The notes below the pieces were generated by a model. It was not told the DNA's origin, did no database searches, and saw only the letters and a list, made by a program, of their open reading frames with translations. Source: a virus (Duplodnaviria > Caudoviricetes). From it: a stretch of DNA of 59,340 nt. This document shows, one piece after another, positions 1 through 59,340 of the stretch; position 1 is the stretch's first letter, and every line of letters starts with the position of its first letter. The position numbers were made by a program, and so were the translations under genes. The stretch is from positions 1 through 59,340 of the IMG/VR virus record IMGVR_UViG_3300031578_000034; one strand, written 5' to 3'.

Positions 1-333
1 TTTAGACTAATGATTATTGAGCATATAGATATTAGCCGTTAGGCTAATATCTATTGATCAATGATCATATACGCAAATGGTGCAATGCAACAAAATATAA
101 ACGCGGGCGCGGCACAGCGCCCGCAGGGGAACCCGCTGCGCGGGCATCCCCACAGAGGTACCCCAGAGGCCCAGAGAGCCGCTGTAAGACATTTACGCAC
201 AAAATAGGACACTACCCCTCAGTGAGCAAATACACCTCACCAGAGCCTTTCTGTTGCCTGCGAGCGCAGCGAGCCGCTTTTATAAAGTAGGGCTGTGCGT
301 GCTACGTATTACAAAAGTGTGCTACGTGGCACG

Positions 334-361
334 TTGCACTGTGGCGTATTCTGTGTATAAT
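334..361 (+). promoter_or_regulatory. sigma70-like promoter (TTGCAC-N16-TATAAT)
   Basis: Perfect TATAAT at 356-361 and TTGCAC at 334-339, followed by an AAGGAG RBS and ATG 393. Confidence 0.55.
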
Positions 362-392
362 GACTTGGAACAACAAATAAGGAGACTGTACA

Positions 393-929
393 ATGCCAAG
401 AGGAAGACCAAAGGGATCTGGAAATAAAACCAAGGCAGTTCCAGTCCAGTATGACTTTTGTGGAGAAACTGTGGAAGACTTAGCTAACGAGTTGATTTCT
501 AACTACCATCCGCACCTGGCGAACTGTGGAATAGCGTACTTATTTAAAAACAAGGGAATTACACTTAAAGGAATGCCCGCTGTTGCAACTGCTGAAAAAT
601 GTAGCCCAAAGGTACACGCTTTGTGTGATAAGCATTTTGTAGTTACAATATGCTATGAAGATTGGAATAATTGTACAGACCAGCAAAAAAAAGCCATATT
701 AGACCATGAGTTATCACATTGTTGGATCACTGAAGCAGAAGATACAGGTGACACAATGTATAAAATTTTGCCTCATGATTTCGAAGATTTCGGGGAAATC
801 ATACGTAGGTATGGTGCGTACTCACACAGCATTGAGAAATTAAAGCATGTTATGGACTCAATAGATCATGCAGACTCTACAAGTCTCGATGTATCCTCTG
901 ATGAAAGTGACGAAGATCTCCTAGATTAA
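393..929 (+). CDS. putative phage metallopeptidase with N-terminal AT-hook and acidic tail
   Basis: DHELSH (HExxH) and downstream PHDFEDF motif typical of phage metallopeptidase-like proteins; PRGRP AT-hook core; D/E-rich C-terminus; good RBS. Confidence 0.75.
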   Translation: MPRGRPKGSGNKTKAVPVQYDFCGETVEDLANELISNYHPHLANCGIAYLFKNKGITLKGMPAVATAEKCSPKVHALCDKHFVVTICYEDWNNCTDQQKKAILDHELSHCWITEAEDTGDTMYKILPHDFEDFGEIIRRYGAYSHSIEKLKHVMDSIDHADSTSLDVSSDESDEDLLD

Positions 930-938
930 AAATAATCC

Positions 939-967
939 TTGACATGCCCCTCCTAATCTGCTATATG
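939..967 (+). promoter_or_regulatory. sigma70-like promoter (TTGACA-N17-TATATG)
   Basis: Perfect -35 and 17-nt spacer, upstream of an AGGAGG RBS and ATG 986. Confidence 0.6.
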
Positions 968-985
968 TAGTACTAGGAGGAAGCC

Positions 986-1336
986 ATGTCAGACTATGAC
1001 TACGGAATGACAGCCCTCATTGGCCTTGTAGTGCTTCTTATCCTTATTTTACAAGCTGTTAAGAATAGGATCCGTATGAGGGCGGAGCGAATTCAAATGC
1101 AGGCAGTGCACACTTCTAGGGGAATGGCGCCAGCTAAGCGTGCAGCTGAAGAGCGCGCCAGCCAAGAGCGCCTTGAAAAGTACCAAAGTCTGAGCAGGAT
1201 CTTGTCAGAGGTCGTTCGTCTTCGTAAAGCTGGTGTTACACAAGTAAGCCGCGCACCAGAACCGGCGAAGACTACAAAATGCACTAATTGTGGCGCCCCG
1301 AAGCGCGGGGCATATTGTGACTATTGTGGTACCTAG
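986..1336 (+). CDS. membrane-anchored protein with C-terminal zinc ribbon
   Basis: N-terminal hydrophobic helix; CTNC...CDYC at the C-terminus; strong RBS. Confidence 0.7.
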   Translation: MSDYDYGMTALIGLVVLLILILQAVKNRIRMRAERIQMQAVHTSRGMAPAKRAAEERASQERLEKYQSLSRILSEVVRLRKAGVTQVSRAPEPAKTTKCTNCGAPKRGAYCDYCGT

Positions 1337-1348
1337 AAAGGCATAATT

Positions 1349-1723
1349 ATGCGAATTACAATCATTATTACGTGCCTCTTAATTTCTATTTGTGGGTGCA
1401 GCTATGCTCTTCCAGAAGATAGCATTTGTGAAAAAGTTTTAGAGTGCAGTAACTTAGATCTTTCTGACGTACAATATTCTGATATGCTGTACTTCTGCAA
1501 TAATCATGTAATGCATAGCGTTATTATTGCTAATACTCCTAGCGGTGCTGAGATAGGTGCCATGTCGTGCACCCAGTTTCGTGACTCCCTATTTGCTACG
1601 TGCGCAAAGACATGCACAGAGTTGTGCTCTTCAAATTCACAATATACTACCGATAGCGTAGAGCTTTTGTGTGGAGAATTTATAGAGGATCCAAATTTAG
1701 TGTACTGTTGGTGCGTAAGTTAA
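1349..1723 (+). CDS. Cys-rich putative lipoprotein
   Basis: Signal peptide ending in a lipobox-like ICGC; many cysteines in the mature part. Confidence 0.6.
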   Translation: MRITIIITCLLISICGCSYALPEDSICEKVLECSNLDLSDVQYSDMLYFCNNHVMHSVIIANTPSGAEIGAMSCTQFRDSLFATCAKTCTELCSSNSQYTTDSVELLCGEFIEDPNLVYCWCVS

Positions 1724-1735
1724 CTCGCGCATCCA

Positions 1736-4504
1736 CTATACTGTAGCCACTAGAGGAATTAGGCACGTTCCATACACAGGCACAGACACTAATATACCAC
1801 TATTAAGTAATGCTCCAACTGTTGCTACAATGGGTGCAGATATCTCTGCAAATATCTTAGACGCCCACACCTGCATTCCTGTTCCATTCGCAACAGTTGC
1901 ATCAAGCCTAGCTGCTACTCCTGCTGCAGCAGAAACTTTAGCTAATAACCCTATTACTCCAGCCAAACCACACACACCTACACCAGCTGCCCCAGCCTCA
2001 CCAAAAACACCATACGCCAAAGCACCAGCTTGACCAGTGCCAGCTAGCCCATAAACGCCTGTGCCATAAGATACGTGCGCAGCTTGGCCGTATACTCCTG
2101 TGGCTGCTGATCCACCAACGTAACCATTTACACCCACAGCCTTCTGTGCAGCACCCACGTTCCCCGCCGACCCATAAAGGCCAACTATATTGGCTGCTCC
2201 GTTATTACCATTAGCGACAAAGTATCCGGCTAAATCTGCGGCTGTGCCGCGAACACCAAACGATGCTGATGCAGATCCGTACACTGCTTGATTTCCTGCA
2301 CCAAAACTACCGCCGTACGTTCCTGGAACCGTTCCTAAAACGGCGCCATCTCCTTTTGCAGTAACGTATATTCCACTATCCACAAAAGCACTAACGTAAA
2401 TTCCAACATTTCCTCCAGTGGCATTAACGCGCATTCCAGTTTCTTTTGCTTGTACAAATGCTCCAGTATTTCCGCCAACTGTTACATACGCACCAGTATT
2501 TCCGCCAGCTACGATATATGCACCAATATCTGCTACTGCTGCCGCATATACACCAGTGTTGACTTGGGCCACAAACGATCCTCCGTAATCGTTAGCAGCC
2601 CCACCAATTACACCCTTGTCACCGCCAGCTTCGCCGTATACCCCACTATCAACTGCAGCAATGCAGTATGCGCCTACATCTGTATCTGCAACTGCTAGAG
2701 CGCCCATATTTGGAGCCCATGCGTAAACGGCCGGTCCAGTAGCATCAAAAACCTTTAGTCTTGCACTAATAGGTTTTGTGTGCCTACCATCGGAATCGTG
2801 CTCTTCGTACAATTCATCTTTTGTGTCTGCAGTTCTAAACGTCCTTATATCTCTAAGATTATAGTGGATATCTCCAATGTTGTTCCAGGTTACAATCCCT
2901 ACACGCAAAAATTCGTCAAAAGGCTGATCTGAAATATTTAAATCTATATCGAATGTTGACGCGTTGTCTCCACCTAATGCACCTGTAGAAACTCCTATAA
3001 TTATCCAGTTATCTGTATCTTGTGAGTATATCTTGTAAATACCTGCGTATCCGAGCATACCAATACCTGCGTCAAATAGCTTCACAGCAGTTCCAGCCGC
3101 ACCATCTCCAGGAGCTTGCCACTCTAGTGTTTGATCCGCCGCCGTCCAAGTTAAAGTTCCATTTCCAGAAACCTTATTTTGCATGTCAAGGATCTCTAAG
3201 AACCCAGAAAACAGCACCCGCTCATCTGCGGCGTTCAAAGGCGCATACTCAGCAATTTTTACGTATTGTAAATCACCAGCGCTGTTAACATATATCATGT
3301 AGTCGCCAGAAGCTAGCGCTGGCGTTATATCAAAGTATAGCCTCCCATCTGTTCCAGCAGCAATATTATTTAGAGTTTGATAGTTTATACCGTCCACTAA
3401 AAATGTATTACTAAAACCACCTATGTTAGTTACATCTATAGAATCTGCAACAGCATTTATTGTAGGAGCTAACTGCGTACTGTCAGCGTCATAAGATATA
3501 CCATTTTTATGAAACAAATCAGCGTGGTCAAACGTACCACCTTCAATATCATTCATTGTGATACCGTGCGGGTTATTCTTGGCGGGCGTACCAGAGCCAG
3601 TCAAATCTCTGTGCACCGTATCTTCTGCACTAAATTTAGGTATTGTACTTCCGTATAATGCCTGTATGTATATTGTGTCAGACTGATCTACTACAGGCAG
3701 ACCAGAGTATGTTACGTCAGCTTTTATCCAGTAAGTAGAATCGTTGGAATAAACAGTATATTCACCACTCGTAGTTATTGGAATGCCTGCGCCCTCAGCA
3801 TCTCCGGGAGCTTTCCAATATAGCGTTTTTGTTGCTGCCACAAACCGTAATGTGCCGTTTCCGATAAGTGTTTCATCAGAGATGGACGAAAGCGTTACAC
3901 CTGTTATATTAGATGGTTGCGTTGGTGTCGGGTGCGTTTTAGGCTGCACGACTTGTTGTATGTTTGCCGCTTGAAGAGCAGTTCCTGCACCTTGTGCAGT
4001 TACCTTAGCAACTAAAATTCTTTGTCTTAGATTGGATGTAGTAAGTGCCGCCCATTGTGTAGCTGTTAATACCGATACACGATAACTTTCTGCTACAATT
4101 GTGTCGTGTTCTGTATATGGAAGCGTTGTTTCAGCTAATGGAATAGTTTCAGTCTCGGAATATACCAATGAGACATAATTAATAGTGCCAGATGTATAAC
4201 TTGCGAGCGCCTGTCCGGAGATTGTTCCACCGGTAACTTCAGTTGTAAGAGTTGAAATTCGTTCTCCAGCGTCATCTCCATTTACTTCAGCTTGAAGATA
4301 TTTTCCACCGCAATAGCCAATGCCTGCACCGATATCAATCAATGTAGCGTCAACAGCGTTTACAGTTACACGAAAACCCTCAGCGATACCCATCTGGCAC
4401 GCACTATCAATCCGGCGAATTATAGCTTGTCCCTTAGAGGATTCAGTATAGTTCAGCTGTGTCTGTGTTGGTCTAGTATAATTGAAATATTTTGATCTTT
4501 CCAT
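1736..4504 (-). CDS. tail fibre protein
   Basis: 922 aa at the end of the baseplate operon; duplicated internal beta domain; C-terminal Gly/Ala/Val-rich short repeats (GGNTGAYV-like). Confidence 0.75.
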   Translation of the reverse strand: MERSKYFNYTRPTQTQLNYTESSKGQAIIRRIDSACQMGIAEGFRVTVNAVDATLIDIGAGIGYCGGKYLQAEVNGDDAGERISTLTTEVTGGTISGQALASYTSGTINYVSLVYSETETIPLAETTLPYTEHDTIVAESYRVSVLTATQWAALTTSNLRQRILVAKVTAQGAGTALQAANIQQVVQPKTHPTPTQPSNITGVTLSSISDETLIGNGTLRFVAATKTLYWKAPGDAEGAGIPITTSGEYTVYSNDSTYWIKADVTYSGLPVVDQSDTIYIQALYGSTIPKFSAEDTVHRDLTGSGTPAKNNPHGITMNDIEGGTFDHADLFHKNGISYDADSTQLAPTINAVADSIDVTNIGGFSNTFLVDGINYQTLNNIAAGTDGRLYFDITPALASGDYMIYVNSAGDLQYVKIAEYAPLNAADERVLFSGFLEILDMQNKVSGNGTLTWTAADQTLEWQAPGDGAAGTAVKLFDAGIGMLGYAGIYKIYSQDTDNWIIIGVSTGALGGDNASTFDIDLNISDQPFDEFLRVGIVTWNNIGDIHYNLRDIRTFRTADTKDELYEEHDSDGRHTKPISARLKVFDATGPAVYAWAPNMGALAVADTDVGAYCIAAVDSGVYGEAGGDKGVIGGAANDYGGSFVAQVNTGVYAAAVADIGAYIVAGGNTGAYVTVGGNTGAFVQAKETGMRVNATGGNVGIYVSAFVDSGIYVTAKGDGAVLGTVPGTYGGSFGAGNQAVYGSASASFGVRGTAADLAGYFVANGNNGAANIVGLYGSAGNVGAAQKAVGVNGYVGGSAATGVYGQAAHVSYGTGVYGLAGTGQAGALAYGVFGEAGAAGVGVCGLAGVIGLLAKVSAAAGVAARLDATVANGTGMQVWASKIFAEISAPIVATVGALLNSGILVSVPVYGTCLIPLVATV

Positions 4505-4516
4505 GTAACTTCTCCC

Positions 4517-4966
4517 TTATTGGGTGTACGCTTCTGCAAATCGTAGCGGGTGTGCGAATGCATCCCCCGCTAGTGAGGAATCTCGCGCCATCCGCAAAAA
4601 CAATAACTCTGGATTACTAGCAAACAGAGCAGTTATATCTATAGCAACAGGTACGACGGTATTTGCTACATTTGGTATTGCAACTAATTGAGTAATCCCC
4701 CCCGAGTCTACGATAACTCCTGCAGAAGAAATCCCATACCAAGTAAAATCTACTCTGGCAGTTCCTGCCCCTACGCCGTCGTCTAGAAAATTTGTATTAA
4801 GAGTCACAGTAGTTTTAGCATTTATTACGGGAGGAATATATTTTGTCCAACCACATGAATGTTCAACGCCGTCTGCTGGAAATACTAGCGAACCAACGTC
4901 CTCAGTTGGGCCGAACGCATCATCTTTTGATGCTGCTCCTGCTAAAAGTTCGATATAAGTGCTCAT
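4517..4966 (-). CDS. virion protein, paralogous to the C-terminal domain of 4975-7098
   Basis: GSLVFPADGVEHSCGW vs GSLLFAADGIERSAAW; LLFLRMARDS vs LLFFTISRDS. Confidence 0.65.
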   Translation of the reverse strand: MSTYIELLAGAASKDDAFGPTEDVGSLVFPADGVEHSCGWTKYIPPVINAKTTVTLNTNFLDDGVGAGTARVDFTWYGISSAGVIVDSGGITQLVAIPNVANTVVPVAIDITALFASNPELLFLRMARDSSLAGDAFAHPLRFAEAYTQ

Positions 4967-4974
4967 TTGTTTTC

Positions 4975-7098
4975 CTATTTTGTCCTTCCGTCCATGTACA
5001 ATAAGGACGTATTTAGCGTGTCTCCAGAATCGTCGGAGTCTCTACTTATAGTAAAGAATAGCAACCTAGAATCTGAGTTTACCACATTACTAATGTCTAA
5101 CTCCACATATGTCCCTAATCCTGCATCTAGATCAACTTCTAATACGTCGGTAACTACAATGCTTGCGGGGTTTCCAGAGGAATTTGTTGTGTAATATTGT
5201 ACTCCTAGCTTCGCTACACCAGAAACTGCAAAGTCTCCTGAGAAGAAGAACATACGTATTATATGCTCATTTCTGGATATAAAATCTATAGGAGTATGGG
5301 CAACCCATGCAGCAGACCTTTCAATCCCATCAGCAGCAAAGAGCAAGCTGCCGTTATCTGTCTCAGGAGGATTTGTCGCATCCTTCAAGGCAGATCCGGG
5401 CTCAAACTCTATGAAGAATGTATCGCTTATAGCTTGTGTTTGCGGAAGAGTATCATCTCTTGCTGATTCGTACCCGCGTAAACAAAGGCCTATAAATTCG
5501 TAATCAGCCCTCCTGTTAACTTCTGAAACGTCGATCTTAAATTGAACATACTTACTACTTATAGTAAAGTATCCTCCGACGGTATTGTTAATTTCCGTCC
5601 AATCAGACATGGAAGATTCTGCGTCTCCCTGTCGGTAGAACAAATCTCTATTAGTATTTTCGCTCCAGATCCTATCGAGAAGTGAAACCTCTATTTCTCC
5701 ACCAGAAACACCGACTCCAGAGACGTTTATTGATGAAGTATCTAACAACGGAGTAACCGCTCGCCCGCTCGTTCCCGTCTGGTCTATAGAAATAGCAAAG
5801 TTGTCGTTGTAAATCATATTAGTAAGAGTGCAGCTTTCAAACTCATTCCACATGTCTGTAAAGAGCAAATAGCCATCAGGTTGTGGCTCGTCGTGCACAA
5901 ACCACTTCACAGGAGCTACATCTGCAATGGAATCCATAACATTGTTGTAGCATTCGCCAGAGGCTGATTCGGAAATTGTAGACGTGCCTAGGAAATCTAT
6001 GTAAATTCCGTACCGTTGTCCCTCTAGACCAACCAAGTAGTTGTCTATATCTATGTAGGATTCTCCTATTATCCAAGCGTCCGTCCAATCTTCTAGGCGT
6101 TTGAAGAATGAAGGGAACAGATTGTACCCTCCGATAGATGTATTGTAAGACTCAGTTGTAGCAGCATTTTGAGTTGCGTACCAAAGCATTCCTACTTTTC
6201 TGTTAAACTTGGATCCATTCTGATATCTAGCATACGTTGGGAACAGCGATGAAAATCCCAATGAAGAATCCATAGTCTTTATGAAGTAGTCCCGTTTTAC
6301 TTGCGAATTTGTTACTTCCGACTGCGCGAATATTCTGCTTTGGAGTGCTTTTATAAACGAAACCTCTCCAGACTGTTGCTTTTCCACATTCCAAAAAGAG
6401 TTGTCGAGTAGGTTATAGAAATACTTTATTTGTGCAGTTTGTTCAAGCGCAACAGAAGATTCGATTCCTCCAATATCAGGATTTTCTACGCGTAGCGGGT
6501 TCTCCGTTCCAGAATTTACAAGCACAGATATGTAATCTGGAGTAAGATCATCATTCTCCTCATCTATGTACAGAACTCGTGCGTTCTCTATATGAGACCC
6601 AAGCGTTACATGCCCAGATCCTAATACACCCAATCCAAAATGCTTAATGTAGCCTACGTTAAGGACAGCAGACCCTGTGGCGAAGAAGCCAACATTGCCC
6701 TTGTAAAGCTTCCAATCCTGCCCAGCCGTCAAGGCAATGTTCCTGAACGTACCAGAAGAGCTAGAGCGAATTTCAATATCACAGTTGTGCACAGTGGCAT
6801 TGTACACGTCTAATGTTGGTATGTTATCAAGCTCAACACCTACGTCCGCGCGGCTCGCCACATTGTAAATTATCATTGCTGTCGTGCAATTCGATACCTG
6901 CAGTCCTCTTGATATGCCACCGTTGGCCCTAATCCGCACTGCTTTATTATTTTTAACGACTGTAGAGATGCTATTTTTTACCTCTATGCCTATAACATTC
7001 TTTCCGTAGCAGTCAGATACAGAATTACCGCGTGCTTCGAGCGTAGTTGCCTTATTTAGCGTAACATTATCAATGTAGGCTGACGGAAGTGTTGCCAT
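4975..7098 (-). CDS. tail/baseplate protein with N-terminal beta-helix
   Basis: 707 aa; Asn-ladder-like repeats, closing PDIGGIE motif; TAATG coupling to the upstream gene. Confidence 0.65.
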   Translation of the reverse strand: MATLPSAYIDNVTLNKATTLEARGNSVSDCYGKNVIGIEVKNSISTVVKNNKAVRIRANGGISRGLQVSNCTTAMIIYNVASRADVGVELDNIPTLDVYNATVHNCDIEIRSSSSGTFRNIALTAGQDWKLYKGNVGFFATGSAVLNVGYIKHFGLGVLGSGHVTLGSHIENARVLYIDEENDDLTPDYISVLVNSGTENPLRVENPDIGGIESSVALEQTAQIKYFYNLLDNSFWNVEKQQSGEVSFIKALQSRIFAQSEVTNSQVKRDYFIKTMDSSLGFSSLFPTYARYQNGSKFNRKVGMLWYATQNAATTESYNTSIGGYNLFPSFFKRLEDWTDAWIIGESYIDIDNYLVGLEGQRYGIYIDFLGTSTISESASGECYNNVMDSIADVAPVKWFVHDEPQPDGYLLFTDMWNEFESCTLTNMIYNDNFAISIDQTGTSGRAVTPLLDTSSINVSGVGVSGGEIEVSLLDRIWSENTNRDLFYRQGDAESSMSDWTEINNTVGGYFTISSKYVQFKIDVSEVNRRADYEFIGLCLRGYESARDDTLPQTQAISDTFFIEFEPGSALKDATNPPETDNGSLLFAADGIERSAAWVAHTPIDFISRNEHIIRMFFFSGDFAVSGVAKLGVQYYTTNSSGNPASIVVTDVLEVDLDAGLGTYVELDISNVVNSDSRLLFFTISRDSDDSGDTLNTSLLYMDGRTK

Positions 7099-7715
7099 TA
7101 TTTTTTGAACCTAAATTTCAATTTTAAAATTGACATCCCAGTAAAATCAACATCCTGCGATATACTAAAAATTCTATTTGGACGAAAACTGAATACAGCG
7201 TTGTTTTCGTCGCCCAGACAGTACACGTATTGTCCACTTGCTGGTACAAAGTCAGTTGGTATTATGCGCCCTCTCGTGACGCCCCCACCCACACTTAGCA
7301 CGTTTTCCTCATCCGACACTTCCCAAAATGCCGCTACACCATCCCCGTAGCTTGGTAGCTCAAAATCTCCGTTGCGTACACGGCCAGTCATGTTGTATGT
7401 TAGTTCTGGTGCAACAACTCCGGTATTCGTCTGTGGGACATTCAACGAGAGAATAGCACTTTTTTGAGTAGTCCTATTTCTGTCGGCCCATAGGCGAACA
7501 GCGTATACGCCATAAGCGTCAAGCGGGCCAAATGTAGTTTGTTCCGCTACTGGGCTTTTAAACGCTGTGGACGCGTTTCGTGGGATTGATAAATATTCCC
7601 ACTCGTATTGTGTGGCTGCATAGCCACTAGAGGATAAAAGCATAGTTGCCCCAAGCGTAACGCGCTTTGGAGCAGTTCCTGCCCCTGCTATTATGGAGGA
7701 AGAGATACTAAGCAT
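7098..7715 (-). CDS. virion protein, PKD/Ig-like plus partial carbohydrate-binding jelly-roll
   Basis: YEWEY...GVYAVRL (PKD-like), then VRNGDFE...SISQDVDFTG (CBM-like). Confidence 0.6.
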   Translation of the reverse strand: MLSISSSIIAGAGTAPKRVTLGATMLLSSSGYAATQYEWEYLSIPRNASTAFKSPVAEQTTFGPLDAYGVYAVRLWADRNRTTQKSAILSLNVPQTNTGVVAPELTYNMTGRVRNGDFELPSYGDGVAAFWEVSDEENVLSVGGGVTRGRIIPTDFVPASGQYVYCLGDENNAVFSFRPNRIFSISQDVDFTGMSILKLKFRFKK

Positions 7716-8307
7716 CTTTTAATCCATCCATTAGAATTCCCCAGCAATAGTTAACTCCAGATATTGAAGCAACTGGACAATTTATTGCAGGTATTCCCTT
7801 AGTCCAAATTCCATGTGTAGTCTGCCCAGCACAATTGAAGTTAGACACTTCGCAACGTTCCACACGCCCTTTTTCTGCAGACGCGAAGATTCCAACCCCA
7901 TTTCCAGAAGGAACATCGAAGTCGTAAACAGCACAAGTATAGCACAAAAATGTTTCTATGTTCTCTGCGTATATTCCAACTAAGTTTCCAGAGCTATCTG
8001 CCGCCTGAAGCACATTTATACCCTGAAGCGTGAATCTGCCCGATTCAAGGATTGCTACACATGCTCTATGCTTAGTCGTCTTTAGCGGTTGGACATACAC
8101 AGAATACGGATCTTCCGCAAATATAGATCCATCTAAACCAGATATAACAATGCTGTCTGTAGTCACATATGTTCCTGGAAGAATTCTAATTTGATCCCCA
8201 GACGCAAAGACAGTTAAGGCTTTATCAATTGAATAGTATGGACTTTGCCGAGATCCATCACCGGATCCATCGCTACCAGATTGCGAATCTACCCAAATAA
8301 TGGTCAC
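7708..8307 (-). CDS. pectin-lyase-like beta-helix protein (DUF1565-type N-terminus)
   Basis: IWVDSQSGSDGSGDGSRQSPYYSIDKA...GDQIRILPGTY. Confidence 0.7.
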   Translation of the reverse strand: MTIIWVDSQSGSDGSGDGSRQSPYYSIDKALTVFASGDQIRILPGTYVTTDSIVISGLDGSIFAEDPYSVYVQPLKTTKHRACVAILESGRFTLQGINVLQAADSSGNLVGIYAENIETFLCYTCAVYDFDVPSGNGVGIFASAEKGRVERCEVSNFNCAGQTTHGIWTKGIPAINCPVASISGVNYCWGILMDGLKDA

Positions 8308-8573
8308 ACGAGACCTCGTATTCTAAACGTCAACGCTTGTACGCCTGTAAATGCACTGATATCTATAGCTACATCTGCGCTTGGAAATGCATTTTGCTTC
8401 GACCACACAACGATGTTTCCTACTAGGATTTCAAAAATAAAATCGCTTGCTTGAGGAGTTGGTATCGGGCCTCCTGGGGGACCTAAAGGGAGTCCGTCCC
8501 CCCATTCACCAGAAGTATCTGGGGGTAGTGGTAAGGGGAGCCCATCTCCCCACTCTCCGAAGTCATCTGCCAT
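8304..8573 (-). CDS. small virion protein with duplicated GEWGDGLPL motif
   Basis: 89 aa; coupled to both neighbours (TAATG and GTGA overlaps). Confidence 0.6.
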   Translation of the reverse strand: MADDFGEWGDGLPLPLPPDTSGEWGDGLPLGPPGGPIPTPQASDFIFEILVGNIVVWSKQNAFPSADVAIDISAFTGVQALTFRIRGLV

Positions 8574-10825
8574 TACTTAGTCACACTCAGTCCGTCTGCA
8601 TAAATATCTAAAGTTGGAGGCCAAACAGGGGTATAGCCATTAACTCCTGACAGCTTTCCACGTACGGCAACATAAATATATACAACTCCGCGCCAGTCAG
8701 CAGTTCCGGTTACTGTAACTTTTTCCCAAATATTGTTTACATCAGACATTTCATCATAATCTGAGTATAGGTTGAACCCGCACCCCTGCAAGGCTAGCCT
8801 TGGGCGCCAACCAGCAGTAGCTACAGCTTCGTCTTTGCGTAAGTACAAGTCTACAGTTACTGAAGCACCATCAGCCACGTAAAATGATCCTGCTGTAATA
8901 TAAGAATGTGAATTTGTTGCTGTAGGCGTAATTTTCATTTTTATGTTGCTTGTGGTGTAATTGGTAACAGTATCTCTAGAAATTACAGATCCACCCGGCC
9001 CCCAACCGACAATATCATATTCTACACCATCTTTATTATGTAATGCAAAATAAGAGTCGTCAGGAATATACCCCACATATGACGATCCGGTGGAACAACT
9101 TTCTAAATATATACCATCCGATGGCATACTTCCACAGGTTAATGCATTAGCCGGGGCTGCTAATAAACACTCATTGCAGACACCTTTTCCACGCCCGCCA
9201 GCAGATGTGTACTGCGGGGGAGCCCACATGATGTTTGAGCGATAATTTGCAGTGGTTTGACCAAATAATTCACGATTACCGTGGTAATAAAAATCATAGG
9301 CATCTATAAACAAACCACTTTGTGCTGCATTATTATCAGTATTACAGTTGTCGTAAGTATTATCATTCGATATGATATATGTAGTGCCTTGTGTAGGAAT
9401 GATTTCAACACAGAAGTCGCCGCAAGAATCAATATCATTATTGTAAAAGTGTAAAGATCTCCCACGCATCTCAAAACAACTCGCCCCAGAATTTCTGACT
9501 TCATTGTATGCGATGGTTTGCAACATCCCGCGAGTATAGTTCGCTGATTCGCTGAGTGCGGCAGCGTTTATAGTTGTTCCGTGTAAAATAGAATTTGTAA
9601 CATTAAACGTCGAATTCGTAAACTGCAAACATCCTGAACCGTGACTGCACCAAAAACCGTCTATTAAAACGTCACCAAGTGATCCAGAGGCAGTTATGCC
9701 ATACCCCAAAGCTGACGGACCTTCAAAAGCGGACAAATCTTGTACAGTCTTTTGTTCTAGAAACAAGCCAGTCTGAAGGAAAATACCATTCCCTCCACGG
9801 TAGTCAAATGCTATCAAGCCTTCTATTTTGGTCCATGACGCAGCATTGAAATAAAAACATGCAACTGCAGCACCATCTTCACAATTTAATGCGGCCACAT
9901 GATTAACTGTTCCCATGGAAAGCGCGGAAGTATTGTACATTAACGCGGCGGCGTTGGTGGCATCGCCCATCTCATCTAGTAGTACCCAGTTGATATCATA
10001 AGGATCAGCAATTCCCGCACTGTAAATTCTAGAATGTATGGCAGCACTGTCTGAACGTATGATAAAGTTCCTGCTAGCATTTACAACTAAATCACCTATT
10101 TGATGATCTTCAGTTAAAGTTACTGCAGCTATTTGGTTATCTGCAGGAGCAGTCCACGATGTAATTTCTTCTGGGTCATCCCCTGCTGCAGGTGCTACAG
10201 CAGCATTTCCACCAATACCTATGAGTATTCTATCACCACTCCAACCAGAACTAGCATTCCAATTTACAGCAGGGTATAGCCGCAAGGTTCTACCTGCCCC
10301 GGCAGTACAAGCAGGGGCGCATGCTGCGATGCGAGAACGATGTACAGTACCAGAAGCCGTATCAAAATTTTCACATCCATACACTTTTAGATTACCACCA
10401 GCAATATACATTGTATACTTCTGACTTGCTGCAGACGTGGCAAATTCCCAAATACCTGTATTGGCACAGTTAAGGGGATTGACCGAGGTGCCTACTTGTA
10501 TTTTACCAGCACCTTGTACTCTGACTGAAGAGTACGCCGTGAATGTCCAATTTCCAGCAGGGTTTGATGGCCAATACAGGGTTCCAGAAATATCCAAGTC
10601 GTAGGTAACTGTACTCGCTGGCGAAGTACCGACCGATGTGTTGCCGTCGATAGTAATTGTGTGTCCAGCCTGAATAGTCGCGCTGTCTCCTACTCCTGGT
10701 ACACCCCCACCACCCCAAGTAGCCGGGACGCTCCAGGCACCATCTCCTGAAGACGTATATGCTACTGCCCACGAAATATTAGGAATTAATAAACATAATA
10801 AAAAAAGAATAGATCGCATTACCAC
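8573..10825 (-). CDS. G8-like/beta-helix tailspike-type protein with apparent signal peptide
   Basis: SSGDGAWSVPATWGGGGVPGVGDSATIQAGHTITID start typical of G8-type proteins; beta-helix-like repeats; preceded by MRSILFLLCLLIPNISWA. Confidence 0.65.
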   Translation of the reverse strand: MVMRSILFLLCLLIPNISWAVAYTSSGDGAWSVPATWGGGGVPGVGDSATIQAGHTITIDGNTSVGTSPASTVTYDLDISGTLYWPSNPAGNWTFTAYSSVRVQGAGKIQVGTSVNPLNCANTGIWEFATSAASQKYTMYIAGGNLKVYGCENFDTASGTVHRSRIAACAPACTAGAGRTLRLYPAVNWNASSGWSGDRILIGIGGNAAVAPAAGDDPEEITSWTAPADNQIAAVTLTEDHQIGDLVVNASRNFIIRSDSAAIHSRIYSAGIADPYDINWVLLDEMGDATNAAALMYNTSALSMGTVNHVAALNCEDGAAVACFYFNAASWTKIEGLIAFDYRGGNGIFLQTGLFLEQKTVQDLSAFEGPSALGYGITASGSLGDVLIDGFWCSHGSGCLQFTNSTFNVTNSILHGTTINAAALSESANYTRGMLQTIAYNEVRNSGASCFEMRGRSLHFYNNDIDSCGDFCVEIIPTQGTTYIISNDNTYDNCNTDNNAAQSGLFIDAYDFYYHGNRELFGQTTANYRSNIMWAPPQYTSAGGRGKGVCNECLLAAPANALTCGSMPSDGIYLESCSTGSSYVGYIPDDSYFALHNKDGVEYDIVGWGPGGSVISRDTVTNYTTSNIKMKITPTATNSHSYITAGSFYVADGASVTVDLYLRKDEAVATAGWRPRLALQGCGFNLYSDYDEMSDVNNIWEKVTVTGTADWRGVVYIYVAVRGKLSGVNGYTPVWPPTLDIYADGLSVTK

Positions 10826-10827
10826 AC

Positions 10828-12246
10828 CTACACTATTGTTGCTTGCCCGAGAACAACATATTGTTTATTGTTAACTGGAATTATCTCGTTTGTGGGCATA
10901 GTAGAATTTCCGCTTTCGTCGCGTAAATAATAACTGTGTATGATTACTGCATCTACGCTTGTAACCGGATAATCACCGTATCCTTCTTGCAGAACTATGA
11001 TTAAATCGCTCTTTTGAATGTCATTCCCAAGCCTGTAATTTTCATTTATATATTGGGATAGTGCATTTCTAACCCGGTTTCTTACTGTAGCGCCATCTGC
11101 ATTTGGTAACAATGTTAGGGAGGCATTTATGTATAAATACATCGGGTATGCTTGTTTCAGCAAAACGTCTGCTGTCAATATATTGTTTTCCGGAAGATCA
11201 AAATTTCCTTGAGAGTTGTACAACGTCTCTGGGTAGGTGTACGAAATAGTAAATGTCTCGCCCGCTGACAATGCCGCTGCTGTACTTATCTCTACATAAT
11301 CTATTGCTTCTGTACTTCTGCGCCGCCCCGATGTAGAGTCTTTTGTAACCGAATATTGAGACGATGGCAGCGTTCCAACGCTCACTGCTACAGGAGCAGA
11401 GGCCGCAATTATCGGACGTTTGCTAAAGTAGTATCTAGGCTGCGACGGATCGTAGGTAAAAGTGTCAGTCTTTGCCGCTAAACTTGTATCTATGACAAAT
11501 GCATCGACACCTGTAGTTCTTTCTGCGTCCGAATCTTCCGCACTAATTGCGTAAGCATCGATAAACCCCAAGTCTTTAAGATACTTTCGAAGACCATTAA
11601 CTACGTTAAGCTCCCGTCCTGTTTTAGCTAACCGAATACGGGCACGCAGATCGTCATCTAATTCTTCGTCCCGGCCACCAATAGCAGCTGTTCTGTTTGT
11701 TACACCAGCAATATCAGAGACAGCAGAAACAATAGTATTTATAAACGTGGCGCCCACATTACCAACCGTCCCAGATATGTCACACACAGCTGCAGCCGTA
11801 AATTCGTAGCGAGATCTGTCGTACGAATAATACGCCGGCATGCTGCCAACAGCAAATCTAGCCTCTGCCACTGTCGTAAACGTTACTGGTGAAACAAAGG
11901 AAGTTCCCGATGTTCTGACCGACGTGCCCGCTGGAATAACAATGTCGCTGCTTGGCAATGTAGTAGCATAAAATGTCAACGTTACTGTTGCATATGAGCC
12001 TGTCAGGCGCTCTTTTTTGTAGTTAGTTGCTTCATTGTCTAAGTCTGTTCCCGCTAGGCGGTCTAGAATATGTAAATTTTGAACTTTTGAAATCTCTCCC
12101 ATTATTATCTTTCCGCCAATAGAAAACGGAAGAAGTAAAAGATCTTTCGCTATACTGTTATCACTGGTGTCTAGACTTCTGTTAAAGGCCCGCAAGAATG
12201 TCTTTATCTCAGCCAGCAGCGTTTGAAGCGTTTTAATAGACGCCAT
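10828..12246 (-). CDS. baseplate wedge protein (baseplate J-like)
   Basis: GTVGNVGA...VTNRTAAIGGRDEELDDDLRARI is the classic baseplate J signature. Confidence 0.9.
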   Translation of the reverse strand: MASIKTLQTLLAEIKTFLRAFNRSLDTSDNSIAKDLLLLPFSIGGKIIMGEISKVQNLHILDRLAGTDLDNEATNYKKERLTGSYATVTLTFYATTLPSSDIVIPAGTSVRTSGTSFVSPVTFTTVAEARFAVGSMPAYYSYDRSRYEFTAAAVCDISGTVGNVGATFINTIVSAVSDIAGVTNRTAAIGGRDEELDDDLRARIRLAKTGRELNVVNGLRKYLKDLGFIDAYAISAEDSDAERTTGVDAFVIDTSLAAKTDTFTYDPSQPRYYFSKRPIIAASAPVAVSVGTLPSSQYSVTKDSTSGRRRSTEAIDYVEISTAAALSAGETFTISYTYPETLYNSQGNFDLPENNILTADVLLKQAYPMYLYINASLTLLPNADGATVRNRVRNALSQYINENYRLGNDIQKSDLIIVLQEGYGDYPVTSVDAVIIHSYYLRDESGNSTMPTNEIIPVNNKQYVVLGQATIV

Positions 12247-12248
12247 AT

Positions 12249-12971
12249 TTATCCCACCTTAACTGTTTTATTAGATATAGACACTTGATTGCCAGTAAGA
12301 TCTTTGACTGTTAAATTTACTATAAATTGTCTTGGCTCGTCGCTTGCCTGGTATGCTTCTATTGTATCAATTGAGTCAACCAACTCAGAACCCTTAAATC
12401 GCCTGTTGTAGTCCAAGTAAAACGTAACTTGATTGCTCTCTGGAAGTGCAATTACCTTTTCTCCAATAATAATTTCTTGTCTAGACGCAAAGCTTGACGG
12501 CGTTGCTGTAAACGTCTCTAAGAAGTTTGTCTCATAGATGTTCTTAAACACCTTTGAAACTCCATACTCATAGGCTGTCCCATTATTTACGCCAGTATCT
12601 GTAAACTTCCAAGTTTGTGCCCGATCTGAAATGCGAGTAAATTGCTCTGTCGTTCCTGCCCCACGTCTCCAGATAGAAAAACCAGACAAGTCTGGGTCTG
12701 TAAGTGAAACTTCATCTAACTGCACCTGTCGGAAGGCGCGCGCTATAATATTTATTAACGTCTTTACATATCGGTATTTCACTGCCTTTTGGTTAATAAG
12801 GGCTTTTCCAACTGATTGATCATTTATTACAGCCCGGACTAACTGCGCTACAAGCTTAAAATGCCCGTCCACCAGCTGGATGTCTCCAGTCGGAGATAAC
12901 GCAAGAGTACATTTTTTTACTTGACCCTCTGGAATAAGCACCTTTAGGTCTGTTTGGTATGGGAGTGTCAT
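12249..12971 (-). CDS. baseplate wedge subunit (gp25-like, with Ig/FN3-like insertion)
   Basis: GDIQLVDG..KL..Q N-terminus and DEPRQFIVNLTV C-terminus; directly upstream of baseplate J; ATGA overlap supports start 12971. Confidence 0.6.
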   Translation of the reverse strand: MTLPYQTDLKVLIPEGQVKKCTLALSPTGDIQLVDGHFKLVAQLVRAVINDQSVGKALINQKAVKYRYVKTLINIIARAFRQVQLDEVSLTDPDLSGFSIWRRGAGTTEQFTRISDRAQTWKFTDTGVNNGTAYEYGVSKVFKNIYETNFLETFTATPSSFASRQEIIIGEKVIALPESNQVTFYLDYNRRFKGSELVDSIDTIEAYQASDEPRQFIVNLTVKDLTGNQVSISNKTVKVG

Positions 12972-13444
12972 GATCCACACGAGTCAATTGCTTCAACAAA
13001 GTCATCGAATAATTGACTTATCCTATCAATAGTAGTAGTTAGTTTATTTTTATCATCTAATGCAGCAATGTATTGGTTTAGCTCATATTGGCGCTCTTCT
13101 ATATCAGACAACGCTAAATCCTTTGCGCTTGTAATTGCTGCGGCAATCTGGGCAACTGGGTCGCAATCTGCATATGGGCGTATGAAGCTTTCAAGTATTG
13201 CTAATGGCGCACTTATTGGGTCCACAATCTGTTCCCACGCAGCTAGCTCAGCTTGATATTGTAGCTTGCGCAATTCATCCTCGTAATCAGCCCCAGCTAT
13301 TAAAAGAGCCGTTTTAATAACGTCTAAAATAGCTTCTAATGACGTGACTAGGTTCTTCAGGTCTGCTTTTGCTCCGCTTCCTAAGCTCCCAACGAACGCA
13401 CAAAAACATTCAATGCCTTCATCGCTATTATCACCAAATGCCAC
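12968..13444 (-). CDS. hypothetical helical virion protein
   Basis: 158 aa; AGGAGG RBS; preceded by the candidate late promoter motif. Confidence 0.6.
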   Translation of the reverse strand: MAFGDNSDEGIECFCAFVGSLGSGAKADLKNLVTSLEAILDVIKTALLIAGADYEDELRKLQYQAELAAWEQIVDPISAPLAILESFIRPYADCDPVAQIAAAITSAKDLALSDIEERQYELNQYIAALDDKNKLTTTIDRISQLFDDFVEAIDSCGS

Positions 13445-13464
13445 ACAGACCTCCTATTTAGCAG

Positions 13465-13497
13465 ATTTTACCCCCGTTTCTTAGAAGGGATTTAACT
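13465..13497 (-). promoter_or_regulatory. candidate late promoter AGTTAAA-N20-TAAAAT
   Basis: One of 11 fixed-spacing copies; precedes the baseplate/fibre operon. Confidence 0.7.
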
Positions 13498-13536
13498 AGT
13501 GGAAGATCATCTCTGTATAATAGTGTGGGAGGTAAA

Positions 13537-14472
13537 ATGGAAAAAGGAATTTTAGTTATTTCGCATAACGACTTAGATGGTGTTGCGTGCGTCATACTGC
13601 TGAAAAGAAGCACTGATAAGCCAGTCGAGTATGTTCTTGCAGACTACAACAGTGTAGATTACGAAATTAACCAAAGGATTACGCGCGAAGCGCAGCATAA
13701 ATATAGCCAAATTTTCATAACAGATATTTGCCCGTTAGAAGGTACATGTATGCATATAAACCAGCAATATTCTGCTGGGGTTCAAGTAAAGCTTTTAGAT
13801 CACCATACGACGAGATCTTGGGTCAACGACTATCCTTGGGCAACGTACGAAAATCATATTTGCGGGTGCGAACTCGTGTATGAATACATTACCAAGCATT
13901 TTCCTGTAGGGGAAAGCAAAGCCGCAGAACAAGACTGGATGTTTGCACAGGCAGTTGGTGCTTGGGATCTTTGGCGAGTAAGTAGCCCCCATAGACCTAG
14001 AGGAGAAGAGTTAAACAGCCTACTACGATTTATAGGAAAAGATTCATTTATTAGAGTTTTTTCTGAAGATATAAATCAGGACAAAAAAGAATTTCAAAGC
14101 ACCATATCCTACCTAGCAGATAAAAAGAAAAGGTATGTGGGCAGTGTTCTTGCAAATCAGCTAGATAGTGCCCCGATCCATTCTGATGGACAGGGGCTTC
14201 AGTTCAAGATCATATTTGCAACTGACTACGTAAGTGACATAGGCGACTCAATATTAAGGCACCCAGACTACGAAGATATCGATTACGTTGTGCTTGTAAA
14301 CCCAGTAATGAACGCGGTATCACTGCGTTCCAGAAAGGGCGATGTCGATGTGGCCAGACTTGCCAAACGTCTTGGTGGTGGGGGGCACAAATCAGCTGCT
14401 GGCTTCTCTAAAAATTTTACGTATGGAATAGACAAAAAACTGTCTAATCTACTTAACCTATTAGAATACTAA
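13537..14472 (+). CDS. DHH/DHHA1 phosphoesterase (NrnA-like)
   Basis: SHNDLDG, ITD, LDHH, SLRS and GGGHKSAAG motifs; TATAAT at 13516-13521. Confidence 0.9.
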   Translation: MEKGILVISHNDLDGVACVILLKRSTDKPVEYVLADYNSVDYEINQRITREAQHKYSQIFITDICPLEGTCMHINQQYSAGVQVKLLDHHTTRSWVNDYPWATYENHICGCELVYEYITKHFPVGESKAAEQDWMFAQAVGAWDLWRVSSPHRPRGEELNSLLRFIGKDSFIRVFSEDINQDKKEFQSTISYLADKKKRYVGSVLANQLDSAPIHSDGQGLQFKIIFATDYVSDIGDSILRHPDYEDIDYVVLVNPVMNAVSLRSRKGDVDVARLAKRLGGGGHKSAAGFSKNFTYGIDKKLSNLLNLLEY

Positions 14473-15530
14473 ACTGTTTTTACTTTTGGTGACAACGCTG
14501 GGGACAGCGCAGATTTGAACGCCTCAAGAGCGATTTTCATAGTGACTATCTGCGCTTGCATATTTATGGCGGTTGGTGATGCTGGCCACGGAATTGTGGG
14601 CGCTGGAGTCAACAGAGGAACACTTGCAAAGTATGCCGTCATCCAGTCTAAAAATGTTGAAAACGCTATTAAAAATGTATTTTCTGCAGCCGTATACTGG
14701 TTTCCTTTTATAAGCTGCTCTGAAGCAGCTACTCCTCCTAGTTGTACTTCAGTGCCGTCAACAAGAGCTTTTCCAGTTTTGGCTACTAATTCAGCATTGC
14801 CAGCTTCGTCTAAACCAATAGATGCAACAGGATTTCCCCCTACAAGGGATTGAAACAGTACCCGTAATTTACTCCCATAAGAGCTAATGTCTGGAACAGC
14901 GCCTAAAGTCGTATCCTTTATTTCGCCCAAGTGCATTCTAGCTAGTTTAACGCCGCCCTTTGCAACCTCAATAAAGGCCTCTACAGTGGGCACTGCACCC
15001 TCTAGGATGACCGTAGCGCCCTTTCCGGGTAGATCCCTAACGGTGGACCCTAGACCAGCCTTAATTCCATTCCCGGCAATCCTAAGGGTCATAGCGCCTA
15101 AGCGCAAGATTCTTCCTTTTGTAAAGTATTTAAGACCCTCATTTAGCCCATTTAACAGCCCAAAGTCCCCTGAGTTGGTTAAAGACAGCCAGACACGTTT
15201 TGACAGGTTTGATAAGAAAACCTCACCACCCTTGACCTCTTTCGCTAGAACAGTTTCTCCAGTCTGATTGTCTTTTGTTGTTCCAGCTATTTTATTGATA
15301 TAATTGTACTCTAGCTTGCCTAAGTAATATTCCCAATCATCTGCAAACAGAATTAGCCCATATTCTCCCACTTTTGGCATGGAAAAGTCGCCAGATCCTG
15401 ATATAATTGGGATGTTGGTAGCGCCGGATTCTTGCCCAAGCCATTTTATATCGACTGTGCGCGACGCAGAATTTACGCTTATAACCTCACCGGGCTGTAC
15501 GTACAATCCTTGAGTATGTGCTATTGCCAT
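14469..15530 (-). CDS. baseplate central spike (gpV/gp5-like OB fold)
   Basis: GEVISVN...VDIKW...MPKVGEYGLI..YYLG OB-fold pattern; follows the hub gene. Confidence 0.65.
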   Translation of the reverse strand: MAIAHTQGLYVQPGEVISVNSASRTVDIKWLGQESGATNIPIISGSGDFSMPKVGEYGLILFADDWEYYLGKLEYNYINKIAGTTKDNQTGETVLAKEVKGGEVFLSNLSKRVWLSLTNSGDFGLLNGLNEGLKYFTKGRILRLGAMTLRIAGNGIKAGLGSTVRDLPGKGATVILEGAVPTVEAFIEVAKGGVKLARMHLGEIKDTTLGAVPDISSYGSKLRVLFQSLVGGNPVASIGLDEAGNAELVAKTGKALVDGTEVQLGGVAASEQLIKGNQYTAAENTFLIAFSTFLDWMTAYFASVPLLTPAPTIPWPASPTAINMQAQIVTMKIALEAFKSALSPALSPKVKTV

Positions 15531-15538
15531 AAGTAACC

Positions 15539-17608
15539 TTATAATAGAGGGTTTTCAAAGGCACTAGAAATCCCCTCAGAGATTTCTTTGCTCTTTTTAT
15601 CGTAGTATTCCATCGCGCTATCAAATTTTTTCTCGTAATCAGTTTGAAACCGAAGTCCAGGAAGCTCTGGAAGCTGGTCTTTTCCAGTATTTACGCGGTA
15701 TAAGTTTTCTGACTTTACAATATACGTATACAGATCCGGAGCGGGCATCAACTCAGATCTCCCAAAATTGGAGTTTATAGATGTTGTTGGCTCCGCGCCA
15801 ATTGGAATGTTGTGCGTTAGCGAGTTCACGTAGAATATTTCTCGATCTGGAACAATAAAAAGTGGAGATGCAACTTCTAGCTCTGGGCGAAATACAATAT
15901 TATCCTGTCTTGTATACAGCTGCGCGTTTTCAAACATCAAGAGTTCCCGCGCAGCAAGATCCATAAATTTGACATGATCTCCATCACGAGTGACTAATTT
16001 TGGGTTAACATTGAACAGCGGGTTAGTGACTGATCCACGGCGGTATCCGAATCTACGCAGCAGGTTTGTGGCTGTATAGCTACCAACTAGGTCAACTACC
16101 CTAGGGTCTGCATCAGAAAACGGGTAAAACCCCTCTAAATGTAAGAATGTTTTTAGCTCTTCGACATTATATGAGCTAGATGTTGATATGATCTCTTCTG
16201 GCCCGATCACCTGCATTCCGGGAAAAAGCCGTTCGTGGTGCACAGGATCGTTGTTTTCCTTTAGATACACTAAATCATACTTTAAAAAATCTGTTCCCAG
16301 ACGTATGGGGTGGTAGCGCACATTCCCAAACCCGTCAACGTACAAATTGTAGTACACCATTTCTGCCACGCCCTGGATTATACTTAGGCGCGAGTCAAAA
16401 GAGGACTCAAACGTTTTAACAGATTGCGTATTCCAAATCCTATATGGCGTGGTCTCAGACCCCCAACTGCTAACAAAGCGCTTTCTAGTATGCTTAGTCA
16501 ATTCCAAGGCTTTGCGTAGACTGAAATTATCCTTTCTGTACGCACCGTTCTCTACAAAGAGGTCTAAGGCCTCATCCGTACCACCAGATCCGTCAGCAGT
16601 TGCATTTGTGGCAACTCCAAAATTTCCAAGACCAAAGAAAGATAGATACCCACTTTTTTTATTTTTAGATTTCGCATCTGTATCAGCAACTGTTATATCT
16701 GCGATGCGCCCCTTTACGGGATCCCACTTTAAAGATCCGCCAACAAACATTGCGTTTATTATTTCAAAATGATCTATCCCGTAAAAAGGTTTATTGAATA
16801 TATTTATGGCCTCTTTAGTGCTACGCTCACCTACTTGGATAATGGAAGGTTGTACCATCTCATAACTAACGCGCGCTAGTTCCAGGGAATCTCGGCATTC
16901 TAATGTAAGTGACGTAAATCCCTCTGTATTAGAATCACTGATTGACGTTATGTACCCATCAAACAATGGAAAGGTCCAATCTTTATACATGCGTCCCTTT
17001 GACCAAACCATAATTGGAAGCATCGGAGCAAATAATTGACTCAGTATGTTAAACGTTTTGTCGAAGAACAGACGCAACTTTCCGTCTCTAGTCAAATTGT
17101 AGCTATCGCGGATATCTATTGTAGATGTACCTATTCCGGAAGATACCTTATTTACTACTACATTGGTAATGAAAAAGTTGATCAAGTAGTTTATAAACAG
17201 AGATATATCTTCGTCATTTCCCATGACGCGAGCTTGCTGAAGGGCATCATAGAGTGGAGACTTCTTCCAGTTCTTTCCATACGATAAAACGTACTCAAAG
17301 TAATATGAAAAAAACTGTAATAGGTTGTGCCCCACACGCTTAAGTGTTTCTCGGGATACAGGGCGTTGCCCTGCCAACGGCTGCCCGTCATCATCGGTTT
17401 CAGAAAGCACAAAGGTGTGATTGAAGTCAATAGACACAAGTATCTCAGGCCTATACGTGTTATCTGGAACTATATATGGGATGCCTAGGCTTGGAACAAA
17501 GTAGTTTTTTACGAACGGAAAAAACGCTTCGTGCTGCTGTCCCGGTCCATGACGAACAGAATAGCTATATAGCTCTTTCGCTAGAGCACTAGCAATCACA
17601 TCAGGCAT
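15539..17608 (-). CDS. baseplate hub protein
   Basis: FDGYITSIS..LTLECRD, LYVDGFGNVRYHP and FRPEL motifs of contractile-tail hub proteins; gene order. Confidence 0.7.
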   Translation of the reverse strand: MPDVIASALAKELYSYSVRHGPGQQHEAFFPFVKNYFVPSLGIPYIVPDNTYRPEILVSIDFNHTFVLSETDDDGQPLAGQRPVSRETLKRVGHNLLQFFSYYFEYVLSYGKNWKKSPLYDALQQARVMGNDEDISLFINYLINFFITNVVVNKVSSGIGTSTIDIRDSYNLTRDGKLRLFFDKTFNILSQLFAPMLPIMVWSKGRMYKDWTFPLFDGYITSISDSNTEGFTSLTLECRDSLELARVSYEMVQPSIIQVGERSTKEAINIFNKPFYGIDHFEIINAMFVGGSLKWDPVKGRIADITVADTDAKSKNKKSGYLSFFGLGNFGVATNATADGSGGTDEALDLFVENGAYRKDNFSLRKALELTKHTRKRFVSSWGSETTPYRIWNTQSVKTFESSFDSRLSIIQGVAEMVYYNLYVDGFGNVRYHPIRLGTDFLKYDLVYLKENNDPVHHERLFPGMQVIGPEEIISTSSSYNVEELKTFLHLEGFYPFSDADPRVVDLVGSYTATNLLRRFGYRRGSVTNPLFNVNPKLVTRDGDHVKFMDLAARELLMFENAQLYTRQDNIVFRPELEVASPLFIVPDREIFYVNSLTHNIPIGAEPTTSINSNFGRSELMPAPDLYTYIVKSENLYRVNTGKDQLPELPGLRFQTDYEKKFDSAMEYYDKKSKEISEGISSAFENPLL

Positions 17609-18339
17609 TACACATCTCGGCTGATAAAGTCATTGTTAGGAAATTCACGATCTTCACGATTTTTGCTTTCAGCCAGATTTTTTAGATTTACAATGCTCAT
17701 TGTGTATTTCCAATTCCATGGTGTTTCTGCATTCTGTTCAAATGAAAACTCGTTTAAGTATATCCTTAAGATTTCTTCCCCCATCTCAAGTGTCATTATA
17801 TCTCTATCAGCATCAAATAGATCAAACATAGTTTCTAGTCTTTTAAACGTTCTGTACTTTGGCGACATTCCGATAAGCTCAAAGTAAGATAGGCGCCCAG
17901 ATAATACACTGTTTAGCGTCCCAACAGGTAAATTCCCGCCTAGAGATCCTGTTTCTAAACCAGGGCGTACTTCCTGGATAACTGCATCAACAACAGGCTT
18001 TATTGGATTATACCCGTCTTGGATAACCGTTGGTAACAAATTTCCTGTTTGTCCGTTTATCGTAATCATTTCTAGATCAGTTCCCCAGTCGAATACTACA
18101 AATCGTCCTGGTGCTGACGTTTGCACCTTCTGAGTTATCTTTTGCTTACTGTATGAAATGGATGACGGGTTGACTTTAAGCGTAACCACATCTTTTGGAA
18201 GAATAGAATCTATTGCGCCGCGCTGCGCGAAGTACGCGATTTCAGACCCAATGTAGCGCCTAAACGTGAGCCTTTCTGTCTGCCCAGAATCTGTTAGTAG
18301 ACCTACAGCGGATCTTGCGTAATCACCAGCTGTGGGCAT
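17608..18339 (-). CDS. tail tube initiator / baseplate protein
   Basis: LKVNPSSISYS...WG...ITINGQTG and PWNWKY motifs; directly after the tape measure. Confidence 0.65.
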   Translation of the reverse strand: MPTAGDYARSAVGLLTDSGQTERLTFRRYIGSEIAYFAQRGAIDSILPKDVVTLKVNPSSISYSKQKITQKVQTSAPGRFVVFDWGTDLEMITINGQTGNLLPTVIQDGYNPIKPVVDAVIQEVRPGLETGSLGGNLPVGTLNSVLSGRLSYFELIGMSPKYRTFKRLETMFDLFDADRDIMTLEMGEEILRIYLNEFSFEQNAETPWNWKYTMSIVNLKNLAESKNREDREFPNNDFISRDV

Positions 18340-18351
18340 AGTAGTGTCCCC

Positions 18352-20301
18352 CTACCTTGAAGATCTAATGTTATATTTAGAAACAATAATAATCTTTTTA
18401 GCAATAGCTTCCTTTAGTTTACGTTCAAATAGTGCTACAGCCTCGTTCATCTTACCTTGCGCCTCAAGCGCAGCTAAGTTTTTTATTATGTTAGGGTCTA
18501 GCTGCTTCAATTTCATGAGGTGATATCCAACAGATTCTGTATAGCCGCCACTGAACCCTTGAAAACGGAGCATCTCCGCCTTTTGGCCCACAACATCGGA
18601 TCCCTTGAGTCGATCTTTTAATTCTTGAGATAATGGCTTTGCGAAGCTTTGAAGCTGCGCAGCAGTAGCAGCAATTTGTTCTCGTCCAATCTCTTTACCG
18701 TGACTAACTAAGCCTTTACCAAGCAGTTCTATAGTATCGATTGGACTTAAAATAGCCTCTCCTGCCTCTTTAGCCTCACCCTTAGTCGGGAACCTCAAAT
18801 TAAGCGCTTTTATACCAGCGCCAATAACTTCTACAAGGGCCTCTATCCCCTCGGTTAAACGCAGAACTAGTGGACGAAGCTCATCATGAATATAGTTTTT
18901 TATTTTCTGCTCTAAAGATGTTAGATTTGTAGCAATACTAGATCCTGCTTTCAGTAATTTCTTTCGGAGATCTTGTGCGCGGGCCTCCAACGTCTCTCCA
19001 GATACACGCTGTTCCCTAATAGTAGTCATAACGTTTTGAAGATTCTTTTCATTGAACGCACCCTCTGTAAACGCATCAGACATTGCTTTCTGCATCTCTT
19101 TGGACGTAAATCCAAAGTTTTTAAGCAACTCGCGGACTACTATTTTTTGGGTATCACCAGTATATGCGGATGCTTTCTCATTGATAAAGCTAGCAAAGCG
19201 CTCAAACTGCTCTGGAACACCTAAAGATTCAAAGTCTAAAATTTTTCCGGCGATTGAGCTTCCTTCTCCTAGTGCAGCTTTCCAGCCGTCCTCTAATTCT
19301 GCGGAAAAACCAGCTACTGTTTTCGACAACTCTTGACGAAGAGCAACCGGCATTTGCCCAAGTCCAATGTCTGCTGCTTTTTTTATTAGCGTGTTGTACA
19401 GCGCAGTTGTGCCGAGCAAGTCAGTGTTATACGCCTTCCTCTTGTCAACAAGCTCTGTCCAAGTATTTACATACTCGCCCATGGACATCATTATGCCCTC
19501 GTCCCCAAGAGTCTTTGCCTCTTCCCGTAAGAGCACTAAATGATCTTGTGCAATGTCTGTTGCTAATCCGAAGCTATTAACGAGGCCCTGTAACTTTGAT
19601 ACTTGATCTGCTACAGATTGTCCCTGTGCGTACTGTATTCCAAGTAGTTCACTTGCGAGCCCATTCATATCTTTCTGTTCCATGCCCGCCTTAGCTAACG
19701 AGTTTAGATATTCTCCAATAGCGTCGTACGACAATTTGAAGTTACCGCGCAGTTCTCCCATTAAGCCCGTAGCGCTCTTTAGACTTTTGTTTTGGGTATC
19801 CCATTGGCCTTGTATTTGTTTAGACATGCCCGCAATACGATTAGACTCATTGTATATCTTCAGGAATAGGGCAAGAATACCAAGCAGGCTAAGCTGTACA
19901 CCTGTAACGCTTGAAGCTGCACTTTTTAGTGTAGTGTTGATCTTTTTAAAGCTATCTACAGTTTTACCAGAAGACTTGCTCGCCATTCCTGTAGCCTCTG
20001 CAACATCCTTTCTGTTCTTCGCCTCTTCAGCAGTTAGCGAAGTGATTTCCTTTTGCAACCGTTGTATTTCTTTTAAAGGTACACCTAGCTGGAACAGAAA
20101 CCTATTTAGCTCCTCTGCTGTATCGCGCTCCTCTGGCGATATAATCTTGTTCTTACCCAAGCTCTGCAGGTCTGTCATTATGTCTCGAATCTGAGCGATA
20201 TTCTGCATGGCACCCTCAGATTCTGATCTGGCAGTCTTTAAACTCTCTGTCCACGCGCCCACAGCGGCTACGTCAAGATTAAAATTTTCACCCTCTGCCA
20301 T
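18352..20301 (-). CDS. tape measure protein
   Basis: 649 aa, alpha-helical, Ala/Leu/Lys-rich; follows the tail chaperones. Confidence 0.8.
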   Translation of the reverse strand: MAEGENFNLDVAAVGAWTESLKTARSESEGAMQNIAQIRDIMTDLQSLGKNKIISPEERDTAEELNRFLFQLGVPLKEIQRLQKEITSLTAEEAKNRKDVAEATGMASKSSGKTVDSFKKINTTLKSAASSVTGVQLSLLGILALFLKIYNESNRIAGMSKQIQGQWDTQNKSLKSATGLMGELRGNFKLSYDAIGEYLNSLAKAGMEQKDMNGLASELLGIQYAQGQSVADQVSKLQGLVNSFGLATDIAQDHLVLLREEAKTLGDEGIMMSMGEYVNTWTELVDKRKAYNTDLLGTTALYNTLIKKAADIGLGQMPVALRQELSKTVAGFSAELEDGWKAALGEGSSIAGKILDFESLGVPEQFERFASFINEKASAYTGDTQKIVVRELLKNFGFTSKEMQKAMSDAFTEGAFNEKNLQNVMTTIREQRVSGETLEARAQDLRKKLLKAGSSIATNLTSLEQKIKNYIHDELRPLVLRLTEGIEALVEVIGAGIKALNLRFPTKGEAKEAGEAILSPIDTIELLGKGLVSHGKEIGREQIAATAAQLQSFAKPLSQELKDRLKGSDVVGQKAEMLRFQGFSGGYTESVGYHLMKLKQLDPNIIKNLAALEAQGKMNEAVALFERKLKEAIAKKIIIVSKYNIRSSR

Positions 20302-20759
20302 TATCCGAGATCCCCATCTTCATCCTCTGGAACAACATAGTCATGCGTTATAAATGATCCATCTGGTGCGCGTTCTACAAATGTGCGCTCTATTGGAACT
20401 GCACGCTTTTCATCTTGATAAAACTCGTGTATAGCATCACGCATGAATTTTGGAGACCGAAGCTCGCCAGTTTCTCTAGCGTAGGCTATTTGCTCCTGCT
20501 GTGCTGAGTTTTTTCTATCAAACCCGTCGTCATTATCAATTTCGTTCTCTGCAAAGTATGCTTCTGGGTTTATGTACATTTTTAATTGGTCTAATGCCGC
20601 TGTAGCTAAATTCATTATGCCACTCCTATCATCACCAATAGAAGATAGTAACACCAATTTTTGAACAAAGTTTAAGTCCCGAAATCGCTTATCGGTAGGT
20701 AGAACTTTGAAATATCGTATTATAGCTAAATTTAGCTGAAGAAGCTCAGATTTTTCTAT
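20301..20759 (-). CDS. tail assembly chaperone C-terminal extension (gpGT-like, -1 frame)
   Basis: Frame open from 20759 (IEKSELLQLNLAIIRYFKVLPTDKRFRDL...) through ORF 20301-20657; entered at an A9 slippery run. Confidence 0.75.
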   Translation of the reverse strand: MEKSELLQLNLAIIRYFKVLPTDKRFRDLNFVQKLVLLSSIGDDRSGIMNLATAALDQLKMYINPEAYFAENEIDNDDGFDRKNSAQQEQIAYARETGELRSPKFMRDAIHEFYQDEKRAVPIERTFVERAPDGSFITHDYVVPEDEDGDLG

Positions 20760-21259
20760 TTTTTTTTAAGGTTGGTTACAGTTTCTGTTACTGTGTTGCG
20801 AAAAGTTTCATACGCTTCCCACAAGGCGTCTATAACTGCAGGAGATTTTATCTTTTCTGTTAATATTATTTTTGCTTGGTCTAGGGGTGTGACGGCTTTA
20901 TCCTCTGGAAGACCTACGCGCTTTAGGTACTCTGCCTGATCGGACGCAGAGAGTAACAGGGGCATCCTATTGATAAACTGAATTGCCCGCGCGAGAGTTT
21001 CTAACCGCTCAGATATACGCTGTGCGAAAAGGCTTCCATGGCACCCAGCTGCTTCGTACACGGCCATAAGTTCACTAGGCGTAACAGTCCTAAAAACCAC
21101 GTTTACTTCAAAGTTATTTTCCTTATCCTCAAACACCGTAATCGGGTCTGACTTAGTAAATCCCAGAGTAAATATGTCCTCTAAAACAGATATGTCTCTC
21201 TGGTCTTTTAACGAAATAATTGGATCTGCGTTGGGGATAGCTGCAGGCTCGATAGTCAT
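20756..21259 (-). CDS. tail assembly chaperone (gpG-like)
   Basis: Between tube and tape measure; ends CTT AAA AAA AAA TAG. Confidence 0.8.
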   Translation of the reverse strand: MTIEPAAIPNADPIISLKDQRDISVLEDIFTLGFTKSDPITVFEDKENNFEVNVVFRTVTPSELMAVYEAAGCHGSLFAQRISERLETLARAIQFINRMPLLLSASDQAEYLKRVGLPEDKAVTPLDQAKIILTEKIKSPAVIDALWEAYETFRNTVTETVTNLKKK

Positions 21260-21294
21260 ATAGTTTTCCTTTTTCGTTTTCGCTAAGCGACTAA

Positions 21295-21762
21295 TTATCT
21301 ACGGCGACCACGTACAGTTCTAACTTCGAAAGCCATGGATTCAACTCTGCGTGTAGTACCGGTATCTGTGGTTTTGCTCCAGCTTGTAGCAACCGCATCC
21401 ACAAAAGTGAGCACACGCTGGCCGCCCCCCCGCTCTGGAGGAAGCTGCATAATCTCAGTAATGTTAACCGGGAAAGTAAAATCTTCTAGCGTATGGAGAG
21501 ACGCGCCGAATGCCTCTAAAAATGATTTCTCGTAATATTCAACTCTGTTGCAGGTAACTGTTGTATCTGTCCCGCCCCAGACGATTTCCTTTATTTCTGG
21601 ACCACGGGAAAATAAGACTTCGCGGATTTTTTCCACACCCTGCCTGTTTGAAGACGGGGCAAAACTTTCTAACGATCCAATCTCAACACCATTAATATGT
21701 ATCGAGTATGCATAAAATACAGAGTGCTGAGTATTAGGAACGGCTCTTTGTGGGTATGCCAT
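21295..21762 (-). CDS. tail tube protein
   Basis: 155 aa beta-rich protein immediately after the sheath. Confidence 0.8.
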   Translation of the reverse strand: MAYPQRAVPNTQHSVFYAYSIHINGVEIGSLESFAPSSNRQGVEKIREVLFSRGPEIKEIVWGGTDTTVTCNRVEYYEKSFLEAFGASLHTLEDFTFPVNITEIMQLPPERGGGQRVLTFVDAVATSWSKTTDTGTTRRVESMAFEVRTVRGRRR

Positions 21763-21773
21763 CTACGAACTCC

Positions 21774-23132
21774 TTACAAGCTCAATGCGAACGTGAACGT
21801 TACATCAATCCACTGTAAAGATGCCGCCGGCTTGACCTTACCAGTTACATTAACTTGGCGGATTTCTACGTCATCTTGAACTATAGAAAGGTTCTTATAA
21901 TCTGCTATGATTTCCTCTGACAGCAATGTCTGCATTATGTTTTCAGAGGAGTCTTCCATTGCAAGAATCAAATTCGTGGTAATTTTCTTATTTCTGTACA
22001 GTGGGTACAAACCCTCGCGCCAGAACTTTTTGATGTAGTCCTTTTCATCCTGGATACCGAGGTCTTCTGTTAGGGCAGACGTTGTGTCGGTTGTAATGGC
22101 TAGAACATTTCGAACCACTCCGCCGGCCTGATTTGCTGGCGAAACACCACGCTTAACCATGTAATCAAGCTCTTCTGGCGTAAACGTGTCAGAGAACGTA
22201 ATGTTTGGTATAATTTCGTCTGAAATTCCCAAGCCGATCTCTGTAGAGCAGATTTTTCCTGCCAATGCAGCAACGTAGAAACGCGTGTCAAACACGCCCG
22301 CGTGCCCAGCGGGAGTAGCTGCTCCTCCCGGCGTTGCAGGAACCACCATGCGCTCATGCCCGTAAGTCTGAGCAAAACTGGCATAGGTGTCATACGTGGT
22401 GCCGTTTGGCATTACTGCCATCGTTGTGCGCTCTTGCGCGCGTGCCGGTTGAGAGGCAATAACACTGTGGTTAAAGAAAATGTTTGCCGCTGTAGTAGTG
22501 TTTAACGTCCCCGACGACAACGGTACCAAGAACAGCTTATAACCAGTGATCTTATTTAGCAAAATACGCATTGCAATAAACGATGTTTCCAATTCGCTAT
22601 TGGTCGGATTCTCTGGATCTACCCATGCCGTAGGATTCAGCTGTGCAATAATGACTCCGCCAGCACCCGCGTTAATGCCCAAGGAACCTGAAACAGAGAC
22701 ATCGTTTATATTGCTATCAGTTTTAATCTGTGCTCCATGGTTTACGTATATCTTATTTTCATTCAAATACAAAATCGGCTCATACGCAGTAACTGATCGG
22801 GCCTCTGTAAAAGTTAAGTAATAGTTTTCTCCGGTTGTGGGGCCACTTCCACCGCCGAGCCATTGAACAGCACCAGCAGTTAGCTGGTAATCTGTTCCAG
22901 ATACATATTTGGCTACTCCAGGAAGATCGCCAACTGATACAATCTCATTAACTGAAGTAACTGTTGGGATTACGTCGCTTCCGCCAGCCCCACGAATCAT
23001 TTGGTAGTCAGAGACTAGCTTATATGGATCCCCAACACCAATGTAGACTGGATAGCGCTCAAACAGGGGCGGAGCAACTGTTCCAGTATCATTCTCAATC
23101 TCTATGATTAGACCAGGTACCCGTTTTGCCAT
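21774..23132 (-). CDS. tail sheath protein
   Basis: RVPGLIIE N-terminus; GVSP...AITT and VKPAASLQWIDVTF C-terminal sheath motifs. Confidence 0.85.
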   Translation of the reverse strand: MAKRVPGLIIEIENDTGTVAPPLFERYPVYIGVGDPYKLVSDYQMIRGAGGSDVIPTVTSVNEIVSVGDLPGVAKYVSGTDYQLTAGAVQWLGGGSGPTTGENYYLTFTEARSVTAYEPILYLNENKIYVNHGAQIKTDSNINDVSVSGSLGINAGAGGVIIAQLNPTAWVDPENPTNSELETSFIAMRILLNKITGYKLFLVPLSSGTLNTTTAANIFFNHSVIASQPARAQERTTMAVMPNGTTYDTYASFAQTYGHERMVVPATPGGAATPAGHAGVFDTRFYVAALAGKICSTEIGLGISDEIIPNITFSDTFTPEELDYMVKRGVSPANQAGGVVRNVLAITTDTTSALTEDLGIQDEKDYIKKFWREGLYPLYRNKKITTNLILAMEDSSENIMQTLLSEEIIADYKNLSIVQDDVEIRQVNVTGKVKPAASLQWIDVTFTFALSL

Positions 23133-23191
23133 TATACTCTCCGATTTTTAGTCACAGATGTGAGCATGCTGCACGCCCACTAACATTAGAT

Positions 23192-23224
23192 ATAATATAA
23201 TGATTCATCTAAAAATGTTTAACT
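23192..23224 (-). promoter_or_regulatory. candidate late promoter AGTTAAA-N20-TATTAT
   Basis: Motif copy upstream of the sheath gene. Confidence 0.65.
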
Positions 23225-23866
23225 GCCGTCATCAAAATCAAAGTCTGCTACAATGTCAGCCACAATAGCATTTAGTCTTGGGCCAGCTACCTCTTCTCGG
23301 TAGTCCCACTGCCCCATTAACTCAAAGCTTATAGAGGATGTGTATAATGGAAAGTCTATACCGGGCGCCGATACAGTAGACTCCCCACTCACACTTGGGT
23401 GTCTCGGAATCACAACGTTGTGCTGACCAAAAAATTCCTTTGCGTCAGGATGGACTAAGTACAAGCACACTGTATCGACTAAGTTATCTTTTTCTATTAT
23501 TGTTCTTGCCCGCACAGCGATATTTAACGCTACTGTGATATCTCCCCCATAGTGCCGCCACTGATCGCCTGCAGCAACCTCATCGTCTACATCCCCAATG
23601 AATTCCTTGGAAAACGATAGCGGCGTAAATGTTACGCGGCTTTCACTGATGAGAACAGCTGGAACGTATTGCTCGTGCCAGGAGAGTGTTCCGCCGACCC
23701 AAACACCGTACGTAGATTTATTAGTCAAATCTGTGAACTCAATGCGCTTTGTTCCGTCCGTAAGCAGCAGTTGCCCTTTTTCGGCAGCATAAAAGGTGGC
23801 CTTTAAATACGTAATAAGGTAGTTCTTAATGAACCTTGACCCTCTGTAGTACATCTGAAGTGGCAT
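23219..23866 (-). CDS. tail terminator / tail completion protein
   Basis: Position between neck and sheath; VPAVLI and IAVRART..EKDNLVD pattern. Confidence 0.6.
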   Translation of the reverse strand: MPLQMYYRGSRFIKNYLITYLKATFYAAEKGQLLLTDGTKRIEFTDLTNKSTYGVWVGGTLSWHEQYVPAVLISESRVTFTPLSFSKEFIGDVDDEVAAGDQWRHYGGDITVALNIAVRARTIIEKDNLVDTVCLYLVHPDAKEFFGQHNVVIPRHPSVSGESTVSAPGIDFPLYTSSISFELMGQWDYREEVAGPRLNAIVADIVADFDFDDGS

Positions 23867-23869
23867 AAT

Positions 23870-24781
23870 CTACCCCGTTACTATAGGAACTTGGTATATG
23901 CTAGACCGTGGATCCAGGTTGCTTAAATCAAAATGTTGACTGCATAAGACATCTTCAACGTATATTGGGGTGTAGTTTACAATCTGGTAACGTTCCCCAG
24001 TTGATGCTCGAACTACAACATCCCACTCATGCACCACAGGCGAGTAATTCGGAGGTGTCGTCCAATAAGACGTTTTAGATTCACGAATAAAACCACTGTC
24101 CGTAACCAGCAAGTCTGTTGCAGTTCCTGGAAATGCCAACAAAAACCTATGCGGAGTTCTTCGCATTCGAATAACAGCGTCTATGTCAAGCCACTGCTCA
24201 TAGCCAAACAAGGAATCGTAGAATCCTGGCTCATCCTCAACGTCAGGTTGCATCCTATCGAAATCGACCGCTGGAGAGATAGTTCCGTAGTTAAACGTTA
24301 CAACGTTAAACGCTGTAAATGGCGGCGTGTTGAACACCACGTACATTGCGTCCTCAATGGCATCACCATTATAGTCTATTTGGTTTCTAAATATATCAAA
24401 TGCAAACTCTTTTCGGTCGTCAACAAAAGAGTATTTATCTACAGCGGCTTCCCACACGTCTGTACTGCCACTAGCCTGTACAGTAGCTGTCAATGCAAAG
24501 ATGTCTGGATACTCATCTTGCTCGCTAACGCTCTGACGCCACAGTGGAAAGCGCAACATTCCAGTGTCTGGATCTACGTTATATGAATACGCAGATGCAG
24601 TCTGCGTTATAGTGCTCACTTTTCTATCTGAAAAGTGTCGCGTAGCAGAGGCGCTTGCCCCCCGCTTGAGCAAATAGCACGCCTCTCCTAATACCTCTAG
24701 TCCTGTGTGATTTTGCTTCACAGCAAAACTAAGTATATTATTGCTGCGGCGTATTCTATATGGGGGAGACCAACCGGGCAT
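23870..24781 (-). CDS. neck / head-closure protein
   Basis: GEACYLLKR and WT..P.VHEWDVVVR..GERYQI motifs; start 24781 supported by a GAGG RBS. Confidence 0.6.
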   Translation of the reverse strand: MPGWSPPYRIRRSNNILSFAVKQNHTGLEVLGEACYLLKRGASASATRHFSDRKVSTITQTASAYSYNVDPDTGMLRFPLWRQSVSEQDEYPDIFALTATVQASGSTDVWEAAVDKYSFVDDRKEFAFDIFRNQIDYNGDAIEDAMYVVFNTPPFTAFNVVTFNYGTISPAVDFDRMQPDVEDEPGFYDSLFGYEQWLDIDAVIRMRRTPHRFLLAFPGTATDLLVTDSGFIRESKTSYWTTPPNYSPVVHEWDVVVRASTGERYQIVNYTPIYVEDVLCSQHFDLSNLDPRSSIYQVPIVTG

Positions 24782-24839
24782 ACAAAAAACCTCGCAATCT
24801 TGTAACATTCTACAAGATCACAAGGATTTTTATTTAACT
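24782..24839 (-). promoter_or_regulatory. terminator-like hairpin enclosing the RBS, overlapped by candidate late promoter AGTTAAA-N20-TAGAAT
   Basis: 15-bp stem (with G-U pairs) plus U-tract directly before ATG 24781; -10 element at 24807-24812 lies at the loop. Confidence 0.65.
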
Positions 24840-24852
24840 TGTGACAGAAAAG

Positions 24853-25290
24853 CTAGTGAATGAGGCCAAATTCTAGGGGTCGCATGCTCCCATAATCCAA
24901 TGTAACTTCATTTGTTTCGTAATTTGGAGTGGCGCGCAGTTCAATGAGTATTATCCCATACATAAACTTTTTATCTGTTTTTTGTGCAAGTTGTGCGCGG
25001 TACTCGTCTGGAACAGGCATTTCTAAATATAACTGCATAACAAATATGCCAATACCAGATTTACAAAATGAATCTAGCATCTCGTACTTATATTTTCGCA
25101 CATTGTCAAATTGCTTAGGAGAAAGCATGTAGTATTCTGAAATAAGTCGCTCGCCAGACATTAAAAGAGCTTCGCAGTCTTCAGGGAATAGCTCTTTATG
25201 CGAAGCGATTGGGGCATCTGGAATCGCAGAAACGGAGCAAGAAACTGCGCTACACAGCAATAGTAGACTCAGGAATTTTAGGCGGACCAT
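24853..25290 (-). CDS. putative lipoprotein / exported protein
   Basis: MVRLKFLSLLLLCSAVSC signal peptide with lipobox-like AVSC. Confidence 0.6.
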   Translation of the reverse strand: MVRLKFLSLLLLCSAVSCSVSAIPDAPIASHKELFPEDCEALLMSGERLISEYYMLSPKQFDNVRKYKYEMLDSFCKSGIGIFVMQLYLEMPVPDEYRAQLAQKTDKKFMYGIILIELRATPNYETNEVTLDYGSMRPLEFGLIH

Positions 25291-25756
25291 ACCACATTAC
25301 CTCCCAGCATTCAGGGGCTTTAAATGTTAGTGCTGCACCACGCATCCTAGACAATACATATGCATCGTCATCAAACAACAAAATAGGTAAATTCATTGGT
25401 ATTTTTGGGCGAATAAGCCTGTTGAACGAATTAAATTTGTGGTCAGACGCTGGAGAATTCTGGCCTGTAGGGCGCATTATTAGCCGAGAGTACTCTACTT
25501 CTATATCGAACGCTTTCTCTAGCCAGAAACTCGTTACGTCCCTAAGATAGTCTTCCCTGCTAGTTAAAAAGAAAAAATCGGCACATGTATCTAATAGATA
25601 TTTAAGCGGTTTTTCAGCAGCTACAATTTTTTTGTCTTTGCTAACTTCATCCACAGACAAAAACGCAGCCCAATCTGGCGGGTCCTTTTTAACGTAGTGG
25701 AGCCTGTGTTCGGGATCGGCTATAGTAGAGTCTATGTCACATACGACAACGTACAT
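25250..25756 (-). CDS. HAD-family phosphatase (polynucleotide kinase 3'-phosphatase-like)
   Basis: CDIDSTI motif I, LTSR, LIMRP...D..K and FDD motifs. Confidence 0.85.
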   Translation of the reverse strand: MYVVVCDIDSTIADPEHRLHYVKKDPPDWAAFLSVDEVSKDKKIVAAEKPLKYLLDTCADFFFLTSREDYLRDVTSFWLEKAFDIEVEYSRLIMRPTGQNSPASDHKFNSFNRLIRPKIPMNLPILLFDDDAYVLSRMRGAALTFKAPECWEVMWYGPPKIPESTIAV

Positions 25757-25774
25757 ACAAACATTATACAAGAA

Positions 25775-25951
25775 CTAGATTTGCTCAATGTGCACAATAG
25801 ATTTTTTTTGTATAAGTTTTATCTTAAACACCCCACCTATGTTGCTTTTTATTTCTAAAAAGTCCCGATCAAATGAAACCAGTATACCAACTACACACTC
25901 TTTGTCACACAGTTTAATTTGCAGGACTTTTCCCTTTAGGCCCTCTAGCAC
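25775..25951 (-). CDS. small Sm/Hfq-like protein (58 aa, absent from ORF track)
   Basis: Own translation: MLEGLKGKVLQIKLCDKECVVGILVSFDRDFLEIKSNIGGVFKIKLIQKKSIVHIEQI; GGAG RBS 6 nt before GTG; fills the intergenic gap. Confidence 0.6.
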   Translation of the reverse strand: MLEGLKGKVLQIKLCDKECVVGILVSFDRDFLEIKSNIGGVFKIKLIQKKSIVHIEQI

Positions 25952-25993
25952 CAAAGACTCCTTAGAATGTAAACGTTTTGAGAAAAAGTATAA

Positions 25994-26857
25994 CTATTGG
26001 TATGCTGCGCTTAATAGTCTGCTCCAGAAACCGGCCGGCATCGCGTTGAGCACCCTCGCTGCCCGTACGCCTCCGGGCATCCATTGATACATAACGAGCC
26101 CTTTAGAGCGGAACTGTTGTTTAAATTTAATTACCAATGTGTTAAAGCGGTTGAGGATATTACTAATCATAGTTGATAGCTTGCTAAAGTGATCGATAAC
26201 TAGCGAGTTTCCGCCTAAGCTGTAACTAAAATCTGTGTCAATAGCAAAAATACCCTGAGACTCAAGGGCCGCAATAGTAGCTGCGTCTATTAGGATAGAC
26301 CCATATTGGTCAAATGGAAATGTCGATACTGAAAATCCTGTATAAGGAGGAATGGCATTTATTATCTGTGCCCCACGTTCTAGATAGAAGATAAGATTTT
26401 TGTCGTCATATCCAAAGAAGAACTGAATGCTAGGTTCTCCAGTCGGTTTATCAATATTTTGTATGTCATCTTTTATACTCTTACGGGCTTTATCAACCTG
26501 TAGTCGGAGCGCTGCGGCATATGCAAACTGGCGCACAGGAACAGACTTCACATAAATACTTTGGTGAATCCGCTCATCAGACAGTGCACAGTTGAAATCA
26601 AGAACGTATTCGGAGTTGTATGTAGAAGCGTCAAACGTATACTGATAAACTCCAGTAGACGGATGCGCTACTACACCTCCTCCTGCGGCTGTAAAACTTT
26701 GAGTCACAACATTCACATCGTCGGAAACGCGTGCCATATTGAACGTGCTTGTAGACGCAACATCTGTAAGAACGCCTGTTGCGGGATCGCGCACGAATAC
26801 AGTTAGCGGCTCTGTTTGGTTAGCACGAACAATATCAAAATCGGTAAATGATTGCAT
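25994..26857 (-). CDS. head-tail adaptor protein
   Basis: N-terminal Ig-like domain (STGVYQY); INAIPPYT...FSYSLGGNSLVID adaptor-like C-terminal half; gene order. Confidence 0.65.
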   Translation of the reverse strand: MQSFTDFDIVRANQTEPLTVFVRDPATGVLTDVASTSTFNMARVSDDVNVVTQSFTAAGGGVVAHPSTGVYQYTFDASTYNSEYVLDFNCALSDERIHQSIYVKSVPVRQFAYAAALRLQVDKARKSIKDDIQNIDKPTGEPSIQFFFGYDDKNLIFYLERGAQIINAIPPYTGFSVSTFPFDQYGSILIDAATIAALESQGIFAIDTDFSYSLGGNSLVIDHFSKLSTMISNILNRFNTLVIKFKQQFRSKGLVMYQWMPGGVRAARVLNAMPAGFWSRLLSAAYQ

Positions 26858-26865
26858 TTACTAAC

Positions 26866-27120
26866 TCATCCAGATTTCTGTTGTTTAGAACTGTACACTA
26901 AGCGCTTTAGGTCTCTAACAGCGGCATCAAATATTACAATATCGGAGTTCACCAGATCGACCTGCAGCTGTTCTATATTATTGGGCTGCACAAATATGAA
27001 TTTAAAACTGTCTCCCAACTTCTTAGCCCGCAGTAGTGTACACCCGCGCATCTTTAGATAGGCTGCTAGCGTCATGTCATTTGTTACAAATTCTTTATAT
27101 TGTGTAACTGCGTCTGACAT
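26866..27120 (-). CDS. DUF5659-like small protein
   Basis: FVTNDMTLAAYLKMRG...FIF pattern recalled for this family. Confidence 0.55.
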   Translation of the reverse strand: MSDAVTQYKEFVTNDMTLAAYLKMRGCTLLRAKKLGDSFKFIFVQPNNIEQLQVDLVNSDIVIFDAAVRDLKRLVYSSKQQKSG

Positions 27121-27144
27121 AGGGGAACTCTTTTCGGAAATATG

Positions 27145-27864
27145 TTAGGCTAAAGTCAAATTCCACTTATCAAGCACGTACCCGCATATGCCATTAGTAT
27201 CTTCAACAGCAATAATATTTTTGCCATTGTACACGAGTGCCCCAACTACTGTAAATGTCTCTCCTGGCCAAAGCTCATGCGCCACAACAGTGCCTGGTGC
27301 TAGGTCTCCAAGGATGTCTATGCCGGCAGCGACCTCTAACTTATAGGCGCGATCATTGAGCTTAGAGGCTATACTCTTAAACTCCTTCGCCCCAGGAGCC
27401 TTCGCTAGTAAGAACTCGCTGTACAAGTCAGATCCAAAATCTCTAATTCTAGAGTTCAGGTATTTTATCGCAACTACAGGATCATCTATTACAGACGCTC
27501 TTTGCAGCATAGCAATAAAAGAGTTTTCTGTCATCCCAAGCAGCGTGTACCAATTTCTTTCTTTTGGTTCCTTAACGTGTGCGTCCGCTATTTTTTCTGT
27601 AAACTTATCAAACGTAGCGCTTGCGGCATGTCTAGACAGTGGATCACTTGGGTACAAGTCAAATAAGAAACGGTGCAAAGTTTCACACCACTCCTCTGGT
27701 GCTTCCACGCCAGACTTCTTTGCAAACTCCGTGATTTTATCCTGATCTCCGTCCATACCTTTCCAAAACTCTTTCCATTGCGACTTCTGAGCTTCTACAA
27801 AGGTATACAAGCTGCGCGGAGGCTGCTTTCGATCTTTGTTCTGTGCGGTTAATACCATAGGCAT
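27145..27864 (-). CDS. hypothetical protein
   Basis: 239 aa ORF in the operon; no recognised motif. Confidence 0.6.
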   Translation of the reverse strand: MPMVLTAQNKDRKQPPRSLYTFVEAQKSQWKEFWKGMDGDQDKITEFAKKSGVEAPEEWCETLHRFLFDLYPSDPLSRHAASATFDKFTEKIADAHVKEPKERNWYTLLGMTENSFIAMLQRASVIDDPVVAIKYLNSRIRDFGSDLYSEFLLAKAPGAKEFKSIASKLNDRAYKLEVAAGIDILGDLAPGTVVAHELWPGETFTVVGALVYNGKNIIAVEDTNGICGYVLDKWNLTLA

Positions 27865-27879
27865 AGTCTACGCCCCCAA

Positions 27880-28311
27880 TCAATCGCCATTCGGTGAAGC
27901 TCGCATACTATCGAACTCTTCGCAGCAGGCGTACACGGAAAAAGTCTGGTCTACAGCAGCATTATTTTGTAGATTTAATACCATTTTAATTGGCCGTAAT
28001 ATTTTATTTGCTTGTGCAAATGACGGTATGACGTTTCCTCCCAGCGTAGGTGGAAAAATTACGTCTTTGTAGTTCATTACGGCAATAACTTTATCTGTGG
28101 CATCCGGAAAAGAATGGGCCTCTAAGGTTTCACCATCTAAAGTAACTGTTGCCACATACTGCGCAGTAGACCCACCAATAGGCACAACAAACAGCGTTAG
28201 ATTTTTTATAGCGCTCGATGATTGAATAACAGGATCTACCTCGGCAATTCCGCCACTTGCAGAGACAGTGACTGTTTTTACAAGCACAACAGCAGAAGTT
28301 GACGCAGCCAT
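27880..28311 (-). CDS. hypothetical beta-rich virion protein
   Basis: 143 aa; GAGG RBS. Confidence 0.6.
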   Translation of the reverse strand: MAASTSAVVLVKTVTVSASGGIAEVDPVIQSSSAIKNLTLFVVPIGGSTAQYVATVTLDGETLEAHSFPDATDKVIAVMNYKDVIFPPTLGGNVIPSFAQANKILRPIKMVLNLQNNAAVDQTFSVYACCEEFDSMRASPNGD

Positions 28312-28331
28312 GATTAACCCCTCATCGGTAT

Positions 28332-28360
28332 AAAAAAGCGGGGGAGGAGACCTCCCCCGT
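28332..28360 (-). terminator. intrinsic terminator
   Basis: CGGGGGAGG/CCTCCCCCG 9-bp stem followed by U6 on the minus strand. Confidence 0.8.
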
Positions 28361-28365
28361 CTGCA

Positions 28366-28989
28366 CTACTCGTTAAACGACTCTTCTACCGGGTCAGTCG
28401 CAAAGGAAGACAGCATTTCCTTCGCCCACTCCTTCACACTGACGAAAACACCATTGGAAGCCAAATACGCAAAATCTTGCTCTTTGAAAGCACCACTCTG
28501 CTCTATTAAAGCCTCCAACATAGTCTCTTCAGATACACTCTTGTGTTTGGCCTTAAGGCACAGCGGAGCAATCTTAGGATTTAGCTCTGCTGTTGCAGAC
28601 GCGCGCACGTATCCAGGATCCTTTACGTCTTCTCGCGCTCGACTGACGTACTTTTTGATCTTTGCGTCTATGCGGGCTTTCCGCTCGACATTCTGCGCAT
28701 AGTACGTCTCTGCCTGATCCGGGTCCAACAACTCTAAGGCGTTGCGGTAGATGAGTTTAAACAAATCCCTACAACCCTTTAGCGACTCGGGATCTACTTG
28801 ATCCGATATACATACCGGATCTTTTCCTGGAGGAACATAGATCGGCTCTGCAGAATCGGGGCTGATTTGAAAAACAATAGGCCCCGCGTCTGGTAGCGCA
28901 TCTGTTGTGCCAGTTAGATTCCTCACCCAAACTTCCTTACCCTCTTGAATCAATTTTTGTAGAGTAAGCCTCTTTGTCTTAGCTGCCAT
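28366..28989 (-). CDS. hypothetical head-region protein
   Basis: Start MAAK at 28989 with AAGGAG RBS; motif copy at 29033-29064. Confidence 0.65.
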   Translation of the reverse strand: MAAKTKRLTLQKLIQEGKEVWVRNLTGTTDALPDAGPIVFQISPDSAEPIYVPPGKDPVCISDQVDPESLKGCRDLFKLIYRNALELLDPDQAETYYAQNVERKARIDAKIKKYVSRAREDVKDPGYVRASATAELNPKIAPLCLKAKHKSVSEETMLEALIEQSGAFKEQDFAYLASNGVFVSVKEWAKEMLSSFATDPVEESFNE

Positions 28990-29032
28990 GATAATCTCCT
29001 TTTCGTTTTCGGCAGGTTTAAAATACAAGTAC

Positions 29033-29064
29033 ATTATAGAACATATACACGTAAAACCTTAACT
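29033..29064 (-). promoter_or_regulatory. candidate late promoter AGTTAAG-N19-TATAAT
   Basis: Motif copy. Confidence 0.6.
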
Positions 29065-29400
29065 CTTGTCGAATTGTACATGATTTTTAGTTACAAAATC
29101 CATGATTTCCTGATACGGAACAAGATTTTGCTTTGTTATTATTGTAGATCCATCAAGCAATATAGATCCTAACTGAAGTTGCTGCCCGTTTATCGATTTT
29201 ATTTGTGCTGATATTAGGTGCCCTTGACTAGATTCTGTTTCTGTTGACGAAATTGCGATCCCAAGCTTTTCCAACTCTGCAACCTTGCTATTTAGGTCGG
29301 GCGCAGAATTTGGATTGAAGTAAGTACCCTTTATCAGATATAGATCAGGGTTAGTTTCCACAATTTTTTTTATTTTGTTTGTGACTTGATCTATAAACAT
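29059..29400 (-). CDS. hypothetical protein
   Basis: Start MFIDQ at 29400 with GGAG RBS, just after a terminator. Confidence 0.55.
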   Translation of the reverse strand: MFIDQVTNKIKKIVETNPDLYLIKGTYFNPNSAPDLNSKVAELEKLGIAISSTETESSQGHLISAQIKSINGQQLQLGSILLDGSTIITKQNLVPYQEIMDFVTKNHVQFDKS

Positions 29401-29410
29401 GTCGGCTCCG

Positions 29411-29445
29411 AAAAAAATTGGCGTGCCCTGTAAGAGCACGCCAAT
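29411..29445 (-). terminator. intrinsic terminator after the capsid operon
   Basis: ATTGGCGTGC/GCACGCCAAT 10-bp stem plus U-tract. Confidence 0.8.
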
Positions 29446-29468
29446 ATGTTATCAACTAGACCTTGTGT

Positions 29469-29864
29469 TTAGTCTTGCAGTTTTTTTTCAAGGCGTGCAA
29501 GACGACGCGCTAGAAAAGCAACCTTAGTTTCGAGGTCTGTGCCCTTCTCTTTTCCAGCAAGGCGCCCCTTGCGAGCCCCACGAAGCGAAGCATCAGCAGG
29601 TGCCTTACGCGCATCTGCACGCGCCTTTAGACGGGCAACTACGTCACTCTTTGCTTTTGGAGCTACCTTACCATCTCTGCGGTCTGCTTCCATGTTGATC
29701 TTGGTCAACTTGGCGCGGATGGCTGGCACACTCTCAGGAGTTGCCTCCATAAGTGCTTTGTTGGTTTCATCTACGTGCTTTGCCAGATCAACATACCCCT
29801 TGTCCTCTAACTCCTGGGCCGCTAGGTCTAGTTGTCGCTGGAGAGCTTTTTTATTAAAACGCAT
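29469..29864 (-). CDS. small basic helical protein (possible internal head protein)
   Basis: 131 aa, K/R/A-rich; AGGAGG RBS; follows the major capsid gene. Confidence 0.65.
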   Translation of the reverse strand: MRFNKKALQRQLDLAAQELEDKGYVDLAKHVDETNKALMEATPESVPAIRAKLTKINMEADRRDGKVAPKAKSDVVARLKARADARKAPADASLRGARKGRLAGKEKGTDLETKVAFLARRLARLEKKLQD

Positions 29865-29907
29865 AATAAATCCTCCTATTCGTGCTAACTGTTATCTCCA
29901 AGACAAC

Positions 29908-31023
29908 TTATACCTTGTCGCCAAGAGCAACGCCGGCTGCGTTGATTAGGACCATGGAAATCAACTCGTACCAGAACCATCCCTGACGTGGCTTCCCTAG
30001 AACGAACTCGTTGACTGCTTCAGAGAATAGCTCAACGCGGATAGGCATACCACCCAAGTACTCAGGCGCCGTTGTGGCAACCACAGAACCAGGCTGTAGA
30101 ATTTCATAGGTGTTGGTACCTGCGGTTGTGATGATGTCCGCATTCAAGATACGGCCTATGTAGCCAGCCATGATTAACTCGCGCTGGGTTACGGGGTCAA
30201 CCTCGGTACGCACTTGGTTCACAAGGTCACTTACTTCTTGACGGTGAATGATGAACTTGTCGCAGATTAAGCGGTGGCGTTCAATCTGGTAACGCATTGC
30301 TTCAAAAGCAGCCATATTCAATGTAGCGAAGAAGCTGGTTGCGTTGACGGCGTTTCCACCGCTCTGAAGCAGGTTGATAGCTGCCAAGTCTTCTTTGTGC
30401 TCGATATCCTGACGCGCACGATCCTGAATACGCGCTAGAATGTCAAACTGTGCACGGTACTTGTCCTTGATCTCAATGCTTGGGAAAGCAGTGATCTCAA
30501 ACTCAGGCGGGTATACGTAGGTGGACTCAACAACGGATTGTGGAGTTTCACCGTCTTCTGCGATCTGGTACGCAGTAACAAAGATGTCTTTGTCGTAACG
30601 TACGATCTCACCGGCCTTAACTGTGCGTGGTGCCCAGACTTTACGAGCTAGGCCCTCATAGTCGATGACTTCTTTGATCGGGTTTAGTAATGCCTGCCCG
30701 ATCTGGTGGAAGCCCTCGCCTCCTGGATCCGCGAAAGCTTCGCGCACGATGCTGTCAGCTTCAGCAGCGTCTATATCCATGGATGCTGTGCGCTCAACCT
30801 GATAGGACCCATCATGAATCCCATCCAAGATGCCCTGAATCATGTCCAACGCTTCACCAGTGTTGCCGGCGTTTAGCTCACCACTAGCGTTGAATAGATT
30901 TTCCATTGCAGACGCCTTGCGAATTCCTGATTTCCCCTTAGGACCAAACGCACGGGGATTAAACTCGTCACCCGTCTTTTTGTCCACAACGGTTTGCTTC
31001 TTGCCATTTAGATAAGGATTCAT
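29908..31023 (-). CDS. major capsid protein (HK97 fold)
   Basis: PIKEVIDYEGLARK, PEFEITAFPSI..FDILARIQDRARQDIEHKED and GWFWYELISMVLINAAGV resemble large-myovirus capsid proteins; AGGAGG RBS; gene order. Confidence 0.9.
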   Translation of the reverse strand: MNPYLNGKKQTVVDKKTGDEFNPRAFGPKGKSGIRKASAMENLFNASGELNAGNTGEALDMIQGILDGIHDGSYQVERTASMDIDAAEADSIVREAFADPGGEGFHQIGQALLNPIKEVIDYEGLARKVWAPRTVKAGEIVRYDKDIFVTAYQIAEDGETPQSVVESTYVYPPEFEITAFPSIEIKDKYRAQFDILARIQDRARQDIEHKEDLAAINLLQSGGNAVNATSFFATLNMAAFEAMRYQIERHRLICDKFIIHRQEVSDLVNQVRTEVDPVTQRELIMAGYIGRILNADIITTAGTNTYEILQPGSVVATTAPEYLGGMPIRVELFSEAVNEFVLGKPRQGWFWYELISMVLINAAGVALGDKV

Positions 31024-31050
31024 TTGGTAGCCTCCTGTATTAAAATTCTA

Positions 31051-31773
31051 TTATGAAGTTACTCTTATCTGGTCCAGTCCTAGGAATGGATCAGCAGCAG
31101 TAGGGACCTTAATTACTCGACCACACACGCTGTTTCCGCTCGTAGTGTTGCTTGTCCAGCGGCTCTGCGCGTCAAATGTCAGCGGGTTGTTGATTGCATA
31201 AGTCATAGTTGGATCGTACTGATCCGTGTAAATTTTTGCGTCACCTTCGATAACAACGATCAAGCCGCTACCAAGAGTGTCGTCTGGCTGACGGTCATAG
31301 TTAACGCCACGAGTGTCCCGTGTACCAGACTTGTCCCACGCCACCTGGGATGCAGATAGTGTATAAGAATACCAAACTACAACAGTTGCGGCAGCGGCAA
31401 TTGCCCCACCAACAATACGTGTCACTAGTCCATTTGCAAGCGTAACAGTGTAATCAACGCCCTGAGTATATGTAACTGCGCCTGCGGCGTTAGTCACCTT
31501 GATGCTTGCGGTGTTTACAACGTTACCACCGTTTAGAGTAATAATGTTGTTAGCGTTGAATGTTTTTGTCTCAACCGTGGTTCTGCGCCACGAAGAGTCA
31601 GCGTCCTTCCAAAATGTTCCAATAGGAACTGTTCCGCTAGCTGCAGTTGTAGCAACAGTAACGCCGGACCCGTTGGTAGCCAAAAATGCAACCATACCTG
31701 ATGTAACGCTAACGTTCTCGTCTACGGGATAAAACGGGCGATTCTTGTAGTAGCCTCTTTTTTTGTCTAACAT
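31051..31773 (-). CDS. capsid decoration / cement protein
   Basis: DDTLGSGLIVV...YTDQYD...VIKVPTAADPFLGL; directly upstream of the capsid gene. Confidence 0.7.
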   Translation of the reverse strand: MLDKKRGYYKNRPFYPVDENVSVTSGMVAFLATNGSGVTVATTAASGTVPIGTFWKDADSSWRRTTVETKTFNANNIITLNGGNVVNTASIKVTNAAGAVTYTQGVDYTVTLANGLVTRIVGGAIAAAATVVVWYSYTLSASQVAWDKSGTRDTRGVNYDRQPDDTLGSGLIVVIEGDAKIYTDQYDPTMTYAINNPLTFDAQSRWTSNTTSGNSVCGRVIKVPTAADPFLGLDQIRVTS

Positions 31774-31818
31774 TTGAGTTCTCCTCTTGAATTAATCAAC
31801 AATTAGTTACTGTACTTA

Positions 31819-33309
31819 TCAAAATCTAGTAGGTCTATTTATTAGCTTAGCGTGCTTTTGAATTCCGGCGAGCTTCGGAGACGCGCCATTAAACTGAAGG
31901 GCTGCGCTAAGCCGCGACACCTTATCCTCAACCTGTGCGGGTGCGTCGGTGTGTGTGGTAATGGGCACAGATCCCTGCGCTGCGCGCTTTCGTATAGAAG
32001 CGGCTCTTTGAGACATAAACGCAGTATCATCCATGTCATCAGATGCCTCAGGGATCTGAGTTTCTGTTTCGCCAATAGCTGCTTCGTACTCAACAAATGC
32101 AGTATCGTCCATGTCCATGTACTTATCGGCCTGGTCGATCACGAGGTCAATAAACTCATCTGCGTTCGAACGGAAGCCGGCTTCGATCACACCGCTTGCT
32201 ACGTCAGGCTGTAGGCCGCCAACCTTAACCAGCATTTCGTACATGCTAGCCTTGATCGGGTGCACACCACGATTGACAAGATTCTTGTTCATAGCTGTCA
32301 TGGCAAGCTTCAGCGCACGAGCGTACTTCAACTTGATATCAATCAAGGAAGCCGTATTCGCCTTTGCGCCCACCTTGTCATCTTCCTTTTTATCCTTCTT
32401 CTTCATCTTCTTCATGTCATCTTTATCAACAGCACCACATTCTGCAACGCGGGCCTTGTATGCAACCAAAGTCTTTTTGATACCAGCATGCTTCATACCC
32501 TTTACTAGGGATGCCACGTAGTCTCTGCTTGCAAACTCATCTTCTGGAAGCTCATCTGGCTTATCGATAGTAAAAATAGGTTGGTCGTCTTTGTCCAACA
32601 CATCCCAGGCAGTCTTATCAGCATTTAGGGAAAAAGAAAGATCGCTAACCTTAAGCATCTTGGGAATCTCGTCTTTTTTCACTTTTGTGATCTGCGGAGC
32701 GGGTGCTTTTGGTCCGGAACGCTTTTTCTTGTCTGTCTCATAGTTGAACTCTTCGCTCAGCGTCTTTGAGTTGCCATCTCCATACTCAGCAACCTTGGCT
32801 AGACGAGCTTTGCGTGCATTTCTTAGGCTAGCCGTCATGGTTTCCTCCTCATTTGATAAGATCAAACTTTCTGGTTCTAGTCCAAATTCGTCAACTGAAA
32901 TGTCTTCCTCTTCGAGGTCATTCTGCTTGTCCTTGTAATCCTCTAGCTCGTCGTCTTGATCATCTTCATCGAGCAGTGATTTTTCCAAGACATCTTTTAT
33001 ATCCGTAAGAACGTCTACTGTTTCTTCGCTAAACTCGTCTAGTTTAGTCTCTAAGGACTTTAGGCGCTCTTCTTCCAACTTCTCGTCAACAACTTTGTCT
33101 TCTACTTTTTTTTCAATATCTTCCTTGGGCGCGCCCTTCGGCGGAGGAGGAATAGCTGGAGCGCCCTGTTGCGGTGGTTGCGCCACCGGTTGTTTCGCGG
33201 GGGCACCCTCAGGACCCATATCTGTAACCTTTGGTTGTGGGGCCGGGACCTGTTGAGCGCTTTTGATAAACGATCCTAACTTTTTAGCAGCATTAGTACG
33301 CAATGGCAT
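31819..33309 (-). CDS. scaffold / head assembly protein
   Basis: Highly charged, low-complexity 496 aa between protease and capsid genes. Confidence 0.65.
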   Translation of the reverse strand: MPLRTNAAKKLGSFIKSAQQVPAPQPKVTDMGPEGAPAKQPVAQPPQQGAPAIPPPPKGAPKEDIEKKVEDKVVDEKLEEERLKSLETKLDEFSEETVDVLTDIKDVLEKSLLDEDDQDDELEDYKDKQNDLEEEDISVDEFGLEPESLILSNEEETMTASLRNARKARLAKVAEYGDGNSKTLSEEFNYETDKKKRSGPKAPAPQITKVKKDEIPKMLKVSDLSFSLNADKTAWDVLDKDDQPIFTIDKPDELPEDEFASRDYVASLVKGMKHAGIKKTLVAYKARVAECGAVDKDDMKKMKKKDKKEDDKVGAKANTASLIDIKLKYARALKLAMTAMNKNLVNRGVHPIKASMYEMLVKVGGLQPDVASGVIEAGFRSNADEFIDLVIDQADKYMDMDDTAFVEYEAAIGETETQIPEASDDMDDTAFMSQRAASIRKRAAQGSVPITTHTDAPAQVEDKVSRLSAALQFNGASPKLAGIQKHAKLINRPTRF

Positions 33310-33330
33310 TCCACAACTCCTATTGTTATG

Positions 33331-33362
33331 ATTTTATGTTAAACGAAAAAAATTCTTTAACT
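33331..33362 (-). promoter_or_regulatory. candidate late promoter AGTTAAA-N19-TAAAAT
   Basis: Motif copy upstream of the scaffold/capsid operon. Confidence 0.65.
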
Positions 33363-33378
33363 GTCGTTCTATATTTTT

Positions 33379-34257
33379 TTACCAAAGTTTATCTATAAGT
33401 TTTATAACAGATTCAGGAAGGCGGCTCATGTTAGCCTTAAAATACCTAGCAGCTTCAATCTGGTCGTCCTTGGATAGTATTGCGTTTACGGCACGAACTA
33501 CATCAGACCCATGTGAAGCCGCCTTTCTCATTGCTGCTCGCTGTAGCATTCTCTGTGTCAATGCATCTGGGTCTGCTGGGCTTCCAACATTTGATAATTC
33601 CTGGAACTCCACACCAAAGCATTTTTCATGCACAGTTTCGCCATCGATATTTGCCATCTTATAAAATTTTAGGCAGTCGCAAAGATCGGAGTCCGTATAT
33701 GCAGTCTTATTACAATGAGAACACTGCACACTATCACACTGGCAGCCCATTGACCATCCTGAAGCCTTCCCACTTAAGATCGCTTCAGCCAACGGAATAT
33801 CCTTGGTGGTATCTATAGCAGCAACTGCAATTACGTGCATGTCTTCTGGATCACCCTGCACATAATGGACATCTGGGATAAATCCGCGCGCCGCTTTAGG
33901 ATCAAAAGCTACGTGCTCGATATGGATAGGGTCATTAGTAAACGTTTGATATACCATGCAGCGATGGTTTGCTGAAAAACGCGTCAGTTCCTCGTGTGTA
34001 AATAGATCACCGTTGTTATTCCACTTATTAGCTGTTACCGCACGAGGAACAGGAAAAATGTAGTCATCAATATTTCCGCTTAGGGCGTATACCTTTGCAA
34101 TTGCTTTGATCGCACCCTTTGATATTAGGTTCAACGATCTTTTAACAGCCGCATCTTCTTCTTCTGTAAGGTCAGCTGTCTTAGACGCGAGCTTATGAAA
34201 CTTTCCAGAGGATTGATATACACCTAGGATAGGAACACTTGCAGTTCTGTATAACAT
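33379..34257 (-). CDS. prohead maturation protease
   Basis: NNNGDLF...PIHIEH...ARGFI.D...WSMGC...CSHC...E..F.ELSNVGSPADPDA. Confidence 0.85.
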   Translation of the reverse strand: MLYRTASVPILGVYQSSGKFHKLASKTADLTEEEDAAVKRSLNLISKGAIKAIAKVYALSGNIDDYIFPVPRAVTANKWNNNGDLFTHEELTRFSANHRCMVYQTFTNDPIHIEHVAFDPKAARGFIPDVHYVQGDPEDMHVIAVAAIDTTKDIPLAEAILSGKASGWSMGCQCDSVQCSHCNKTAYTDSDLCDCLKFYKMANIDGETVHEKCFGVEFQELSNVGSPADPDALTQRMLQRAAMRKAASHGSDVVRAVNAILSKDDQIEAARYFKANMSRLPESVIKLIDKLW

Positions 34258-34295
34258 TACACTCTCCCGATTGGTTCAGATCAGCGCTACGGGAA

Positions 34296-34328
34296 AGTAT
34301 AGTGTATTTATTGCTATTTCTTTTAACT
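34296..34328 (-). promoter_or_regulatory. candidate late promoter AGTTAAA-N20-TATACT
   Basis: Motif copy upstream of the protease gene. Confidence 0.65.
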
Positions 34329-34350
34329 AGTGTTTAGGGCTGAGGGAAGA

Positions 34351-34491
34351 TTACTTTTTTTCTTTATCTTTTTTTTCGGGAAGGATTTGCTTACCACATT
34401 TTGGGCATTTTGCGGCTGGGCTGCAAAGCTCTGCGCCGCACTTACAAAACACCTTAGCGATCTTTACATCTCCAGATTTCTTAAAACCCAT
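34351..34491 (-). CDS. small zinc-ribbon protein (46 aa, absent from ORF track)
   Basis: Own translation: MGFKKSGDVKIAKVFCKCGAELCSPAAKCPKCGKQILPEKKDKEKK; GGAGG RBS. Confidence 0.65.
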   Translation of the reverse strand: MGFKKSGDVKIAKVFCKCGAELCSPAAKCPKCGKQILPEKKDKEKK

Positions 34492-34500
34492 CGGACCCTC

Positions 34501-35277
34501 CTAAGTAACGGCGTCTTCCCCCAGACACCGTGCAGCGTAGTCGCAAACTCTCCCGCAATACTTGTATTTAAAATTTTGCTCAAACGTGCAGGATCCACTG
34601 CTCAACGCCTCTGCTGTTTTTATGTACTTTTCTTTTGCAGTGGACATCATATCTTCCGTTACAGGATACGTTCTAATGCCAGCTTTTCTATCTACGTGGC
34701 GGAGATATTGGTACTCTCCAGTAATCTCTGCTTCTTTGTCTATGTCATTTAGCACCCATAATCCGTACGTTGGAATTTGTACAGACGCAAGCTCGTCCTT
34801 TTTTGGGGCCGGTTTAGACGAAGTTTTATAATCTACAACCTTATACCTGTGCTCCCCTAGAATGTCTAACCTATCCGCCTTCATCTGCACAGTAATATTT
34901 CCAATTGGAAACTTGTACATTTTTTCAACACATTTTACTACTGGCATGCCATTTATGTCTATATTTTTAATATACTTTAGAAGCATCTCTTTTATATTCA
35001 AAAGGTCTTGGCGTACTATGACTCCAGCAGATATCTTTTTGTTAGCCCCATATTTCTCTATAGCTGTACGAAAACATTCGCCCATAAATTTTTTCAAGCT
35101 TACATTTTTCTTAGATCTTAGCAACTCTTCGTGGAACAGTTCTAAAGCTTTGTGCGCAATATTCCCAATAAGAAAATATTTATTTTCTCCAGTTGGAAGC
35201 CGCTTTATGTATCTGTAAAAAAAAAGCCGGGGGCAGCCCGCAAAACAATCCACTTTAGACGGCGATAAGTTAGTCAC
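34501..35277 (-). CDS. PD-(D/E)XK nuclease, Cas4/AddB-like
   Basis: LSPS..CPR, GNIAHKALE, ADRLD, VVDYKT, Q...Y and C-terminal C...C....C cluster. Confidence 0.85.
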   Translation of the reverse strand: MTNLSPSKVDCFAGCPRLFFYRYIKRLPTGENKYFLIGNIAHKALELFHEELLRSKKNVSLKKFMGECFRTAIEKYGANKKISAGVIVRQDLLNIKEMLLKYIKNIDINGMPVVKCVEKMYKFPIGNITVQMKADRLDILGEHRYKVVDYKTSSKPAPKKDELASVQIPTYGLWVLNDIDKEAEITGEYQYLRHVDRKAGIRTYPVTEDMMSTAKEKYIKTAEALSSGSCTFEQNFKYKYCGRVCDYAARCLGEDAVT

Positions 35278-36479
35278 TACTGTTCTCCGTTCACTACAGT
35301 ATGGATCTCTTTTGGTACAGAGTACGATTTGAATGTCGGCGTACAGCTAGATATTTTTCCGTACGAGTCTACTTCCAAATCTACAATTATACCACCAATA
35401 GATGGTATAAAATCAAAGTACTTTACGAACATATTTTCATTCTCAAAGCAGGGGCACATAAATGCGTGTATGCCGTTCAATTCCCAATAGCCACTAGTGT
35501 GCCTGTGCCCAGCAAAAATCATGTCTGGGTGGTGGCCCTTAGATATAATCTTGGCAATGTGCTTTTCTAACGCGTACGATTTTGCATGGGCCGACGACTT
35601 TATGTGGCAAAGCTCTATTAATATTCCAACTGGATCTAGAACAAACGTAGCTTTCAGATGACCTAGTATAATTATATCTTTTCGCATATGATTTAAAATA
35701 TATCCTGGATCTATCCCAGCTATTTTTATAAAGTTAACATCGTGGTTTCCCAAGATCGCATAGTACTTCAGCCCGTCTAATTCTGGAAGCATTTCAGACG
35801 CAGCCTCACATTGACGCGTGCACCCCCACATATCTAGCTCAGCAACCTGTGCGCGATACACGCTGTTACCTGTTAAAATATCACCTCCGTGCAGGATTGT
35901 TCTAATCCCATGCTTCTTGTATGCAGTGTGTACAAAATCTTGTACGTGCTCTTTCATTGCAGCGGAACTTCCCGCATGTGTGTCCGAGATCACAGCAAAT
36001 TTTACATGCCGTGTCTTGCCATTGGCCACTTTAATTTTTGGAATCTCTTCTTGAAGTTCACTTTCGCTATTTATGTACAAACTTCCAGATTCAACGTTAA
36101 TTGTGTACCCCAGTGTAACTGCCTTATTTATTAATGCTTCCGCCTTTTTAGGCGGAACGTCTAAGGCGTCACAAACATCACGCAGGCTAACTAACCTTTT
36201 TCTAGATCGTTTTTTCTTTAGAAGTGAAATTAGAGCGTTGACATCTGGGGGCAGCTTTTCGATGGGTGTCAGCTTTGTGCCCTTTTCTTGCGTACCCACT
36301 AGTAGCTCTAGTGTTCCATCTTCCCCATTCCTCTTTAGTGCACTCCGTATGCTGTCGGCAGTAATGTTCTTCCCAAACTTTTCGCTAGCTGATTTAAGTA
36401 CGTCCTTTACAGATGCTGCCTGACTGAATAGCACTTTAACCTCAGCTAGTCTCTCTTTAGTCCAAAAAACGACAGCCAT
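35277..36479 (-). CDS. calcineurin-like metallophosphoesterase with N-terminal HTH-like region
   Basis: SDTH, GDILTG, GNHD and GHRH motifs. Confidence 0.85.
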   Translation of the reverse strand: MAVVFWTKERLAEVKVLFSQAASVKDVLKSASEKFGKNITADSIRSALKRNGEDGTLELLVGTQEKGTKLTPIEKLPPDVNALISLLKKKRSRKRLVSLRDVCDALDVPPKKAEALINKAVTLGYTINVESGSLYINSESELQEEIPKIKVANGKTRHVKFAVISDTHAGSSAAMKEHVQDFVHTAYKKHGIRTILHGGDILTGNSVYRAQVAELDMWGCTRQCEAASEMLPELDGLKYYAILGNHDVNFIKIAGIDPGYILNHMRKDIIILGHLKATFVLDPVGILIELCHIKSSAHAKSYALEKHIAKIISKGHHPDMIFAGHRHTSGYWELNGIHAFMCPCFENENMFVKYFDFIPSIGGIIVDLEVDSYGKISSCTPTFKSYSVPKEIHTVVNGEQ

Positions 36480-36487
36480 GCTAACTC

Positions 36488-37021
36488 CTAACCAAAAATT
36501 TTAGCCATGTACTTCTTCTGTCGAGTTTGTAGCTGCATTTCGTCTATGCTTCCGCTTAGATATACCCTGTAATCGGGCATCCATATATTTGGGCACGTTT
36601 TCTCGGTTTCATACCTTGGATCGATTAGACCCGCCTCGTAATGCCCAAATACGTCGTTCACAGTCAGCCCAAACTTCTCCAGTAGATACAGTATTAAACT
36701 TTTACTTGATTTATACTGTTTTGTCGTAAATCTCCTATTGCCTATTATACACACTCCGACCGAGCCACTATTGAAACCATACGTGTGCGATCCTAATTCG
36801 TTAGGCTCAAAGGTAGAATCGTCGTCTAGATGTCGGCCAGCCTCAACACTGCCGTCAGCAAATGGCCATTTGCTTTTCTGAAAACCCGAGTATAGCCCGT
36901 TAGATACCACAAAATGGTACCCTATCCCAGTCCATCCACGGACTTTGTGCCACGCGTCAAACAGCAGTGCCGACCCATACTCGGTAGCCGAGCAGTGTAC
37001 AAAGATCCTCTCAAATTTCAT
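36488..37021 (-). CDS. N-acetylmuramoyl-L-alanine amidase (endolysin, T7 lysozyme-like)
   Basis: VHCSAT, WH..RGW.GIGYHF, GSH..GFN, GH and KTCP Zn-amidase motifs. Confidence 0.9.
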   Translation of the reverse strand: MKFERIFVHCSATEYGSALLFDAWHKVRGWTGIGYHFVVSNGLYSGFQKSKWPFADGSVEAGRHLDDDSTFEPNELGSHTYGFNSGSVGVCIIGNRRFTTKQYKSSKSLILYLLEKFGLTVNDVFGHYEAGLIDPRYETEKTCPNIWMPDYRVYLSGSIDEMQLQTRQKKYMAKIFG

Positions 37022-37022
37022 G

Positions 37023-38930
37023 TTATTCTCCCGAAGGCTCCCCAGAAAGGAAAGCAGATGTTACTGGTGGGATTTGATACTCGGCTTCTGCGGCTGTTAG
37101 CTTTTCGTCTAGTGCTGAATTGTTATGCAGTGCGTCATCTATGGCGTCCTTCACATCATCAACATGAATAAGATTATCAGTATTTATGTACTGATCTAGT
37201 TCTTCTTCAATGGAATCCTTCAGTGCTGCGATTACATAAGGGTTGTGTGTGCTGTACCTTTTAATCTTGTGGTCAGAGGCTCCAGGAGCCCCGCTAAGCC
37301 CGCCACCTCCGGGCGCAGGGGGCATGGGTACCCCTCCGCCTGCCGGCGGCTTTGCGGCCCCCCCAGGGGGCTTAGCGCCTGCTGGTCCGCCAGGAAGCGC
37401 CCCACCAGCTGGTGGATTAGCTTCTGGTGGTGGCCCATATATTTCCGGGTGCTCCAGCCGGTACTTTGCCTCCTCAATCTGATTTCTACGCTCAACGTCC
37501 AGATCTACGCCGGCACCAGATGAGTATGAACGTTCTGACAACATCCCTTGTGCCTTTAAGTCTCTCCACACACCCAAAATTGCGGGGTCTTGCGTTGGGT
37601 CTAAAGATTTTCGCCACTTTACCTTAGGAATTATTAATTCCTGCTTGTCCTTGTCCTTTATCCTAATACGATGATCCAAATGTGCCTGCGGAATCTTGTA
37701 AAAGTCGTTCATCTCACCGACAGGTTTACAGAGCTTATCGACCATCCACTGCTTTTCAAACTTATTTCTAAGTGCTGAAAGCCTCTCTAGCAAAGTCTGC
37801 AAACCAGCAATTGCAGCAGCAAAGGAAGTTTCGCCAACTAGGAACGACTTTGCCACACCTAGAGCCAACAGTTTTACACGCTCTATGAAATCCCACTCTT
37901 TAGAAATTAAGAGCATACGATCAGACACGCCCACAAGTTCCACGCTAACATTGTGGTGCATGACGATGGCAGCTAATGGATCTGATTCCGCAATGGACAG
38001 CATTTCAGAAAATGCAGCTTCGTCATCTTCATCTGGAAGCCACCCTGTAGTTGGGTCTCCCAGCTTAAATATTCTCAGGGGAACGGCATTTCGCTGTGCA
38101 ACAGCCAAGCTCGCATTAACTATAAAGTCTTCGTACATTACAATTCTAAATAGTCTAGTATACAGGCTAGTTCCACGAATCTCAGTTGAACTGTTCAACC
38201 GTGGCAGAAATGTTGTGTTGAGGGCGTCTAGAGGAACTTCTCGTCCCATACGAAATGCGTTTCTGATCTCTCTCGGAATAATAGCTTGAAGCTTACGCAT
38301 TCTAGGGTCTGTCGCAGCAAGGAGACGCTTTATCTCTGGCGTGGGTAGCAACGATAAAAGCGGCTGTTCTGCCACTAATGGAACTCCATCTACTTTTATA
38401 TAGTCTGGATCGTGCGGTATTACGCGATCCCAATATCCCTTGGTTCCGTTGAAGATAGCATGTAGTATCAATTCGCCAGTAATAAAGTAGTCCCTTGTAA
38501 ACGGTTGAAGTTTGGGGACAAGATTCAAGTCATTAAACATATCCTCATATCTACGTTTTATGCTTGCGTCGTCTATCCCAACCAAGTCAAATTCCGACCA
38601 GGGAAGCTCTGCATACATATCTGTGGCTGTTGCAATTGCCGGGTCACGAAGGTATATGGACCGCCAAATACTGTTAGCTACAACTCTATTTCTTGGAAAG
38701 TAGTATTTATCTGGTGTACTGTACCGATAATCGTAGTACAGCGGAGACTGTGCGACAGACTGAATAGCACCAGTTTGTGCAGAGCTAAACCCGCCGACTG
38801 AGCCACCGCTCATAGTTGCTGCTCTACGCTTCATAATCCCATGCGACTTTGTACGTATAATATTCGGACCAGCCACGGTGGGCTTTGGGCTTGCTGCTGT
38901 TTTTATCTTATTCGCGTTTCGTTTTAGCAT
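37023..38930 (-). CDS. portal protein
   Basis: 635 aa between terminase and protease; ATATDMYAELP, RGTSLYTR and PLRIFKLGD motifs; Pro/Gly-rich C-tail. Confidence 0.85.
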   Translation of the reverse strand: MLKRNANKIKTAASPKPTVAGPNIIRTKSHGIMKRRAATMSGGSVGGFSSAQTGAIQSVAQSPLYYDYRYSTPDKYYFPRNRVVANSIWRSIYLRDPAIATATDMYAELPWSEFDLVGIDDASIKRRYEDMFNDLNLVPKLQPFTRDYFITGELILHAIFNGTKGYWDRVIPHDPDYIKVDGVPLVAEQPLLSLLPTPEIKRLLAATDPRMRKLQAIIPREIRNAFRMGREVPLDALNTTFLPRLNSSTEIRGTSLYTRLFRIVMYEDFIVNASLAVAQRNAVPLRIFKLGDPTTGWLPDEDDEAAFSEMLSIAESDPLAAIVMHHNVSVELVGVSDRMLLISKEWDFIERVKLLALGVAKSFLVGETSFAAAIAGLQTLLERLSALRNKFEKQWMVDKLCKPVGEMNDFYKIPQAHLDHRIRIKDKDKQELIIPKVKWRKSLDPTQDPAILGVWRDLKAQGMLSERSYSSGAGVDLDVERRNQIEEAKYRLEHPEIYGPPPEANPPAGGALPGGPAGAKPPGGAAKPPAGGGVPMPPAPGGGGLSGAPGASDHKIKRYSTHNPYVIAALKDSIEEELDQYINTDNLIHVDDVKDAIDDALHNNSALDEKLTAAEAEYQIPPVTSAFLSGEPSGE

Positions 38931-39142
38931 TTCGGTATAGTATCGTCTTTCAAGCAGTTAATCCAAAAATAATCTTGCTCGTTGCAAATACAATCGTTAC
39001 ACGCAGACATACCTGAATATGGACATACTCCGTTACAAAAGTTAACAGATCGAGTAATCCCACATGGCGGATCGACTACAAGGGTGCGCGGAGCAGTACA
39101 ACTAGTCCTACGCAGAAGTTCTGTTAGCGATTCTTTTAACAT
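38924..39142 (-). CDS. small Cys-rich protein
   Basis: 72 aa with multiple Cys; overlaps the portal start. Confidence 0.45.
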   Translation of the reverse strand: MLKESLTELLRRTSCTAPRTLVVDPPCGITRSVNFCNGVCPYSGMSACNDCICNEQDYFWINCLKDDTIPKC

Positions 39143-39332
39143 TATCCATTTCTACGGCTTGCCCCATGTTAAACCGCGCACGTAGAACCGCCTCACGAGC
39201 CTGACTCGGAGTATACCCATATTCCTGTAGCTTAAGAAGTGCATGCGTCATTGGGCCTAAGAATTCCACTCCGCGCTCGTCTGATTCCAAAGTTAACATG
39301 TCAGACAGTCTATCGTAGTACAGGTATTCCAT
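39108..39332 (-). CDS. hypothetical protein
   Basis: Likely start MEYL with GAGG RBS. Confidence 0.5.
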   Translation of the reverse strand: MEYLYYDRLSDMLTLESDERGVEFLGPMTHALLKLQEYGYTPSQAREAVLRARFNMGQAVEMDNVKRIANRTSA

Positions 39333-39549
39333 CTTTCTTACCTCTATCATTATACAGTATGTGCGTGCAAAACCGAAGAAAAGCATCTTTATCTATGTGC
39401 ACACGAAAGTCACCAATTGAAATTGTTACATGTGGTGGAACGTACTTGCTTGGCTTGTCAATCGTAGGACAATACATCTCACAATCGCCTGAATCAACGA
39501 AGCTCAGCACGCCAGCACAGCTTTTGTATACCTTAGCGGCAGCTTTCAT
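39310..39549 (-). CDS. hypothetical protein
   Basis: TAATG coupling with the upstream gene. Confidence 0.5.
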   Translation of the reverse strand: MKAAAKVYKSCAGVLSFVDSGDCEMYCPTIDKPSKYVPPHVTISIGDFRVHIDKDAFLRFCTHILYNDRGKKDGIPVLR

Positions 39550-40844
39550 TACTCCAACCCGTAATGCTTTAGCGCAGCGCCCAGATTAACTTCCCGAGAA
39601 CTACTCTCTAGCCTAGCAGTGGCGGCATCTATTTGTTCACTAACACTATCAATTTTGGGGAATAGACTAAAATACATAGAACTGGTCGCGGCCTTTACTT
39701 TTTCCCAAGATCGTGTAAACCAAGCTAGTGCCTTATCCAAAAGTTGACCCGACTTCTTTTTAGGTGGGGGATACATAGCAAACGTCTCATGTATGCGCTC
39801 TACAATAGTAGTATTTTCTTGCTTCCAAGTATCTAAAATATCTAAAACCTGTTTTGCTATCTCAGGAGCATTATTTTCCAATATCTCTTTTAGTGCAACA
39901 AGCTCGTCAAGAACTCCAGGCTCTTGTGGAAGATTATGAATTGTGCGCTGAAGCCCAACTATCTTGTTCTTGTACTTTTGGAAAAACGTAACCTCTAAAT
40001 CATTTATAGCCTCATTCTCAGATCCAACAACAGAAAATAGTTGTTTTGCTAACTCAGCTTCTTGCTTCTTTAGGTCTTTTTGCCTGCCTCGGTAGTCCTT
40101 TGCCATAGAATTTAGTTCTTGTAGCTCAGACTCAACTGTAGCAAGTTCTTTTTCAGCCGCATCGATTTGGGAAAGAACAGTAGCTGCTAGTGCGCTAACT
40201 TCCTCAACTTCACTAAATTGCGGTGTTAGATCCCCCCACCCGCTGGGCGCTTTTTCCGTCACCTTCACGTCAAGCTTCTCTAGCAACTGCGGCTGCACCT
40301 GCATCTGGCTTTGTGGTGGGCCTGGCATTATCGGGCTCTTAGGAATAATCTTCTGCACTCCTCCAGGGGTTTCATCTGTTGGGGCCGCTTTGACTATCTT
40401 ATACGCGCCCAGACGGAGTAAATACGCCTCTTTTAATTTCATTGACGAAGAACGATCTATTTGTTCTACACGCACAGATACAACACTTTGATCATGCAAG
40501 TCTATAATGTTCACATGTTCTCTGAACGCATCAGCCAATTGGCCAATAAATCCAGTTGTGAGCTTTATAAGCTGACCTTCCTTATACATGCTAAATGGCC
40601 CGTCATTAAGAACATCGCGCGCAAATGTTTGTGTCCGAGAAATTGCATTGTTTATAACTTTCTGGACATAACCCATGTCCTCCAGGGTTGCGGATATTTC
40701 TTCCCATGTCCACCCCATCCACCAATGTGCCTTTGCATGCTCGAACGCCTCATCCACCGGAGATAGTGCAGTATCTGCTACGATAGTAACATTACCTTCA
40801 GCAGGAAAAAGCTCAGCAACGAAGTCTTCAGCTGTAAATTTCAT
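39549..40844 (-). CDS. coiled-coil head-region protein
   Basis: 431 aa with a central coiled coil. Confidence 0.65.
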   Translation of the reverse strand: MKFTAEDFVAELFPAEGNVTIVADTALSPVDEAFEHAKAHWWMGWTWEEISATLEDMGYVQKVINNAISRTQTFARDVLNDGPFSMYKEGQLIKLTTGFIGQLADAFREHVNIIDLHDQSVVSVRVEQIDRSSSMKLKEAYLLRLGAYKIVKAAPTDETPGGVQKIIPKSPIMPGPPQSQMQVQPQLLEKLDVKVTEKAPSGWGDLTPQFSEVEEVSALAATVLSQIDAAEKELATVESELQELNSMAKDYRGRQKDLKKQEAELAKQLFSVVGSENEAINDLEVTFFQKYKNKIVGLQRTIHNLPQEPGVLDELVALKEILENNAPEIAKQVLDILDTWKQENTTIVERIHETFAMYPPPKKKSGQLLDKALAWFTRSWEKVKAATSSMYFSLFPKIDSVSEQIDAATARLESSSREVNLGAALKHYGLE

Positions 40845-42209
40845 TTATTCTACCTCGACGAGTGATCCCAATTTTAAGCCGATACTTCGACAAGTGCCGC
40901 CAGGAAGCTCAACCACAGCAACCACGTTATTCTGCGCCCATCTACCTGGATCTCCCGGCTGGACATTATGAACAATTTTAGATGCCTGAAGTCCGATAGT
41001 TGTATCCATCAGAAAAATAATATCGATTGGAAACTTCACTGACCCCATATGAAACGTAACGTGCTGCGCTGCCTCAAACGGAAATAGCATGCCTTCTTTT
41101 TCGTGTAGCACATCGAAAGCTTCTAGGCCAACAGCCTTTTGATTATCATTTGCTGCAATATAGGTGGTAAACTTATTGTTGTTAAACCCGACTATTGTTT
41201 TAGCGCCAAAATCAAATGCCTTTTTAGCTTCTACAACCACATGGTCTTCAACTGGATCAGGCTCTTCATCATTTGCTGGGTTGCCGGGTGTACTAATCTT
41301 GCGCGTGCTCTTCTCAGCAAGCTTCTTTGCGTAGTACTTTGGTGTGAGGTCTAAATCAACAGATTCTTCATCCTCTGTTTCTAAATCAACAAACTCTGAA
41401 TACTCTTCGGTTGGGCGAGCTTCTTGTTGCTCGTTTGATCCCCAAAGCGCTTCCCAAATTCTCTGAAGCTCAGAAAAATCAGTTGCCTGCTCTATGGCCA
41501 CAACCCACTCGTCAACATTGGGAACAGCCGGATTCCATGCACGAATTGTATCTTCTAAGCGCCGCTTTTCTTCATCTATACGCTGCGCGGTCTTCAAAGC
41601 TGCAAGCTTCTTTTCATCGAACTTTTTCCACGTCGGCAGGAACTCGTCCTCACCTACGCGTAACGAATTAATCACGTCGTTTAGTTTGTTTTTTTCAATC
41701 TTCTTATCAACCTTTGGCATGTCTTTGGCTGGATTTGTATTTACAGTGTCAGCCGCAGTTCTAACTTTTGGCCCCTTTATCTTATTTATATTTGGGTGTT
41801 TTACTGTGTTTACAACGTCTTCTTTATACTTAGATCCTGGGGAAGACCTTGGTGCACCCAATGCGGGCTGCTTTTTAACTGGAACGCCCCCTCCAGCAAG
41901 CCATATATTTATTTCACCAATAACACGGGGATCCGATATGTTGTAGCAGGCATTATGATAATCATTTTCATATACACAGCCCTGGCGCTTTGCTAGAGCC
42001 AAAAAATGATTTTTTAGATCTGTTATTTTCTTTGTATAGTCTGCCATTGCTTCCACCCTAAGCCCCTTGTTGACCAGCACAGCAGTAAATGTAACATGGT
42101 CTTCCGCAGGTAAACGTTTTAGTAATGCCTCATAGGCTGTAAGCCCTATTTTCCCATCTTTTGCCCCAGATTGTGCTAGGACTAGTGCCTTATCTAAAGT
42201 TAGGCTCAC
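40845..42209 (-). CDS. low-complexity head-region protein with C-terminal DUF192-like domain
   Basis: GL...EGMLFPF...FHMGSVKFPIDIIF...VVELPGG...GLKLGSLV matches the DUF192 pattern. Confidence 0.7.
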   Translation of the reverse strand: MSLTLDKALVLAQSGAKDGKIGLTAYEALLKRLPAEDHVTFTAVLVNKGLRVEAMADYTKKITDLKNHFLALAKRQGCVYENDYHNACYNISDPRVIGEINIWLAGGGVPVKKQPALGAPRSSPGSKYKEDVVNTVKHPNINKIKGPKVRTAADTVNTNPAKDMPKVDKKIEKNKLNDVINSLRVGEDEFLPTWKKFDEKKLAALKTAQRIDEEKRRLEDTIRAWNPAVPNVDEWVVAIEQATDFSELQRIWEALWGSNEQQEARPTEEYSEFVDLETEDEESVDLDLTPKYYAKKLAEKSTRKISTPGNPANDEEPDPVEDHVVVEAKKAFDFGAKTIVGFNNNKFTTYIAANDNQKAVGLEAFDVLHEKEGMLFPFEAAQHVTFHMGSVKFPIDIIFLMDTTIGLQASKIVHNVQPGDPGRWAQNNVVAVVELPGGTCRSIGLKLGSLVEVE

Positions 42210-42775
42210 TTATCTTGTTCCAAAAGCTCAGCAATCAACTCATCCGCTGACTTTTTGTATATACTAATGTTTGCTTCTTTTGCCGTGCTGCGAAGGTCGT
42301 TCCACTTAAGCCCAGCTAATGCGGCGCGCCGATCTTCTTCTGAGGACACCTCAGGCAAAACCTCTACTGCAGGCTCTGCCTCAACGGGCTCTTCAGTGTA
42401 ATTAGAAGAAAGATTGAGGTCAGACTCGTCTAGCTTCCCTTCTACGTAGGCGTCTAACTTATCTAACTCGTCCGGATCTGGTAAATTACTAAAGTCTACA
42501 ATTATAGTATCGCTTCTTGGCGTTTTTTGTGGTTTGCGGGCGCTAGAAGACGAAACGGCATTTCCAGTTGGGTGTTGTGCTATTTTATCAGCTGAGTCAA
42601 AAACAACGACTAGAAGGCCACTTTTAATGAATCTTTGCAGGTCCCGATCTGTCTTTATCCAATGTCGAGAACAATACGCCTCTAAATCAAAGTTCTGCCC
42701 AGTCTTAAGCGTCACACTTCCCTTTTCCATTATTATAGAAAGCGTCCCTGCAACCACACATTTTACGGTGAACAT
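42206..42775 (-). CDS. hypothetical protein with Rho-N/HeH-like C-terminus
   Basis: LAGLKWNDLRSTAKEANI....KSADELIAEL. Confidence 0.6.
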   Translation of the reverse strand: MFTVKCVVAGTLSIIMEKGSVTLKTGQNFDLEAYCSRHWIKTDRDLQRFIKSGLLVVVFDSADKIAQHPTGNAVSSSSARKPQKTPRSDTIIVDFSNLPDPDELDKLDAYVEGKLDESDLNLSSNYTEEPVEAEPAVEVLPEVSSEEDRRAALAGLKWNDLRSTAKEANISIYKKSADELIAELLEQDK

Positions 42776-42801
42776 ACACAAACCCCTTTCGTTTATGGAA
42801 T

Positions 42802-42834
42802 ATCATAACCTCAAAACACAAATATGATTTAACT
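42802..42834 (-). promoter_or_regulatory. candidate late promoter AGTTAAA-N20-TATGAT
   Basis: Motif copy upstream of the portal operon. Confidence 0.65.
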
Positions 42835-42844
42835 ATTGTTTTGC

Positions 42845-44770
42845 CTAGCGGAACTTGTTCAAGCGAACTATGTTGCCTATCTTTTTAGGGAAGGTTTTGT
42901 GCGCGTATATTTGACTACCCAGGGTCTTTCGAATAATACTCTTTTGCAAAATTTCTTCTGGCACAGCAATCAAGCGGTGTAATCCAACACAGCATTCTGC
43001 AATGTCGTTATGCCCACCTGGCGGGTGGTCTACTTTCCTGCCATTGTCATTTAAACGCTTTAGCTCGTACAAAACTTTTGCAACAGGTACGTTTCGCACT
43101 GCAGAAAAACCAATTTGATTATGGTCAATCTCACGCTTCGGGAAGCGCACATTTCCAGCCTTCAGAGTGTTTAAAAATCTCATGTAGTCATCTCTACTAA
43201 AGTTTTTTTGCACAGCAAGCACTTTGTTGTCACGCAGCCGATGCACCTGCTCTGTATTGTTCCACTTGTCATACGAGACAGCAAACAGAGATACTTTCTT
43301 ATTTATTTCTAATATAATGTCTGTTACACATGGGAAATACGCTTCCCGAGGAAGCAGCCCAGCTTTATTTCCCTTAGGGATAGGCCTAATTTCAATACAA
43401 CCGTCTACAATAACTTTGTCTCCGTCCTTGTGCCCAATTGCTAGTGCAAAGCTATCCCGCTTCTGGCCTGGATCGCAGTGGATTGCGTAGTCAACTAGGT
43501 TATTAAACCTAAAGTTATCCATTGATATTTTTACGTAATCAAATCTGATTCCGTTTATTACCTGATCAAAAAATTTTTCTGTGAGATCGAAGCACGACAT
43601 ACGATTATGATCAATTGAAGCTTCTAATATTTCAGGGTTTTCTATAAATGGGTTTTCCGCCCCAGGTGGGTTAGCTCCATAATCACGCTCTGCGCCAAGC
43701 GGATCAGACTCAAATTCTTCTGCTAAGTCAGCCTGCGTCACTTCTGGATTAAAATCCCATGTGGGCGAGTGAAAGACATACATTTTTTTATTCGTGTCTG
43801 CCTGCCGCATCAGCGTCATTATCATATCGTCTTCATACAAAGGCGATGATATACAAATCATTTTCCCATCTGGAACTGTGTAATCTCCCTGCTGTCGCAG
43901 CTTGTTTACCTTTGCGCGGACTGTAACTAATGACCTGTTCAAAACGCGATATACTTCTACAGCAGATATCTTGCTCTCGCCGCGATCCATACGAGCAAGC
44001 TCATCAATAACAGTTAACAGTCGTGTGTGGCCCGCCATACCACCGGAGTTTGACGTTCGCGCTTTAACAACTATGCGTTTATCGTTGAACTCTATCGTTG
44101 AACTTCCTGGCTCACCTTTGTAGAGCATATACCTACGGAGTTCTGGATCTGAAATTTCTAAATTGCGTAGCGTTTTAACATAGTTTTGAAACCAGGGAGA
44201 CGCGTCAAAAAAATCTCGGAATCGTCCATACACAGTTTCAGAGGCCTGTTCTCCGGTGGATGCAACAAATGCTATCTCTAGTGGCTGCTTAGTAACTAGG
44301 GCATACTTTTTGTACAAGTTTTCAGCACAGAGTGCACTATGTATTTCCCACCCGGCCATACCTGCAGCCAAGACACTTTTTCCTCCGCGCATACCAACTA
44401 CCCCAGTTAGCGCGTTGTACCACATTAGATTGTCTGGATTCTCGAATTTGCTGTAGCCGCAAATAGGGCAAGTATCATACTCAAATAATATTTGATCGTT
44501 ACGGGGAATGTCATCCTGAGCCAGTATACGATCTACATCATTACACATCGGACACAATAGCTCGTAAAAGTCTCTAACAACTTTAAACTGTGGGTAGTTT
44601 AATGTGTACGCATTTAAATAGTCTGCATGCTCAATGAATACAACGGGATTTGGAGCACGAGACAGCTGGACACGCCCGCCAGTAAGCGCTTTGCGCTCTG
44701 GTGGTTTTCCTGCCAAGAGCCCATCTAACGAAGCAAACGGATCAGAATCTGATTGAAACTCATTATTCAT
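42845..44770 (-). CDS. terL: terminase large subunit
   Basis: Walker A GMRGGKS, Walker B VIDE, ISSP motif III, nuclease HCDPG and KVDHPPGGHND. Confidence 0.92.
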   Translation of the reverse strand: MNNEFQSDSDPFASLDGLLAGKPPERKALTGGRVQLSRAPNPVVFIEHADYLNAYTLNYPQFKVVRDFYELLCPMCNDVDRILAQDDIPRNDQILFEYDTCPICGYSKFENPDNLMWYNALTGVVGMRGGKSVLAAGMAGWEIHSALCAENLYKKYALVTKQPLEIAFVASTGEQASETVYGRFRDFFDASPWFQNYVKTLRNLEISDPELRRYMLYKGEPGSSTIEFNDKRIVVKARTSNSGGMAGHTRLLTVIDELARMDRGESKISAVEVYRVLNRSLVTVRAKVNKLRQQGDYTVPDGKMICISSPLYEDDMIMTLMRQADTNKKMYVFHSPTWDFNPEVTQADLAEEFESDPLGAERDYGANPPGAENPFIENPEILEASIDHNRMSCFDLTEKFFDQVINGIRFDYVKISMDNFRFNNLVDYAIHCDPGQKRDSFALAIGHKDGDKVIVDGCIEIRPIPKGNKAGLLPREAYFPCVTDIILEINKKVSLFAVSYDKWNNTEQVHRLRDNKVLAVQKNFSRDDYMRFLNTLKAGNVRFPKREIDHNQIGFSAVRNVPVAKVLYELKRLNDNGRKVDHPPGGHNDIAECCVGLHRLIAVPEEILQKSIIRKTLGSQIYAHKTFPKKIGNIVRLNKFR

Positions 44771-45404
44771 AACTCACTAGTTTGTCCTCAATCGGAAATT
44801 GTGGGTCAAAGCTATAGTTGGATTTAGAACAATTTGCCATCCTTTGTATCTTGAACGTTCTGATACCACGCCCCTCTAGGCAGTATCCGTATAAAATAAT
44901 GTCACCTTTTTTGTCAAGCGTAAGTTTGTATGGCTCTACATTTCTAGATGTCTCCTCCCCACGCGCGCTGATATATGTAAATTCTAATATTTTTGCGTCC
45001 TTCATTCCGCCTTTTATTGTATTTACAGTTTGCACCGTTGCGGACTCGTCTTCTTCAGATGGCAAATTTTCATCCTTAAATACGTCTTCTGCCTTTTTGG
45101 GATCTCGCGTAACAACAACTTGCTCCTGTGTTTTTTCTGGCTTGGATTTATCTCTGAGCGTAATACCCCCAAGCTTTTGAACCTTACTCGGGGCGTCGTT
45201 CTTCTTAGCTGGAATTTGTGTATATGTATTTATAGCCCCACAGCTTGAGCACTTATACGTAATTCTATCCCTGTAAACCTCATATGGTGTTGCCTGCTCG
45301 CCACAATTCGGGCAAGTTTTTGTCGGGACATTCCCCTCTTTTGCTGCTTGTCGTCCCCATTCTTTTTTAGGTCCCAGTTTTTTCTTGTACAAGAAAACGC
45401 CCAT
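44763..45404 (-). CDS. zinc-ribbon plus WYL-domain protein
   Basis: CPNC...CSSC, then FTY....ETSRNVEPYKL...LYGYC....IRTFKIQRM. Confidence 0.8.
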   Translation of the reverse strand: MGVFLYKKKLGPKKEWGRQAAKEGNVPTKTCPNCGEQATPYEVYRDRITYKCSSCGAINTYTQIPAKKNDAPSKVQKLGGITLRDKSKPEKTQEQVVVTRDPKKAEDVFKDENLPSEEDESATVQTVNTIKGGMKDAKILEFTYISARGEETSRNVEPYKLTLDKKGDIILYGYCLEGRGIRTFKIQRMANCSKSNYSFDPQFPIEDKLVSYE

Positions 45405-46120
45405 TAGAGTTCTCCAGCTAGAGAATTTGCAAGTTTAAGACTTTCGTGCGTACCAGCGTCAGACCACCAACCTGAAAAAACAGAATATTGCAATTCTCCC
45501 CACGCAAGGTACTCGTTGTTAACATCTGTTATTTCTAGCTCCCCGCGCGCAGACGGTCTCAATCTAGAAATTATATCGAACACGCGTTGATCGTACATGT
45601 AAATTCCTGTAACAGCATATTCCGACTTGGGATTTTGAGGTTTTTCTTCTATTAAAGAGATGTTTCCTTTGGCGTCTAGCTCAGGCACACCGAATCTTTG
45701 TGGGTCTGGCACAGCCTTAAGTATCACGCGCGCACCGCGCTCTTGTAATGCGTACTCCTCTATGTAGGAACTCAGTGGGTCTAAAAACATATTGTCCCCA
45801 AGTACAACACACATACGCTCTCCGTATGTAAAACCCCTAGCAAGGCTAAGCGCCTGTGCAATACCACCGGCCTCGTCTTGTACTCGGTATGTCAACTTGC
45901 AATCTAAATCCTTACCTGATCCCAAGCAGTTAATTACTGATCCAGCGTGCTCCTTACCAGTTACCAACATTATGTCTTTTATTCCAGCCTGAACCAACTT
46001 TTGTATGGGCCAGAATATCATTGGTTGGCGCCCAACAGGTAAAAGATGCTTATTTATGCCAGCACTCGTCAGCGGGGCGAGTCGAGATCCGTTTCCACCA
46101 GCTAGTACAATGCCTTTCAT
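45404..46120 (-). CDS. rfbA: glucose-1-phosphate thymidylyltransferase
   Basis: MKGIVLAGGNGSRLAPLT..NKHLLPV, LGDN, EEKP and SARGELEITD; start 46120 overlaps the upstream stop (ATGA). Confidence 0.92.
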   Translation of the reverse strand: MKGIVLAGGNGSRLAPLTSAGINKHLLPVGRQPMIFWPIQKLVQAGIKDIMLVTGKEHAGSVINCLGSGKDLDCKLTYRVQDEAGGIAQALSLARGFTYGERMCVVLGDNMFLDPLSSYIEEYALQERGARVILKAVPDPQRFGVPELDAKGNISLIEEKPQNPKSEYAVTGIYMYDQRVFDIISRLRPSARGELEITDVNNEYLAWGELQYSVFSGWWSDAGTHESLKLANSLAGEL

Positions 46121-46542
46121 TTTGTGCTCCACACAACAGCAGCTGTAGATGCTACCCCAAGACCCAAACCAATAGCGAACCACAACCATGGATCTTTGTA
46201 CCATTTTCGATCTGCTTCTAGTTGTTCTCGAAGATTCACATTGTCTTTTTTAACTACACCCACTTGCTCCTTTAAATTTGATATTTGACCACCTTGCATA
46301 ATAATGATACGTTCTTTTATTTGTAGGCTTTTAGACAGGGCCTCAACAGAGAGCTTCAGCGTAGGAAAATCCATTCGCATTTTTAAAAGCACCTTGGCAT
46401 CTTCTGCTGTAAACGCTAACCATTCGGCATCCTCTATGGATACAACACGTACATCAATAAGTAGATCAGTCGTGCCAGCTTGTTGGCCAAGCACTGTGGG
46501 ACACACAAATAACATGGCTAAAAATACAGATAAAACTTTCAT
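46117..46542 (-). CDS. exported coiled-coil protein with C-terminal TM (spanin-like?)
   Basis: Signal peptide, coiled coil, KWYKDPWLWFAIGLGLG anchor; lies in a membrane gene cluster. Confidence 0.55.
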   Translation of the reverse strand: MKVLSVFLAMLFVCPTVLGQQAGTTDLLIDVRVVSIEDAEWLAFTAEDAKVLLKMRMDFPTLKLSVEALSKSLQIKERIIIMQGGQISNLKEQVGVVKKDNVNLREQLEADRKWYKDPWLWFAIGLGLGVASTAAVVWSTK

Positions 46543-46877
46543 GGCAATCCTAGCTCTCTAAATTTCTGAGCTATTTCCTCTGGAGTCATATCATCTGGAA
46601 GCTTTTTTAGTAAGTCTTCCTTCAACTGTTTAATTTGTTTTTCAACTTCAGCATCTTCCTTTTCTAAATATTTAATTTCCTCTACAGCTATGTTATACGT
46701 AGCGGCTAGCTTTTCTAGCTTTAACGTCGTCTGAAGCTCGTACAATTTGGTTTCTAAACTCTTTATTGCCCGACTCTTGGCACGAAAGAGGAAGAAAAAT
46801 ATAAAGAATACGATGAATCCAAGTATTAGGATTACGAACTTAGTGTTTCTTTTAATCCAGTTCCAGGCGTTTGACAT
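46539..46877 (-). CDS. N-terminal TM plus coiled coil (i-spanin-like)
   Basis: One TM helix followed by heptad repeats. Confidence 0.55.
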   Translation of the reverse strand: MSNAWNWIKRNTKFVILILGFIVFFIFFFLFRAKSRAIKSLETKLYELQTTLKLEKLAATYNIAVEEIKYLEKEDAEVEKQIKQLKEDLLKKLPDDMTPEEIAQKFRELGLP

Positions 46878-47248
46878 TTAGGTAGGATCCTTTCGTTGGC
46901 GTTTATTGCTCGCGCATGCCACTCACGCGGCAGTGCTTCTTGGGCCTCTTCCCACGAATTAAATGTTTTTATCCCCAAGTAGTGTATTCGTGGCTCTAGC
47001 TTTTCGACACCAATTTTTCCGTTTGGCATGCGTAGAACGTCCCATAGATTGCCCTCTTCGTCTAACAAGCGGAGCCTATCGGGCTCTCCGTGCGCAGAAA
47101 AGGTGCTCTCTAAGAGATTTGCTGTTTCATCATAGGCCATGTCATCTTTGATAGCAAACTGAATTTCCTCTTCAGGGATTTCCTCAATGATTGGCTTGCG
47201 CATATTCATTTTCTCCTGCGCAAAAATATCTTTTGCCGAGAACTTCAT
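46832..47248 (-). CDS. hypothetical protein
   Basis: TAATG coupling with the upstream gene. Confidence 0.55.
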   Translation of the reverse strand: MKFSAKDIFAQEKMNMRKPIIEEIPEEEIQFAIKDDMAYDETANLLESTFSAHGEPDRLRLLDEEGNLWDVLRMPNGKIGVEKLEPRIHYLGIKTFNSWEEAQEALPREWHARAINANERILPKCQTPGTGLKETLSS

Positions 47249-47619
47249 TATTTTGCAAACTTACCCTTTACTTTACTGACTGCCCAGTCAATGAGGTACT
47301 TACCGATAGACTCGTGCGTAAAGGTAGCAAACATAGATGCAAATGCAACCATTACGATTTTCATTCCAGTTGTCTCAAACGTAGTCAATCCTAGCGCAAA
47401 AACGCCGACAGTAGCGAGCACAATATTTATGGGGGCGATCAACCACTGCCATTTTTCAGTAAAAAGGCGTTCCTTTACTGGCGTAATCGCCCGCAGAAGC
47501 ATAATAATTGAGTACACACCCACAAGTAAACCAAGATGTTCCTCACTGAACACTTGCTCTGCAAATACAAGCTCCGCCTTTTCAGCAGCCTGAATCCCCG
47601 CGTTTATCATGTGTTCCAT
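47248..47619 (-). CDS. putative holin
   Basis: About three hydrophobic helices and a basic C-terminus. Confidence 0.55.
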   Translation of the reverse strand: MEHMINAGIQAAEKAELVFAEQVFSEEHLGLLVGVYSIIMLLRAITPVKERLFTEKWQWLIAPINIVLATVGVFALGLTTFETTGMKIVMVAFASMFATFTHESIGKYLIDWAVSKVKGKFAK

Positions 47620-47764
47620 CGCCTTCCTCTTCCTCAGTAGTTGCCTCGCTCAACGGAACGAGTCTATAGCCACAATTTGGACATGCACTGTCGTAATTTT
47701 GATTCACATCAGTTTGCTGTATTGATTTGCAGACTGAACACAAAATCATCCTACACGTCTTCAT
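47582..47764 (-). CDS. small zinc-finger protein
   Basis: CSVC...CPNC; ATG 6 nt after a -10 element (possibly leaderless). Confidence 0.55.
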   Translation of the reverse strand: MKTCRMILCSVCKSIQQTDVNQNYDSACPNCGYRLVPLSEATTEEEEGDGTHDKRGDSGC

Positions 47765-47770
47765 CGTACC

Positions 47771-47803
47771 ACTATACTGCACTCTACTAGCACACTTTTA
47801 ACT
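47771..47803 (-). promoter_or_regulatory. candidate late promoter AGTTAAA-N20-TATAGT
   Basis: Motif copy heading the lysis/terminase operon. Confidence 0.65.
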
Positions 47804-47885
47804 TTCGGCTACAAAACTTGAAAAACCAGAAATTAACTAAATCGATACAGCGTATGTATAATTGGAGTTGAAAAGGAGAAACCAT

Positions 47886-48851
47886 ATGAAACTGTTAGTC
47901 ACTGGCGGCGCGGGGTTTATCGGGTCAAACTTTGTAAACTACTGTGATCAGATAGGATTAGACGTGTGCGGAGTAATTGATAAATTGACATACGCTGCAG
48001 ACCCCGATAGAATACCAGCGCATATCCCATTATTCAGACAAGATATTGCTGACGCCAACTTGTCCTATGTGTTAGAAAAGATTGATCCAGACGTGCTTGT
48101 AAACTTTGCTGCAGAAAGTCACGTAGACAATTCCATAACAGCAGTCGATGAATTTATACAATCTAATTATGTGGGCGTTCATAACATCCTGCGTCATGTG
48201 CGCTGGTTTAACCAACGCTTTAAAAAAGACATACTTTTTTGTCATATTTCGACAGATGAGGTGTGGGGAGACCTCCCACAGGATTCTACGCGGTCTTTTA
48301 CAGAGGGAGATCCAATCAAGCCTAATAATCCCTACTCTGCAACCAAAGCCGCAGCTGACCTGCTAATACAAGCGTTCTACCATACGTACCGAGACTTTAA
48401 GTCTATAATTTGTAGGGCGTCAAACAACTTCGGGCCATGTCAGCACTTTGAAAAACTTCTACCAACTGTAATCCGGAAAGCCCACAATAATGAGCCCATT
48501 CCTGTCTATGGAGACGGGTCAAACGTGCGGGAGTGGCTTTATGTAGATGATTTTACACGAGGAATACTGGCAGCGATAGAGCACATTCCACCAACAGCAG
48601 AGGTTGTTGGGTTTGGAAGCAGCAACGCTAAATCCAATATTGAGACTGTAAAAGAAGTACTTCGTATCATGAAAAAGCCAGAGAGCTTGATCTCGTTCGT
48701 GGAAGATCGGAAGGGACACGACCGACGCTACTCAGTAGACTCTTCTAAAGCCCTCACGTTGACTGGGTGGGCTCCAGAAATGAAATTTGAGGTAGGACTA
48801 CGGATCGTTGTAGAGGACGTGTTAGAGAGGCTTAAATCGAGAACAAGGTAG
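47886..48851 (+). CDS. rfbB: dTDP-glucose 4,6-dehydratase
   Basis: TGGAGFIGSNF, DKLTYA, FAAESHVDNSI, ISTDEV, YSATK and DRKGHDRRY; AAGGAG RBS; TATAAT at 47857-47862. Confidence 0.95.
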   Translation: MKLLVTGGAGFIGSNFVNYCDQIGLDVCGVIDKLTYAADPDRIPAHIPLFRQDIADANLSYVLEKIDPDVLVNFAAESHVDNSITAVDEFIQSNYVGVHNILRHVRWFNQRFKKDILFCHISTDEVWGDLPQDSTRSFTEGDPIKPNNPYSATKAAADLLIQAFYHTYRDFKSIICRASNNFGPCQHFEKLLPTVIRKAHNNEPIPVYGDGSNVREWLYVDDFTRGILAAIEHIPPTAEVVGFGSSNAKSNIETVKEVLRIMKKPESLISFVEDRKGHDRRYSVDSSKALTLTGWAPEMKFEVGLRIVVEDVLERLKSRTR

Positions 48852-50325
48852 TCTTTGTGTCCCCGTCCTGCGAGAGGTCGTCAATTCGTGTGTAATGATG
48901 ACTAATCGTCTCCAGGTCTGCTGCGTCAGCCCCCAAGACAACCGAAAACAGAGACACGCCCAAGTCATCAAACGCCTCCTTCAGGCTCTTGCTGGTCTCT
49001 GCGTCAATCGTATCCTCACCGTCCGTGATACAGATAATGTCAGCCTTTTTAAGAGAAACGTCTTGTTCACCAACGCGGATATCCTCGATAGCCTCTTTTA
49101 GCGCGCAATTGATATCTGTTCCTCCACCAGAAAAGTATGCACAGGATTCGATGAGCTTTTCAGGGTCCGACGTACCAGCCAGAAAAACGTCTTTTCTCGA
49201 AACCCTAGAATCGAAATGGATAATCTCAAACGTCCTACGCTGTGCCATGGCAATCTGGGCAATAGCCAAGCCGATAGCCTTGCTCCAAATCTCTCGCTGC
49301 CCGCTCATGGATCCAGAGTTGTCAATGCAGAAAACAATCGGACCCTGAGACTGCTTTTCGGTAGACTCCAAGCGGTACTGCATCAGGCCCTGCTCACAAT
49401 AGCCCTTGTAAAAAAGCAGTTCCAGCGTATCGTCTCCGAGCTTCATAAGCTCAGAGGGAAGCAACCGCTCGATATTCGCACCGATTTCGATATCGATCAC
49501 TTCCTCATAGCCGTGCTTGACCTTGTTCCGCTGCACCTTTTTGGCCTCTGCCTGAAAACGTCCAGCAAGCTTAGCAATCTCCTTGAGCTTCTGGTTATCC
49601 GCCAACAGTTTGGCAATCCGCAGCTTCTGTTCCGGGTCGGTAAACCCATCATCACCGGGCTGCTTGCCGATTCCAAAAGCTGACATTTGGGCGTCAATCT
49701 CATCTACCTTGTCTGACGCCTCTTTGATTGCCCTGCGGAGCACTTGACGACCTTCGAAGCCCTGAGCAGAGGCCGCAACCTGTGCCCAACCTTTTTCAGC
49801 GGCGTCCTTGGCACCCTGCGCGTTCTTCGCCGTAACCTTCAGGTTTTCCAGGGCTTCTTCATCGATATCTTCACCATCAGCGTAATTCTGCTCCATCTCT
49901 GAGATCTCTTTACGGATTTTGTCAAGGTCCGCTTGCAGCTGCGCAGGATCATCCTTCGGTGGATCACTCTGAAGGTGCTCAGCGAAATGCTTGGTAAGCA
50001 CTGTCGCAGCCAGGCCCGACCGAAAAGCGTCCATTTTGGTGTCTGCTTCTCTAAGTGTGGAAAACTCGGGCATTTTGCTAAGCTCAGAAAAGGCGTTGCG
50101 CGCCCACTGGGTTTTTGGGTCGCCTTGCGGTTCAGGAAACTTAGGAGCAATCTTGTACATTGCAGAAAACAAGTCTTGGGAAAACTTGTCAAACGGGTAT
50201 CCCTTTGAATTTCCTTTGTCGATTTCCCTCCGGAATGTGTCAGAGGCGCCCTGAAAATCGCCCTTTTCCATTTCTTCCCAGAGTGTAACTTCAGGAAGTA
50301 CCAACCCACGAGATTCGTCGTCCAT
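48832..50325 (-). CDS. vWA domain protein (ViaA-like)
   Basis: MIDAS DNSGSM, GGTD and ITDG; IERLLPSEL motif. Confidence 0.88.
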   Translation of the reverse strand: MDDESRGLVLPEVTLWEEMEKGDFQGASDTFRREIDKGNSKGYPFDKFSQDLFSAMYKIAPKFPEPQGDPKTQWARNAFSELSKMPEFSTLREADTKMDAFRSGLAATVLTKHFAEHLQSDPPKDDPAQLQADLDKIRKEISEMEQNYADGEDIDEEALENLKVTAKNAQGAKDAAEKGWAQVAASAQGFEGRQVLRRAIKEASDKVDEIDAQMSAFGIGKQPGDDGFTDPEQKLRIAKLLADNQKLKEIAKLAGRFQAEAKKVQRNKVKHGYEEVIDIEIGANIERLLPSELMKLGDDTLELLFYKGYCEQGLMQYRLESTEKQSQGPIVFCIDNSGSMSGQREIWSKAIGLAIAQIAMAQRRTFEIIHFDSRVSRKDVFLAGTSDPEKLIESCAYFSGGGTDINCALKEAIEDIRVGEQDVSLKKADIICITDGEDTIDAETSKSLKEAFDDLGVSLFSVVLGADAADLETISHHYTRIDDLSQDGDTKTTLFSI

Positions 50326-50342
50326 CGTTGCCTCCTGATAGG

Positions 50343-50371
50343 TACATACATTGTGGGAGAGGAAAAGTCAA
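50343..50371 (-). promoter_or_regulatory. sigma70-like promoter TTGACT-N17-TATGTA
   Basis: 17-nt spacer, upstream of an AGGAGG RBS. Confidence 0.55.
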
Positions 50372-50381
50372 GGAGTTTTTG

Positions 50382-51500
50382 TTACTTGGTATCGAATGCC
50401 TTACCGGCTATAACGTTGAGCTTTTCCGATACCTTGTCCAAGCAGTCCTGCAGCATCTTTTCAGTCTTTCCGGTGCGGCCGGAAAGGTCAGCCTTGATGC
50501 GCTCGCGGATCTTGGTCAGCCCGTTGTGGGCCTGTGTCATGGCCTGGAGATCCCAATCGTTATCCGCGCACATCCTGAAAATCTCCTCGGCGGCATCGGC
50601 CCACTGCACAACCTGGACCTTGATAGGATCGGCAAAGCCAATCAACTCCTTCTTCACTGTCTTCTGCTGCTCAGGCTCGTCCCACAGCACATGTGCCAGA
50701 ATGTCAAGCGCCTCAACGCCAACTTCCGATTCGCCGCGAACGTACGCCAGGGCCTGCATCAATCGAACAGCGACCTTCCAACGCCGGTCTGATACTTTGA
50801 TGCCCTTTTTGGCCAACTTGTGTCGCAGATCAATAAGATGCTTAATGATTTGGTCGTCCAGGGGCACATTCTTAACCGCGTCCTGCATTGACTTGATCTC
50901 GTCCAGCGTGATAGACACAGTGGGCTCACTGTTGCCGACTGCACCAGAAAGCAGCCCCTCGAAATTGATGTCATCCTGGATATACTCAACCCAGTAGCGC
51001 AACGGGAACCGGTCGTACAAGGCGCCAAGCTCTTCCCCTTGAGGAAGCTCATTCGACGCGCCGAAGACCGTAATCAGCGGAAGATCGATAGGCTTTCCGT
51101 TATTGTGGAACTTGCGCTCATTGATCGTGGTCAACAGCGCATTGAGAATTGCACTGTTTGCCTTGAAGATCTCGTCAAGGAAAGCGATGTGCGCTTCAGG
51201 GAGCTTATCCTTAACGTTACGCTTGTAGGTGTCTTCCTTCAGCGCTTTGAGCGACAGGGGACCGAAAAGCTCCTCTGGAGTACTGTGCTTCGTGAGCAGC
51301 CACTGAAAGTACTCGCCGCCCTCAATGGCCTTGCAGACCATGTTGGCGAGCATGGACTTGGCAGTTCCCGGAGGACCGAGCAATAGAACGTGCTGCCCTG
51401 CGACAAGAGCTACTAGCGCCCCCTCAATCTCCGCAGGCCGCTCTGTAACGATGCCGTTCAACTCGGCCTGCAACTTCTGCAGTTTTTCGAGGGCTTCCAT
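50382..51500 (-). CDS. MoxR-family AAA+ ATPase (RavA-like)
   Basis: GPPGTAKS, FLDEIFKANSAILNALL, GASNELP, ALYDRF and VSDRRW. Confidence 0.92.
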   Translation of the reverse strand: MEALEKLQKLQAELNGIVTERPAEIEGALVALVAGQHVLLLGPPGTAKSMLANMVCKAIEGGEYFQWLLTKHSTPEELFGPLSLKALKEDTYKRNVKDKLPEAHIAFLDEIFKANSAILNALLTTINERKFHNNGKPIDLPLITVFGASNELPQGEELGALYDRFPLRYWVEYIQDDINFEGLLSGAVGNSEPTVSITLDEIKSMQDAVKNVPLDDQIIKHLIDLRHKLAKKGIKVSDRRWKVAVRLMQALAYVRGESEVGVEALDILAHVLWDEPEQQKTVKKELIGFADPIKVQVVQWADAAEEIFRMCADNDWDLQAMTQAHNGLTKIRERIKADLSGRTGKTEKMLQDCLDKVSEKLNVIAGKAFDTK

Positions 51501-51532
51501 ATTTTGTCTCCCTTTCGTTATCAGCTACTGTC

Positions 51533-51561
51533 TATATACGGGATCCAGCACACCCTGTCAA
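51533..51561 (-). promoter_or_regulatory. sigma70-like promoter TTGACA-N17-TATATA
   Basis: Perfect -35 and 17-nt spacer. Confidence 0.65.
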
Positions 51562-51616
51562 GGAAAAAGATTTGAAAAAGTATAAAAAGTTTTATGTTGT
51601 ATTACGGCAAGTTACA

Positions 51617-52471
51617 TCACTCGCTCAAAAACGCTGCACGCACGTCCTGCTCCAGCGTATCAAGGTCGCTGGTCAGGCTGTCACCCGAGAACCGGAACGC
51701 GTCAGCGTAAAAGCTGACTTGCTCCTTCAGGGCACGGAACTCCTCGATCCGGTCTTTCCAGCACTTCGTCTGCTTGCGCTTGCTGTCCGAATCCTTCTTT
51801 TCTGCGATCTCCTCACGGAACGTGGTAATCTTACCACGCAGATCATCCATGAAGGCTCGTGTGATGCTTGAACGGCTCTTCTCTGCGTCAATCTGCGGAG
51901 CCACTGCAAAGAAGCAATCCCCGCCGATCACGCCGAGCAAGTTCTCCAGCTGCTCAATGACCTGATTGGACGCAGCGTGCAGGTAGTAGATTCCTCCACG
52001 GGCACGAACGGAAATGCTCCAATGCTGGCTGATAACGTCCAGCAGATAAGCGCGAACACCATCCGAGGTAATCTTCTCGGTGAACTCCGCATAAAGCGCC
52101 TTAACGCGGTCAAACGCGCGGTGCGGCCGGTCGCAACTGATATTGCCAGTCTGCGTGTCAAACCGCATTGTAGCTGCGTGGTTGTACCCCAAAGTCTGTG
52201 CCGCTTGGTCAATCTTTTCATCCACCAGACCGAACGCGTACTCATCTGCCTTCTTACTGATCTTTCGAATGAGCAGGCCGTCACGCTGAGCAGACTTCTT
52301 GGCCTCTCGAACCGCCTGCAGAAAAACAGAGCGATCTTTCGACTCCGGGATTTCTTTGGTGAGCCCAACTCCCCTGACGGCAGCATTGAAATCATCCCGC
52401 GAGATCTTTACATCGTGAATACTCCACCATACGAAATATCCCATAACCGACAGGCCAGCGTCATTTGTCAT
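51617..52471 (-). CDS. conserved hypothetical protein (DUF6744-like)
   Basis: GYFVWWSI and VRARGGIYY motifs; family name recalled, not verified. Confidence 0.6.
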   Translation of the reverse strand: MTNDAGLSVMGYFVWWSIHDVKISRDDFNAAVRGVGLTKEIPESKDRSVFLQAVREAKKSAQRDGLLIRKISKKADEYAFGLVDEKIDQAAQTLGYNHAATMRFDTQTGNISCDRPHRAFDRVKALYAEFTEKITSDGVRAYLLDVISQHWSISVRARGGIYYLHAASNQVIEQLENLLGVIGGDCFFAVAPQIDAEKSRSSITRAFMDDLRGKITTFREEIAEKKDSDSKRKQTKCWKDRIEEFRALKEQVSFYADAFRFSGDSLTSDLDTLEQDVRAAFLSE

Positions 52472-52511
52472 ATCCAGTCTCCTTGTTAGTTAGTATCCTC
52501 TGCTCACAGTT

Positions 52512-52540
52512 CTTATACTAGACCGTGTGCAGCATGTCAA
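52512..52540 (-). promoter_or_regulatory. sigma70-like promoter TTGACA-N17-TATAAG
   Basis: Perfect -35, 17-nt spacer, AAGGAG RBS downstream. Confidence 0.65.
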
Positions 52541-52572
52541 GGTATATTTCTAAATTTTTTTAGGTAGAAGTC

Positions 52573-53151
52573 TTACTTTAACAATTTCTTAAAGTTGTAC
52601 AGCCACTTAGGGTCTAAGGAGGGAGCTTTATTTAGGGCTAAGTGGTACCACTGGTCTTCTAGCTTTCTTGGAGAGGGCTTCCCGTACATAAGGTTATACT
52701 TCATTGATATTAAATAATAAAATCTACGTGCGTAGAGGTCTTCTGCACTCCTGCTTATGGATATATTAAATTTTTTTATAAATACTGGAATATACCCCTC
52801 AGCGATTGCCTCTGTCCGCAACAGCGCTATTTTTTGCCGCACTGGGCGTTTAGAGCGCAGCACAAGGTCTTCAGGCATTGACGTGTAGTCTTGCCAGCGA
52901 AGATTAGTGGGTTTTCGGCTGTAGTCCACAACATGCCCATATTCGTGCCCTAAAAGCACAATAAGATCTTCGTACGTATTACGCCCCTTATTTAGAACAA
53001 CTGTGCACTTGTATGGATCCAAACTAACGTATGCCGCTGCGTCTTTAACGCCCATAAAGCGAGTCTTACGCCTGTAAAATATTGTACTTGCCAGCCCTTC
53101 TGTGCGGATCTCCTTCCGCACACGGATAAATTCCTGTTTAGCGCGTGTCAT
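52573..53151 (-). CDS. HExxH zinc metallopeptidase-like protein (ImmA/IrrE-like)
   Basis: LGHEYGH followed by E..A. Confidence 0.6.
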   Translation of the reverse strand: MTRAKQEFIRVRKEIRTEGLASTIFYRRKTRFMGVKDAAAYVSLDPYKCTVVLNKGRNTYEDLIVLLGHEYGHVVDYSRKPTNLRWQDYTSMPEDLVLRSKRPVRQKIALLRTEAIAEGYIPVFIKKFNISISRSAEDLYARRFYYLISMKYNLMYGKPSPRKLEDQWYHLALNKAPSLDPKWLYNFKKLLK

Positions 53152-53413
53152 CTACGAGCCCCTTTATTTCGTCTGCCCAAATAGTATAACGTTTTGCATT
53201 TTTAGCACAAGGTAAAAATGTGCCGACGAAGGCTGTCCCAGCAAGGCACTCGATCAAGTAAATCTTTAGCCCATCGAATAGCTGTACGTAGGCCGTACCA
53301 GTGTCTCGTATACTTTCAGCTATTAGGCTTTTCGTTCTGTGTTCCATGATGCCCAATTTACTGCGGTTTTTCCGTGCGCAGTAGGAAGTTTTTTGAACTG
53401 CGTATTTTTGCAA
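53138..53413 (-). CDS. hypothetical protein (start uncertain)
   Basis: Fills the gap between neighbours; true start probably further downstream. Confidence 0.4.
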   Translation of the reverse strand: MQKYAVQKTSYCARKNRSKLGIMEHRTKSLIAESIRDTGTAYVQLFDGLKIYLIECLAGTAFVGTFLPCAKNAKRYTIWADEIKGLVDDTR

Positions 53414-53544
53414 GATTTACAAGAACATCCAAGCGGTTCTAAATCTGCCAAGTCTCCAACCACCAGGCTAGACACCTCAGAGAGGCCTAACATAAATTCT
53501 TGAACTGTGTGGCACTTTTGGCACTCAAAAACGTATATTGGCAT
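53323..53544 (-). CDS. FmdB-type zinc-ribbon protein
   Basis: MPIYVFECQKC...CKSC. Confidence 0.75.
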   Translation of the reverse strand: MPIYVFECQKCHTVQEFMLGLSEVSSLVVGDLADLEPLGCSCKSCKNTQFKKLPTAHGKTAVNWASWNTERKA

Positions 53545-53594
53545 TCTGCCCTCTGAGGAAATCAGATATGCCTCTATTATACACGCAATTGCCG

Positions 53595-53783
53595 CTAGCT
53601 GGCAGCCGCTATAGCAGAATCTAATGAGGCAGAGATGCGTGTAAGACTTGCACGAAGGTTGATAACTGCTGCTTCCTCTGGGGTGATTTCGCCATTTGCT
53701 ATGAGCTTTTTAAGCTCTTCCTCTGCAGATCCGTTAGCTTTAGCTATGCGGTCGATCATCGAAGCGATTACTTGCCCATTCAT
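53595..53783 (-). CDS. small hypothetical protein
   Basis: ATGA coupling to the upstream gene. Confidence 0.55.
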   Translation of the reverse strand: MNGQVIASMIDRIAKANGSAEEELKKLIANGEITPEEAAVINLRASLTRISASLDSAIAAAS

Positions 53784-54208
53784 CGTGGTGTTTCCTTTTC
53801 TAGCACCGAAAGTTTCTCACGCAACGACTCTATACGATTATCTAGCTGTTCTATCTTAGGATAGATTGCGTCTATTTGGTTAGTAATCAATGACAATTCA
53901 CGGATAAAATCTCCGCGCAAAATAAATTTTTCTATCATCTCCAGCCTAAAACCATCAAGGTTTTTAGCTGCTGCAATTGCATGGTTTATTTGTACGTTCG
54001 ATTCAACCAACGAGTGCAGCATAGTGGCTAGGGCATCTCGATCTTTTTCTATCCTAGAAAGATCGTCTTTTACAGACTTTATTTTATCGTCTGTCGCCTT
54101 GAAAGCACGATTCATAAGCGTTTTCATCAGAGCACCAAGGCCAGCGGCGCCAGCTAGTGCTATGACGCTTAAAATATTAGATATGGTAAACACGCTTGTA
54201 TCTGGCAT
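53780..54208 (-). CDS. TM-anchored coiled-coil protein
   Basis: N-terminal hydrophobic helix, then heptads; TAATG coupling to the receiver gene. Confidence 0.65.
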   Translation of the reverse strand: MPDTSVFTISNILSVIALAGAAGLGALMKTLMNRAFKATDDKIKSVKDDLSRIEKDRDALATMLHSLVESNVQINHAIAAAKNLDGFRLEMIEKFILRGDFIRELSLITNQIDAIYPKIEQLDNRIESLREKLSVLEKETPR

Positions 54209-54603
54209 TATCTATCCCCTAGCAACTCAAAAATTTTATTTGCAAATTCTGCAGGCTTAATCGGTTTTGTCATCCACCCACTAGCACCATACTTGGCGCT
54301 GTTGTACCGTAAATCCACAGCATCTACTGCAGATACTATGAAAATAGGTAGGTCGGACTGCACTTTTGTTTTTCTAATTTCTCTAATCATTTCCCAGCCT
54401 GTGAGCTTTGCCATCATTATATCTGTTATTACAAGCTCATATGAATTTTCTTCTAACATTTTTAACGCTTGAATAGCGTCATTCGCCCGAGCTATCTTTA
54501 TTGGCCATGCAGACTTGTAGTCTCTATCTGCATATTTTATAATAACGTCTTCTAAGAATTGTCCAGTTACTTTGTCGTCTTCTACTATCAGAATTCTGGC
54601 CAT
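54208..54603 (-). CDS. single-domain response regulator (CheY-like receiver)
   Basis: ILIVEDD, ITDIMM (phospho-Asp), IVSA and TKP all intact. Confidence 0.9.
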   Translation of the reverse strand: MARILIVEDDKVTGQFLEDVIIKYADRDYKSAWPIKIARANDAIQALKMLEENSYELVITDIMMAKLTGWEMIREIRKTKVQSDLPIFIVSAVDAVDLRYNSAKYGASGWMTKPIKPAEFANKIFELLGDR

Positions 54604-54661
54604 AAAAAAAAATCTCCTGCTAGTATGGAGATTAGCAGGAGATTGAGAAATATGCTTAACT
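54604..54661 (-). promoter_or_regulatory. terminator-like hairpin enclosing the RBS, overlapped by candidate late promoter AGTTAAG-N20-TAATCT
   Basis: Perfect 12-bp inverted repeat 54611-54622/54633-54644 and U-tract, then ATG. Confidence 0.65.
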
Positions 54662-54690
54662 AGTGTTTCTTTTTACATGTGTTTATATTT

Positions 54691-55233
54691 TTACGTTGTC
54701 TCTAACGCAGATGTCCAGTACGAAATCGATGCTAGATGGTCCTTCCACTCAGTTGGAACACTGCTCAAATGACGCAGCTTGAACACAACGTAGGGTATGT
54801 TGCTAGGCATGTATGGTTGTTTCCTTAGTACCATGCCTGCGAGTGCTGGAGACTTAGCCCCCTTTCGCAGGTTGCACTGCATACATGCAATTACAATATT
54901 CGTCCAGTTGGTCTTCCCACCACGGGATCTTGGAACAACGTGGTCAAATGTTGCATCCTCTAGCGGAACAGAAGTCTGACAGTACTGGCACTTCCCTCCG
55001 TCCCGCAGATAAATGTTCTGCCGCGAAAACTTTATCTTGCGGCTCTTGCGGGTGATCGCACGCAGCAAGCGCACAACCGCTGGGAGCTTAATTGCAATAG
55101 AAGGCGATCTAACCTCTGTGTCGTACTCTTCGACCACTTCAACCTTACCAAGCCACATCAGGGTAACTGCCCTAGTCCAAGAAATAATTGTAACTGGCTG
55201 ATAGCCTGGATCTAGCAATAGTGTTCGTTGCAT
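54691..55233 (-). CDS. HNH endonuclease
   Basis: RDGGKCQYC...TFDHVVPRSRGG...NIVIACMQCN; start MQRT with GGAGG RBS. Confidence 0.9.
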   Translation of the reverse strand: MQRTLLLDPGYQPVTIISWTRAVTLMWLGKVEVVEEYDTEVRSPSIAIKLPAVVRLLRAITRKSRKIKFSRQNIYLRDGGKCQYCQTSVPLEDATFDHVVPRSRGGKTNWTNIVIACMQCNLRKGAKSPALAGMVLRKQPYMPSNIPYVVFKLRHLSSVPTEWKDHLASISYWTSALETT

Positions 55234-55256
55234 TTTCGATCTCCTCCCATATCTCC

Positions 55257-55288
55257 ACTGTAGCATACCGAGAAAAAGTGGATTAACT
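55257..55288 (-). promoter_or_regulatory. candidate late promoter AGTTAAT-N19-TACAGT
   Basis: Weaker motif copy. Confidence 0.4.
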
Positions 55289-55335
55289 TCCGAACAATAT
55301 TATACTGGGTTTTACACTTTTTGTACAGATAAAAA

Positions 55336-55415
55336 CGCTGGGAGAAGGATTCGAACCTCCGGTGTGTTATAACAGATTAACAGTCTGCTGCCATCGACCA
55401 CTCGGCCACCCCAGC
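55336..55415 (-). tRNA. tRNA-Asn(GTT), enlarged variable loop
   Basis: Acceptor GCTGGGG/TCCCAGC, anticodon arm GCAGA-CTGTTAA-TCTGT, T arm GGAGG-TTCGAAT-CCTTC, G73; CCA not encoded. Confidence 0.85.
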
Positions 55416-55416
55416 A

Positions 55417-56061
55417 TTATTTAATATTTATTTTATCTCGTTCTTTTTTGGTAAGTTTTTTAACTATTTTTGGATTTTTTCCATAGCTACGGAGCCACTT
55501 TCTGATTGCATTATCCGACACCCCATACTTCCTTCCCGCTCCGCAGTATCCTAACTCCTCTATTTCACTAATTAGTATATCTTTTTCAGGTCGATTTTTA
55601 ACTTTTCTTGTATCCAAAGCCCGACACCTATTAGAGCAATATTTGGTATACTTTGTTGCCCACCAATTGTCTAAAGACTTATTACATACTATACAATTTT
55701 GTATTGCCCTAGAAACCCTTTTTTTGTTTGTTTTCTTATATTTTTTGTAATTTGTAAAGCCCGCATTAAAGCTATTGTATTTTTTTGGCAGCATAGCACC
55801 ACCGTGGTGTAGCATTCTATGGCAATTCGCACAAAGCAGTACGCATTTTCGTAATTCTTTTACTATTGTACTCCATTTTCTCATAGCATTAATTCTAGTA
55901 GACATACCATGCTTTTTATCTTTTGGATCTAAATGGTGAAAATCAAATATACATTCTGGACCAGATACACCACAAATAGCACAATAACCACCAAATGCTG
56001 CAACCATTCTAGTTTTAGTTCTTTTTCTCCATGCAGCCACATAGTCTGATCCCTTACTCAT
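55417..56061 (-). CDS. HNH homing-type endonuclease with zinc finger and C-terminal HTH
   Basis: CAICG...FDFHHLDP...CVLLCANCHR; YCSNRC; GRKYGVSDNAIRKW; AT-rich, inserted between tRNAs. Confidence 0.85.
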   Translation of the reverse strand: MSKGSDYVAAWRKRTKTRMVAAFGGYCAICGVSGPECIFDFHHLDPKDKKHGMSTRINAMRKWSTIVKELRKCVLLCANCHRMLHHGGAMLPKKYNSFNAGFTNYKKYKKTNKKRVSRAIQNCIVCNKSLDNWWATKYTKYCSNRCRALDTRKVKNRPEKDILISEIEELGYCGAGRKYGVSDNAIRKWLRSYGKNPKIVKKLTKKERDKINIK

Positions 56062-56064
56062 TTC

Positions 56065-56117
56065 CTTAGCCTCCTCGGCTAAGAATTATAGTGCAGGATC
56101 AGACTACTTATTTAACT
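56065..56117 (-). promoter_or_regulatory. candidate late promoter AGTTAAA-N20-TATAAT with RBS hairpin
   Basis: Motif at 56085-56117; CTTAGCC-gagga-GGCTAAG hairpin over the RBS. Confidence 0.65.
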
Positions 56118-56138
56118 GTTGTTATACGTAGATTAATA

Positions 56139-56209
56139 TGGGCTTAGAAAGACTCGAACTTTCAACAGAAGTTTGTAGGACTTCCATGATCCCTTTTCAC
56201 CATAAGCCC
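56139..56209 (-). tRNA. tRNA-Val(TAC), C33
   Basis: GGGCTTA/TAAGCCC acceptor, GAAGT-CCTACAA-ACTTC anticodon arm, GAAAG-TTCGAGT-CTTTC T arm, A73. Confidence 0.8.
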
Positions 56210-56215
56210 AAAATA

Positions 56216-56289
56216 TGCCTCTGGTCAGATTCGAACTGACACTGTTTCGCTCCTTAGGCGAACGTCTCCTTCCTTTGGACTACAGAGGC
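56216..56289 (-). tRNA. tRNA with Leu anticodon AAG and short variable loop
   Basis: GCCTCTG/CAGAGGC acceptor, TTCGC-CTAAGGA-GCGAA anticodon arm, 5-nt variable loop, GTCAG-TTCGAAT-CTGAC T arm, A73. Confidence 0.85.
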
Positions 56290-56294
56290 GTCTT

Positions 56295-57620
56295 AGATTA
56301 TAAGGTGCTAAGCTACCAGTATTTTAAAAACAACCAGTCGCGGAGGCGTTTCTCCCACTGGCTCTGTCAGGGTACTAAAAAACTTTACTTTATCCCGCCA
56401 AAGATCCTGCCAAAATGGCGGGAAGCGACAGCTAAGCGGTCTGGAGTACCAGAACGCGCAAACTTTGTGCTACGGTGTCTGTCTGTTAGATTTCACAGAG
56501 CAACTATCGCCAGAGTTGCTGTGTGCGTGTCCGCAGGTTCATCCTAGGCAGTGCTGCTCTCTACAGAGCCCTGAACGCCCCGGCTACAGGGTGGATTATA
56601 CAGGTTCTCGCTCCTAGGCCTCTTGCCTTAGCACAAAAAAGCTATTGGGCATTAAGCAGTATTTCCTTGGCAGCTAACCAAGATTCATTCCCAGTTACCG
56701 CGCATCGTAAGTGATCAGCTTTCCTGGCCTGCGGGATTCACCAGTATAACGATGCTGCCCAATAAACAATTGCGGCACATGCTTCTCTAGACCTATGCTA
56801 ATGTGCTAACGTCCCGCCCACTCTGCGGGTTGTCGTGCCCAGAGCGCGGTATGGCCATCCTATTGGGTAGGCAATTGTGGCGTTTAAGAGCACATTACCA
56901 ACACGATTTGGTTGCACAAGTCAACCTAAAATGATATCTGCTAGGCCAGATTTTTCAACTGGCAACTCCATCAGGGCTCTTAACGGACTTGAGCTATCCT
57001 CTTGTCGGGGCTTCCCCAACGTTGCTCCGAGGATCTAGGCTCCTAAACCTAGAATCTCCCTCTGGGCTTTTCTTAAGCTACTAGCGGAAACTTTAAAATT
57101 AAAGCCTGTCGCGGATCCGCCGCACCGAAGGATCTCCTCCATCCCACAGGCTCTACGCTTACAACGCGAATGGCCTCATCGCCACCGGGACTCGCTTTCG
57201 CGTCGTCCTAGGCACCGTTACGGCGCCCCGCTGGTTCGCACAGCTACAAATCAAAGAACGTCTCCCTAGCGCCCCAACTAGAAAGCCGGCTCACTCATGG
57301 GCCACAACCAGCAGTGTGGGTACACCCACAGCCGCCAGTGTAGCCGGCTAGTGAACCTCGTGGCCGCTCCCATTTACCGACTGCCCGTTGCAGGCAGACC
57401 AGCCACACCCTTTTACTCGCCCTGCAGCAAATCCAGGGCGCGGGGGCTGCACCATTGCTACTTGGCTGGCTACCCCTTTCGCCCACAGTTGCTTCTAGCC
57501 CTCCACTGGTGTTCTCAGCTTCACTAGGCTAGTACCTGCAGACTCCAACCCAGGGCATCGCATCCCTGGATGTCACCGCAATATGTTGTCAAAGACCACC
57601 CACATTCGCTCTTCCCAATC
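56295..57620 (-). ncRNA. candidate giant structured non-coding RNA (GOLLD/ROOL-like context; boundaries approximate)
   Basis: No credible ORF over ~1.3 kb; dense nested inverted repeats; own promoter; tRNAs directly downstream. Confidence 0.75.
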
Positions 57621-57627
57621 TACAATC

Positions 57628-57656
57628 AGTATACGCGATCTAGATCCATTTGTCAA
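57628..57656 (-). promoter_or_regulatory. strong sigma70-like promoter TTGACA-N17-TATACT
   Basis: Near-consensus promoter firing into the non-coding region. Confidence 0.8.
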
Positions 57657-57676
57657 GCTGAAAGAGAGCCCACCAG

Positions 57677-58666
57677 CTATATTTTTATATGAGGAGTATT
57701 TTCTATTGTCGTAGCGTAACTTACACGCTGGAATACTGCTTTTTCTCGCAATTCTGTCAGTGTTCTTGCCCCGACAAGCCCCATCCCCTGACGAATTCCG
57801 TATAACAGCGTTTTGGCAACTTTCTCAGCGGGACCTTTGTTTGGGACATGTGTACTGATGCCCTCTGGAATGATCCCTCGTTTGTTAGCATGTGCGTCTG
57901 ACGAGGCTAATCCACGATAGATTTTTGTTCCTGTGCCGTCATCTAAGGTTTCATCTGTTCCCGCGAACAACCCACCGCACATAACAAATGAAGCTCCAGC
58001 TGCAAGTGCCTTAACGCAGTCCGCAGAACTTTTAGCGCCGCCGTCGGAAATTACGTTTGCTTCGTGTGCACATTCTATAACGGCAGATAGTTGTGGAACG
58101 CCACATCCCGTTACACGCCTGGTCAAACATACTGCCCCTGAGCCAACCCCACACTTGATATAGTCTACCTTCAATGAGCGTAAATCACATGCAGCATCAG
58201 ACGTAGCAACATTTCCAACAACCAGATACTTATCGCTGAAGGTTCTTTTAATCCAGAGAACTTCAGCAAAGATTGCTTCAGTATACGCGTACGCCACGTC
58301 CAAAAAGAATACGTCAACAATTGGCGCTAGCGCAGTAATGGCTGCTCTATCGTCTAAGCCAACAGCTGCAGCTACGGGCATCTTGTACTCATCTTTTAAC
58401 ATAGCTGCATATTTTGCTTCTTCAACACGCTCTTGTAATGTTCTATTTATCCTATTGAACGGCACGATTACACGGAGTGGTGCAAGAGCTTTCCACATGT
58501 CTGGAGTTGCAATATCAATCATATTTGCAACCATAATCGGAGCTAGCCTTTCATACCCAAAGGCGTCAATTGTATAATCCGCGTCGAGCCTACTTTTTAG
58601 TTTGCTGTAGCCTGGGCGCAGCAACACATCATCGAACGTTAATGCATCGTCATCGTAAAACCTCAT
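57677..58666 (-). CDS. IMP dehydrogenase / GMP reductase family (no CBS domains)
   Basis: LTFDDVLL.P, GNVAT, GVGSGAVCLTR..TGCGVPQ, SDGG..KALAAGA, YRGLAS and PEG. Confidence 0.9.
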   Translation of the reverse strand: MRFYDDDALTFDDVLLRPGYSKLKSRLDADYTIDAFGYERLAPIMVANMIDIATPDMWKALAPLRVIVPFNRINRTLQERVEEAKYAAMLKDEYKMPVAAAVGLDDRAAITALAPIVDVFFLDVAYAYTEAIFAEVLWIKRTFSDKYLVVGNVATSDAACDLRSLKVDYIKCGVGSGAVCLTRRVTGCGVPQLSAVIECAHEANVISDGGAKSSADCVKALAAGASFVMCGGLFAGTDETLDDGTGTKIYRGLASSDAHANKRGIIPEGISTHVPNKGPAEKVAKTLLYGIRQGMGLVGARTLTELREKAVFQRVSYATTIENTPHIKI

Positions 58667-59148
58667 TCGGCCTCTCCAGAAAACGTTATCAAAATATTTT
58701 TTAGGGCGAATTTAATCTGTGCGTAAGCAACGCCAGCGTTTGAAAACATAAGGCGTGCAGCCTTAGCTGAGTCTGACTCATGATACTTGTCTTCTAAGTA
58801 GTACACACGCGCTATGCCTGCTTGTATGATAAACTTAGCGCACTCATGGCACGGGAACAATGTACTATACAGCGTGCACCCCTCCGGGCGAATTATGCTG
58901 TTGTGCAGAGCGTTGACTTCAGCATGGCAAACAAATGGGTACTTCGTCTCCAGAAAGCTACCCTCTCGCGCCCATGGAAATGCATCTTCCTCGCAACCTC
59001 GCGGAAAGCCATTATACCCTATCCCGACAAGCTTATTGTCTGGGCTTGCAACGGTAGCACCCACTTTGGTGTTAGGATCTTTGCTGCGCTTCGCCGCTAG
59101 TAACGCGGCACCCATAAAAAACGCATTCCACGATATTGGTTTGTCCAT
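58663..59148 (-). CDS. dCMP deaminase
   Basis: RSKDPNTKVGA, GYNGFPRG, HAEVNA and FPCHECAKFIIQAGI. Confidence 0.92.
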   Translation of the reverse strand: MDKPISWNAFFMGAALLAAKRSKDPNTKVGATVASPDNKLVGIGYNGFPRGCEEDAFPWAREGSFLETKYPFVCHAEVNALHNSIIRPEGCTLYSTLFPCHECAKFIIQAGIARVYYLEDKYHESDSAKAARLMFSNAGVAYAQIKFALKNILITFSGEAE

Positions 59149-59161
59149 GCATTCTCCAAAA

Positions 59162-59232
59162 AGCCCGCACCCGGAATTGAACCGGGATCACTAACTTACC
59201 ACGCTAGTGCTCTACCATTGAGCTACGCGGGC
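59162..59232 (-). tRNA. tRNA-Thr(GGT)
   Basis: GCCCGCG/TGCGGGC acceptor, CTAGC-GTGGTAA-GTTAG anticodon arm, TTCAATT T loop. Confidence 0.88.
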
Positions 59233-59235
59233 GCA

Positions 59236-59308
59236 AGCCGCCGAGAGGAATCGAACCTCCAACCTGCTGATTACAGGTCAGCTGCTCTGCCAGTTGAGCT
59301 ACAGCGGC
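59236..59308 (-). tRNA. tRNA-Thr(TGT), C33
   Basis: GCCGCTG/CGGCGGC acceptor, GCTGA-CCTGTAA-TCAGC anticodon arm, TTCGATT T loop. Confidence 0.88.
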
Positions 59309-59340
59309 ATTTTTACTTTATTCTCTTTCTGCTTTTTTTT

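What the first reader, a model, noticed from the sequence alone, without database searches (positions are those of the whole stretch)
56295..57656. Candidate ~1.3 kb giant structured ncRNA with its own promoter, leading into tRNAs
Seen: the largest gap in a gene-dense genome, with only short RBS-less ORFs. A near-perfect TTGACA-N17-TATACT (57656-57628) points into it. Perfect helices occur throughout, many nested or long-range: 56393-400/56416-23, 56499-505/56514-20, 56643-51/56756-64 enclosing 56702-08/56749-55, 56766-73/56871-78 enclosing 56775-80/56801-06, 56884-91/56976-83, 57103-09/57146-52, 57348-55/57520-27 enclosing 57399-405/57463-69 and 57418-24/57434-40. There is a CGC-GAAA-GCG tetraloop on the minus strand. 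Known: GOLLD and ROOL are large ornate RNAs often found beside phage tRNA clusters and are typically shorter than this. Inference: an extended member, two tandem RNAs, or a new class. RNase P cleavage at the downstream tRNA could release its 3' end. Together with the atypical tRNAs and the Hfq-like ORF, this is the best candidate for an undescribed RNA-based system.
Basis: partly seen in the sequence, partly recalled or inferred. Interest (0 to 1): 0.9.

Follow-up and report, generated by a model that had tools for sequence, protein, structure and literature searches.

The report
Orphan 1.3-kb candidate phage RNA gene
A 1.3-kb stretch of a giant soil phage has its own promoter and terminator, no protein-coding signal and an unusually stable predicted fold, so it is probably a gene for a very large non-coding RNA of no known family, but no relatives could be found to prove it.

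Summary
The window is a 59-kb fragment of an uncultured soil jumbo phage. Between the GMP-reductase-like gene and two tRNA genes lies a unit on the minus strand. It has a sigma-70-type promoter (57656-57628), about 1,295 nt without a credible ORF, and an intrinsic terminator (56363-56326).

For an RNA gene:
- The promoter belongs to a class found 5 times in the window against 0.56 expected.
- All six frames carry all three stop codons, and there is no period-3 signal, unlike 8 of 8 coding controls.
- The full-length fold has z = -5.4 on the minus strand; four coding controls of equal length give +0.3 to -2.0.

Against, or untested:
- The fold is not unusually well defined.
- Rfam 15 gives no hit, GOLLD and ROOL included.
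- No homologue turned up in any collection I could reach, so covariation is untestable.
- No RNA run holds the stretch, so expression is untested.

The terminator and a strain breakpoint at 56326 argue against release by RNase P at the tRNA. No other window of this scan resembles it by sequence; the scan has flagged unrelated large jumbo-phage RNAs elsewhere. Verdict: a plausible new large phage ncRNA, confidence about 0.5.

The parts
57628..57656 (-). Sigma-70-type promoter (-35 TTGACA, 17-nt spacer, -10 TATACT); inferred start of transcription near 57621
   Evidence: 11 of 12 matches, the best of the 6 promoter-like sites in 55000-59340; the extended form CTTGAC-N18-TAT occurs 5 times in the window against 0.56 expected (0 of 100 shuffles reach 5). 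All five copies lie between ORFs and face the next unit (938+, 50346-, 51536-, 52515-, 57631-). The start site is inferred from spacing, not measured.
56326..57621 (-). Body of the candidate non-coding RNA, about 1,295 nt
   Evidence: - All six frames hold TAA, TAG and TGA.
- Period-3 power is 0.4 (179 of 200 shuffles reach it) against 2.4-23.9 in 8 of 8 coding controls.
- Pfam finds nothing below E = 0.019 in the 10 longest stop-to-stop frames.
- 0 of 10 ORFs tried were ever called as proteins in the 15-billion-protein collection.
- MFE is -522 kcal/mol on the minus strand against -447 on the plus strand; z = -5.4 against -3.4.
57088..57621 (-). 5' G+C-rich half (G+C about 0.58-0.62): a string of hairpins including a roughly 70-nt irregular hairpin (57357-57288) and a GNRA-capped hairpin
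   Evidence: MFE -230 kcal/mol, z = -3.0, 0 of 100 shuffles fold as well; 200-nt windows give z of -2.1 to -2.7 on the minus strand but -0.1 to -0.9 on the plus strand at 57200-57699 (except -1.0 against +0.2 at 57400-57599); helices with pair probability 0.9-1.0.
57188..57208 (-). Hairpin capped by a GAAA tetraloop (CGC-GAAA-GCG)
   Evidence: locates it.: -9.4 kcal/mol, z = -4.3, 0 of 200 shuffles fold as well.
57063..57107 (-). A+U-rich central linker with a weak hairpin; hypervariable between strains
   Evidence: in run X4, 8 of the 11 listed substitution places and all 3 indel places of the RNA stretch fall in 57063-57101. The rest of the unit shows 3 substitution places; hairpin 57107-57100 / 57095-57088.
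56367..57087 (-). 3' half (G+C about 0.51), predicted to pair back onto the end of the 5' half
   Evidence: z = -2.75, 0 of 20 shuffles fold as well. On its own it is no better defined than shuffles (16 of 18 shuffles have lower ensemble diversity).
56702..57167 (-). Predicted long-range three-helix stack joining the two halves: 57167-57158/56711-56702 (10 bp), 57151-57141/56737-56727 (11 bp), 57086-57079/56746-56739 (8 bp)
Evidence: pair probabilities 0.97, 0.99 and 0.93. The whole molecule folds 22 kcal/mol better than the sum of its halves.
56326..56363 (-). Intrinsic-terminator-like hairpin (56363-56332) followed by a U-rich tail (UUGUUUUU); inferred 3' end of the RNA
   Evidence: -15.3 kcal/mol, z = -2.3, 4 of 200 shuffles fold as well; a contig of run X5 replaces 55334-56325 with 240 other letters and rejoins the window exactly at 56326. 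The simple terminator scan did not list it; the stem is bulged.

Best explanation
The stretch is a stand-alone gene for one large, highly base-paired non-coding RNA of about 1.3 kb. Host RNA polymerase would transcribe it from a sigma-70-type promoter of the same class that heads the phage's MoxR/vWA genes, and a terminator hairpin would end it just before the tRNA genes.

The RNA is predicted to fold into a G+C-rich 5' half and a 3' half. A stack of long-range helices ties them together around a variable A+U-rich linker.

By analogy with GOLLD and ROOL, I propose that it acts as RNA: a folded scaffold or decoy made during infection, not a message and not a tRNA precursor.

Shown here: the unit's boundaries as sequence signals, the absence of coding signal, and the folding-energy excess. 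Inferred: that it is transcribed, that the predicted fold is the real one, and any function.
For: 1. Promoter: 11 of 12 matches, and one of 5 copies of CTTGAC-N18-TAT in the window against 0.56 expected (0 of 100 shuffles), all between ORFs and facing a downstream unit.
2. Terminator: -15.3 kcal/mol plus a U-rich tail. A natural strain breakpoint lies exactly at its end.
3. Non-coding: all three stops occur in all six frames. Period-3 power is 0.4 against 2.4-23.9 in 8 of 8 coding controls. The 10 longest frames have no Pfam match. 0 of 10 ORFs were ever called as proteins. Only two TTG ORFs of 31-32 aa have a weak ribosome-binding motif.
4. Folding: z = -5.4 on the minus strand against -3.4 on the plus strand. 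Four coding controls of the same length give +0.3, -0.2, -0.6 and -2.0. Each half alone beats every shuffle (0 of 100, 0 of 20).
5. Strain variants: the unit is kept in assemblies of four further soil runs, and contigs bridge both of its borders. The 3 substitutions outside the variable linker all spare the predicted fold: 56772 turns a C-G pair into U-G, and 57156 and 57470 are unpaired.
6. Setting: it lies next to phage tRNA genes, as is often the case for GOLLD and ROOL (PMC12286853, passages).
Against: - No homologue was found, so there is no covariation and no proof of selection on the fold.
- No expression data exist.
- Perfect helices are not more numerous than in shuffles.
- The ensemble is not unusually well defined: for the 5' half 7 of 30 shuffles are as well defined, and the 3' half is worse than 16 of 18 shuffles.
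- Local 200-nt windows in 56400-56999 have z near 0.
- Away from the linker, strain substitutions are no rarer than in the neighbouring GMP-reductase-like gene: about 2 in 560 nt against 3 in 1,660 nt in run X4.
- Two X4 changes (57071, 57072) break a predicted helix (57078-57071/56931-56924, probability 0.52) with no compensating change.
- The z-score of the whole rests on 25 shuffles.
- Only one GNRA tetraloop was seen.
Confidence: 0.5

Rival explanations
1. There are two tandem non-coding RNAs rather than one. The first, about 530 nt (57621 to about 57090), would be closed by pairing of its own ends and finish at a branched hairpin followed by an A/U-rich tail. The second, about 600 nt, would start at a weaker promoter (56958-56931) and end at the 56326 terminator.
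For: - Folded alone, the 5' half closes on itself and ends with the hairpin 57154-57104 followed by an A/U-rich tail (UUUAAUUUUAAAGUUU).
- A promoter-like site TTGAAA-N16-TATCAT lies at 56958-56931 (10 of 12).
- The two halves differ in G+C (0.58-0.62 against 0.51).
- The hypervariable linker lies between them.
- Sizes of 530-600 nt would be near those of ROOL (my recollection).
Against: - The internal hairpin is branched and not exceptional (z = -1.3; 25 of 200 shuffles fold as well).
- The internal promoter is one of 6 sites where 5.6 are expected by chance, and it is not of the CTTGAC-N18-TAT class.
- The whole molecule gains 22 kcal/mol over the halves through a long-range stack with pair probabilities of 0.93-0.99.
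Confidence: 0.17
2. The stretch is non-functional DNA: a spacer or a scrap of foreign, G+C-richer DNA in a variable accessory region. It may be transcribed by read-through, but its fold is not under selection.
For: - It is an orphan. Blastn finds nothing in 50,697 phage records or 72,556 plasmid records.
- Nothing appears in 110 whole IMG/VR records or with nhmmer on 91 loci and 7 whole relatives.
- The neighbouring GMP-reductase-like gene is absent from 14 of 14 terminase relatives, so the region is accessory.
- The adjacent tRNA/HNH block is swapped between strains.
- Substitution density is not lower than in the coding flanks.
- The fold is not well defined.
Against: - A decayed gene should keep some period-3 signal; there is none.
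- Junk DNA does not explain a promoter of the phage's own recurrent class placed exactly at its head, a terminator at its tail, or z = -5.4 with strand asymmetry.
- The genome is otherwise tightly packed.
Confidence: 0.2
3. The stretch is an untranslated extension of a neighbouring unit: a long 3' UTR of the deaminase/GMP-reductase operon, or a long leader that is co-transcribed with tRNA-Leu and tRNA-Val and released by RNase P. The second is the first reader's idea.
For: - Only 20 nt separate the stop codon of the GMP-reductase-like gene (57677) from the -35 element, and no terminator was found between them.
- The tRNAs follow 36 nt after the unit on the same strand.
Against: - The unit has its own promoter and its own terminator.
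- A perfect TATAAT lies at 56302-56297, 7 nt before the mature 5' end of tRNA-Leu (read by eye), so the tRNAs may have their own start.
- A strain variant keeps the unit but replaces the whole tRNA block.
Confidence: 0.08
4. The stretch is protein-coding after all, through small ORFs or an altered genetic code, or it is a DNA-level element such as a replication origin or a packaging site.
For: The stretch contains short ORFs of up to 76 aa. Large phage gaps sometimes hold origins (general knowledge).
Against: - Every frame has all three stop codons, at least 1-15 of each, so no single reassignment opens a frame.
- There is no period-3 signal, no Pfam hit and no ATG ORF with a ribosome-binding site.
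- There are no iterons or other repeats: only two two-copy families of 12-13 nt.
- The stretch is G+C-rich, not A+T-rich.
Confidence: 0.05

Closest known systems
GOLLD RNA (Rfam RF01998)
   Same: Both are very large structured RNA genes in a phage next to tRNA genes. [quoted passage not shown] Function is unknown for both.
   Different: There is no match to the Rfam model at gathering score or at E <= 10. This candidate is about 1.3 kb, roughly half as long again. No homologues exist, so conserved features cannot be compared, and oligomer formation is untested.
ROOL RNA (Rfam RF03087)
   Same: Both are phage-borne, near tRNA islands and heavily paired. ROOL has a poorly conserved, disordered internal linker (PMC12286853, passages). 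This candidate has a hypervariable A+U-rich linker in the middle.
   Different: There is no match to the Rfam model. This candidate is about twice the length; ROOL's size of about 580 nt is my recollection. The linker parallel is an analogy only.
Other unclassified large jumbo-phage RNAs flagged earlier in this scan (for example e1-123075 and e1-5410634; AI notes)
   Same: Each is an ORF-free, G+C-richer unit running from promoter to terminator in a giant phage, with no Rfam family.
   Different: Those are 0.35-0.65 kb and were reported as conserved in many related phages. This one is about 1.3 kb, shares no sequence with any other window of the scan, and has no known relatives.

Membership tests
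GOLLD (RF01998) | Match to the family's covariance model (sequence plus structure) at the curated score | tested here: not met
   (whole window, gathering score) returned only 5 tRNAs. One search (56100-57800, E <= 10, permissive filters) returned no GOLLD match.
GOLLD (RF01998) | Encoded in phages or prophages, often beside tRNA genes | tested here: met
   It is a phage record. tRNA-Leu and tRNA-Val lie 36 nt downstream, and two tRNA-Thr genes 1.5 kb upstream.
ROOL (RF03087) | Match to the family's covariance model at the curated score | tested here: not met
   no match.
GOLLD / ROOL | Homo-oligomeric RNA-only cage held by kissing loops and A-minor contacts | not testable with these tools
   This needs cryo-EM or native sizing. 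The palindrome CCUAGG occurs 3 times in the unit (3 of the window's 8), but in the predicted fold it sits in stems, not loops.
Other large or catalytic RNAs in Rfam (OLE, raiA, HEARO, RNase P, tmRNA, group I and II introns, rRNA) | Match to the covariance model | tested here: not met
   at E <= 10 the only non-tRNA matches are BTH_s39 (18 bits, cut-off 77) and AAC_AAD_leader (15 bits, cut-off 56).
Structured non-coding RNA gene (generic) | No protein-coding signal | tested here: met
Structured non-coding RNA gene (generic) | Own promoter and terminator | tested here: met
   These are sequence signals only.
Structured non-coding RNA gene (generic) | Folding energy beyond shuffled sequence, stronger on the transcribed strand | tested here: met
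   Well-definedness of the ensemble was not met.
Structured non-coding RNA gene (generic) | Compensatory base changes (covariation) across homologues | not testable with these tools
   No homologue was found. Near-identical strains give only 3 informative substitutions, all compatible with the fold.
Structured non-coding RNA gene (generic) | A discrete transcript | not testable with these tools
   No RNA run was available (see Tried and rejected).

The most novel reading that the evidence does not exclude
A single RNA of about 1.3 kb forms a new class of giant ornate phage RNA, half as long again as typical GOLLD. It would have two folded halves clamped by long-range helices around a free, fast-evolving linker, be made early from a host-type promoter beside the tRNA island, and act as an RNA-only scaffold or decoy during infection of a soil bacterium.
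Probability: 0.3. Interest if true: 0.75.

Novelty: new variant of a known kind. Interest (0 to 1): 0.5.

Why it matters
Very large structured RNAs without a known job are rare. GOLLD, ROOL and OLE were recently shown to build RNA-only cages and dimers (PMC12286853, abstract and passages), and why phages carry them next to tRNA genes is still unknown.

A further, unrelated and even larger example in a soil jumbo phage would widen that class. It would also give a new object for structural work and show that such RNAs arise repeatedly in giant phages. Because this one is an orphan, its value depends on showing that it is transcribed and on finding relatives.

Tried and rejected
Known RNA families
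- Rfam 15 on the whole window at gathering score and on 56100-57800 at E <= 10: nothing but tRNAs and two junk matches.
- ARAGORN finds no tRNA or tmRNA inside the unit.

Homologues by DNA
- Blastn (11-base words) against 50,697 phage records and 72,556 plasmid records: no match.
- Exact-pattern scans of IMG/VR with two 19-20-mers and one gapped motif from the unit: 0 stretches each.
- One 20-mer against the JGI metagenome contigs: 0 stretches.

Homologues by synteny
- GMP-reductase-like protein in IMG/VR: 11 and 80 loci, all at most 40% identical. nhmmer with the unit on these 91 loci (1.07 Mb) found nothing.
- The same protein, aligned with its 77% relative, in the metagenome contigs: 264 pattern stretches, 0 relatives.
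- Its 49% relative P0032 in GTDB genomes: 18 loci, all 39-46% identical and mostly in named bacterial genomes; P0032's own contig is not held.

Homologues by phage kinship
- Terminase alone in IMG/VR: nothing.
- The protein search showed relatives at 71, 63 and 62% (Logan and ENA only) and many at about 50%.
- An alignment of 34 of them retrieved 80 IMG/VR loci.
- BLAST of the unit against 14 + 50 + 46 whole records found nothing at E <= 0.01; the best was E = 0.085 over 16 nt. L115, L116, L009, L010, L012 and L002 were not held and so were not searched.
- nhmmer on 7 whole relatives (0.72 Mb): nothing.
- A single-sequence covariance model of a 169-nt sub-domain found itself (E = 6.5e-49) and nothing in 48 other records at E <= 1.
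- The GMP-reductase-like gene is absent from 14 of 14 relatives.

Spurious-ORF route: 0 of 10 ORFs of the unit are in the protein collection.

Expression: no RNA holder was listed, so nothing can be said either way.

Strain variants: too close (about 99%) for covariation.

Rejected ideas
- Kissing through CCUAGG palindromes: they lie in predicted stems, and the longer motif is not enriched.
- Internal duplication: none.
- Shared motif with the repeat array of a related phage: absent from the unit.

Supplementary files of papers were not consulted.
Full report
WHERE IT IS
The window is one IMG/VR virus record of 59,340 bases that CheckV rates 19% complete. Near-identical DNA is held only by soil metagenome runs. 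It encodes a major head protein, a portal and a large terminase. The terminase is at most 29% identical to that of any deposited phage (Virus Rctr197k, PaBG, phiRSL1). It is 44-54% identical over the full length (62% over a 185-residue piece) to uncultured IMG/VR phages; the one complete relative, closed by terminal repeats, is 184 kb. So this is a fragment of an uncultured soil jumbo phage. Nearly all genes lie on the minus strand.

ANATOMY OF THE FINDING
On the minus strand the order is: two tRNA-Thr genes, a dCMP deaminase, a GMP-reductase/IMPDH-like gene (57677-58666; Pfam IMPDH, E = 8.6e-69), the flagged stretch, tRNA-Leu(AAG) 56216-56289, tRNA-Val 56138-56210, an HNH-like gene, and tRNA-Asn.

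It occurs 5 times in the window against 0.56 expected (0 of 100 shuffles reach 5). Every copy lies between ORFs and faces the next unit: the ORF at 986, the vWA, MoxR and DUF6744 genes, and this stretch. That makes the promoter much more credible than a single consensus match.

At the other end I found a hairpin at 56363-56332 (-15.3 kcal/mol; 4 of 200 shuffles fold as well) followed by a U-rich tail, UUGUUUUU. A contig of run X5 replaces 55334-56325, which holds tRNA-Asn, the HNH gene, tRNA-Val and tRNA-Leu, with 240 other letters. It rejoins the window exactly at 56326. The unit is therefore about 57621 to about 56326, some 1,295 nt, and it is separable from the tRNAs. A perfect TATAAT at 56302-56297, 7 nt before the tRNA-Leu 5' end (read by eye), suggests that the tRNAs have their own start.

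IS IT NON-CODING?
- All six frames hold all three stop codons, so no single stop reassignment opens a frame.
- The longest ORF wholly inside is 76 aa.
- The 10 longest stop-to-stop frames have no Pfam match below E = 0.019.
- None of the 10 ORFs I looked up was ever called as a protein in the 15-billion-protein collection.
- Only two TTG-start ORFs of 31-32 aa have even a weak ribosome-binding motif.
- Period-3 power is 0.4 (179 of 200 shuffles reach it). In 8 of 8 coding controls it is 2.4-23.9, and at most 4 of 200 shuffles reach it.

So the stretch is not a gene, and it is not a recently decayed one.

IS IT STRUCTURED BEYOND CHANCE?
But such complements are no more numerous than in dinucleotide shuffles: 20, 17, 33 and 95 of 200 shuffles reach the observed counts for k = 7 to 10. 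The list is therefore not evidence.

The folding energy is evidence.
- The minus strand folds to -522 kcal/mol against -447 for the plus strand.
- For the 1,297-nt unit z = -5.4 on the minus strand and -3.4 on the plus strand, with 25 shuffles each.
- Four coding controls of equal length give +0.3 (-1.2 on its other strand), -0.2, -0.6 and -2.0.
- The 5' half alone has z = -3.0 (0 of 100 shuffles fold as well) and the 3' half -2.75 (0 of 20).
- In 200-nt windows the excess is strand-specific in 57200-57700 and absent in 56400-56999.

The predicted fold joins the halves through three stacked long-range helices with pair probabilities of 0.93-0.99. The whole folds 22 kcal/mol better than its halves.

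Against this, the ensemble is not unusually well defined. For the 5' half 7 of 30 shuffles are as well defined, and the 3' half is worse than 16 of 18 shuffles.

STRAIN VARIANTS
Contigs of four further soil runs carry the unit and bridge both of its borders, so it is not an assembly chimera. Run X4 shows 11 listed substitution places and 3 indel places in the unit. Eight of the substitutions and all the indels fall in 57063-57101, the A+U-rich middle.

The 3 substitutions elsewhere spare the predicted fold: one C-G pair becomes U-G, and two lie in unpaired positions. One change at the edge of the cluster (57086) also keeps its pair as U-G. Two others (57071, 57072) break a weakly predicted helix without compensation.

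Outside the linker the substitution density is not lower than in the neighbouring gene. These data are compatible with a fold but do not prove one.

HOMOLOGUES
None was found. Every search I ran came back empty: blastn against phages and plasmids, pattern scans of IMG/VR and of the JGI metagenome contigs, synteny searches through the GMP-reductase-like gene, kinship searches through the terminase followed by BLAST of 110 whole IMG/VR records, nhmmer on 0.72 Mb of relatives, and a covariance model of a 169-nt sub-domain that did find itself.

The GMP-reductase-like gene is missing from 14 of 14 terminase relatives, so the whole neighbourhood is an accessory region.

Closer relatives exist only in Logan and ENA assemblies: a 77% GMP-reductase-like protein and terminases at 62-71%. 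Covariation, the decisive computational test, therefore could not be run.

WHAT IT MOST LIKELY IS
The best reading, at confidence 0.5, is a stand-alone, host-polymerase-transcribed gene for one large structured non-coding RNA. Its boundaries, its non-coding nature and its energy excess are shown. Transcription, the actual fold and any function are inferred.

By analogy with GOLLD and ROOL I propose an RNA-only scaffold or decoy. Those RNAs are phage-borne, often lie near tRNA islands and have no known function; ROOL also has a disordered internal linker (PMC12286853, abstract and passages read).

The rivals are:
- two tandem RNAs of about 0.55 kb (0.17);
- unselected accessory DNA (0.20);
- a UTR or tRNA leader (0.08);
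- coding sequence or a DNA-level element (0.05).

COMPARISON WITH WHAT IS KNOWN
It works like, or at least sits like, GOLLD and ROOL, but it is not a member of either family: their covariance models do not match. Two full-text literature searches (GOLLD plus ROOL; 'jumbo phage' plus 'large noncoding RNA') listed no paper describing an RNA of this size in jumbo phages. I read only the listings and passages of one paper.

This scan has flagged other unclassified large RNAs in jumbo phages. None shares sequence with this one.

VERDICT
This is a well-bounded, non-coding unit with an energy excess that is probably a new large phage RNA. It is an orphan whose structure and expression remain unproven. 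Interest 0.5. If the single 1.3-kb ornate RNA is real (probability about 0.3), it would merit about 0.75.

Noticed in passing
window 55334-56325: A contig of soil run X5 replaces this whole block (tRNA-Asn, the 214-aa HNH-like gene, tRNA-Val, tRNA-Leu) with 240 other letters, while the flanks stay nearly identical. The tRNA/HNH cassette is therefore polymorphic between strains of this phage.
   Followed up: partly
window 56297-56302 (minus strand): A perfect -10 hexamer TATAAT lies 7 nt before the mature 5' end of tRNA-Leu(AAG), with a poor -35. It may be a separate promoter for the tRNA pair (read by eye).
   Followed up: no
window 938, 50346, 51536, 52515, 57631: There are five copies of CTTGAC-N18-TAT against 0.56 expected. 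They head an ORF at 986, the vWA, MoxR and DUF6744 genes, and the RNA unit. This is probably the phage's host-polymerase (early) promoter class.
   Followed up: yes
L229:4174-5120 (minus strand; record G002, terminase about 51% identical): An ORF-free stretch of about 950 nt lies directly beside three tRNA genes and folds with z = -8.7 (0 of 20 shuffles). It is an array of units 127-172 nt apart, each with a conserved 33-nt motif (5 copies) and some with tRNA T-arm-like sequence. ARAGORN and Rfam call no tRNA in it. It has no sequence likeness to the unit studied here.
   Followed up: partly
L202:3900-4950 (record G009, complete 184-kb relative): An 805-nt ORF-free stretch with G+C 0.55 sits in a genome of 0.42, just upstream of the terminase gene, and carries four copies of a 13-nt motif (GTTCTTTGAAAAG or near it). 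It has no Rfam match at gathering score. It may be another set of small RNA genes.
   Followed up: no
window 56543, 56613, 57207: Three of the window's eight CCTAGG palindromes fall inside the 1.3-kb unit, which is 2% of the window. Two of them share the longer form GCCTAGGA-N-GA, but that longer form is not enriched overall.
   Followed up: partly
window 57677-59148: The GMP-reductase-like gene next to the unit is absent from 14 of 14 terminase relatives searched. This end of the window is therefore an accessory region of the phage lineage.
   Followed up: partly
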